Assembly: GCA_043731745.1 (NCBI GenBank)
Contig: JAYTIP010000119.1
Location: forward strand, 1 to 30,071
DNA length: 30,071 nucleotides
Reading direction: 5' to 3'
Source: Elusimicrobiota bacterium
GTDB lineage: Bacteria; Elusimicrobiota; Elusimicrobia; UBA1565; UBA9628
The notes under the pieces were generated by a model. That model was given only the letters and a program-made list of their open reading frames with translations, did not search any database and was not told the origin of the DNA. Positions 1-30,071 of this stretch are shown one piece after another (position 1 is the stretch's first letter; every line of letters begins with the position of its first letter). Both the position numbers and the translations under genes were made by a program.

Positions 1-1041
1 CTGTTTTTTCTTCTTCTGGCGCCCGGCGCCTCCGCCATGTCCTCGCAAGAGGCCTCGCGCTTAGCGGGCCTCGCGCTTAAATGCGCCGATGCCGAGTTCC
101 CCAATAAGGCCGATCACATCGCCGCGGGTCCCGGGGATCTCGCTCGCCCGCGTGACGCGCACCCCTCGTTTTACGGCTGCTTTGACTGGCATTCGAGCGT
201 GCACGGCCATTGGCTCCTGGTCCGCGCGCTGCGCCAAAACCCGGACCTGCCCGACGCCGCGCGCCTGCGCGCCGTGCTCGAGGCGCACCTATCGACGGCT
301 GCCGTCGGCGGCGAGCTCGCCTATCTCGCGCAGCCGGGACGCAAGACCTTCGAGCGCACCTACGGCTGGGCCTGGCTGCTCAAGCTCGCCGAGGAGCTGC
401 GCGGCTGGAACGATCCCGACGCCCGGCGCTGGTCGAAGAATTTGGAGCCTCTCGCCGCGGGCTTCGTCGCGCGCTACGAGGACTTTCTGCCCAAGCAGAC
501 TTATCCCATCCGCGTCGGCACCCATCCCAACACCGCGTTCGCTTTGGGCTTCGGCCTCGACTACGCGCGCGCGACGGGCGACAAGGCGTTCGAGGCGCTG
601 CTTCTCGAGCGCGCTAATTTTTACTTCGCCCACGACAAGGGCTATCCCGCCGCCTGGGAGCCCGGGGGAGAGGATTTTTTCTCACCCGCCTTGCTCGAGG
701 CCGACCTGATGCGCCGCGTCCTGCCCGCCGCCGAGTTCGCGAAGTGGCTCGACGGCTTTCTCCCCGAGCTCGGACGCGGGGGGCCCAAGTCGTTGATCAC
801 GCCGGCGATCGTCGCGGACCGTACGGACCCTAAGATCGTTCACCTCGACGGGCTGAACCTCAGCCGCGCGTGGTGCTTGAGAGGGATTTCGTCCGCTTTG
901 CCGGTCGGAGATTCCCGCAAGAAGGCGCTCGAGGAGAGCGCCGCGATGCATCTCGCCGCGTCGCTGCCGCACGTGACGAGCGGCGATTACGCGGGAGAAC
1001 ACTGGCTGGCGAGCTTCGCCCTGTACGCGCTGTCCTACTAG
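1..1041 (+). CDS. DUF2891 family protein, 5'-partial (probably exported)
   Basis: FYGCFDWHSSVHGHW, FERTYGWAWLL, HLDGLNLSRAW and YAGEHWLASFA motifs typical of DUF2891. Frame 1 is open from base 1 (LFFLLLAPGASA, signal-peptide-like), so the true start lies upstream of the window. Confidence 0.85.
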   Translation: MFFLLLAPGASAMSSQEASRLAGLALKCADAEFPNKADHIAAGPGDLARPRDAHPSFYGCFDWHSSVHGHWLLVRALRQNPDLPDAARLRAVLEAHLSTAAVGGELAYLAQPGRKTFERTYGWAWLLKLAEELRGWNDPDARRWSKNLEPLAAGFVARYEDFLPKQTYPIRVGTHPNTAFALGFGLDYARATGDKAFEALLLERANFYFAHDKGYPAAWEPGGEDFFSPALLEADLMRRVLPAAEFAKWLDGFLPELGRGGPKSLITPAIVADRTDPKIVHLDGLNLSRAWCLRGISSALPVGDSRKKALEESAAMHLAASLPHVTSGDYAGEHWLASFALYALSY

Positions 1042-2174
1042 CGCGGCCGCAGGGGCGAGCGCTTGCCGTCCTTCATGGCGAAGTGGCCGCGCAGAGCGCG
1101 CGAGGTCGGCGGCTCGACGGGTTTGATGACGGGCACCTTGAGCTCGGCGCCGATGCGGCACACCCCGTCGAAGCGCGGGTCGACCATGACGCGGAAAACC
1201 TCGCAGCCCATGTCCATCGCGCGCTCGACGAGATCGCCCACGAGGTCGAGGACCGAGTCGGTCGCGCGAAAGCACCACGGGCAGGAGCGGTGGTCCACCG
1301 ACAGGTGCCCGCATTTGCCGCACGCGCGCCCCATCTTGGCGTAGCCGTCGCGAATGAGCAAGCGTGAAACGCAGCCCTGCTGGACGGCGGCGGTGACCGC
1401 GTCCAGGCCGGTGACGGCTCCGCCCTGTCGGGCCTCATCTAAAAGCCGGTGAACTAAGACGCTCTCGCGCACGCGTCGCGCCTGCCGCTCGTTGTGCAGG
1501 ACGCGATCGAGCACGGCGTCGATCGGTCGGTCGGGCCCGAGCACGGGCTCGAGGATGACCTCTTTCTGCAGCGCCGGATCGAGGAGGGGGACGAGCGCCG
1601 CCTCCAAAGCCGGCGGGGCACCGAGGATGAGACGGTCGAAGCGCCGCTCGCGCGCCAAGGTTCCGGCCCGCGAGGCCACGGCGCCCAGCCCGTCGATGGC
1701 GCGGAAGTCGCCCTCCATGGACTCGAGCTCGACGGCCTCGCCCATGTGAAGCTCGATGAAGCGGGCTTTCGTCGGGCTCAGCAGGAGGGCGACGAAGCGG
1801 TGGTACTGGCCGCCAAGCGCGGTCAGCGGCCTTAGGTTAAGCTCTTTGCCGATGGTGAGCGCGCTCTTGAAGGGCTGGGGTAGGCCGAACACCTCGAAAA
1901 GTCCTCGCTTGGCGCAGGAATAGACGGCGGCCATGCGATGGGGGCCGGGCACGAACTCGCCGCCGACGAAGGCCTCGATGCGATCGAGGTCGCGCGTGAG
2001 CAGCTTCATGCGCGGGTCGCGGCGTGCGTCGGCCGCGAGCTGGTGGAGCGTCGAGGGATAGAGCCCGCCCGAGTCCACGGCGAGGTGCAAGGTGACCGCG
2101 TCCGCCTCTTTTGAACGAAAAGCCGCGAGGGCTTCGATCCTCGCGGCGCTCAAAAACAATGGTGCTGGTGGCAT
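1038..2174 (-). CDS. Bacterial archaeo-eukaryotic release factor (baeRF/eRF1-like) protein with C-terminal Zn ribbon
   Basis: eRF1-like layout: LRPL...ARF, FDRLILGAPP, AVTGLDAVTAAVQQGCVSRLLI, CGKC..CPWC, IGAEL. Start moved to ATG 2174 (AGGA SD, promoter at 2193-2221). Confidence 0.7.
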   Translation of the reverse strand: MPPAPLFLSAARIEALAAFRSKEADAVTLHLAVDSGGLYPSTLHQLAADARRDPRMKLLTRDLDRIEAFVGGEFVPGPHRMAAVYSCAKRGLFEVFGLPQPFKSALTIGKELNLRPLTALGGQYHRFVALLLSPTKARFIELHMGEAVELESMEGDFRAIDGLGAVASRAGTLARERRFDRLILGAPPALEAALVPLLDPALQKEVILEPVLGPDRPIDAVLDRVLHNERQARRVRESVLVHRLLDEARQGGAVTGLDAVTAAVQQGCVSRLLIRDGYAKMGRACGKCGHLSVDHRSCPWCFRATDSVLDLVGDLVERAMDMGCEVFRVMVDPRFDGVCRIGAELKVPVIKPVEPPTSRALRGHFAMKDGKRSPLRPR

Positions 2175-2192
2175 GGCGGCTGTCCTGCTATG

Positions 2193-2221
2193 AGGATAGC
2201 CTGCGAACCCGTATCCGTCAA
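2193..2221 (-). promoter_or_regulatory. Sigma70-type promoter of the baeRF gene
   Basis: TTGACG (2216-2221) - N17 - TATCCT (2193-2198). Confidence 0.6.
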
Positions 2222-2233
2222 GGAAACAGGCGC

Positions 2234-4138
2234 TTAAGGTTTGCTGAGGCGGCGGCTCGTCGCGTCCCAACCGAGGTAGCGGACGGACCGGCCGTCGTCG
2301 TACAGGAATCCGTCTTCAAGGGTCCGGAAGCTCTCCCAGCGAGGTAAAGCCCGCGTCGACTTGAGCACTCCGTCGTCGCCGGCCTCGACGAGCGCCCGGT
2401 CCCACAGCAACCAAACCCGTCCGCCGGCGCGGTGCAGCAGCCACGGCAGCGGATCAAGGGACGCGCCCTTCGGCCGCAGGCGACCGTAGCGCAAAGTCGA
2501 GACCTTCCCGTCGGTCCCGATGATCCCTAGGGCGTCGCCGGGTTGGTAGGCGTACAAGGTGCCGTCGGGCAGCGCGTAGAAGTCGCCGCGCTCCCGCCGA
2601 ACTCCCAGGCGCCAGGCCGTCGTCACGGTCCCATCCGCGCGGCACAGCGCCGCCGCCGTTCCGGAGGCGTCCTTGTACGGAATGAAGTAGGCGGGCTTGC
2701 CTCCGGCCCAGTGGGGGAAGACCGGACCGGCGTACAACGCCGGGCCCGGGAGTCTCCAGCGCCGCGCGCCCACGCGCAGGCACCGTTTGTCGCAATCCAC
2801 GACGCCCGCGCCGGCCGCTTTGACTGCGGTCTTGATCGCGTCGTTGAGACTCTTGTCGAACGGAGCCGCGGAGCCCCGGTGAATGAAGTCCTCCGCCGCA
2901 GCGTAGCTCGACTGGCTGATGCCGGTTTTGGGATCGACAAGGTACTTGGTCACGACGACGCGCCGGCCGACGACGGCCAGGTTACCCCACTCGTTGCGAG
3001 GCGACGGGCGTCCAAGCGTCATGGCTTCGCCCGTCTGGCTCCACAACTCGTCTCGAAGTGGCGTCACGCGATGAGCCCAGAGCCGTCCCGTCGAGTCGCG
3101 CAAGGTTCGGAACAGCCAGGCGCCCTCGAAGGGACGGAAAACCAGATCGTATACCCCCGATCTCTCCTCCGGCAGAACGACGCGGACGCCCTCCTTGCCG
3201 CCGAGCCAGATGCCGCCGCGCACGCTCATCAGCGCCGCGCTTCGCCCTGCGGCCGCGAGCGCTGCGGGCGTGGGGGAGGAATCCTCGAACCACGACTGGT
3301 AGGAAAACACGGGAGCCGGCTCCGCGAAGCGCAGCCGGGCGTCGAGGCCGCTCGCGATCGCTCCCGCCATGAGCCAGGTCGCGAGCGGTCCGGCGAGCAA
3401 CGCCGCGGCCGGGAAGGCCCACGCGCGGACGCGAGGTGACGGGCGCCGCTCCAGGCGCGCCGCCGCCGGCACCGCGACGAGCTTGACGAGCACGAGGAAG
3501 GCCAGCATCGCCGTCTCGTAGCCGGCCAATGACGAGACCCACTCGCCGTGCTCCATTCTCATGCCCAAGCACAGCCCGACACCGAAGCTCTCGATGATCA
3601 CGAGAGCGGGGCCGAGCAGGCCTCCGGCGACGCCGTGGCCGATCAGATAGGCGAGGACCCAGGACGCGGCCAGTACGTCCGCGATCATCAGAAGGAAAAA
3701 ATTCGTGACGGGCATGTTTTGCCAGAAGGGACGCCCCCAGCTGAACGCCTTGTCGGGGGCGATGAGGTACGGCGCCAGCGCGTTGCCGAACCACGCGCAA
3801 GCCAGAACGAACGCGGCCGTGATCGCGAGGAGAAAGCCCGCCGCCGTCAGCGAGGCGGCCGCGCGCCGCGTCGCTGAGGCGGGTAGCAGCGCCTCTATTC
3901 CCGCGTTGCCGGACGATGCCGTGCCGGAGCCGGCCGTCGCGCCGATAAGCGCCGCCGCGAAGGGCAGGCCGACGAAGGCCCAGCCGATGAGGATCGTCGA
4001 CAGGGCGTTGCCCGCCTCCATGCCTGTCGTCGAGGCGACCAGGCGGGCGACGGGTAAAGTGACGAGGAACGCGGCGACCACGCTCGCGGCCGCCAGCCGG
4101 TTTTTGCGGATTTCGAGCGACAGCAGGGGGAAGTTCAT
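2234..4138 (-). CDS. ABC-transporter permease-like membrane protein with large extracytoplasmic C-terminal domain
   Basis: Start MNFPLLSLEIRKNR at ATG 4138 overlaps the ATPase stop (ATGA). About 8 hydrophobic helices followed by a ~340-aa beta-rich soluble region. Confidence 0.65.
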   Translation of the reverse strand: MNFPLLSLEIRKNRLAAASVVAAFLVTLPVARLVASTTGMEAGNALSTILIGWAFVGLPFAAALIGATAGSGTASSGNAGIEALLPASATRRAAASLTAAGFLLAITAAFVLACAWFGNALAPYLIAPDKAFSWGRPFWQNMPVTNFFLLMIADVLAASWVLAYLIGHGVAGGLLGPALVIIESFGVGLCLGMRMEHGEWVSSLAGYETAMLAFLVLVKLVAVPAAARLERRPSPRVRAWAFPAAALLAGPLATWLMAGAIASGLDARLRFAEPAPVFSYQSWFEDSSPTPAALAAAGRSAALMSVRGGIWLGGKEGVRVVLPEERSGVYDLVFRPFEGAWLFRTLRDSTGRLWAHRVTPLRDELWSQTGEAMTLGRPSPRNEWGNLAVVGRRVVVTKYLVDPKTGISQSSYAAAEDFIHRGSAAPFDKSLNDAIKTAVKAAGAGVVDCDKRCLRVGARRWRLPGPALYAGPVFPHWAGGKPAYFIPYKDASGTAAALCRADGTVTTAWRLGVRRERGDFYALPDGTLYAYQPGDALGIIGTDGKVSTLRYGRLRPKGASLDPLPWLLHRAGGRVWLLWDRALVEAGDDGVLKSTRALPRWESFRTLEDGFLYDDGRSVRYLGWDATSRRLSKP

Positions 4139-5019
4139 CGGAGATCGCCTCCTTTGAGCGACAACAGGTGCGAAAAAGCCTTGTCGAGCGGCAGAGGCTC
4201 GACCGTGGGGGAGGACAGCGCTCCGCAGCCGAGCAGGCGCTCGCGCGTGGCGCGGTCGAGCACGGCCCAGGCGCGGACCAAGCCTTCGCCGGGGAGAGGC
4301 AGGGCGCCGGGCACGGCAGGGGGAGCGTCGGCCGAGCGTAGGCGGCCGCTGACGACGCAGCCCTCGGCGCGCAACGCGTCGAGCTCGTGAACCGCGACGA
4401 TCTTGCCGCCCGCCATGACCCACACCTCGTCGAGCAGGCCCGCCATCTCGTCCATCCGGTGGCTGGTCACCAGCACGGTCTTTCCGGCCTCGCCGAGTTC
4501 GCTGACGAGACCCGATAAAACCTCTTCGCGCACCAAGGCATCGAGGCCCGAGGTCGGCTCGTCCAGGAGATAGAGCGCGGGGTCGTGCGCGGCGGCGCAC
4601 ACCCAGCCGAGCTTGCCGAGCGTGCCTTTGCTGGCGCCTTCGATCCGCGTCTGCGGGTCGAGTCTCAGGCGCTTGCACAAGGCGGCGGCCCGGTCGGCGC
4701 TCCAGTTCTTAAAGAGGCTCGCGCGCAGCTCCAGGACGCCGGCGACGCTCATAAAGGAGTGAAAGCTCGGGCGCTCAGGCACGAAGCCGGCAAGCTGGCG
4801 AATCGCGCCGCTGCCGTCGGGGCGTAGCCCCAGAACCTCGATGTCGCCTTCGTCGGCGGCCAAGAGGTCGAGCAGGATCTTGAACAAGGTCGTCTTGCCC
4901 TCGCCGTTGCGTCCGAGCAGGCCGATGACCTTCCCTTGCTCCGCCGAGCCGGTCGCGCCGTCGAGCACTCGCTTGGCGCCGAAGGTCCGGGTCACGCCGC
5001 TGAAATCGAGAGTCTTCAT
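4135..5019 (-). CDS. ABC transporter ATP-binding protein (YtrB/ABC-2 type)
   Basis: Walker A GRNGEGKTT, variant signature ASKGT, Walker B LYLLDEPT, H-loop VTSH; start overlaps the GntR stop. Confidence 0.92.
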   Translation of the reverse strand: MKTLDFSGVTRTFGAKRVLDGATGSAEQGKVIGLLGRNGEGKTTLFKILLDLLAADEGDIEVLGLRPDGSGAIRQLAGFVPERPSFHSFMSVAGVLELRASLFKNWSADRAAALCKRLRLDPQTRIEGASKGTLGKLGWVCAAAHDPALYLLDEPTSGLDALVREEVLSGLVSELGEAGKTVLVTSHRMDEMAGLLDEVWVMAGGKIVAVHELDALRAEGCVVSGRLRSADAPPAVPGALPLPGEGLVRAWAVLDRATRERLLGCGALSSPTVEPLPLDKAFSHLLSLKGGDLR

Positions 5020-5387
5020 TTGTCCTCCTTCTCCGCGCGGCGCGTCAGCGCCGCGATGTCGTCCCAGTCGAGCCCGCCGCGCCGGGCCTGGCGCAGGGCC
5101 TCGCGTAATCCCTCGCGCACCTCCGCCAGGCCGTCCGAGGCCTTGCGCAGCGCCGCCGCCGCTACGACCGTGCCCTCGCCGCGCTTGGTCTCGAGCACGC
5201 CCTCGAGCACGAGCTCGCGGATGGCGCGGGCGACCGTGTTGGGGTTGACCTTGAGGGCCTCGGCGAGCGGGCGGATCGAGGGCGCGGGTTCGCCCGGCTT
5301 CAGGTTGCCGCGCGCGATCAAGCCGCGCAGGCCGGACTTGATCTGCTCGTTGAGAGGCGTCGGCGACAGGGGATCGATGCGGAGCAT
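5016..5387 (-). CDS. GntR family transcriptional regulator, YtrA subfamily
   Basis: 123 aa, wHTH PSIRPLAEALKVNPNTVARA..EL..EG...TKRGEGT with short C-terminal helix; heads an ABC operon. Confidence 0.92.
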   Translation of the reverse strand: MLRIDPLSPTPLNEQIKSGLRGLIARGNLKPGEPAPSIRPLAEALKVNPNTVARAIRELVLEGVLETKRGEGTVVAAAALRKASDGLAEVREGLREALRQARRGGLDWDDIAALTRRAEKEDK

Positions 5388-5395
5388 GGTCTATG

Positions 5396-5415
5396 TGTAC
5401 TAGTGAACTAGTACA
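5396..5415. promoter_or_regulatory. Palindromic YtrA-type operator
   Basis: Perfect inverted repeat TGTACTAGT-GA-ACTAGTACA over the predicted transcription start, 8 bp from the GntR ATG. Confidence 0.8.
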
Positions 5416-5420
5416 GTAGT

Positions 5421-5449
5421 ATTCTAGCCCCGGTTCGCAATTTTGTCAA
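5421..5449 (-). promoter_or_regulatory. Sigma70 promoter of the GntR/ABC operon
   Basis: TTGACA (5444-5449) - N17 - TAGAAT (5421-5426). Confidence 0.8.
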
Positions 5450-5532
5450 GGGGTCGTTGCGCGGCGTCCATGGGAAATCCGAAGCCGGGATGGTATCTTG
5501 GCGGCAGCCGCTCTTTCGCGGCGGAGGAACCT

Positions 5533-6141
5533 ATGAAACTCAAACCGACGTGCCTGATGGCCGTCCTCGCGCTGACCTTCGCCGTTTGCGGGGCGCGCGC
5601 CGATGAGGAGAACGGGAAGTCCGACGCCTGGATCACCACCAAGGTGAAGGCCGAGCTCGCCACGCACAAGAACGTGAGCGCGTTCAACACCAAGGTCAAT
5701 ACGACGGACGGAGTCGTGACCTTGCGCGGCAAGGTCGGTTCCACGGCGGAGAAGGAGCTCGCGGAGAGCTACGTGAAGGGAGTCGAAGGCGTGCGCTCGG
5801 TCGACAATGAGCTCGTCGTCAGCGACAAGCACTCGAACAAGCGCATGCACGACCGCGGCGCGCACCATCGCGGAGCCGACGATCGCGCGGCGGACGGCGA
5901 TAAGGCGATCGGAGATAAAGCGCTCGACAGCATGAGCGACGGCGGGTTAACCGCGCGGGTGAAGACGGCTCTTCTCGCCAATCCCGGCACGAGCGCGTAT
6001 CACACGGAAGTCGACTCCAACAACGGCGCGGTGATCATCAGCGGTACCGCGAAGACCGACGCGGAGCGCGACCTGGCGGAGCGGACGGTGCGCGGCGTGA
6101 GCGGCGTGAAGTCCGTCGAGAACCGGATCGAAGTGCACTAA
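5533..6141 (+). CDS. BON domain protein (OsmY-like), two BON domains
   Basis: GGAGG SD before ATG 5533, signal peptide, two copies of D..IT..VK..L...V.T..G.V.L.G with a His/Asp-rich linker. Confidence 0.88.
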   Translation: MKLKPTCLMAVLALTFAVCGARADEENGKSDAWITTKVKAELATHKNVSAFNTKVNTTDGVVTLRGKVGSTAEKELAESYVKGVEGVRSVDNELVVSDKHSNKRMHDRGAHHRGADDRAADGDKAIGDKALDSMSDGGLTARVKTALLANPGTSAYHTEVDSNNGAVIISGTAKTDAERDLAERTVRGVSGVKSVENRIEVH

Positions 6142-6152
6142 GCGGTCGATTT

Positions 6153-6188
6153 CGGCGCGCGGGTCCTTGAGGGGGGATCCGCGCGCCG
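6153..6188. terminator. GC-rich stem-loop between convergent genes (likely terminator)
   Basis: CGGCGCGCGGGTCC...GGATCCGCGCGCCG, 14-bp stem with one G-U pair; U-tract weak. Confidence 0.5.
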
Positions 6189-6189
6189 T

Positions 6190-6975
6190 CTATCGTCCGG
6201 GCGCGAACGCCGCGAGCCACTTCTCCTTTTGCTTGGGTCCGTCGTGACGCGCGTACGCGGTGCCCGTCTCGAAGGCCGCGGCCCTAAACAGCGTCGAGGC
6301 GGGACGCTTCTCGAGCTGCACGATGGCCCCATACGACACGAACATCTGGCCGGTGATCATCGAGAGCAAGCGCGCGCCGTCGTCCATGAAGTTCTCCTCC
6401 TCGGGGTGGGGGCCGCCCATGCCGATGCCGACCTGATGGCCCACGCCGTGAATCGAAAACAATGCCGCCGACTCTGCAGGGGTCAACGCGCCCTTTGCCG
6501 TCTTTGAAAAGGAAAAGGCGGCCGAGACACCGACCATCGAGAACTTACCCTCTCCCGTAGAGCTGAAGTCCGACAACTCGGGGTTGCCCCCTTCGGGCGT
6601 CCAGGCGCGTTCGAGCCACTGCGCGTCCTCCTTGGAGATCAGCCCGTTGGCCGGGGCCAGGAGCAACGCGTTCTTCTTATCGCCGAGGATCACGAGCTTG
6701 CCCATGGCGTCGGCGGTCTCCCGCGAGAGCTTTTTTCCCGTGTAGATGACGAAGCGCGTCCCGACGCCGAGAGACTTGAGATCCTTGTCCGCCGCGGCGA
6801 CGATCGCCTCGAGCCCCGCACGACCGAACTTGGCCTGCGCCTCGGGAAGCGCCCAGGCGATGATTTTGTCGCCCGGCCGCTTCACGCTGACGCCCTCGGA
6901 CATGATCCAAGGATCGGCGGGCGCCTGCGCCCCCGCCACGCCCGCCAACGCCGCGATCAGCGCGAGTGCTTTCAT
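6190..6975 (-). CDS. Hypothetical secreted protein with degenerate zinc-metallopeptidase-like motif
   Basis: Signal peptide MKALALIAALAGVAGA; HGVGHQVG..H..NFM resembles HExxHxxGxxH plus Met-turn; own promoter at 6982-7009. Confidence 0.65.
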   Translation of the reverse strand: MKALALIAALAGVAGAQAPADPWIMSEGVSVKRPGDKIIAWALPEAQAKFGRAGLEAIVAAADKDLKSLGVGTRFVIYTGKKLSRETADAMGKLVILGDKKNALLLAPANGLISKEDAQWLERAWTPEGGNPELSDFSSTGEGKFSMVGVSAAFSFSKTAKGALTPAESAALFSIHGVGHQVGIGMGGPHPEEENFMDDGARLLSMITGQMFVSYGAIVQLEKRPASTLFRAAAFETGTAYARHDGPKQKEKWLAAFAPGR

Positions 6976-6981
6976 CGCGTG

Positions 6982-7044
6982 ATTATAAGGGAACGGGGAG
7001 AATCGTCAAGGACCCTTGACGAATCCGGTCCGGGGTTTTACGCT
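6982..7044. promoter_or_regulatory. Back-to-back divergent sigma70 promoters, both apparently leaderless
   Basis: Minus: TTGACG 7004-7009 - N16 - TATAAT 6982-6987, 6 nt, ATG 6975. Plus: TTGACG 7016-7021 - N17 - TACGCT 7039-7044, 6 nt, ATG 7051. Confidence 0.7.
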
Positions 7045-7050
7045 TTAGTC

Positions 7051-7305
7051 ATGGACGCCTTGATCTTGCCGCTGGCCGCGACGGTCCTTCTCGTTCCTCT
7101 CCTGTATCTCGCCGTGCCCCCGTTGCGAGGGGCCTGGCGGCGGAGAAATGAGCCCAAACGCGCGTTGGTCCCGGCCCCAAAGAAGGCAGCCCTGCTCATG
7201 CCGTCCGCGAGCGAGACGGCGCAGGCCGTCGAGCGTTTCCACCGCGTCCTGATGCGCACCGATCTCGCGGATTTTCTCCGCCCCGATTCTTCGCGCGGGG
7301 CTTGA
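7051..7305 (+). CDS. Small membrane-anchored hypothetical protein (84 aa)
   Basis: ATG 7051 lies 6 nt after a -10 box; N-terminal hydrophobic helix ALILPLAATVLLVPLLYLAV followed by basic WRRR. Confidence 0.5.
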   Translation: MDALILPLAATVLLVPLLYLAVPPLRGAWRRRNEPKRALVPAPKKAALLMPSASETAQAVERFHRVLMRTDLADFLRPDSSRGA

Positions 7306-7330
7306 CGAAAGGGGGTCGCGGGGTTATCCT
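7302..7330 (+). promoter_or_regulatory. Sigma70 promoter of the 45-aa ORF
   Basis: TTGACG 7302-7307 - N17 - TATCCT 7325-7330 (same hexamers as the promoter at 2193-2221). Confidence 0.6.
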
Positions 7331-7363
7331 CCCGTCGACGCGAACATCTCCCGGAGAACCCCG

Positions 7364-7501
7364 ATGACCATCACCCTTTTGGCCGCCGTTCCCGCCGCGA
7401 TCTTGACCGCGATGTACCTCTACGAGCGCCGCGAGTTGACGCCTCTGCGCGCCCGCGCGGCCCGCTCCACGCGCGACAACGCATTGCGCGGCCGCCGCTA
7501 G
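7364..7501 (+). CDS. 45-aa single-TM small protein (absent from the ORF track)
   Basis: MTITLLAAVPAAILTAMYLYERRELTPLRARAARSTRDNALRGRR*; GGAG SD, own promoter, stop shares CTAG with the mutM stop. Confidence 0.55.
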   Translation: MTITLLAAVPAAILTAMYLYERRELTPLRARAARSTRDNALRGRR

Positions 7502-8280
7502 CGCTGACAGTTCGGGCAGTAAGCGCTGGCGCGCCCGCCGATGCTCTTGCGCGTGCCGATGACGGGCTTGCCGCAGGTCCCGCAGGCCTTGCGCCCGTAC
7601 ACCATCACGCCCATCTGCATGCGCCCCGGGCGTCCGAGCGGATCGAGGAAGGCCTCGTCGTCGAGCGTCGCGCCGCCGGCCTCCACGCCCGTGCTCAAGA
7701 TATTCCGGCAGGCGACCGCCAGCGCGTCCGACTCCGCCCGTGAGAGCGACTTGCCGGCGCGTCCGGGGCGGACCTTCGCCGCGTGCAGGGCCTCGGTGGC
7801 GTAGATGTTTCCCAGGCCCGCGATCAGCTTCTGGTCCATGATCAGCGCTTTGACGGGCGCGGTGCGCTTGCGCAGGATGCGCCACAGGTAATCAGGCGTG
7901 AACTCGGGGTCCATCGGCTCGGGACCGAGTTGAGGCAAGGGGCAGCCCACGCGTCCGAAGCGGCGCGAGTCGTGAAAGCGCACGGCCTCGGTGCCGATCC
8001 ACATTTGGAAGCGCACATGGGGGCTTTCGCCGCCGACCGTGATGCGCCCGGACATCCCCAAGTGAAAGATCACCTCGCCACGGCCTTCGATGACGACGAT
8101 CAGGTACTTGCCGCGGCGCTTGAAGGCCGCGATCACGCCGCCGGTCAGGATTTTGACGGCGGCGAGCGGCGGGGCGCGGTAGAAGGTGGGCTTGCCGAGC
8201 GCGACGGCCGTGATCGTCTGGCCTGCGTAGCGCTCCTGGAGGACGCGGCGGACGGTTTCGACCTCGGGAAGCTCCGGCAT
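7498..8280 (-). CDS. mutM: Formamidopyrimidine-DNA glycosylase / AP lyase (Fpg)
   Basis: N-terminal MPELPEVET, RRGKYL, H2TH GLGNIYATEAL, C-terminal zinc finger CGTC..GRASAYCPNCQ. Confidence 0.95.
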   Translation of the reverse strand: MPELPEVETVRRVLQERYAGQTITAVALGKPTFYRAPPLAAVKILTGGVIAAFKRRGKYLIVVIEGRGEVIFHLGMSGRITVGGESPHVRFQMWIGTEAVRFHDSRRFGRVGCPLPQLGPEPMDPEFTPDYLWRILRKRTAPVKALIMDQKLIAGLGNIYATEALHAAKVRPGRAGKSLSRAESDALAVACRNILSTGVEAGGATLDDEAFLDPLGRPGRMQMGVMVYGRKACGTCGKPVIGTRKSIGGRASAYCPNCQR

Positions 8281-8816
8281 CAGCGCCCGCAGGAGCCCTT
8301 ATTCCAGGGCAGCTTGGCCAATATCAGGGCCATCGTGCAGATGTCGGTCACGGCGGCGAACACGAGGCCGCAGCCCACGAAGAGCGCCAGAAAAAGCCAC
8401 TTGAAGTTGACCATCAGGCCCAAAGTCGTACCGACGATCACTAAGGAGCCCGCGATGAAGCGCACTTGGCGCTCGAGGGACCAGACGCGGCTCGTGCCGC
8501 GGATCACGGGCTTGCCCGCCCCGGCCCAGGCCTCGATGCCGCCGTCGATGACGCGGATGTCCTTGACGCCGAGCGCATGGAGCTTCTCGGCGGCCTTCGC
8601 CGCGCGCGCGCCCGAGCGGCACAGCAGAAACACGGGGCGGCCGCGGTCCACGCGGTCGGCCAAGGCGTCGAGGCGGGAGAGGGGCAGGTTCAGGGCGCCT
8701 TCGACGCGGAGCGCGTCGATCTCCATGGTCTCGCGCACGTCCACGAGCTGGCCGACGCCCTTCTCCTCGAGCGTACGATGGGCCTCTTCAGGTCCCACGC
8801 GGCTGTAGGCGCTCAC
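8280..8816 (-). CDS. Rhodanese domain plus DUF2892 membrane domain (YgaP-like)
   Basis: LVDVRE, active-site loop LCRSGAR, GGIEAW, then WSLERQVRFIAG and two TM helices with Cys. Confidence 0.88.
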   Translation of the reverse strand: MSAYSRVGPEEAHRTLEEKGVGQLVDVRETMEIDALRVEGALNLPLSRLDALADRVDRGRPVFLLCRSGARAAKAAEKLHALGVKDIRVIDGGIEAWAGAGKPVIRGTSRVWSLERQVRFIAGSLVIVGTTLGLMVNFKWLFLALFVGCGLVFAAVTDICTMALILAKLPWNKGSCGR

Positions 8817-8819
8817 GGA

Positions 8820-10238
8820 CTAGTACTGAGGAACGGAGGGATCGATCGCTTCCGACCAGGCGTTGATCCCGCCGACCACATTGGTCGCGTCGTAGCCCTT
8901 CTCCCTCAGAAACTGAACCGCTTTGGCCGAGCGCCCGCCCATCTTGCAGTGCACGATGATCTTGGCGGACTTGTCGATCTCGCCGAAGCGCTCGGGCAGC
9001 TTGCCCAGGGGGATCAAGGTCGAGCCTTCGATCTTGGCGACCTCGTACTCGTGGGGCTCGCGGACATCAAGCAAAACGAACTTTTCCTTCTTGTCGAGCT
9101 TGGCTTTGAGATCCTGAACCGAGATTTCGGGGATGGTGGACACGGGCTTCTCCTTTAAACCGCAGAACGCTTCGTAATCGATCGGGGCCTTGATGGTCGG
9201 ATTTTCCGAGCACACGGGGCAAGAGGGATTTTTCTTCACCTTCAGCGTGCGCCAGCTCTGCTCGAGGGCGTCATACAGCATCAGGCGGCCCGACAGCGAA
9301 CGCCCGATGCCGAGGATGAGCTTGAGCGTCTCGATGGCCTGCATCGTGCCGATGACGCCGGGTAGCACGCCCAGCACGCCGGCCTCCGAGCAGGACGGCA
9401 CGAGGCCGGGGGGCGGGGGCTCCGGGTATAAACAGCGGTAGCAGGGGCCGTCTTTCAATCCGAACACGGCGAGCTGGCCTTCGAAGCGGAAGATCGAGCC
9501 GTAGGCGTTGGGCTTGCCGGTGAGCACGCAGGCGTCATTGACGAGGTAGCGCGTCGCGAAATTGTCGGTGCCGTCGGCGATCACATCGTATTTCTTGAAC
9601 AGCTCCACGGCATTGGCGGAGGTCAACCTCATTTCGTGCAATTCGACGCTGACGAAAGGATTCAGTCCCTTAATCCGTTTCTCGGCGGACTTGAGCTTCG
9701 AGGTCCCGACCGAGGCCGTATCATGAATGATCTGCCGTTGGAGATTCGACTCGTCGACTTTATCGAAGTCCACGATGCCGATGCGCCCCACGCCGGCCGC
9801 GGCCAGGTACAGGGCCAAGGGCGAGCCCAGCCCGCCCGCGCCGACGCACAGCACCGACGCGTTCTTGAGCTTCTTCTGCCCTTCGGGGCCGACCTCGGGC
9901 ATGATCAGGTGGCGGTCGTAGCGTGCCAGCTCGGCTTTCGTCAGCTCGAGCTCGGCGACGGTCGAGCCGCCCGCGATCGCGGGGACGATCAAGATCGTGT
10001 CGCCGTCTTTGACCGGCGTCGCGAGGCCTTGTTTGTCGCGGGCGTCGTCCTCGTTGACATAGACGTTGACGAAGGAGCGAAGCTTGCCGTCGGGGGTCAT
10101 CAGCTGCTGCTTGAGGCGATCGTGCTGCTTGAAAAGCTGCTCGAGCGCCTCGCCGGCGGTCTTGGCGTCGACGGTGATCTTCTCCTGCTTGTCCGCGAAA
10201 GCCCGCAGGGCCGTCGGCAATCTGATCTCAATGCTCAT
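8820..10238 (-). CDS. moeB: Fusion of ubiquitin-like sulfur carrier (MoaD/CysO-like, residues 1-91 ending AIAGG), ThiF/MoeB E1 adenylyltransferase and rhodanese (MoeZ-type)
   Basis: Beta-grasp N-terminus to PAIAGG; GAGGLG, DGTDNF, CYRC, PSCSEAG, CPVC; C-terminal LDVRE..HCKMGGRS. Confidence 0.92.
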   Translation of the reverse strand: MSIEIRLPTALRAFADKQEKITVDAKTAGEALEQLFKQHDRLKQQLMTPDGKLRSFVNVYVNEDDARDKQGLATPVKDGDTILIVPAIAGGSTVAELELTKAELARYDRHLIMPEVGPEGQKKLKNASVLCVGAGGLGSPLALYLAAAGVGRIGIVDFDKVDESNLQRQIIHDTASVGTSKLKSAEKRIKGLNPFVSVELHEMRLTSANAVELFKKYDVIADGTDNFATRYLVNDACVLTGKPNAYGSIFRFEGQLAVFGLKDGPCYRCLYPEPPPPGLVPSCSEAGVLGVLPGVIGTMQAIETLKLILGIGRSLSGRLMLYDALEQSWRTLKVKKNPSCPVCSENPTIKAPIDYEAFCGLKEKPVSTIPEISVQDLKAKLDKKEKFVLLDVREPHEYEVAKIEGSTLIPLGKLPERFGEIDKSAKIIVHCKMGGRSAKAVQFLREKGYDATNVVGGINAWSEAIDPSVPQY

Positions 10239-10241
10239 AAT

Positions 10242-10688
10242 TTAGCCTTCCAGAACGATCTCTTCTTCGATAAACGAACGGCCATCTTCCGTTCTCTGCC
10301 AGGACCGGGAGTCCACGACCTTGCCATCCTTCACTTGAAGAATCCAATAACTGCAACATGGCATCGCCATCGTCAAATCAAACGGCGAGGGCCACGCCGG
10401 CACCGTGGGATGCGAGTGGAAGAACCCGATCACGCCCCGCCCGCTTCCCGACAGCTCCATTTCGACGCGCGCCATCGTCTTCGGATCGATCAGGTACTTG
10501 TTCGTCTTCGCCGAGGCGTCCCAGCCGTTGGGCAGGGGCCGCGCCTCGTCGATTTGCAGCGCGCGCCCCATCGCGTCGAAATTATCGGGGATCTTCCCGA
10601 TGAGCAGGCCGCAGCCTTCCTCGGGGAAGGCCTTCTCCGCCGTCTTCACCGCGATCTCCTCGACCGCGCGGTTGAGGGTCAGGCTCAC
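10242..10688 (-). CDS. JAB/MPN+ (JAMM, Mec+-like) metallopeptidase
   Basis: PEEGCGLLIG and GFFHSHP..AWPS.FD motifs; GTG 10688 overlaps the cysM stop (GTGA). Confidence 0.9.
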   Translation of the reverse strand: MSLTLNRAVEEIAVKTAEKAFPEEGCGLLIGKIPDNFDAMGRALQIDEARPLPNGWDASAKTNKYLIDPKTMARVEMELSGSGRGVIGFFHSHPTVPAWPSPFDLTMAMPCCSYWILQVKDGKVVDSRSWQRTEDGRSFIEEEIVLEG

Positions 10689-11611
10689 GGCGTCCAGAAC
10701 CTCTCGCCGAGGTAACGCTCGCCCGAGTCGCAGAACACGGTGGCGATCACGGCTTCGCGGCCCTGCGCCACGAGATCCTTGCCCAGCCGCAACGCGGCGG
10801 CGAGGTTGGCTCCGCCCGAGGGCCCGAGCAGGATTCCGGCTCTCTTTCCGAGGACGCGCGCCGCGTCCTGCGCCTCCTCGGTGGCGATCTCGATGCGGCT
10901 GTCGGCCACCGTGTCGTCGTAGATCTTGGGGATGATCGAGGTTTCCATGTGCTTGAGGCCCTCGAGCCCGTGCATGGGACCGTCCGGCTCCATGGAGATC
11001 AAGCGGATATTTTTGTTCAGTTCGCGCAGGCGGCGTCCGGCGCCCACGAAGGTGCCGCTTGTTCCTAAGCCAGCCACGAAGTGGCTGACCTTGCCGTTGG
11101 TTTGCGCGAAAATCTCGGGCCCGGTGGTCTCGTAGTGCGCGCGCCAGGTCATCGGGTTGGAGTACTGGTCGGCGTACCAGTAGCGCTCGGGCTCGGCTTT
11201 GAGCATGAGGCGGACCTCGCGGATCGAGCCGTCTGAGCCTTCGAGCGGATCGGTGAACAGAAGCTCGACGCCGTACGCCTGCAGAATCGCGCGCCGGTGC
11301 TTTGAAATCGAACCGGGCACCGCGAGAGCGACCTTCACGCCCAGTCGCGCTCCCAGCCACGCGTAGGCGATGCCGGTGTTGCCGGAGGAGGAATCGAGCA
11401 GGATCTTGCCGTCGAGCTTGCCCGTCTCGAGCGCGTCCTTGATGATGAAGTAGCCGGCGCGGTCCTTGACCGAGCCCCCGGGGTTGGCCCACTCGGCTTT
11501 GGCCATAATCTTGACCTTGTCGCCGAGCTCCGGAAATGCGAAGGAGACGTCGAGCAGCGGCGTGTTTCCGACCTTAATTCCGTCGAAACCGCGGGAGGCC
11601 AAAGCGGGCAT
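10685..11611 (-). CDS. cysM: PLP-dependent cysteine synthase family protein (CysM-like)
   Basis: VGNTPL, NPGGSVKDR (PLP lysine), SSGNTG, GLGTSGT, LGPSGGAN; start set at ATG 11611 from promoter geometry. Confidence 0.88.
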   Translation of the reverse strand: MPALASRGFDGIKVGNTPLLDVSFAFPELGDKVKIMAKAEWANPGGSVKDRAGYFIIKDALETGKLDGKILLDSSSGNTGIAYAWLGARLGVKVALAVPGSISKHRRAILQAYGVELLFTDPLEGSDGSIREVRLMLKAEPERYWYADQYSNPMTWRAHYETTGPEIFAQTNGKVSHFVAGLGTSGTFVGAGRRLRELNKNIRLISMEPDGPMHGLEGLKHMETSIIPKIYDDTVADSRIEIATEEAQDAARVLGKRAGILLGPSGGANLAAALRLGKDLVAQGREAVIATVFCDSGERYLGERFWTP

Positions 11612-11616
11612 GATCC

Positions 11617-11645
11617 AGTCTAACATACCTGACTATTTCGGTCAA
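11617..11645 (-). promoter_or_regulatory. Sigma70 promoter of the cysM operon (leaderless)
   Basis: TTGACC 11640-11645 - N17 - TAGACT 11617-11622, 5 nt, ATG 11611. Confidence 0.65.
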
Positions 11646-11656
11646 GTATCGACAAT

Positions 11657-11689
11657 GCAACAATTAGGGGTCTGACCCCTTCGTGTTGC
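11657..11689. repeat. REP-like palindrome, copy 1
   Basis: GCAACA-ATT-AGGGGTC-T-GACCCCT-TCG-TGTTGC; 11657-11680 matches 11801-11824 at 23/24. Confidence 0.7.
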
Positions 11690-11707
11690 GTCGACTCGCT
11701 CCGGAGC

Positions 11708-11756
11708 CAGTGATTATCAGTAGTTACTACTGATAATCACTGTTTCCTGGAAACAG
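11708..11756. repeat. Perfect 17-bp-arm palindrome and overlapping 8-bp-arm palindrome
   Basis: CAGTGATTATCAGTAGT-T-ACTACTGATAATCACTG (11708-11742) and CTGTTTCC-T-GGAAACAG (11740-11756). Confidence 0.8.
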
Positions 11757-11762
11757 TTCCGT

Positions 11763-11796
11763 GAAAAAGAAGCGGCCCCCGGTTTCCCGGGGGCCG
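11763..11796 (-). terminator. Intrinsic terminator of nrdB
   Basis: 10-bp stem CGGCCCCCGG/CCGGGGGCCG with a 4-nt loop, followed on the minus strand by CTTCTTTTT. Confidence 0.75.
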
Positions 11797-11800
11797 TGGC

Positions 11801-11827
11801 GCAACAACTAGGGGTCTGACCCCTAGT
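11801..11827. repeat. REP-like palindrome, copy 2
   Basis: GCAACA-ACTAGGGGTC-T-GACCCCTAGT, perfect 10-bp arms; direct repeat of 11657-11680. Confidence 0.7.
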
Positions 11828-11839
11828 CGTACGCGAGAG

Positions 11840-12853
11840 CTAAAACTCTTCGCTGAAGGCGACCGCGCCCGTCACGCCGGTCTGGTAGGCGGACACGCGG
11901 CGCTCGAAGAAGTTGGCGAGCTCTTGCACGTCCTGCAGTTCCATGAAATTAAACGGATTTTTGGAACCGTAGACGGGCTTGATCCCCAAATTCGCCAAGC
12001 GCTGATCGGCGACACACTGTAAATACTGGCGCATGCCGTTGGCCGAGAGGCCCGCGATTCCGCCGCCGGCGGCGCCGCCGCCCAGGAGATCCTCGGCGAA
12101 GCCCATTTCGCACTCGATGGCTTCCTTCATCATGACGATGACGTCCTGCTCCATCTTGGGCGTGAACAAAGTCGGGTCCTCGGCGCGGGCGGTCTTGATG
12201 ATTTCCATCGCGGCGGCGATGTGCATCGACTCGTCGCGGAACACCCAATTGGTGCCGCCGGCCAATCCGTTCAGCAAGCCTTTAGAACGGAGAAAATAAA
12301 CATAAGCAAAGGCCGCGAAGAAGAATAAACCTTCAACACATGACGCGAAGCAGATCAGGTTCATCAGGAACTGGCGCTTCTGATCCTGCGTCTCGGTGCG
12401 GTCGATGTTGTTGATCGAGGCGATCCACTTGTTCATGAAGTCGCCCTTGCGCTTGATCGAGGGGATGTTCTCGATGGCGGAAAAGGCGAGCTCGCGCTCC
12501 TTGTGGTCGGGAATGTAGGTGTCGAGAAGCGTGAGATAAAACTCGACGTGCACGGCCTCCTCGAAGAGCTGGCGCGAGAGGTACATGCGCGCCTCGGGGG
12601 AGTTCACATGCTTGTAGAGGTTGAGGACCAGGTTGTTGCTCACGATCGAGTCGCCGGTCGCGAAGAACGCGACGAGGCGATGGATGAGATGGCGCTCGGC
12701 GGGGGAAAGCTTCGCCTTTAAATCAGACACATCGTGGGAGAAGTCGACTTCCTCGACGGTCCAGGTGTTCTTGATCGCGGCCTTGTACATCTCGAAGAAC
12801 ACGGGATACTTCATCGGGCGGAGCGTGAGGTTGAAGCCGGGGTTGAGAATCAT
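11840..12853 (-). CDS. nrdB: Class Ia ribonucleotide reductase beta subunit
   Basis: FFATGDSIV (D), EEAVHVEFY (E, H, radical Y), VEGLFF (E), RDESMH (E, H), NFFERRVSAY; AGGAG SD. Confidence 0.95.
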   Translation of the reverse strand: MILNPGFNLTLRPMKYPVFFEMYKAAIKNTWTVEEVDFSHDVSDLKAKLSPAERHLIHRLVAFFATGDSIVSNNLVLNLYKHVNSPEARMYLSRQLFEEAVHVEFYLTLLDTYIPDHKERELAFSAIENIPSIKRKGDFMNKWIASINNIDRTETQDQKRQFLMNLICFASCVEGLFFFAAFAYVYFLRSKGLLNGLAGGTNWVFRDESMHIAAAMEIIKTARAEDPTLFTPKMEQDVIVMMKEAIECEMGFAEDLLGGGAAGGGIAGLSANGMRQYLQCVADQRLANLGIKPVYGSKNPFNFMELQDVQELANFFERRVSAYQTGVTGAVAFSEEF

Positions 12854-12902
12854 GGTCGATCTCCTGAGAAAGGGGGGTATCTAATCTTACACCAAAAATC
12901 GA

Positions 12903-12940
12903 GGGTCGGGGAGGATCCTCTCGGATACCCTCCCCGACCC
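12903..12940 (-). terminator. Long hairpin between nrdA and nrdB (terminator/attenuator-like)
   Basis: GGGTCGGGGAGG/CCTCCCCGACCC 12-bp arms plus inner ATCC/GGAT stem; on the mRNA strand followed by TCGATTTTT. Confidence 0.55.
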
Positions 12941-12952
12941 CCACGGGTTAAT

Positions 12953-15364
12953 TTACTGGCAGGCTTCGCAGCTTTCCGGGTTCTCCAGAGAGCACGCGAC
13001 GGCGGCCGCGTCCGAGACGGCGGCGACGGGAACCGGCTCGGCCTTGGCGGCCGGGGCGGCGATCGTCGTCTTCGCGATCTTCGTCGCGGGGCGCGAGCGC
13101 AGGTAGTACGAGGTCTTGAGCCCCTTCTTCCACGCGTACATGTACATGGAGGAGAGCTTGCCGATGTTCGGGCTTTCCATAAACAGATTTAACGACTGGG
13201 ACTGATCGATGAAGGCGCCGCGATCCGCCGCCATGTCGATCAAAGAGCGCTGCGGGACTTCCCACACCGTGCGGTAGGTCGCGCGGATGTGCTCCGGGAT
13301 CTCGGCGATGTCCTGAATCGAGCCCTCGGCCATCATGATGCGCGCGCGCATCTCTTCGTTCCAGAGCCCGAGCTTCTTGAGCTCCAGGCACAGGTACTTG
13401 TTGACCTGGAGGAACTCGCCGGACAGAGTCTCGCGCTTGAACAGGTTCGAGATCTGCGGCTCGGTGGCCTCGTAAGAGCCGACGATCGAGGCGATCGTCG
13501 CGGTCGGCGCGATCGCGAGCAGGAGCGAGTTGCGCAGGCCCTTCTTGACCATCTCCGCACGCAGCTTTTCCCAGCGCGTCATGTCCGCCGGGGTCACGCC
13601 CCACAGCTCGAACTGGAACACGCCCTTCGCGGCCTTCGTCTCGGGGAAGGCCGCGTGCGGGCCCTTCACCGCGGCGAGCTCGACGGACGCCGAGAGCGCG
13701 TGGAAGTAGATTTCTTCCGAGATTTTCTTCGACAACTCCTTCGCCTCGTTCGAGTCGAACGGGTAGCCGAGCTGGAAGAACGCGTCCTGCACGCCCATCA
13801 CGCCCAGACCGACCGGGCGCCACTTGGAGTTGCTGGTCTTCGCCGCTCCCGTGGGGTAGAAGTTGATGTCGATGACGCGGTCGAGATACTTGACCGCCGT
13901 GCGCACGTTCGCCGCAAGCTTGACGAAGTCGAAGCGGCCGTCCTCGACGTACTTCGACAGGTTGATCGAGCCCAAGTTGCAGACCGCGGTCTCGCCCTGG
14001 CTCGTCACCTCGATGATCTCGGTGCAGAGGTTCGAGGAGTGCACGACGTTGGCGGGCGAGCCGGTCTGGTTCGCCTTGATGTTGCTGGCGTCCTTCCAGT
14101 TCATCCAGCCGTTGCCGGTCTCGGCCAAGGTCTTCATCATGCGCGCGTACAGCTCGCGCGCCTTGACCTGGCGGACGAAGAGCTTCTTTTCCTCGCCCTC
14201 GAGGTAGGCCTCTTCGAAGGCCTTGCCGTAGAGGTCGGTGAGCTGGGGCATGCTCTTCGGGTCGAAGAGGGACCACACGCCGTCCTCCTCCGCGCGCTTC
14301 ATGAACAAGTCGGGAATCCAGTGCGCGAGGTGCAGGTTGTGGGCGCGGCGCGCCGGATCGCCGGTGTTGTCGCGCAGTTCGAGGAACTCCTCGATGTCCG
14401 CGTGCCAGGTTTCGAGGTAGACGGCGCAGGCGCCCTTGCGCTTGCCGCCCTGGTTGACGGCGATGACGGAGGAATCGAGCGTCTTCAGCCACGGCACGAT
14501 GCCGTTGCTCTGGCCGTTCGTCGAGCGGATCAAGGACCCGCGCGCGCGAACGCGCGAGTACGACACGCCGATGCCGCCGGAGAACTTCGACAGGAGGGCG
14601 ATGTCGGTGTAGCGGTTGTAGATCGCCTCGAGGTCGTCCACGGGGCTGTCGAGCAGGTAGCACGAGGACATCTGGGGGTGCTTGGTCGCCGAGTTGAACA
14701 GCGTGGGAGAGCTCGGCATGTGCTCGAAGCGCGAGATCAGGTTGTAGAACTCGACGGCTTCCTGCACGGTGTCGGCGAGGCCGCAGGCCACGCGCATGAA
14801 GAAGTACTGGGGGGCCTCGAAGACCTCGCGGGTCTCGGGATTCTTCAGGAGGTAGCGGTCGTAGACGGTGCGCAGGCCGAAGTACTCGAAGAGCTCGTTG
14901 CGCTGGTTCTCGATCGCGTCGTTGAGCTTGCGCGAGTTGGCCTGCACGAACTGGCCGACCTTCTCGGAGATGATGCCATGACGCACGCCGGCGGAGATGG
15001 ACTGGGAGAACGAGTGGATGTCCTGGTTCTCGACCTCTTTGAGGATGTAGGTGGAGAGCAGGCGCGCGGCGAGGCGCGAATACTCAGGCTCCTCGGCGAT
15101 GAGGAGCGCGGAAGTCTGGATCGAAAGATTGTCGAGTTCCTTCGTGGTGGCGCCGTCGTACAGGCCGCCGATGGTCTTGGTGGCGATCTTCAGACCGTCG
15201 ATGTTTTCGAGACCCTGGCCCGCGCGGGCGACGGCGCGGACGATCTTGTTGACGTCGACGGGCTCGAGGGAGCCGTCGCGCTTGCGAACCTGCATCGTGG
15301 TCGCATTCGCGTCCTCGTTGTTGTTCCCGACCGGAGTGACAGGCGTCGTGGCTGCCGTGTTCAT
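12953..15364 (-). CDS. nrdA: Class Ia ribonucleotide reductase alpha subunit with N-terminal ATP cone
   Basis: VRKRDG ATP cone, SSCYL, SSNLCTEI, SYYLR, C-terminal CSLENPESCEACQ; start ATG 15364 with GGAG SD. Confidence 0.95.
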   Translation of the reverse strand: MNTAATTPVTPVGNNNEDANATTMQVRKRDGSLEPVDVNKIVRAVARAGQGLENIDGLKIATKTIGGLYDGATTKELDNLSIQTSALLIAEEPEYSRLAARLLSTYILKEVENQDIHSFSQSISAGVRHGIISEKVGQFVQANSRKLNDAIENQRNELFEYFGLRTVYDRYLLKNPETREVFEAPQYFFMRVACGLADTVQEAVEFYNLISRFEHMPSSPTLFNSATKHPQMSSCYLLDSPVDDLEAIYNRYTDIALLSKFSGGIGVSYSRVRARGSLIRSTNGQSNGIVPWLKTLDSSVIAVNQGGKRKGACAVYLETWHADIEEFLELRDNTGDPARRAHNLHLAHWIPDLFMKRAEEDGVWSLFDPKSMPQLTDLYGKAFEEAYLEGEEKKLFVRQVKARELYARMMKTLAETGNGWMNWKDASNIKANQTGSPANVVHSSNLCTEIIEVTSQGETAVCNLGSINLSKYVEDGRFDFVKLAANVRTAVKYLDRVIDINFYPTGAAKTSNSKWRPVGLGVMGVQDAFFQLGYPFDSNEAKELSKKISEEIYFHALSASVELAAVKGPHAAFPETKAAKGVFQFELWGVTPADMTRWEKLRAEMVKKGLRNSLLLAIAPTATIASIVGSYEATEPQISNLFKRETLSGEFLQVNKYLCLELKKLGLWNEEMRARIMMAEGSIQDIAEIPEHIRATYRTVWEVPQRSLIDMAADRGAFIDQSQSLNLFMESPNIGKLSSMYMYAWKKGLKTSYYLRSRPATKIAKTTIAAPAAKAEPVPVAAVSDAAAVACSLENPESCEACQ

Positions 15365-15443
15365 CCTTTTCTCCATGACATTTTGTAGCGTTCTTTTGCT
15401 CGGATCCGCAGCGCGGCCCGCGCGCGTTTTCGAGCAGGGCAGT

Positions 15444-15472
15444 AGAATAACCGATGGATATATTTTTGTAAA
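15444..15472 (-). promoter_or_regulatory. Sigma70 promoter of nrdAB
   Basis: TTTACA 15467-15472 - N17 - TATTCT 15444-15449 in an AT-rich patch. Confidence 0.6.
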
Positions 15473-15501
15473 GACCCAGATAGACACAGAGGACTGATGA
15501 G

Positions 15502-16071
15502 GTGCTACCAGTGTTGTTGAGTGCTGTCTTCTACATCGCGATTTTATTTTCCTCGTCGTGCGGCCCGGCGGCGAAGCCGGCGAAGGCTCTTCCCGATTTT
15601 TCTTTGACGGCGGTGACGATCGACGGCACCTCGCCGTTCGAACTGCGCACTCTGCGCGGCCGCGTCTGGATCGCCGATTTCGTGTACACGCGCTGCGCGG
15701 GGCCGTGCCCGATGCTCACCGCGAACATGGCGGGGCTGCAAAAGCGCCTGCCGAAATCGGTCGGCCTGCTGTCCTTCACGGTCGATCCCGATCATGATTC
15801 GCCCGAGGTGCTCACCCTCTACGCGCGGCAGTTCAAAGCCGATCCGCAACGCTGGTTTTTCCTGACGGGCGAGAAGTCCGAGCTCGTGCGGGTCATCCGA
15901 GACGGTTTCCTGCTGCCCGTCGTCGAGAGCGCGACGGCGCAGCCGGGCCAAAACGTGGCGCACTCGTCGAAGTTCGTGCTGATCGATTCGAAGGCGCGCC
16001 TCATTGGCTGGTACGACGGCGACGACGAGGCGTCCTTGGCGAAGCTCGAGGCGGACGCGAAGAAATTGTGA
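15502..16071 (+). CDS. SCO1/SenC family copper chaperone
   Basis: ADFVYTRCAGPCP (CxxxC), SFTVDPDHD, HSSKFVLID; GTG with AGAGGA SD 8 nt upstream; possible lipoprotein Cys (FSSSC). Confidence 0.92.
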   Translation: MLPVLLSAVFYIAILFSSSCGPAAKPAKALPDFSLTAVTIDGTSPFELRTLRGRVWIADFVYTRCAGPCPMLTANMAGLQKRLPKSVGLLSFTVDPDHDSPEVLTLYARQFKADPQRWFFLTGEKSELVRVIRDGFLLPVVESATAQPGQNVAHSSKFVLIDSKARLIGWYDGDDEASLAKLEADAKKL

Positions 16072-16097
16072 TCTAGGCGCGGCGGCGGCCGGCTCGT

Positions 16098-16940
16098 TTA
16101 ATACTTATGGTGGCAATAGCCGATAGCATCGAAAGAGATGCTGGGTTCGACCATCGCGTTCCCGGTGGCCTTATCGATCCACTGAGTGGTGTGAATCGCG
16201 GCGCCCCCGGAACCGATGAATTTCTTGTCGTCGTAAAAATCCCTGTTGCTGCCCTCCGCCCAATTGCCCAGGTGCGCTTTGTCTCCCCCAAAAAGGCCGT
16301 ATTTTGAAACGGCTTCATCGCAGCTCACAACCCACGGCCCGACGAACACGTACTTCCAACGAGCGAACGCCGTTTCGGAGTCTGGGAAGCCCGGTCCAAA
16401 TGAATTGACGAACTCGTTTGACATCGGTTTCTTCGCCCGTGCAAATTGGTCCTTTAAATATTGAACGCGCTTCTCCTTTGGCTGGCATATGGAGAACTTG
16501 GGATTCGTCGGGCACGCTTTCTTGGCTTGCTCATCCAGGGACTTCTCGTATCTTTCCTCGGCGGTCTCCTTCGTGCTCTCCTTCGCCGAGCTCGAGCCCG
16601 GCCCACGCTTCTTACTCGCGGCGCTCGTTAGCGGGTCGGCGCTTGGTCTATTGTTGCCCCCGCCGGAGTTTTGCCGGACCTGCCCGTCGCCGGTGATCGG
16701 GGGCGGCGCGTCTTGATTGGCGGAGAATTCCATGATTCCGGGGTGGACGACTCGGATAACGCGAGGGCCGTGGTCCACGGCCGGCGCATCCGCCGGCACG
16801 GACGCCTCCGCCTGCCCGTTCGCCGTATGGGTCTCGTAGTGTTTCCCTTGCTGAGCGAACGAGCGGAGGGAGCACAGCATGAGAACTGCGGAGGCTCGTG
16901 ACAAAGTCGAGATGTCCCAGCTTTGGCTCCTGACATTCAT
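16098..16940 (-). CDS. Hypothetical, probably secreted protein (islet cargo)
   Basis: 280-aa ORF with GGAG SD and promoter; signal-like N-terminus, low-complexity P/G/S/K linker, Cys-containing C-terminal domain at about 53% GC (213/400 counted over 16101-16500). Confidence 0.65.
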   Translation of the reverse strand: MNVRSQSWDISTLSRASAVLMLCSLRSFAQQGKHYETHTANGQAEASVPADAPAVDHGPRVIRVVHPGIMEFSANQDAPPPITGDGQVRQNSGGGNNRPSADPLTSAASKKRGPGSSSAKESTKETAEERYEKSLDEQAKKACPTNPKFSICQPKEKRVQYLKDQFARAKKPMSNEFVNSFGPGFPDSETAFARWKYVFVGPWVVSCDEAVSKYGLFGGDKAHLGNWAEGSNRDFYDDKKFIGSGGAAIHTTQWIDKATGNAMVEPSISFDAIGYCHHKY

Positions 16941-16976
16941 AGCTGCTCCGTGGCCGCTTCGGGCTGACTTGCTGCT

Positions 16977-17004
16977 AGTATAAAGCCTTTCCGGAGATAA
17001 TCAA
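16977..17004 (-). promoter_or_regulatory. Promoter of the islet gene
   Basis: TTGATT 16999-17004 - N16 - TATACT 16977-16982. Confidence 0.5.
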
Positions 17005-17037
17005 GGCGGCGGCCATTAGGCTTGGGCGAATTCTCGG

Positions 17038-17526
17038 CTAAGCGCGGCGGCGGCCGGCTTTATATAGGAAGGTCGCGAGCACCGCGATGAGCACGGCCAG
17101 GACGGCTTGGAAGGTCAGGAAGCAGGCGACCTTGAGGACGGCGAATTCGGGGGAGACGAAGCGCACGAGCCAGCCCGAGGCCTCGCCGATGAAGGACGAG
17201 CCGAAGCCGAGGCCGATGATCCACTTCTTGGTCCGGTCTTCCCACGGGGCGAAGATCGCGAGGTGGGTCAGCAAAAGCACCATCACGCCCATCGTCGCGA
17301 GGTGCGCGTGGCTGACCTCGAGCAAGGACGCCGCGCTGCGCGGCTGGGAGTACTCCTCGGCCGAGCCCAGGTAATAGGCCTGCACGGAGGACGGCGCGAG
17401 CGACATGCGCTGAAAATACATCGCGCCGTTGGTGACCCAGAGCCCGGCCGCGAAGAGCAAGGTCCAGGACAAGGTCATCCGCATCAGCGGATTGTTCTGG
17501 AAGCCGCCCGTCTGCATGTATTTCAC
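17038..17526 (-). CDS. Four-TM membrane protein with HxH...H helix (possible cytochrome b-like)
   Basis: Four hydrophobic segments; LLEVSHAHLATMGVMVLLLTH; last gene of the apbE operon. Start is GTG 17526 or ATG 17517. Confidence 0.7.
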   Translation of the reverse strand: MKYMQTGGFQNNPLMRMTLSWTLLFAAGLWVTNGAMYFQRMSLAPSSVQAYYLGSAEEYSQPRSAASLLEVSHAHLATMGVMVLLLTHLAIFAPWEDRTKKWIIGLGFGSSFIGEASGWLVRFVSPEFAVLKVACFLTFQAVLAVLIAVLATFLYKAGRRRA

Positions 17527-17538
17527 GGCGCTAGTCTA

Positions 17539-18084
17539 TCACTTCGCGGGTTTGGCGTTCAGCGCCTGATGAACGGCCAGCGCGCGGCGCACGCCGCGAG
17601 ACACCGCCTCGGCCGTCAAGGTGGCGCCCGCGATGTTGCGCAGGCCGCGGCGCAAAGTCAGCTCGTCGCCGAGCGGCTTGAGCGCGAACTGATCGAGCCA
17701 GCGCTTGGGCGCGAGGTAGTCCGGTGGCTCGGCGAAGGAGAGGATCTCCACGAAGCGCACCTTCGCGTCGGCGCCGACGACCACCATGATCGTCTCGTTC
17801 ATCGTCCGCACCGGATGGGATTCGAAGTAGGCCGTCGTCGAGCCGGACACATAATAGGTCCACATCGGCGACTCGAGCTTGGATTGGGCCGCTTGTTCGA
17901 CGGCGAGGGTCTGTTCCTTCGAGAGAAACGCCGTGCGGCGCTCGGCCTGCGCGCCGCCGAACGCCATGGCCAGCGCGTCCCTTTGCGAGACGAGAACGCG
18001 CGCCTCGGACGGGACGACTTCCAATATCGGGGCGGCCTGGACGAGGGCGGCGGCTAGAAGATGTACGCGAGACCGAGGTTCCAC
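17539..18084 (-). CDS. FMN-binding domain protein (flavinylation substrate), exported
   Basis: YFESHPVRT.NET.MVVV, FAEPPDY, W..QF, NIAGATLT (variant [S/T]GA[S/T] motif); GTG 18084 with GGGAG SD gives an Arg-containing signal peptide. Confidence 0.8.
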   Translation of the reverse strand: MEPRSRVHLLAAALVQAAPILEVVPSEARVLVSQRDALAMAFGGAQAERRTAFLSKEQTLAVEQAAQSKLESPMWTYYVSGSTTAYFESHPVRTMNETIMVVVGADAKVRFVEILSFAEPPDYLAPKRWLDQFALKPLGDELTLRRGLRNIAGATLTAEAVSRGVRRALAVHQALNAKPAK

Positions 18085-19382
18085 TGGTTGACTCCCGTGC
18101 GCGCCTGATTGCGCTTCCACTGCTGGTCGAGCTTGACCGCGATCTGCGGGATCGGCTTGTAGGTCGCGCCGAGGGTGTACTCGACGCGGCTGTTCGCCGG
18201 GTCCTTCGAGTACGCCGCGGGCGTCTTCGCCTGGGTGTCGTAGCGCTCGTAGCGGAAGAACGGCGAGAGCGATTGACCCTTCGCGTTCTTAAGGAGCGTC
18301 AGCAGGTCGTAAGAGGCCTCGGCGTAGCCGCCGAACATCCGGCTGCCGATCGAATTTTTAGCCGCGTCTGTGTTTCCCTGTGCGACATTGAGGGTGTCGG
18401 CGTTGCCGATCCGGCCCTCGACGTACAGCGCCTTGACCGACGCGCCGCGCCACTCGGCCGTCGCGTGCGTCTCCCAGAGGGTCACCGGCACGGACTGGAC
18501 GGTGCGGCCCTGGTCGGCCTCGCCGACATAGAGGCCCACGCCGGCCTTGACGCCGGCGACGGGCACCACATCGACGCGGCTGGCCCACGCCAAGTCCTCG
18601 ATGGGCGTGTTCGAGCCTTCGGTGCGGCCTTCGCGGATGCCGGTCGCGGCGGTAAAGCCGTCCGTTTTCGGCTCGGCGTTGGCGACGGCGGTCAGGCCGC
18701 CCACGATATACGAGCGGTAGGACACCGGCCCGATCTCGCCGAACACGCCGGCGCCGTTCTCATGCCAGGTCGACGGGATGAGGTTCGTTTCGACCGAGGG
18801 GCGGTTGACGCCGTGGAAGACGGTCGGCTCGTGGACCTCGTTGACGAGGCCAAGGGGAACGATGATGTGTCCCGCGCGGATGCCGATCTCGTCGCGCAGC
18901 CGGAAGTCGATATACGCCTGCTCCATCTCGACCTCGCCGCGCTTCTCGTCGCCGGCTCCCGAGCTCGCGTGCTCGAATTCCAGCTCGGAGTTGAAGAGGA
19001 TCCAGTCGTTGAACTTGTAGCCGAAGTACAGCACGGCGCGCCGCAGGTCCAGCTGCTTCTTCTGGTTCGACGAATCGCCCTTCTGGTTGCGCTTGGAGGG
19101 CGCGGTCAGGTTGAATTCGCCATAACCGCCGATCGAGATCTTATTGGGCTTGGCGCCGTAGACCTTCGAGGAGGACGCGGCGAAGCCGGATTGGATTTTT
19201 TCCGCGGGGGACTCGGTCGATTCGCCCAATTTCAGCTTCTCGATCTCCTGAGTCAGGATGTCGACCTTGCGCTCGAGCTCTCCGAGCTTGGCCGAGTCCT
19301 GAGCGAAGGCGGGGGATATTAAGGTAACGAGCGTGAGCGTAGCGAACGCGAGCGCGAGTGCGGGTGCGGGTGCGGCTTTCAT
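18054..19382 (-). CDS. Outer-membrane beta-barrel porin-like protein with N-terminal coiled coil
   Basis: Signal peptide, LGELERKVDILTQEIEKLK, IGGYGEF, FNSELEFEH, amphipathic strands, C-terminal beta-signal GLAYIF; AAGGAGG SD. Confidence 0.8.
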   Translation of the reverse strand: MKAAPAPALALAFATLTLVTLISPAFAQDSAKLGELERKVDILTQEIEKLKLGESTESPAEKIQSGFAASSSKVYGAKPNKISIGGYGEFNLTAPSKRNQKGDSSNQKKQLDLRRAVLYFGYKFNDWILFNSELEFEHASSGAGDEKRGEVEMEQAYIDFRLRDEIGIRAGHIIVPLGLVNEVHEPTVFHGVNRPSVETNLIPSTWHENGAGVFGEIGPVSYRSYIVGGLTAVANAEPKTDGFTAATGIREGRTEGSNTPIEDLAWASRVDVVPVAGVKAGVGLYVGEADQGRTVQSVPVTLWETHATAEWRGASVKALYVEGRIGNADTLNVAQGNTDAAKNSIGSRMFGGYAEASYDLLTLLKNAKGQSLSPFFRYERYDTQAKTPAAYSKDPANSRVEYTLGATYKPIPQIAVKLDQQWKRNQARTGVNQWNLGLAYIF

Positions 19383-20137
19383 GAACGGCCTCCTTGCACG
19401 GCATGATCGAAGAACGAGCGCCCCCGGAAGGACTTGGGATTGCTTCCGAGGACATAAAGGGGGGTGGACCAGGCGTCGGCCTCGGTCGCGGTCGGGCAGA
19501 CGGCGGCGGCCGAGCCCGGGCGGCGCACGGCCTTGCCGTCGAAAGGGGAGCGGATGTGGCCGGGCCGCTCACTGTCGCCGGACACGGCGACGGACTCGTC
19601 GCGCAGAAGCAAGGGCGCGGGCGCTCCCGGGACCGTGACGAGCCAGCCGTCCGCGCCTTCAGGAGCCCCGACCGCCAGGACCTGACCGCCGAAGTTCAGC
19701 AAGGCGGCGCCGGCGCCCTCTTCCTTAAGAACCCGGGCCGCCTGGTCGAGCGCCCAGCCTTTGCCGAAGCCGCCGAAGTCGAGCCGGGCGCCGGCGGGCA
19801 AGGCGATCTCGCGGAGGCGGGCGTCGAGGACGATGTCTCGCCAGCCGAGCGTGGGCTCGAAAAGCCCTTCGGTCAGTTCGGCGTAGCGCAGCGCGGAGGC
19901 GACGGCCACGAAAAGTTCGGCCGACACGCGCGTGGGGCCGAGTCCCGCGCGCGCGTTGAGCGCGCACAGTTCGCTCTCTTCTTTGTAGAGGCTCAGGATG
20001 CGGTCCCAGCGTTCGATCTCCTCGAACGCCGCGGTGATCGAGGAAAACGCCGCGCCGGGCGCTTCGATGGAGCACAAGGTTCCCATCACCCAGCGCACGC
20101 GTTCCGGCGTCTTCTTATTGAGATTGTATTTCAACAA
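19379..20137 (-). CDS. apbE: ApbE-family FAD:protein FMN transferase (compact, no signal peptide; start uncertain)
   Basis: VMGT, LSLYKEESEL..LN, DFGGFGKGWALD, LLNFGGQV, AVSGD.ER, HI.SP..G, ADAWST; candidate starts are TTG 20137/20134, GTG 20098 and ATG 20086. Confidence 0.85.
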   Translation of the reverse strand: MLKYNLNKKTPERVRWVMGTLCSIEAPGAAFSSITAAFEEIERWDRILSLYKEESELCALNARAGLGPTRVSAELFVAVASALRYAELTEGLFEPTLGWRDIVLDARLREIALPAGARLDFGGFGKGWALDQAARVLKEEGAGAALLNFGGQVLAVGAPEGADGWLVTVPGAPAPLLLRDESVAVSGDSERPGHIRSPFDGKAVRRPGSAAAVCPTATEADAWSTPLYVLGSNPKSFRGRSFFDHAVQGGRS

Positions 20138-20183
20138 GGAAAAGATAACACAAGTCCTTATTGAAATGCAACATCAATAAGGA
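20112..20183. promoter_or_regulatory. Twin inverted-repeat operators (TGA-N9-TCA core) around the apbE-operon promoter
   Basis: TTCTTATTGA-N9-TCAACAAGGA (20112-20140) and TCCTTATTGA-N9-TCAATAAGGA (20155-20183); minus-strand TTGCAT 20166-20171 - N18 - TG.TATCTT 20142-20147. Confidence 0.7.
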
Positions 20184-20190
20184 TTGAGGC

Positions 20191-20222
20191 AAAAAAGAGG
20201 GCCCGCCTTTCGGCGGGCCCTC
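20191..20222 (-). terminator. Intrinsic terminator of the DsbA-like gene
   Basis: 11-bp stem GAGGGCCCGCC/GGCGGGCCCTC, GAAA loop on the mRNA, six U. Confidence 0.85.
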
Positions 20223-20238
20223 GGTCTCCAGGCGAGGC

Positions 20239-21015
20239 TTACTTCGCTTCGAGCTTCGCGATGATCTTCTCGAACGCCTCGACGGGGTAAGCGCCGCGCA
20301 GGGGGACGCCGTTGATCAGGTAGGCGGGCGTGCCCTCGATGCCGAAGCCCTTGGCTTCCACCATGTCGGCTTCGATCTTCTTGGCGACGGCCTCGCTCTT
20401 CGCGTCCTTGGCGGCCTTCGCCGCGTCGAGGCCGAGGTCCTTCGTCACGGCCTTGAAGTAGTCCTCGCCGAGCTTGCTCTGGTTCTCGAACATCATGTCG
20501 TGGAACGCCCACGCCTTCTCCGGGCTCTGAAGCGCGAGCGCCTCGAACCACTGCGCCGCGGGCATCGCCAGCGGGTGGAAGTTGAGGGGGAAGTTCTTGA
20601 AGACGACGCGCAGCTTGTCGCCGTGGAGCTTGCGCAGCTGCTCGAGGTTCTTGTAGCCGGCGCTGCAGTAGGGGCACTGGAAGTCGGAGTACTCGACGAT
20701 CGTGATCGGCGCGTCCTTAGGGCCGCGCTGACGCGAGGCGTCGGTGATCGCGGGCTTCAGCGGGTTCTTGATGGCGTTCTCGCGCTCGGTCTCCTCGCGC
20801 TTGGCCTCCTCGATCTGCTTCTTCTTCTGGAACTCCTGCTGGGACTCGACGATGATTTCGAAGAACTTGGCTTTGTCGGCCTTTTTCAGGGCGGCGAGCA
20901 CGAGGTCGGGGTTCGCCTCGAGGGCCTTCTTGAGGTCGTCGCGGGAGATGGCGGCCGAGGCGGGGACGGCGAGTATCGCGGCGAGCAGCAAGGACGCGGC
21001 GTTTGAAAGGGTCAT
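20239..21015 (-). CDS. DsbA/thioredoxin-like disulfide oxidoreductase (exported)
   Basis: Signal peptide, APITIVEYSDFQCPYC, FKNFPL..H, GIEGTP.YLING; AGGAG SD. Confidence 0.92.
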   Translation of the reverse strand: MTLSNAASLLLAAILAVPASAAISRDDLKKALEANPDLVLAALKKADKAKFFEIIVESQQEFQKKKQIEEAKREETERENAIKNPLKPAITDASRQRGPKDAPITIVEYSDFQCPYCSAGYKNLEQLRKLHGDKLRVVFKNFPLNFHPLAMPAAQWFEALALQSPEKAWAFHDMMFENQSKLGEDYFKAVTKDLGLDAAKAAKDAKSEAVAKKIEADMVEAKGFGIEGTPAYLINGVPLRGAYPVEAFEKIIAKLEAK

Positions 21016-21070
21016 GAAGGTCTCCTGTTTGAGCCCGGCCAGAATATCATTTTCTTTCGCTCGGACATAA

Positions 21071-21104
21071 GCCGCCCCCCGCCCGTTTAGGGGCGAGGGG
21101 CGGT
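21071..21104. terminator. Stem-loop downstream of TetR
   Basis: GCCGCCCC.CGCCC / GGGCG.GGGGCGGT; weak U-tract. Confidence 0.45.
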
Positions 21105-21164
21105 TGTTCAGTTGACGGCTTAGCAGCCGCAGGGAGTCTTGGGACCCATGGTATTAGTCCTCCT

Positions 21165-21764
21165 TTAGACGACTTTATACTGCACCAAAAGCTGTTTGGC
21201 GACCTTGCCGACCCGGCCGAACACCTTCGCGTCGCGGCGGGACCGGGCCAGCATCATCGCTCCTTCATAGAGCGCCACGATGGACTCGGCCGTGGCTTGC
21301 GCGTCCAGCTCCTTCCTGAAATATCCTTTCGACTTGCAGCGTTCGAGGCAGGCCGACAGCCCCGCGGCCCACTCGTCGAAGAAGCCGGCGACCTTCAGCC
21401 GGAATGTCTCGTCCAAATCGCTCATCTCGAGGGCGATGTTGCCCACGAAGCAACCCGCCTTGCAGCCGTTGCCGTTGAAGACCTGCTCGGCCGCCGTGAA
21501 CATCTCCTCGACCGCGTCCTCGGGCGAGGCCTGCGCGCACACCGGCTCGACTTTTCGGGACTGGAACTCCTTGATCTTGTAGTCCAGAACCGCCAGCGCC
21601 AGCTCCGACTTCGACCCGTAGTGATGGATCAAATTGCCCTTGGTCATGCCGCACGCCTCGGCGATCTCGTCCAGGCAAGCGTGGTTATAGCCCTTGAGAT
21701 GGATGACATGCTCCGCCTGTTGGAGGATGCGTTCGCGGACGGCGACATCGGGTTTGCGTGCCAT
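21165..21764 (-). CDS. TetR/AcrR family regulator (NemR/LmrA-like, Cys-rich)
   Basis: RERIL..A......GY....LDEIA...GMTKGNL.HHY.SK..L; GCFVGN; six Cys. Confidence 0.92.
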   Translation of the reverse strand: MARKPDVAVRERILQQAEHVIHLKGYNHACLDEIAEACGMTKGNLIHHYGSKSELALAVLDYKIKEFQSRKVEPVCAQASPEDAVEEMFTAAEQVFNGNGCKAGCFVGNIALEMSDLDETFRLKVAGFFDEWAAGLSACLERCKSKGYFRKELDAQATAESIVALYEGAMMLARSRRDAKVFGRVGKVAKQLLVQYKVV

Positions 21765-21768
21765 ATTG

Positions 21769-21790
21769 ATTGACTGACCGTACAGTCAAT
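21769..21790. promoter_or_regulatory. TetR autoregulatory operator
   Basis: ATTGACTG-ACCGTA-CAGTCAAT inverted repeat over the predicted TSS, 4 bp from the ATG. Confidence 0.75.
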
Positions 21791-21792
21791 TA

Positions 21793-21821
21793 ATTATACA
21801 GGGTTCTCTCGGCTCTGTCAA
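21793..21821 (-). promoter_or_regulatory. Perfect-consensus sigma70 promoter of TetR
   Basis: TTGACA 21816-21821 - N17 - TATAAT 21793-21798. Confidence 0.85.
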
Positions 21822-21975
21822 GCGGCAATCGTGTAACAAACACGGGACGCGGCCCGCCAAAGGGAATTGACGGGGGCTTGAGCGCCCTTTGCCCGGGAGT
21901 TGCGAGTGCGGCGCTACACTGGACTCATGCGATGAGCGAAGCCGGGGGTTCTATTTGGCCGGCGCGGAGGCACGG

Positions 21976-22458
21976 ATGAAAGATCGACAGAAGTCGAGGC
22001 AGGAGATCGAGGACGACGCGCGAGTCGACGAGGCGCTGGCCGAGTCTTTTCCGGCGAGCGACGCCCCGTCCTACAACCGCGGCGTTGAGGATCGTTCCGA
22101 CCGGCCGCAGGGATTCATGCGGCCGGACGAGCTGAAGTGGACCGCGATGGGAGGAGCTAAACCGATGAAACAGGAAGAAGAGTCGTCGTCGTCGTTCGCG
22201 TATCTGTTCGGGGGCATCGTGATCGGCGCCGTGTGCGGGTTGCTGTTCGCTCCTAAGAAAGGGAGCGAATTGATCGAGGACATCAATGAGTGGGGACACG
22301 ACACGAAGGAGCGGGGTCAGGAGATGTATTCCAAGGTCAAGGAGTACATTCCGCACCGCGTCAAGCGCACGGTGAGCGACGGCGTCACCGCGGCGCGTCA
22401 GGCCGGTGGTCGCGCGTACGACCGAATCAAGGACAAGACCGAAGATCACGAGTCTTAG
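21976..22458 (+). CDS. YtxH-like stress protein with in-frame N-terminal 'DEALAESFPASDAP' peptide; second start at 22165
   Basis: GGAGG SD before ATG 21976; GGGAGGAG SD before in-frame ATG 22165; YtxH motif G..IGAV.GLLFAPKKGSE. Confidence 0.75.
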   Translation: MKDRQKSRQEIEDDARVDEALAESFPASDAPSYNRGVEDRSDRPQGFMRPDELKWTAMGGAKPMKQEEESSSSFAYLFGGIVIGAVCGLLFAPKKGSELIEDINEWGHDTKERGQEMYSKVKEYIPHRVKRTVSDGVTAARQAGGRAYDRIKDKTEDHES

Positions 22459-23582
22459 GACTCGTGGCGGAGGGCGGCGGTCGAGTGTAGGCCGCCGCCC
22501 GAGCGGGGCACGACGCCGATTCCGGCTTTGACCCCGGAGAGGTCGTAAACCCCGCCGGGTCCGAAGCCGACCCCGCGCGTGGGGTTCTCAGCGAGCCACA
22601 GAGGCGTATCGAGGTCGACGAACTCAACTCCGCCCAATCCGGCCGCCAGGTGCGCGGCGGCACCCATCGCAAGCGGCGTCTCCACCATCCCGCCCACCAT
22701 GACCTTGAGGCCGCTGGCGCGCGCGATCAGGCCGCAGTCCCACGCCTCGAGCACGCCCATCTTCATGAGCTTGAGGTTAAGCACCTGAGCCGCGCCCGTC
22801 CGCGCCAGCTTGAGGGCGTCCGCGCGGCCTCGCAGGGACTCGTCGGCCGCGACGGGTATGCCGCTCTTCTTGTGAAACGCGATCAAGCCCTTGAGGTCGT
22901 CGGCCTCCGCCGGCTGCTCGAACATGACGGGGCGAATGCCGCGCTTTTTGAGGAGCCTGACTAATTCCAGGGAATGCGACGGGCCGTATCCCTGGTTCGC
23001 GTCGAGCGTGAGCGCGGCGGAGCGGTGAACCTCGGCGACCGCGGCGACGCGCGCGGCGTCCTCCTCGGGAGGATAACCGACCTTGATCTTGATGACGCTC
23101 ACGCCGAGCTTGCGGATGCGGCGCGCGGCGGCGCGGGCCGCTTCGGCGCTGCCGAGCGTGACGGTGACATCGGAGACGACGCGGTCGGTCGCGCCGCCGA
23201 ATAAGGTCCGTAGGGGGATTTTCGCGCGTCGCGTCCAGGCGTCGAGCAGCGCCACCCCGAGCGCGGCCCGGGCGGCGCCGCCATGGTGGGGGAGAGCTTC
23301 CTCGACTTCCTCGAGGCGCGTGCGCCAGGCCGACGCATCGCGCCCGAGCCAACGCTTGCCGACCTGCTTGATCTGTTTGAGAGACATCTGCGCGGTCTCG
23401 CCGTTGAAGGCGGGAAAGGGCGACGCCTCACCGTGGCCGACGGAGCCGTCGCGCAAGCGCACGGTCGTGAACACGGTCTCGAGCTCGGAGGAGGAGCCGC
23501 CGGCGATGGCGAAGGGCTCGTTCATCGCGACGCGAAGGGGGCGGGTTTCAACCGCGACGATTTCGGCCCCCGAGCGTTTCAT
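22455..23582 (-). CDS. Dipeptide (L-Ala-D/L-Glu) epimerase, enolase superfamily
   Basis: EPFAIAGG, GHGEA, IKIKVG, DANQG, EQP, DES, NLKLMKMG, DLD; ATG 23582 overlaps the upstream stop (ATGA). Confidence 0.9.
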   Translation of the reverse strand: MKRSGAEIVAVETRPLRVAMNEPFAIAGGSSSELETVFTTVRLRDGSVGHGEASPFPAFNGETAQMSLKQIKQVGKRWLGRDASAWRTRLEEVEEALPHHGGAARAALGVALLDAWTRRAKIPLRTLFGGATDRVVSDVTVTLGSAEAARAAARRIRKLGVSVIKIKVGYPPEEDAARVAAVAEVHRSAALTLDANQGYGPSHSLELVRLLKKRGIRPVMFEQPAEADDLKGLIAFHKKSGIPVAADESLRGRADALKLARTGAAQVLNLKLMKMGVLEAWDCGLIARASGLKVMVGGMVETPLAMGAAAHLAAGLGGVEFVDLDTPLWLAENPTRGVGFGPGGVYDLSGVKAGIGVVPRSGGGLHSTAALRHES

Positions 23583-24631
23583 CGCAAGGTCGTCACGACG
23601 CACGCGTCGGAAAAGGAAAAGCCGTGAACCGCCGCCCCGTTGCGCTCGGGTATTAGGAACAGCTCGTGCGGCGTGAAAACGGAGTCGCGCGTGAGGTCGT
23701 AGAGGCGAGGGGAATCGACCACGATGAAGCTTCGGCCGTCGTCGTCGAACTGGATGTCGCGGCCCTTGTTGCCCTCGTGGAGCCACAGATCGTCCTGCTT
23801 GACGAAGAATTTTGTCTTGCCTTTCTCCGAGGGGGACAGCACGGCGAGCGCCTGGGCCGCGTGATAAACGACGCGCAGGAAGCCCGACTGCGTCTTATTG
23901 TCCTGCATCATGCGCAGGCCGTCGGGCTCGATGTCCCAGCGACCGTGCGTGGCGATCTCGGAGTCTCGCGATTCGACGATCAGGGTGTTCTTGAAGGTCG
24001 TCTCCTTGTCGAGCGAGAGCGGCTTCTTGACGCCCGGCCGCGCGCCGAGCGCGATCTCCGGGGTCACCTGGCCGCAGTCGCGGCGGGGCGGGTCCTTGAT
24101 CTCGGTGGGGGCGGGCAGGGCCTCGGGCCCGATGATCTCCGCCAGGGCGGCGCGAATTTCCCTTTCGAACTCCTCGTAGCCCCCTTCGCCGAGGCGGTCG
24201 AAGACGATGCGCCCGCGCCGGTCCACGAGGTAGAGCGCCGGCCAGCCTTCGTTGGCGTAGGCCTTCCAGATGCGGCGATCGGTGTCCAGGATGACCGGAT
24301 AGTCGACCCCGTATCGCTTGAGCAGGTTTTTCGCCCACACCGGCTCGCGGTGGAAGTTGAGGTCGGGCGTCAGGACCCCGACCACCATGACCTGCGACAG
24401 CGCGTAACGGTCGAACCAGGCGCTCAGCGCCGGCAGAATGCGCACGGAGTTGATCGAGGTCGGATTAATGAAGGCCACGACGACGACCTTGCGCTCGCGC
24501 ATGCGTCCGAGCGACAGCTGGGTCGCGTTGAGCCAAGCGCTGGCCGGCGGAAACTCCGGCGCGGGCGGGTTAATGGGCCTTTCGGAGCGCGCCGCCGTCG
24601 CCAGGACCAACAGCAGGAGCAAGGACCTCAC
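23579..24631 (-). CDS. Exported TlpA/DipZ-like thioredoxin-fold protein lacking the CxxC cysteines
   Basis: Signal peptide, APEF..WLN...L....KVVVV.F..TSINS.R.LP, GV.TP, ILDTD..IWKAYAN.GWPA.YL.D..G; GTG 24631 overlaps the upstream stop. Confidence 0.8.
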   Translation of the reverse strand: MRSLLLLLVLATAARSERPINPPAPEFPPASAWLNATQLSLGRMRERKVVVVAFINPTSINSVRILPALSAWFDRYALSQVMVVGVLTPDLNFHREPVWAKNLLKRYGVDYPVILDTDRRIWKAYANEGWPALYLVDRRGRIVFDRLGEGGYEEFEREIRAALAEIIGPEALPAPTEIKDPPRRDCGQVTPEIALGARPGVKKPLSLDKETTFKNTLIVESRDSEIATHGRWDIEPDGLRMMQDNKTQSGFLRVVYHAAQALAVLSPSEKGKTKFFVKQDDLWLHEGNKGRDIQFDDDGRSFIVVDSPRLYDLTRDSVFTPHELFLIPERNGAAVHGFSFSDACVVTTLR

Positions 24632-25485
24632 GGCGTCTCCGAGTCGCGGCCGGTGAGAACGATCTCCACCAAGGTCGAGAGCCTCTCGGCGCGGTCGGTC
24701 GCTCCGGTCTTCTGATGGATCGAGATCAGGTTGCGGATCATGCGCGCCAGAATTTCGCGCGACGCCACGGGCTTGCCCAGCTCCGGCCGCCAGTCGTAGC
24801 CGTTGCGCACGAGCATGCGCTTGACCTCGGGCAAGGTCATCAGTTGGCCCGAACGGAAGCAATCGACGAACAGCGACTCTCCGCCCTCGCGGTATCCCGC
24901 GAGGAAGTGTCCCGGCGTCCCCACGCCGTACAACGGCAAGCGCAGGCGCCGCGCGAGGAGCAGCACGAGCACGGTCAAGGTGACGGGGATGCCCCGGCGC
25001 GTGTCGATCACGCGCGAGAGATAGCTGTTGTCCGCGTCGTAGTAATGCGTCTCGTTGCCCGCGAAGGCGAGCGAGTTAAACAGATGGTTGGTCAGGCGCC
25101 GCACCGACTCGCCGATGCCCGCGTCCGTGGGCGTCTCGGCGGCCACGGCGGCGGCGACCTTATCGAGCCAGTCGCCGTAAATCTTCGGTTTGACGTCGGC
25201 GAATCCGAAGCGGGAGATCAGCAAAGCGCCTTCCTCGAGGTCGGGGAGGCGGGCCAAGGACAGACGCACGAAGTCGCGACGCAAGTCCTGAAAACGAAGG
25301 TCTCCCGTCACGGATTCGAGGCGAATCGCCATTTCCGGGGTCGCGGAAGGGCGTAATTCGTCCAGATAGGGAAGAATCGCGGCGCCGACGCCCAAGATCT
25401 TCCGGCGCACGAGCGCCAGGCTGTCGGGGTCTTCTTCCTCTAATAGCGTAACGAGGCTTCGCAGCGCCTTTTCGTCGAGAGGCAT
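24628..25485 (-). CDS. SirB1 / transglutaminase-like (Transglut_core2) protein
   Basis: FAGNE.HYY..DNSYL..V...RRGIP.TL, PGHFL, ILARMIRNL; start ATG 25485 just after a promoter. Confidence 0.85.
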   Translation of the reverse strand: MPLDEKALRSLVTLLEEEDPDSLALVRRKILGVGAAILPYLDELRPSATPEMAIRLESVTGDLRFQDLRRDFVRLSLARLPDLEEGALLISRFGFADVKPKIYGDWLDKVAAAVAAETPTDAGIGESVRRLTNHLFNSLAFAGNETHYYDADNSYLSRVIDTRRGIPVTLTVLVLLLARRLRLPLYGVGTPGHFLAGYREGGESLFVDCFRSGQLMTLPEVKRMLVRNGYDWRPELGKPVASREILARMIRNLISIHQKTGATDRAERLSTLVEIVLTGRDSETP

Positions 25486-25494
25486 CTCGCTCGA

Positions 25495-25523
25495 ATTGTA
25501 GCGGGGTAATCGAACCTTTTCAA
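25495..25523 (-). promoter_or_regulatory. Sigma70 promoter of the SirB1 operon
   Basis: TTGAAA 25518-25523 - N17 - TACAAT 25495-25500, 9 nt before the ATG. Confidence 0.65.
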
Positions 25524-25579
25524 GGCTTGCGCCATCGAATAAATATGATTGAATTCCTCGACGGAGCACCGACGAGAAA

Positions 25580-27301
25580 ATGAGCGCCCCACGCCCCCAT
25601 GAAGTCCTGGCCGCCCTCCGGGCCCTCGAGGACCTCGCCTCCGGCGACCCCATGAGCGTGCGCGGCGTCCTGGCGACCTTGGTCACGGTCGACGGGGCCT
25701 TAGGCGAACGCGCCGGCGCGTCGATCGTCGTGGCCGACGACGCGGCCGAGGGCTCGCAGGGCGTCCTCGCCGCTTCCGCCGTCCCGGACTCCCTGCGCGA
25801 GGCGGCGGCCGCCGCGATCGCGTCCCAGCAGCCGCGCCTGATCGAAGCCGACCTGACGGAAGACGACGCGATTTTCGGTCCCGGCGGCCTCTCGGGACGC
25901 GCTGAAATCTGGGTCGAGCCCATCACCGGCGACCTGCGCGAGCGCCTGCGCGAGGTTCGCGAGACCTTGCTTCGCGGCGAGGGCCTCGTCGTTGAATTCG
26001 CCTTTTCCGGCGAGGACGCCGGCCGTCGCCGCCACTACCCGCCCGATCATCCCGGAGTGAAGGCCTGCTACCAGGAGGGCGAACCGGAGCTCGAAGAGGA
26101 GGCCCAGCGCGGCGGCGTACGCCGCCTTATGCGCGTGCCGACGATTCCGATGGGTAAGGCGCTCATCTTGGGCTCGAGCGAGGACTGCCGTTGCCTGGCC
26201 GAGCATCTCGACCGCCTGGGCTTCGTCGTCACCGTCGCCGATCATCGTCCGGGCCGGCTGCACGGCGAGGGCTGGGACCGCGCGCGCTGGCAGCTCGTCG
26301 AAGGCGGCTGGGAGGCGGCCCGAACCGCGTGCCGCCCGGACCTCGACACCTATATCGTCATCGCCACTCGCAGCCACAGCGCCGACCTGCGCGCTTTAAA
26401 GGGCGCGGTGCCGAGTCCGGCGCGCTATGTCGGGCTCGTCGGCTCCGTCGGCCGCGCGGCGAAACTGCTCGCCGAATTGCGCGAGCAGGGAGTCGAACCC
26501 CGCGCGGGCTCCTTTTCGGCCCCCGCGGGCTTGGATGTCGGGGCGGAGACCGCGGAAGAAATCGCTTTGGCCGTCACCGCCGAGATTTTGGCCGTGCGCG
26601 GCGAGCGCAAGGGCGGACGCCCCGCCCGCGCCCGGGCCGCCGGGTCTTCTCCGATGCAACGCAAAGGCGGGGTGAAGATCCCAGGCCTCGTTTTGGCGGC
26701 CGGGCGCGGCAAGCGCTTCGGCGCCGCGTCCAAGATGTTGGCCGATGTGGACGGTCGGCCGGTCTTGAGACATGTCGTCGAGTCCGCGCTCGGCGCGCGG
26801 CTTGACCCCGTGATCGTGGTGCTCGGCGCCGGCGCCGAGGACGGCCTTAAGGCCATCGCTGGCCTCGATGATCCGCGCCTGCGGGTGATCTTCAATCCGT
26901 CCTGGTCCACGGGCAAGGCCTCGACCTTCGAGGTCGGGCTGCGCGAGGTTCCCGCCGACGCGCCCGGCGTCGTGGCCCTGCTCGGCGACATGCCGCGCGT
27001 GCCCGCCTGGCTCATCGAGCGCGTCATCGCGGAGTTCGAGATGTCGGGTCAGCTGACATTCCCGATTTACCCCGGCACTGAAGGACCCGTGAAGGGCCAC
27101 CCCACCGCCTACCCCAGGGAATTGTTCGGCGAGGTGGGCCGCTTGATAGGCGACGACACGGCCATGGCCGCGATTCGTCGTCATTGGGGTGAGGCGGTGA
27201 AGATCCCGCTCGACGACGATTATACTCAGGCCGATATCGACACGGCTCAAGACCTCGAGCTGCTGCGCGTGAAGCCCGACACCCAGGGTCGCCTGCTCTA
27301 G
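25580..27301 (+). CDS. XdhC/CoxI Moco-insertion chaperone fused to MocA/MobA-like nucleotidyltransferase
   Basis: XdhC Rossmann part (IVIATRSH..D, YVGLVGS, APAGLDVGAETAEEIALAV.AEILAV), then LVLAAGRGKRFG, LGDMP, GHP. Confidence 0.88.
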   Translation: MSAPRPHEVLAALRALEDLASGDPMSVRGVLATLVTVDGALGERAGASIVVADDAAEGSQGVLAASAVPDSLREAAAAAIASQQPRLIEADLTEDDAIFGPGGLSGRAEIWVEPITGDLRERLREVRETLLRGEGLVVEFAFSGEDAGRRRHYPPDHPGVKACYQEGEPELEEEAQRGGVRRLMRVPTIPMGKALILGSSEDCRCLAEHLDRLGFVVTVADHRPGRLHGEGWDRARWQLVEGGWEAARTACRPDLDTYIVIATRSHSADLRALKGAVPSPARYVGLVGSVGRAAKLLAELREQGVEPRAGSFSAPAGLDVGAETAEEIALAVTAEILAVRGERKGGRPARARAAGSSPMQRKGGVKIPGLVLAAGRGKRFGAASKMLADVDGRPVLRHVVESALGARLDPVIVVLGAGAEDGLKAIAGLDDPRLRVIFNPSWSTGKASTFEVGLREVPADAPGVVALLGDMPRVPAWLIERVIAEFEMSGQLTFPIYPGTEGPVKGHPTAYPRELFGEVGRLIGDDTAMAAIRRHWGEAVKIPLDDDYTQADIDTAQDLELLRVKPDTQGRLL

Positions 27302-27315
27302 TCGGTCCCTAAGCT

Positions 27316-27418
27316 CACGATGTCGTGCGTGTCATTATCACTTCCGCGCAGACAGAGTTAATGTCGCGCAAGCCATTATCAATCCCGCGCCGACTATGTT
27401 AATGTCGCGCACGCCATT
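27316..27418. repeat. Degenerate 41-bp tandem repeat (~2.5 copies)
   Basis: Units start at 27316, 27357 and 27398; copies 2 and 3 share GTTAATGTCGCGCA.GCCATT (20/21); copies 1 and 2 are 27/41 identical. Confidence 0.65.
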
Positions 27419-27799
27419 GCCGTTACTTGCGTTCGCGCGCGCGCGGGCTTTAAGAGTACTCCCGTGACGCTTGCGGACGGGCCGAGGCCAGCGGTTGAAA
27501 TCCAAGACATCGGGGATAACGAGCGGTTCATGACCAAGCGCCCGCCAAAGCGTCCGTAGCGTGCTCAGTTTAACGTCGTCGCCGGCTTCGATGCGCGAGA
27601 TTCGATGTTGGCTGACCCCGGAACGCCGAGCCAGTTCGGCCTGAGTCAATCCCGCGCGTTTGCGCAGGTACCAGACTTGGCGGTCGAAGGTCCAGGAGCG
27701 CCACGCTCCCGCTTTCGCGAGGGCTTCCGCCACTTCGTCCATCGGATCGGGCGTCGCGAGGTCCCGTTTCATCTCCTCGAGCGCCGTTCTGTCATCCAT
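27338..27799 (-). CDS. XRE/Cro-C1 HTH transcriptional regulator
   Basis: LRKRAGLTQAELARRSGVSQ..ISRIEAG...LSTL..L..ALG; the C-terminal ~30 aa read through the tandem repeat and may be non-functional. Confidence 0.8.
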   Translation of the reverse strand: MDDRTALEEMKRDLATPDPMDEVAEALAKAGAWRSWTFDRQVWYLRKRAGLTQAELARRSGVSQHRISRIEAGDDVKLSTLRTLWRALGHEPLVIPDVLDFNRWPRPVRKRHGSTLKARARANASNGNGVRDINIVGAGLIMACATLTLSARK

Positions 27800-27835
27800 A
27801 CCTAACAGACGATTGAACTCGAGAAAAGTTCCCTG

Positions 27836-28318
27836 CTACCGGTATTCGATCGAGGCGACCGTCCAGGATTCGTCGTTCCAAGTCGCAGGCTGACCGGCCT
27901 TCAAGCCGAAGAGCGATTGCGCGAACGGCGCGGACCAGCGCAAGGTGTCTCCGCCTTCGTCGGCCTCGTCCTCTCCGACGATCCGTATCGTTTTCGTCGC
28001 GTCTTCGCGTTGAAGGACGACCGTCGCGCCGAAGCGAATCTGGTCCTTGGGTTGATTCGCGGGATCGACGGGAATCGCGGCTTCGAGGCGTGCGCGGATG
28101 TAGCGAAGGTCTCGCTCCAACTCGCGTTTGCGCTTCTTCTTCGCCGGGTCTTCCTGCGCGCCGCCGTACGCCGCAAGCGCGGAGACGAGGCGCGCTTCTT
28201 CGTCCTCGAGACTCTTGAGCCCGCGCGGGGTGACGTAGTTGGGGAGGGAAGAAACCGGCTTCTCGGGCGGATCCTCGTCCGGGCCCTGGGCGTCTTCTTT
28301 GACGAAGGCCCGGCTCAT
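27836..28318 (-). CDS. GreA/GreB-family elongation-factor paralog (MSRAFVKE type)
   Basis: NYVTPRGL..L, RDLRY, IRFGATV, IVGEDEAD, SAPFAQ.L.G.K.G; ATG 28318 is 5 nt after the hisS stop. Confidence 0.85.
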   Translation of the reverse strand: MSRAFVKEDAQGPDEDPPEKPVSSLPNYVTPRGLKSLEDEEARLVSALAAYGGAQEDPAKKKRKRELERDLRYIRARLEAAIPVDPANQPKDQIRFGATVVLQREDATKTIRIVGEDEADEGGDTLRWSAPFAQSLFGLKAGQPATWNDESWTVASIEYR

Positions 28319-28323
28319 AAAAG

Positions 28324-29601
28324 TTAGTGCTTGCCGGCGATGAGAGCGCAGGCTTCTTCGAGCGTGAGCGCCTGCTCTTCGCCGGTCCCGAGGCTCTTGA
28401 CCTGCATCACGCCGCGACCGGCTTCGTCGGGTCCGATGACGATCGCGTAGGCGGCCTTCTTTTGGTCGGCGTACTTGAACTGAGCCTTGAGCTTGCCCGT
28501 GCCGGGGTACACATCGATCGACAGCCCCTTGGCGCGAAGCGCGGCGCCGACCTCGAGCGAGCGGCCGCGCAAAGCGTCGTCGAACACGGTCACGACCGCG
28601 TCGGGGGCGGCGTGGTCGAGGCCCTGGCCCTTCTCTTCGAGGATCAGCATCAGGCGCTCGAAGCCGATCGAGCCGCCGCACGCGGGCGTGAGCGCGCCGC
28701 CGAACTTGGCGGTGAGCTTGTCGTAGCGGCCGCCGCCGCCGAGCGAGCCGGACAGGGAGGCGTGGCGGAACTCGAACACAGGACCGGTGTAGTAGCCCAT
28801 GCCGCGCATGAGGCTCGGGTCGACCGCGATGTCGGAGCCGGGGACGAGCGCCTTCACGGCGTGGATGATCTTGTCGAGCGGCTCGGCGGCGGGCGCGCTC
28901 TCTGCGAGCAAGGTCGCGACGAGTTTGTCGGTCGACTCTTTGCCGACTTGAGCGACCAATTCGTCGATGACGGCGTCTCTTCCGATTTTGTCGAGCTTGT
29001 CGATGCTCACGCACGCCGCTGCGCGCTTGTCTTCGGGAACTCCGGCCGCCATGAGGGCCTGATCGACGTTTCTCCGGTCGTTCAGGTGGACCTTGACGCC
29101 CGTCAGGCCGAACGCCTCGAACACGCGCAGGATCGCGACGATGACCTCGACCTCCGCACCCCAGGAGTCGGAGCCGATGATGTCGACGTCGCACTGCGTG
29201 AATTCTCTGTAGCGTCCTTTCTGAGCGCGTTCCGCGCGCCACACGGGTCCCATATGAAACGCTTTAAAAGGATGCGGCAGGTTCGAGCCGTGCTTGGAGT
29301 ACCAGCGCGCCAGCGGTAAGGTCAGGTCGAAGCGCAGGCCGAGGTCGGCGAGCTCCGTTTTTTCCGCCGCGGCGCGCTCAAGCGACTCTCCTCGCTTCAT
29401 GATCTTGAAGATCAGCTTCTCGTTCTCGCCGCCGCCCTGGCCGGTGAGTACCGAGAGTTCCTCGACGGCGGAGGTCGCCACGGGCTGGAAACCGAACGAG
29501 CGATAGACGCCCGCGATCGTGCTCGCCGCCTTCGTGCGGGCGGCGACCTGGTCGGGCAAAAAGTCGCGGAAGCCCGACGGCGGCGTCGTGGGAATGGCCA
29601 T
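28324..29601 (-). CDS. hisS: Histidine--tRNA ligase
   Basis: PSGFRDFLP, GLRFDLT.PLAR, GPVWRAERAQKGRYREFTQCD.D, RGMGYYTG.VFE, GGGRYD, GGSIGFERL. Confidence 0.97.
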   Translation of the reverse strand: MAIPTTPPSGFRDFLPDQVAARTKAASTIAGVYRSFGFQPVATSAVEELSVLTGQGGGENEKLIFKIMKRGESLERAAAEKTELADLGLRFDLTLPLARWYSKHGSNLPHPFKAFHMGPVWRAERAQKGRYREFTQCDVDIIGSDSWGAEVEVIVAILRVFEAFGLTGVKVHLNDRRNVDQALMAAGVPEDKRAAACVSIDKLDKIGRDAVIDELVAQVGKESTDKLVATLLAESAPAAEPLDKIIHAVKALVPGSDIAVDPSLMRGMGYYTGPVFEFRHASLSGSLGGGGRYDKLTAKFGGALTPACGGSIGFERLMLILEEKGQGLDHAAPDAVVTVFDDALRGRSLEVGAALRAKGLSIDVYPGTGKLKAQFKYADQKKAAYAIVIGPDEAGRGVMQVKSLGTGEEQALTLEEACALIAGKH

Positions 29602-29608
29602 GGCGGAT

Positions 29609-29629
29609 AATTTAGCAAATCGCTACTAT
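29609..29629. promoter_or_regulatory. Overlapping divergent -10 elements in the 34-bp hisS/addB gap
   Basis: Minus: extended -10 TG-C-TAAATT 29609-29617, 7 nt from ATG 29601. Plus: TACTAT 29624-29629, 6 nt from ATG 29636. No good -35 boxes. Confidence 0.45.
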
Positions 29630-29635
29630 GGTCGT

Positions 29636-30071
29636 ATGAGCGCCAAATCGGGAGGGCTGACGGTCGTCCACGGCCCCTTCGAGGCGCTCGAAGACGCCTT
29701 CGCGGCGCGCGTGGCCGAGCTCCCGCGTGGCCCGGGTGCCGCGCCGCTGCTCGTCGTCGCGCCCTCGCGCGCCTTGGCCGACCGGCTCGAGCGTCTGCTC
29801 GCCGTCGAGAAGGGACTGCCGCTGCTGGGCGTTCACTTCCACACTTTCCATTCGCTCGCGGCGACGGTCGTCGAGGAGGCGGGCTTTCCGGACGCCGCGC
29901 TCATCACCGATCCGGTGTTCCACGACGCGGTCGTCGACCGCGTGCTCGACCTGGCGCCGCGGCTCGGCGTCGCCAAGGAGCTTCGTCCCAAGGCGCTCGC
30001 GTCCGCGGTGCGCTCGAGCCTGCGCGACTTTGATTACCCGGGCGTCGATCCGAAGCTGGTGTCGGAGCATT
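29636..30071 (+). CDS. AddB/RexB-like helicase-nuclease subunit, N-terminal part (3'-partial; absent from the ORF track)
   Basis: Open frame to the window end: MSAKSGGLTVVHGPFEALEDAF..LLVVAPSR.LA.RL...LA......LGVHFHTFHSLA, resembling AddB/PD-(D/E)XK helicase-like N-termini. Confidence 0.6.
   Translation, partial: MSAKSGGLTVVHGPFEALEDAFAARVAELPRGPGAAPLLVVAPSRALADRLERLLAVEKGLPLLGVHFHTFHSLAATVVEEAGFPDAALITDPVFHDAVVDRVLDLAPRLGVAKELRPKALASAVRSSLRDFDYPGVDPKLVSEH

Follow-up and report, generated by a model that had tools for sequence, protein, structure and literature searches.

An Elusimicrobiota operon with a sulfur carrier fused to its own E1 and a JAB peptidase predicted to release it for CysO-type cysteine synthesis

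Relation to described carrier systems

In Mycobacterium tuberculosis, the sulfur carrier CysO ends at its Gly-Gly (GG) motif, and the JAMM peptidase Mec+ acts solely in the release of cysteine. In the QbsD/QbsE and HcyD/HcyS systems, the carrier is synthesized with residues past the GG, and a JAMM enzyme exposes the terminal glycine. JAMM-matured precursors have been described for SAMP1 of Haloferax, which is processed by HvJAMM1 (PMC8832034, PMC4443979), and for MoaX of M. tuberculosis (PMC4326299). Linear fusions are cut as well: DR0402 of Deinococcus cleaves a MoaD-MoaE fusion so that Gly becomes C-terminal, and linear fusions of SAMP1 are substrates of HvJAMM1 (PMC8832034). Iyer et al. 2006 (PMC1779556) explicitly proposed that JAB proteins cleave off fused ThiS or MoaD domains, thereby freeing their C-terminus. 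The M. tuberculosis E1-rhodanese MoeZR (Rv3206c) has a dual role (PMC3227635).

The window, i.e. the whole stretch of 30,071 nucleotides from an Elusimicrobiota bacterium that was analyzed here, carries an operon (Table 1) encoding the same four protein families as M. tuberculosis Mec+ (Rv1334), CysO (Rv1335) and CysM (Rv1336) together with MoeZR. Its gene content also equals that of classes 4b and 4c (ThiS/MoaD, E1-rhodanese and JAB, with or without a cysteine synthase) of Iyer et al. 2006 (PMC1779556). Based on sequence and structural modeling, the operon is likely to represent protein-thiocarboxylate-dependent cysteine synthesis of the CysO type, class 4c of Iyer et al. 2006, in which the JAB would free the carrier from a fusion. 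Unlike in M. tuberculosis, where moeZ is unlinked, all four functions reside in a single operon, and the carrier is fused to the E1, so that the JAB would need an additional role in maturation. As in the DR0402, HvJAMM1, MoaX, QbsD/QbsE and HcyD/HcyS systems, residues or a whole protein follow the GG, and the JAMM gene is linked to the carrier here. In contrast to those precursors, the C-terminal passenger is an E1 instead of MoaE or a short peptide, and the product would be cysteine.

A Ubl domain at the N-terminus of a ThiF-family E1 is shared with the Campylobacter-type Ubl-ThiF proteins (Iyer et al. 2006, Table 1, row 1), the only type for which the parts of that study considered here (PMC1779556) name carrier-E1 fusions; Elusimicrobiota do not appear among the organisms sampled there. 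Besides thiamine genes, the Campylobacter-type operons contain an extra solo ThiS, and they have no JAB, whereas the operon studied here has a JAB and no second ThiS, and the genome encodes no credible ThiG (the best match, within a 442-aa frame, reaches 23 bits and spans 39 profile positions). The sequence-only reading had placed the novelty of the locus in its mechanism. That view cannot be upheld, since the mechanism was predicted by Iyer et al. in 2006, and JAMM cleavage of MoaD-MoaE and SAMP1 fusions has already been demonstrated (PMC1779556, PMC8832034). The design is common in databases, and the known picture of this pathway type is unchanged.

Table 1. Features of the operon in the window.
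Feature	Position	Strand	Remarks
Sigma-70-like promoter match	11617-11645	minus	TTGACC, 17-nt spacer with TG, TAGACT; consensus match only
cysM-like PLP-dependent sulfhydrylase	10685-11626	minus	313 aa; PALP (Pfam) 2.8e-58
JAB/JAMM (MPN+) metallopeptidase	10242-10688	minus	148 aa, GTG start; Prok-JAB (Pfam) 8.2e-18
Ubl (ThiS/MoaD/SAMP1-like)-linker-ThiF-type E1-rhodanese, one ORF	8820-10238	minus	472 aa
Ubl (beta-grasp carrier) domain, residues 1-91	9966-10238	minus	ends IVPAIAGG
Gly90-Gly91 codons	9966-9971	minus	predicted scissile bond Gly91-Ser92
Linker, residues 92 to ~100	9939-9965	minus	pLDDT <50 at residues 88-99
ThiF/MoeB-type adenylation domain, residues 107-342	9213-9920	minus	PF00899 1e-83
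C-terminal rhodanese, residues 374-463	8850-9119	minus	PF00581 2.7e-18; active-site loop HCKMGGRS
YgaP-like membrane rhodanese	8280-8816	minus	178 aa; Rhodanese + YgaP-like_TM (Pfam)
fpg/mutM DNA glycosylase	7498-8280	minus	Fapy_DNA_glyco + H2TH (Pfam); NF002211 234 bits > cut-off 212

The five genes all lie on the minus strand and are joined by overlaps or 3-nt gaps, as had been noted from the sequence. cysM and the JAB gene overlap by GTGA (10685-10688), which holds the stop of the former and the GTG start of the latter; 3-nt gaps separate the JAB stop TAA (10242-10244) from the fusion ATG at 10238 and the fusion stop (8820-8822) from the YgaP-like GTG at 8816, and the YgaP-like gene and fpg overlap at the stop of the former and the ATG (8280) of the latter. 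Three matches to the sigma-70-like consensus were found, compared to 0.2 expected in shuffles. The -10 box is located downstream of the first cysM ATG (11626), which suggests that the real start is the ATG at 11611, yielding a protein of 308 aa. The YgaP-like rhodanese is variably present, being missing or truncated in many relatives, and is thus an accessory gene. By its position, fpg is predicted to be co-transcribed with the operon, and it is still found behind the E1 where carrier, JAB and cysM have been lost (two loci consist of E1-fpg only, L034 and L042).

The junction between carrier and E1

Within the fusion protein, PF02597 (ThiS) covers residues 5-91 over its full profile (5.5e-14), with Gly91 as the last residue, and the Ubl domain reaches the SAMP1 model NF041918 with 60.5 bits (cut-off 60). 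An alignment of relatives revealed that Pro86, Ala89, Gly90 and Gly91 of the Ubl are invariant, as are the GxGGLGS nucleotide loop, Arg106, Cys266, Cys269, Cys340 and Cys343 of the E1 domain and Cys431 and Arg436 of the rhodanese. The fusion missed the cut-offs of both the MoeZ equivalog NF005902 (490 bits, cut-off 647) and NF005646 (552 bits, cut-off 633). An AlphaFold2 model of the 472-aa protein had a mean pLDDT of 81.8. In the translated ORF, the GG of the Ubl runs in frame directly into S-T-V-A-E-L and the E1, just as the sequence-only reading had stated, with 381 residues following Gly91. The primary product therefore has no free carrier C-terminus, and proteolysis would be required to generate one. 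The first in-frame ATG, GTG or TTG after the GG corresponds to Met113, so that the E1 with its N-terminal helix is not separately translatable.

It might be argued that the fusion arose through an error of assembly or sequencing, with 5 nt missing between two genes. The assembly is fragmented (427 contigs), and a 5-nt indel is the sole junction difference from a sister genome with a 92%-identical E1, in which carrier and E1 are encoded by separate genes. However, another 25 species-level genomes of the Elusimicrobiota clade have the same frame open, their linkers differing in sequence and length, the fusion recurs in 863 protein clusters and more than 590 genome stretches, and a separate E1 would lack an in-frame start before Met113. 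We consider an artefact extremely improbable.

Without exception, the junction motif P-[AS]-[IV]-A-G-G is shared by the 25 fused Elusimicrobiota orthologues that have a rhodanese, by four that lack it, and by 70 fused loci from other phyla; the GG is thus kept at about 100 fused junctions in all, and also in every split relative examined. The linker that follows is variable in sequence and ranges from 6 to 39 aa (median 13; A 22%, E 13%, P 11%, T 10%). Even the residue directly after the GG differs by genome (S, A, T, N, E, G, K, R, V, I, Q, M, L or C), a broad tolerance which fits an enzyme that also releases cysteine. An invariant GG followed by an unconserved linker that is predicted to be disordered bears the signature of a processing site and not of a structural junction.

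Separate carrier and E1 genes occur among close relatives. In the sister genome mentioned above, the carrier ends with GG-R-stop and the E1 begins with M-P-E-L-E-L, and in a second, independent fission the carrier ends with GG-STHGA-stop. These split genes indicate that the carrier domain functions as a free protein. They also bear on the alternative that the fused Ubl is never released and serves as a docking or regulatory domain of the E1, sulfur reaching CysM as sulfide, via the rhodanese persulfide or via MoaD. For Ubl-ThiF fusions with a solo ThiS in the operon, Iyer et al. 2006 (PMC1779556) inferred a different role of the fused domain, and a low-GC Elusimicrobiota clade has operons of exactly this layout, in which an additional ThiS gene is present and no JAB adjoins. 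A free MoaD is encoded in the genome studied here as well; however, it lies together with MoaE on a different contig, the operon lacks another solo carrier, and PF02597 has no further match in the genome. Given, in addition, the processing-site signature, the split sister genes and the association of the JAB with the carrier described below, permanent retention of the Ubl on the E1 appears quite unlikely.

The JAB peptidase and its association with the carrier

The E...HxH...S..D motif of the JAB is intact, and Glu24, His91, Ser92, His93, Ser101 and Asp104 do not vary among 23 orthologues. The nearest solved structures are 2KCQ and 2KKS, and among the NCBIfam models that of the haloarchaeal desampylase matches best (53 bits, below cut-off). 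In the neighborhood survey that had been suggested along with the sequence-only reading, all 68 fused loci of other phyla with sufficient upstream DNA had a same-strand JAB no more than 3 kb away, and three of three further loci agreed with this; in Elusimicrobiota, each fused locus with a rhodanese had a JAB immediately upstream. The JAB thus accompanies the fusion in close to 100% of cases. Fusions of the low-GC Elusimicrobiota clade have no adjacent JAB, showing that adjacency is not universal; a JAB is encoded elsewhere in five of five genomes checked.

Association with the JAB is also reflected in the ends of the split carriers. All 13 split carriers in JAB-linked operons have 1-27 residues past the GG and none ends at it, whereas in the clade that has no adjacent JAB the split carriers (two loci) stop right after the GG. 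This pattern suggests a rule that merits testing, namely that JAB-linked carriers always extend past the GG, with the two split carriers that have no JAB beside them ending at it, and the fused/split polymorphism within a single genus provides ready-made natural controls. Two congeners, G216 and G347, retain E1-rhodanese-fpg and MoaE; there, neither carrier nor cysM was identified beside the E1, and no Prok-JAB above cut-off was detected genome-wide. The JAB hence tracks the carrier in both presence and loss.

A complex of the JAB with Zn and carrier residues 1-110 was modeled in three runs, which share at least 86% of contacts with a partner pLDDT of at least 81. The predicted interface places carrier residues 85-94, comprising the GG and the first linker residues, against Glu24, His91, His93, Ser101 and Asp104 of the JAB. 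The ipSAE was 0.82 (runs 0.82, 0.82 and 0.80; best control 0.00); for reference, 80 solved complexes and 110 mismatched pairs attained that mark in 58 and 2 cases, respectively. Since solved JAMM-Ubl complexes resemble the modeled pair, this pass may reflect likeness to, or memory of, those structures. Judging from the comparative patterns and this model, the JAB very likely cuts the fused carrier free after Gly91; by analogy to Mec+, the same enzyme probably also releases cysteine. The double role previously proposed for the JAB has thereby gained support from GG invariance with a variable linker, JAB co-occurrence, the fused/split polymorphism with its extended split forms, co-loss and a complex model that passes its controls, from which we infer the cleavage itself.

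Alternatively, the role of the JAB might be confined to freeing cysteine from the carrier-cysteine adduct, as Mec+ does, the carrier being released by another protease or by self-cleavage. This would agree with the purely cysteine-releasing role of Mec+ on a carrier that ends at GG and with the low-GC fusions lacking an adjacent JAB, and a second JAB is indeed encoded in the genome, on contig C171. However, all 13 split carriers and every fusion linked to a JAB extend past the GG, as opposed to the GG ends of the split carriers at the two loci without an adjacent one. Moreover, both roles amount to identical chemistry, the hydrolysis of a peptide bond after GG, the model sets carrier residues 85-94 into the JAB active site, and JAMM enzymes carry out such a cleavage in the QbsD, HcyD and DR0402 systems. 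We regard release by a different activity as very improbable.

Should cleavage by the JAB be confirmed, it would be the first bench demonstration of a sulfur carrier that is delivered as a polyprotein with its own E1 and a bacterial parallel to deubiquitinase-processed ubiquitin precursors. It would also explain how cysteine is made in hundreds of bacteria from soil and groundwater, among them Acidobacteriota and Elusimicrobiota.

The proposed route to cysteine

The cysM-like protein scored below the curated cut-offs for cysM (TIGR01138, 300 bits, cut-off 394) and cysKM, and its closest solved structure is E. coli CysM (2BHS, 195 bits), while M. tuberculosis CysM (3DWG) scores 163 bits; given these scores, which place it no closer to the M. 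tuberculosis than to the E. coli enzyme, it is at most a candidate user of a thiocarboxylate. The PALP gene upstream of the JAB is conserved in relatives and adjacent in nearly all of them, and across phyla most loci of the module include a sulfhydrylase gene of the PALP or MetY type. As in the M. tuberculosis pathway, O-phosphoserine is a likely substrate, since a search of the genome did not yield a cysE (30.6 bits for the best match, cut-off 210.65). The genome is 90.8% complete, and the absence of cysE, of a second E1 and of another carrier is accordingly provisional.

The link to a sulfhydrylase also helps to judge whether the module mainly serves SAMP/TtuB-type conjugation, with the Ubl attached to target lysines, the JAB as deconjugase and the cysM link as secondary. 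Such a function was raised by Iyer et al. 2006 (PMC1779556), and the match of the carrier to the SAMP1 model and that of the JAB to the desampylase model, the latter below cut-off, would be in line with it. However, most loci of the different phyla combine the module with a sulfhydrylase gene, the losses of carrier, JAB and cysM coincide, and the locus contains no E2-like or E3-like gene. Conjugation as the main function hence has, in our view, a very small probability.

For cysteine synthesis, we infer the following course. Translation would yield the carrier as residues 1-91 of its own MoeZ-like E1-rhodanese, in which the internal GG offers no free carboxylate. Since such a GG cannot be adenylated, the co-translated JAB would cut the Gly91-Ser92 bond within the disordered linker, giving rise to a carrier of about 10 kDa that ends in GG and an E1 that begins at Ser92. 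The E1 would then adenylate the carrier, and the rhodanese persulfide would convert it to the thiocarboxylate, which CysM would join with activated serine, likely O-phosphoserine. Following an S-to-N acyl shift, the same JAB would hydrolyze the GG-Cys peptide bond, so that cysteine is released and the carrier is recycled.

The fusion E1 is the only ThiF-family match in the genome and, as in the case of MoeZR, it probably serves two carriers, being most likely shared with the separate MoaD for Moco synthesis. This MoaD ends with LPPVCGG-stop and is encoded beside MoaE; contrary to what had been considered earlier, the freed Ubl is therefore not needed to feed the Moco pathway. The sequence-only reading had further regarded the fusion as a means to ensure a 1:1 stoichiometry of carrier and E1 and as a proteolytic on-switch. 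Neither proposal finds support: fusion and fission are labile within one genus, a pattern more in keeping with an arrangement that is tolerated than with a switch under selection. The fusion is thus probably a tolerated state, allowed by a GG-specific peptidase that is indifferent to what follows the GG, and not a regulatory device. It is unlikely that the tethered carrier fills the Ubl site of the sole E1 and shuts it, with the JAB cut, possibly sensitive to metal or redox state, gating all thiocarboxylate sulfur flux to both cysteine and Moco.

In databases, the fusion protein is routinely annotated as MoeB or as "ubiquitin-like small modifier protein 1".

Operon architecture and spread of the fusion

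Five closely packed genes, all located on the minus strand of the window, form the operon around the carrier (see table). The sequence-only reading had described a five-gene operon in which the Gly-Gly of a ubiquitin-like carrier runs into its own E1, and this description is borne out by the ORF coordinates, the Pfam domains and codons 9966-9971, which encode Gly90-Gly91 and are directly followed by S-T-V-A-E-L leading into E1. The ThiS match of the carrier spans the entire Pfam profile and has Gly91 as its last position. Since the first in-frame ATG, GTG or TTG past the junction encodes Met113, beyond the conserved RYxRH helix, E1 is not translatable separately. The GTG start codon of JAB overlaps the cysM stop codon as GTGA, and gaps of 3 nt separate the JAB stop from the start of the fusion ORF and the latter from the YgaP-like rhodanese gene.

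Genes of the carrier operon in the window
Feature	Position	Strand	Domains and remarks
cysM-like PLP enzyme	10685-11626	-	Pfam PALP
JAB/JAMM peptidase, 148 aa	10242-10688	-	Pfam Prok-JAB
Fusion ORF, 472 aa	8820-10238	-	Pfam ThiS 5-91, ThiF 107-342, Rhodanese 374-463
YgaP-like membrane rhodanese	8280-8816	-	Pfam Rhodanese, YgaP-like TM
fpg/mutM	7498-8280	-	Pfam, two Fpg domains; overlaps rhodanese stop

A promoter and terminator scan yielded one plausible promoter in the window and no convincing internal terminator, the number of terminators being that expected from shuffled sequence. A promoter-like site resides in 11609-11645 (minus strand). As the first ATG of cysM (11626) precedes the -10 box of this site (11622-11617), and a second ATG (11611) follows 5 nt past the box, cysM may start at 11611 and the transcript may be leaderless or nearly so. 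Alignments of CysM with its relatives mostly start at residues 4-6 or later.

The fusion is real and conserved. In a search of 401 Elusimicrobiota genomes, it was identified as a full-length, stop-free frame in 25 further species-level genomes, which come from the genus and the family of the window, from two sister families and from a further family within the class. The carrier region also occurs within proteins of 259-826 aa in 863 protein clusters (90% identity), and at least 600 stretches were matched among species-representative genomes, at least 596 of them being confirmed relatives of the query. This conservation rules out that the fusion is an assembly artefact, the probability of which we regard as practically nil. 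Our comparison with other phyla covers the best 80 loci of these at least 600 stretches. Most of the 80 belong to Acidobacteriota (Pyrinomonadaceae, Blastocatellia, Bryobacterales, Vicinamibacterales and Terriglobia), and a few records bear the labels Ignavibacteria, Longimicrobiales, Eisenbacteria, Dormiibacterota or Capsulimonadaceae. Existing database labels of the fusion proteins are MoeB, "adenylyltransferase/sulfurtransferase" and "ubiquitin-like small modifier protein 1".

The architecture is thus widespread and already annotated, and its mechanism has been proposed before, with close experimental precedents. The sequence-only reading had placed the novelty in the mechanism; the idea had already been put forward by Iyer, Burroughs and Aravind 2006 (PMC1779556), whose classes 4b-4d comprise operons of ThiS/MoaD, E1-rhodanese and JAB, some of them including a cysteine synthase. 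JAMM peptidases are known from experiment to cut linear carrier fusions, namely MoaD-MoaE in Deinococcus and SAMP1 fusions in Haloferax (PMC8832034), and mycobacterial MoaX requires cleavage for activity (PMC4326299). The literature searched contained no experimental study of any Ubl-E1 fusion.

The junction and the adjacent JAB peptidase

In every fused protein examined, the motif P-[AS]-[IV]-A-G-G is invariant at the junction. It is followed by a variable stretch of 6-39 residues (median 13), in which Ala, Glu, Pro, Thr and Ser are frequent, and conservation resumes at L-[ST]-x-[ED]-E-x-x-R-Y-x-R-H, the N-terminal helix of E1. In an AlphaFold2 model of the fusion (mean pLDDT 81.8), the Ubl, E1 and rhodanese domains are confidently predicted and residues 88-99 remain below a pLDDT of 50. 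Judged by conservation and model, the junction looks like a processing site within a flexible tether. The residue directly after GG varies from genome to genome (S, A, T, N, E, G, K, R, V, I, Q, M, L or C), a variety that would fit a peptidase which reads the Ubl and the GG and is equally able to hydrolyse GG-Cys, the reaction of Mec+. One alternative is that the fused Ubl remains uncleaved and acts in regulation, as in the Campylobacter-type ThiF fusions; this is unlikely, as the signature of the junction indicates processing and neither a second solo ThiS nor ThiG nor any thiamine context is present here, no ThiG having been found in the source genome (3.02 Mb, 427 contigs, 90.8% complete). 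In a fusion from Pyrinomonadaceae (L099), IAGG-IAGG is duplicated at the junction, resulting in two candidate cleavage sites.

Processing at the junction would suit the gene neighbourhood. cysM and JAB are located directly upstream of the fusion at every fused, rhodanese-bearing Elusimicrobiota locus. Among the 80 loci from other phyla, the best of at least 600 stretches, 70 are fused, and all of the 68 that have enough upstream DNA to be assessed possess a same-strand JAB at a distance of no more than 3 kb, in most cases directly adjoining the fusion; most of these fused loci also possess a PALP gene. At three more loci from a protein search, the gene directly upstream is JAB, and the one before it is of the PALP or MetY type. 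The sequence-only reading had proposed a survey of the co-occurrence of fusion and JAB, and had named a frequent lack of JAB beside fusion homologues as evidence against itself. Fusions without an adjacent JAB were found only in a low-GC clade of Elusimicrobiota, where they lack the rhodanese and are accompanied by a second solo ThiS, and a strong JAB is encoded elsewhere in 5/5 genomes checked; the reading is not refuted by them. The presence of JAB in this clade is not specific to the fusion, since genomes with split genes in the clade also encode one.

The JAMM residues Glu24, His91, Ser92, His93, Ser101 and Asp104 are invariant in 23 JAB orthologues. A complex prediction for JAB, zinc and carrier residues 1-110 yielded an ipSAE of 0.82 (0.82, 0.82 and 0.80 in the individual runs; best control 0.00) a mark that 58 of 80 solved complexes, but just 2 of 110 mismatched pairs, attained, a calibration that applies only roughly to this model because our own alignments were used and the zinc ion was included. 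Contacts agreed by at least 86% between runs, the partner pLDDT was at least 81, and the modelled interface includes the catalytic residues of JAB and carrier residues 85-94, which reach across the GG and three residues into the linker. As similar JAMM-Ubl complexes have already been solved, this result shows likeness, not proof. Release of the carrier by some other protease would be a less economical explanation than cleavage by JAB.

Split carriers and co-loss of the module

The most valuable observations are, in our opinion, that fused and split forms coexist within one genus, that carriers linked to JAB always extend past GG, and that the genes of the module are lost together. In GCA_038211115.1, the E1 of which is 92% identical to that of the window, the same operon encodes carrier and E1 in separate genes, and the difference from the fusion is a 5-nt indel: the carrier (92 aa) ends with GG-R-stop and E1 (379 aa) starts with M-P-E-L-E-L. 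A second congener is independently split, with a carrier end of GG-STHGA-stop that overlaps the E1 start. In the E1 tree, the two fissions are nested separately within an otherwise fused clade, the fusions of the low-GC clade have a separate origin, and well-supported branches require at least four changes of state.

All 13 split carriers of JAB-linked operons, three from Elusimicrobiota and ten from other phyla (the latter among the best 80 of at least 600 stretches), extend 1-27 residues past GG, and none ends at GG. Both split carriers from the low-GC operon without adjacent JAB end exactly with GG-stop. Taken together with the fusions, the sequences therefore indicate that the carrier of the JAB-linked family is always a precursor, whose part past GG ranges from one residue to a whole E1. 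A split carrier from Terriglobia (L159:2716-3357) has a 27-residue extension with a CCPPAC motif.

The sequence-only reading had regarded the fusion as securing a 1:1 stoichiometry and as a proteolytic on-switch. These proposals have no support. Genes of a single genus have been fused and split more than once, and the split forms have retained translational coupling, which argues for a tolerated state that would be neutral owing to an existing GG-specific peptidase.

Two congeners (G216, 94% complete; G347, 87% complete) have retained E1-rhodanese-fpg and MoaE; neither has a carrier or cysM beside E1 or a Prok-JAB above cut-off anywhere in its genome. This pattern suggests that carrier, JAB and cysM act as one module and that E1 has a second job. 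fpg stays 3' of E1 also in genomes that have lost the cysteine module, and the occurrence of the YgaP-like rhodanese varies among relatives, many of which lack it, while in GCA_038211115.1 it is reduced to a 67-aa membrane part (L014:5142-5345); neither gene belongs to the core of the system.

Proposed pathway and its genomic context

The fused protein is the sole ThiF-family E1 match, and its carrier domain the sole Pfam ThiS match, in the source genome. That the latter is the only carrier was ruled out by an 81-aa ORF (contig C73, L006:380-622, minus strand) between a MoaC/MogA-like gene and MoaE, which does not match the Pfam ThiS model even at E 0.1. It is kept in 3-4 congeners with the C-terminus always LPPVCGG-stop, and a profile search of the PDB gave H. 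pylori MoaD 3RPF as its top match, a weak one (E 0.049) with the C-terminal motif in common; we take the ORF to encode a dedicated MoaD that naturally terminates in GG. The freed carrier, which had been suggested to feed Moco synthesis, thus need not do so. As MoaD is present and the genome has one ThiF-family E1, this single E1 most likely serves both carriers, a dual role that mycobacterial MoeZR has been shown to play (PMC3227635).

We propose that JAB cuts the precursor after Gly91, upon which E1 would adenylate the freed carrier and the persulfide of its rhodanese would form the thiocarboxylate. CysM would condense the latter with activated serine, probably O-phosphoserine, and, after an acyl shift, JAB would free cysteine and regenerate the carrier; MoaD would be activated by the same E1. 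Based on the sequence comparisons and the modelled complex, we hold this mechanism as a whole to be quite probable. The choice of O-phosphoserine follows solely from the missing cysE, for which the best match in the 90.8% complete genome reached 30.6 bits (cut-off 210.65); O-acetylserine is probably not made by this organism. A role in SAMP-like conjugation appears improbable: the carrier barely reaches the SAMP1 model (60.5 bits, cut-off 60), and both the linkage to a sulfhydrylase and the co-loss pattern point to sulfur transfer as the primary function.

The genome also encodes a second JAB (contig C171, L003:1252-1797, minus strand; 181 aa) with an intact HSH...S..D motif and a basic C-terminal tail, which adjoins a gene that by eye resembles a transposase; no Ubl or E1 is located nearby. 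A second cysK/cysM-like PALP gene (C287:7641-8549, minus strand) lies within a 466-aa open frame and scores 328 bits against the cysKM model, under the cut-off; its product may be a cystathionine beta-synthase-like enzyme.

In the low-GC clade, a different operon (L059-L064, e.g. L063:139-4487) surrounds the orthologous Ubl::E1 fusion without rhodanese and comprises TusA, a second solo ThiS, PALP, a second PALP of ~410 aa, Ubl::E1 and a NIL-domain protein. The second PALP, taken for threonine synthase-like, has an N-terminal Cys-rich motif, and the operon may represent a homocysteine or cysteine pathway. At four loci from a single Elusimicrobiota family within the class (L047, L051, L052, L058), E1-rhodanese is unfused, cysM and JAB follow 0.1-1.2 kb downstream, and tblastn detected no carrier gene; at L047, an intervening ORF is regulator-like by eye and the frame that contains JAB exceeds 300 aa. 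Some congeners of the source genome (L016, L018, L019, L032) possess an extra standalone rhodanese, located 3' of E1 and before the YgaP-like gene or fpg, which is ~66-69% identical to the rhodanese domain of E1 itself.

Follow-up and report, generated by a model that had tools for sequence, protein, structure and literature searches.

A single-gene cassette without mobility genes, probably acquired horizontally, at the 3' end of a protein-coding gene in an Elusimicrobiota genome

How genes without mobility functions enter the tightly packed chromosomes of bacteria is poorly understood. Integrative elements aimed at the 3' ends of genes restore the gene and leave its displaced end on the far side (attL/attR). 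CIMEs, to give an example, occur next to ICESt1/ICESt3 in Streptococcus thermophilus, where they lie at the fda 3' end. These are cis-mobilizable, integrase-less elements that retain attL/attR (PMC5704250). A different class, insertion with long target duplication (Nobusato, Uchiyama, Ohashi & Kobayashi 2000, Gene 259:99; Furuta, Abe & Kobayashi 2010, PMC2853133), was originally described for restriction-modification systems, with the cargo nuclease suspected of making the breaks; a duplication cut-off of 30 bp separates it from site-specific recombination (Furuta et al., PMC2853133). In Neisseria, the term minimal mobile element (PMC3787668, PMC3082526) denotes alternative contents between conserved flanking genes, which are swapped through transformation and homologous recombination. 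SPDIR, a double illegitimate recombination of Acinetobacter baylyi, has been described for short patches (bioRxiv 10.1101/2023.11.22.568220).

The window, i.e. the whole stretch of 30,071 nucleotides of Elusimicrobiota DNA that was analysed, contains an inserted cassette of 943 bp on the minus strand (16095..17037, GC ~0.59), located between two convergent genes and flanked by a 22-bp direct repeat. To its left lies an SCO1/SenC gene (15502..16071, plus strand; Pfam PF02630, E 8.7e-21), the TGA stop of which (16069-16071) is 1 nt ahead of the left repeat copy. To its right lies the insertion target, a membrane-protein gene (17038..17526, minus strand; precomputed Pfam PF27139, Aq_1264_TM), which is the final gene of an ApbE-porin-FMN_bind operon; the neighbours of the insert are SCO, RNR and the flavinylation operon. 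The repeat copies, CTAGGCGCGGCGGCGGCCGGCT (16073-16094) and CTAAGCGCGGCGGCGGCCGGCT (17038-17059), match in 21 of 22 positions, 965 bp apart from start to start, and read AGRRRA-stop on the minus strand, with the single mismatch (GCC/GCT) in a synonymous Ala codon. The left copy is the displaced original 3' end of the membrane-protein gene in its ancestral GCC-TAG form, as seen in relatives, and the right copy, a GCT-TAG variant, is the 3' end that now serves the gene. Extended, the repeat reaches 31 nt at 84%. The left end of the cassette reads …GCTTAGCCGAGAAT.

Between the copies there is nothing but a sigma-70-like promoter (TTGATT-16-TATACT, 17004-16977, minus strand), which is kept in the related cassettes L037, L038 and L040 described below, and an ORF of 280 aa (ORF280, 16098..16940, minus strand), whose stop (16098-16100) is separated by 3 nt from the left copy of the repeat. 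GC content of this gap compares with ~0.61-0.68 in most adjoining 200-nt windows and falls to 0.51-0.58 across the 3' half of the ORF. The initial annotation had described just this arrangement, i.e. the repeat with its spacing, the left-copy stop 1 nt from that of SCO, and a promoter with one ORF of lower GC, and both sequence and GC windows agree with it. No mobility-related gene is present in or beside the insert, and ORF280 has no match in Pfam, NCBIfam, PHROG or PADLOC. The 97-nt promoter module was not found in a second copy in the genus. The same structure recurs at 99.9-100% identity in four further, independent assemblies, which represent two kinds (ENA and Logan), and in contigs of four sediment-metagenome runs, so that an assembly artefact is ruled out. 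All assembler contigs of the four runs carry the filled allele, with no empty-site or circle joints among them, in a data type from which the assembler drops rare variants.

ORF280 consists of a signal peptide, a low-complexity linker and a rare, Cys-containing C-terminal domain of ~155 aa (residues ~126-279), which folds confidently and is shared mainly with predatory Bacteriovorax. Its dN/dS is 0.09-0.14 in most pairs, which indicates a functional protein under purifying selection. The fold has no match among solved structures or the BFVD viral models. A weak match to ervatamin (E 0.6) and a Cys at a helix start had suggested a hydrolase of the papain-like or NlpC/P60 type, which was rejected, as there is no conserved His and no fold match; the conserved Cys are more likely to form disulfides of a secreted protein.

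By itself, the repeat is unremarkable in this genome, where it ranks ~36th among 648 isolated nearby direct repeats. With up to 3 mismatches, the 22-mer pattern occurs twice in the window versus 0 expected (100 shuffles); with up to 2 mismatches in the 3.02-Mb genome, it occurs at the two repeat positions and once, with 2 mismatches, on contig C249. The latter match lies inside a coding region and was dismissed as a chance GC-rich match rather than a further copy. No terminator or other RNA structure was found in the 22-mer, which folds no better than its shuffles. What is remarkable is the placement of the repeat, since it begins at the stop codon of the gene and its other copy recreates the geometry of the empty sites of relatives. 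A genome-wide scan for isolated direct repeats revealed no further cassette with a target duplication at a gene end; the best other candidates were rejected, one (C186) being a repeated sigma-54-like promoter and the other (C205) a duplication of the 5' end of a tRNA together with the sequence upstream.

Empty sites are present in at least seven congeners, in which the SCO and membrane-protein genes are directly convergent with a gap between the two stops of -4 to 10 nt (1 nt in three congeners, -4 in two, 7 and 10 in one each). Both repeat copies match the single-copy tail of the membrane gene in three of these and in others, and removal of the insert with one repeat copy leaves a sequence collinear with the empty sites, down to the 1-nt gap and the tail CTAGGCGCGGCGG. 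ORF280 is present in one of the 38 genus genomes, namely this one, and was not found in 24 further relatives. The empty sites, the collinearity after removal of the insert and the absence of the gene from 37 congeners together establish that the cassette was genuinely inserted, its target being the 3' end of a protein-coding gene; gene restoration, with the displaced end left beside SCO, had been anticipated from the sequence of this locus and is supported. The alternative, that the repeat arose by chance around a gene ancestral at this site and lost in relatives, could draw on the GC-rich, low-complexity nature of the 22-mer and on the fact that isolated repeats of such size are not rare genome-wide. 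It is scarcely credible, given that the repeat begins exactly at a stop codon, that its other copy recreates the 1-nt empty-site junction and that the gene was not found in any of the other 37 genus genomes; the boundaries of homology to the related cassette L038, which coincide with the repeats, and a cassette dS ten times below that of housekeeping genes speak against it as well.

Other cargo at this junction, the possibility of which had likewise been raised, was encountered in eight further congeners, comprising ferritin-like, Phenol_MetA_deg, TonB-receptor, ExbD and PepSY genes. These are ordinary metal-homeostasis and outer-membrane genes of genome-average GC; integrases are missing from all eight inserts, and in none is the tail of the membrane gene duplicated.

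A second site of the cassette was found between EamA and trpG in four sequences of unsampled congeners (L037, L038, L039 and L040). The cassettes of this genome and L038 share 86.7% nucleotide identity over 959 nt (blastn), the homology extending from 17036 to 16087, i.e. from repeat to repeat. The flanking duplication differs at this second site: in L038 and L040 it is ~65 nt long and copied from the local target, the overlap of EamA and trpG, versus the 22-nt membrane-gene tail in the window. In L038 the duplicated overlap occupies 49-116 and 1076-1140 with an exact core of 27 nt; the duplication of L040 is more degenerate. This site, too, has its empty counterpart, as EamA and trpG lack an insert in the present genome and also in many congeners; the genes overlap by 74-122 nt in five of the latter, and the overlap duplicated in L038 and L040 matches the single-copy overlap of four congeners. 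Further copies of the cassette were not detected in GTDB genome contigs, JGI metagenome contigs, plasmids, phages or IMG/VR.

Between this genome and L038, dS is 0.20 for the cassette and 1.9 for trpG, a difference from which horizontal movement of the cassette is deduced, and this genome branches outside the clade of the EamA-trpG carriers. The proposal that a minimal, single-gene cassette had been mobilised here without a recombinase of its own thus gains support from both the second site and the apparent transfer. The att-site mechanism put forward along with it is not supported: the second-site repeat is of another sequence, about three times longer and copied from the target, which identifies the repeats as target duplications rather than a conserved att core, and no integrase-bearing element lies at the SCO-membrane gene junction in the congeners examined.

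Site-specific integration in trans, in the manner of a CIME, would have the 22-mer as att core and an integrase encoded elsewhere recombining a circular cassette with the 3' end of the membrane gene. The geometry is that of a classic attL/attR pair at a gene 3' end, core identities are typically of this length (22 bp), and the ends of the cassette are alike at both sites. The initial annotation had also suggested a search for orphan recombinases: four Phage_integrase-family genes are encoded in the genome, one of them in a low-GC island on contig C425, and the tyrosine recombinases are located on contigs other than that of the cassette. Candidates would include two such enzymes of 420-450 aa on C372 and C425. 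Nevertheless, we regard trans integration as unlikely, considering the unrelated, target-copied repeat of ~65 nt at the other site, the ferritin-like, outer-membrane and TonB-receptor inserts that occupy the SCO-membrane gene junction in the congeners examined with no integrase element among them, the lack of a further copy of the 22-mer in the genome, and cassette ends devoid of inverted repeats resembling binding sites. A remnant of a larger integrative element, which would have lost its integrase and other genes, had been named as well. Integrase-less remnants that retain attL/attR do exist (CIMEs; PMC5704250), but a unit of ~945 bp with the same ends at two unrelated sites would require parallel decay to identical boundaries, and searches of 5.8 billion protein clusters, of plasmids and phages and of IMG/VR revealed no larger relative; this origin is very improbable.

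The locus is probably best explained by a cassette of ~945 bp (promoter plus secreted-protein gene), acquired horizontally and inserted with a long target duplication of variable length and without mobility genes. From a donor congener with the cassette at the EamA-trpG site, it would have entered the last 22 bases of the Aq_1264_TM gene, at the 1-nt junction with the convergent SCO gene, and duplicated them, so that the right copy completes the membrane gene and the original end became stranded beside SCO as the left copy. The promoter would then express a secreted protein under purifying selection. As for the joining step, double illegitimate recombination in Acinetobacter baylyi was reportedly observed by Huelter & Wackernagel in 2008, and by analogy host-mediated illegitimate recombination may have acted here: replication or repair functions of the host would have joined the incoming DNA at two short microhomologies, the positions of which in the recipient were staggered by ~22 nt, and such a stagger would yield a duplication instead of a deletion, whether through template switching or through double illegitimate recombination. 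Such microhomologies are legible in the alignment: the right junction lies in GCCGGCC, common to the cassette end of L038/L040 and the membrane-gene tail, and the left one in G(C/G)GCTT(A/T)GCCGAGAAT, common with L040. The T that sets the right repeat copy apart from the left one agrees with the base in the left end of L040/L038. Matches of 7-8 nt rich in GC are not rare in a genome of 65% GC, and the true donor is unsampled. The cassette boundaries, being the same at both sites, also speak against random illegitimate joining and suit a dedicated mechanism that recognises the ends better. Classical NHEJ was rejected as the mechanism and would not be available to this host, since no Ku turned up in its genome, which is 91% complete.

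The single mismatch between the repeat copies bears on an anchored or Campbell-type acquisition, whereby the event arose de novo in another, unsampled strain and was then passed to this lineage. Either the membrane gene of the donor served as homologous anchor while the far end was joined illegitimately at AGCCGGCC (homology-facilitated illegitimate recombination), or a circle excised repeat by repeat came back in through one crossover within the 22-mer. The gene-side copy carries the non-ancestral T and the SCO-side copy the ancestral C, as expected if the gene side is donor DNA; an 8-nt match at the far junction and direct repeats that permit excision are also in keeping with such a route. 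We give it the rank of a minor possibility: a cassette behind a homologue of the membrane gene was found in this genome alone, 22 nt are marginal for a RecA-dependent crossover, and the origin of the duplication is merely pushed one step back.

One cassette with a non-nuclease cargo has been caught at two sites, each with its own target-derived duplication and matching empty sites, and with a tenfold deficit in dS. These observations speak for a host function or a trans-acting factor as the source of the step that makes the duplication. It is decidedly unlikely that insertion with long target duplication is the work of a dedicated pathway, encoded by the host or in trans, instead of an accident of repair; such a pathway would recognise defined ends and set cassettes immediately after a stop codon, at junctions where a co-directional gene meets a convergent one, copying tens of target bases. 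If it exists, this cassette, with conserved ends at two sites, a harmless-looking secreted cargo and no nuclease, would be a clean substrate showing that nothing is required of the cargo. Two junction pairs are now available for testing microhomology models, and a rare, confidently folding secreted domain without structural relative is flagged.

Among known elements, an IS, MITE or transposon was rejected in the absence of terminal inverted repeats at the cassette ends and with duplications of 22 and ~65 nt instead of a short fixed length; an integron gene cassette was rejected because the cassette has its own promoter, with neither a palindrome after ORF280 nor an intI nearby. The minimal mobile elements of Neisseria resemble the SCO-membrane gene junction in its varying contents (nothing, ferritin-like, outer-membrane and TonB-receptor genes, or the cassette) without mobility genes, but they occupy one locus and have no target duplications, whereas the cassette possesses two loci with duplications. 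CIMEs likewise have no integrase, and the direct repeats around them take in the 3' terminus of a protein-coding target gene, which remains intact; they differ in that no relative has a cognate integrase element at the site of the cassette and in that its repeat changes sequence and length at the other site, unlike an att core. SPDIR similarly joins foreign DNA at two microhomologies without a dedicated recombinase, a likeness in mechanism by analogy only, but is described for short patches and not for an insert of 943 bp with a 22-nt duplication. The closest known kind is insertion with long target duplication, of which the cassette appears to be a further case, as opposed to an integrase-type island. 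Shared features are a small insert without integrase or transposase, the empty site in related genomes, flanking repeats that both copy a single target, a repeat unique in the genome with a length varying by event, the overlap of some repeats with a gene 3' end, and an insert GC off the genome average. The present case departs from those described in its cargo, a secreted protein with its own promoter rather than a restriction-modification system or nuclease, in a duplication that is below the 30-bp cut-off in the window (22 bp) and ~65 bp at the sister site, in its host, an uncultured genus of Elusimicrobiota, and in the occurrence of the same cargo at two sites with two different duplications.

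The source genome of the window, G000, spans 3.02 Mb in 427 contigs and is 91%-complete; the window is its entire contig C119. A gene for a 162-aa membrane protein (17038-17526, minus strand; precomputed Pfam PF27139 Aq_1264_TM) stands convergent with an SCO1/SenC gene (15502-16071, profile match). The 22-nt repeat that the initial annotation had observed at the 3' end of the membrane-protein gene is confirmed by reading the sequence: the left copy (CTAGGCGCGGCGGCGGCCGGCT, 16073-16094) and the right copy (CTAAGCGCGGCGGCGGCCGGCT, 17038-17059) agree at 21 of 22 positions, and both encode AGRRRA-stop on the minus strand, the sole difference being GCC/GCT, each Ala. The right copy is the true end of the membrane-protein gene and the left one starts 1 nt past the TGA of the SCO gene. 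Between them lies a cassette of 943 bp with a promoter and ORF280 (280 aa, 16098-16940, minus strand, ORF call), the stop of which is 3 nt from the left copy. The same structure is present in four further independent assemblies (99.9-100% identity); contigs from four public runs show it too.

The 22-mer pattern, with up to three mismatches, occurs at two places only in the window (expected 0). A search for it elsewhere in G000 with up to two mismatches returned one further match, which is intragenic. Isolated direct repeats of such size within 4 kb are not unusual in G000 and the 22-mer ranks about 36th of 648 in a genome-wide scan, in which most other repeats come from promoters that recur or from motifs that neighbouring paralogues share; it is therefore its position and the comparison with relatives, rather than the repeat by itself, that make it significant. 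Contig C205 possesses a 41-nt direct repeat (3164-3204 and 4275-4315, spacing 1111 nt) covering the 5' end of a putative minus-strand tRNA gene (judged by eye) together with the region upstream; either a duplication of the tRNA promoter or the scar of an element may explain it. In C186, two ORF starts 2.5 kb from each other are each immediately preceded by a copy of a 35-nt repeat with TGGAAC-N5-TTGC-like boxes of the sigma-54 promoter type (8049-8083 and 10582-10616).

The membrane-protein gene is present in 23 of the 36 searched genomes of the genus, and in many congeners with both genes on one contig it is directly convergent with SCO, i.e. the empty site proposed as a check in the initial annotation exists. 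The two genes are separated by 1 nt in G029, G014 and G016, by 7 nt in G030, 10 nt in G033 and 62 nt in G012, and overlap by 4 nt in G001 and G021. Removal of the insert and of one repeat copy from G000 leaves ...TGA/T/CTAGGCGCGGCGGCGGCCGGCT-TTATATAGG, collinear with these empty sites including the 1-nt spacer and the CTAGGCG tail; the ancestral GCC-TAG form is borne by the left copy. ORF280 is found in only one of 38 genus genomes (G000) and was not detected in any of the 24 more distant relatives searched. The DNA at 16095-17037 is an insertion, and the reading as a minimal, recombinase-less cassette inserted in a gene 3' end, with the gene restored, is thereby supported.

Different cargo was found here as well. 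In other congeners the junction is occupied by unrelated DNA (0.4-6.3 kb, GC 0.64-0.71), namely a 151-aa ferritin/Dps-like gene, a Phenol_MetA_deg outer-membrane protein, or TonB receptor, ExbD and PepSY genes, with neither a duplication of the membrane-gene tail nor an integrase in these inserts. The junction is thus a variable spot, with the duplication in G000 alone among the congeners examined. A palindrome that looks perfect, TTATTGAGATACAATCTCAATAA, stands just past the SCO stop and ahead of the ferritin/Dps-like and outer-membrane genes filling the junction (L028 of G011, ~6000-6030; L032 of G004, ~5010-5040); it is likely a metal-regulator operator.

Full-length relatives of ORF280 number three only among 5.8 billion protein clusters (P0003, 80% identity; P0004, 79%; P0005, 68%). 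On the contigs L038/L039, L040 and L037, the gene is located between an EamA transporter gene (upstream, same strand) and a convergent trpG-type glutamine amidotransferase gene. The trpG protein of L037 is 72-89% identical to genus members, hence the cassette-bearing contigs derive from unsampled congeners. The part of the window that L038 matches, at 86.7%, is 17036 to 16087, bounded by the two 22-mers, and the flanks are unrelated; the promoter TTGATT-16-TATACT is kept in the copies at EamA-trpG. Many congeners, like G000 itself (L041), have the EamA-trpG site empty. L038 holds the EamA/trpG overlap region twice, at the end of EamA (49-116) and at the end of trpG (1076-1140), with a 27-nt exact core in common (GCGCCGTCGAGGAAGTTCTTCAGCATC), and L040 possesses the same duplication in more degenerate form. 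The cassette flanks are therefore copies of the local target, 22 nt at SCO-membrane gene and ~65 nt at EamA-trpG. At both sites the upstream gene is co-directional with the cassette gene, and its stop codon is directly followed by the promoter end of the cassette; in L038 and L040, 19-20 extra bases behind that stop codon complete a terminator-like hairpin.

This hairpin (L038:95-135, L040:360-400) has a 9-bp GC stem followed by TTT(A/G), the stem being made partly of the duplicated trpG-antisense segment and partly of the 19-20 extra bases. The convergent EamA/trpG overlap measures 74-122 nt in G011 (L044), G002 (L045), G001 (L054), G033 (L057) and G025 (L063), where the final 24-40 EamA codons are antisense to the trpG 3' end. 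A palindromic element of 72-77 nt (GTGTCAGGCCT...AGGCCTGACA type) takes up the junction in several congeners (L049 of G029, L061 of G020, L050 of G032), as it does in G000 (L041:1421-1497, contig C284); it may act as a bidirectional terminator or be REP/MITE-like.

Synonymous divergence between G000 and L038 is 0.20 for the cassette ORF and 1.9 for trpG (over 114 codons), with nucleotide identities of 89% vs 75%, and in the trpG tree G000 falls outside a well-supported group with L037, L038 and several congeners with empty EamA-trpG sites. Divergence and tree position together show that the cassette passed between lineages long after these had split; its carriage at EamA-trpG is patchy in its turn. 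No relative was detected on plasmids, phages or viral contigs in the collections searched.

ORF280 comprises a putative Sec-type signal peptide (…SLRSFA/QQ, judged by eye), a low-complexity linker and a C-terminal domain of ~155 aa (residues ~126-279, window 16098-16565). An exhaustive HMMER search of 1.84 billion 50%-identity cluster representatives returned only 11 proteins with this domain at E-values up to 0.001; those named are all from Bacteriovorax, including B. stolpii. These proteins are 320-890 aa long and carry the domain at the C-terminus or close to it. Two carry PG_binding_1, one of them also a TIG domain, and the gene of one such protein adjoins a Peptidase_M23 gene; from these partners a cell-envelope role might be guessed. 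Domain dN/dS is 0.09-0.14 in most pairs (0.34 for G000-L038), a low ratio which indicates that the gene is functional. The AlphaFold2 model of the domain is confident (pLDDT 90.4, pTM 0.68, 16-row alignment), with no relative detected by Foldseek in PDB (best E 0.22, TM below 0.2) or BFVD (best E 0.16). A profile search against PDB gave only an insignificant papain-like match. One Gly, Trp and Phe each and two Cys are invariant, whereas no His is conserved, and a Cys-His hydrolase reading was not adopted.

The initial annotation had regarded the repeats as att sites of an integrase-type element. This framing is not supported, as the repeats are target-derived, differ in sequence and length between the sites, and no integrase element occurs at the SCO-membrane gene site in the congeners examined. 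The insert lacks a recombinase gene, and terminal inverted repeats were not found at its ends. As to the orphan recombinases for which it proposed a search, G000 possesses four tyrosine-recombinase genes on other contigs (two Xer-sized, two put at 420-450 aa, one of the latter in C425), and nothing ties them to the site. A low-GC island in C425 (5500-9800; 0.47-0.54 vs 0.65 in the flanks) contains a 405-aa tyrosine recombinase (8538-9755, minus strand) and a 27-nt direct repeat, TAACGCAGACGATCTGCTGCCGCCGCT, at 5541 and 6199. The main point favouring a putative dedicated, end-recognising activity is that the unit has the same boundaries at two sites.

Microhomologies at the junctions suggest that the cassette was inserted by illegitimate joining. 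GCCGGCC or AGCCGGCC is shared, at the ORF-distal junction, by the membrane-gene tail (AAAGCCGGCCGCC) and the end of the L038/L040 cassettes (TAARCRRGCCGGCC); at the promoter side, G000 (GCGCTTAGCCGAGAAT) and L040 (GGGCTTTGCCGAGAAT) remain alike across the stop codon, and the base telling the two 22-mers apart (T) is that of the L040/L038 sequence. Two joins at recipient positions staggered by ~22 nt would produce the duplication, possibly by template switching at a fork or, as in double illegitimate recombination (bioRxiv 10.1101/2023.11.22.568220), by incoming single strands that anneal. Such a route is put forward conditionally, since GC-rich matches of 7-8 nt are no rarity and the actual donor lies outside the sampled genomes. 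Ku was not found in the 91%-complete G000. Selection by itself cannot account for the duplication of 22 nt, as clean insertion into the 1-nt gap would need none; it may be the reason why the 74-nt EamA/trpG overlap had to be duplicated.

Insertion with long and variable target duplication, without other mobile elements, was described by Furuta et al. 2010 (PMC2853133), citing Nobusato et al. 2000, and some of the repeats reported there likewise overlap gene 3' ends. The features of the cassette match this class. Its insertion belongs to an already described type of event, and its special value lies in one non-nuclease cargo that occurs at two sites, each with a different target duplication, and in the clear evidence of horizontal transfer.
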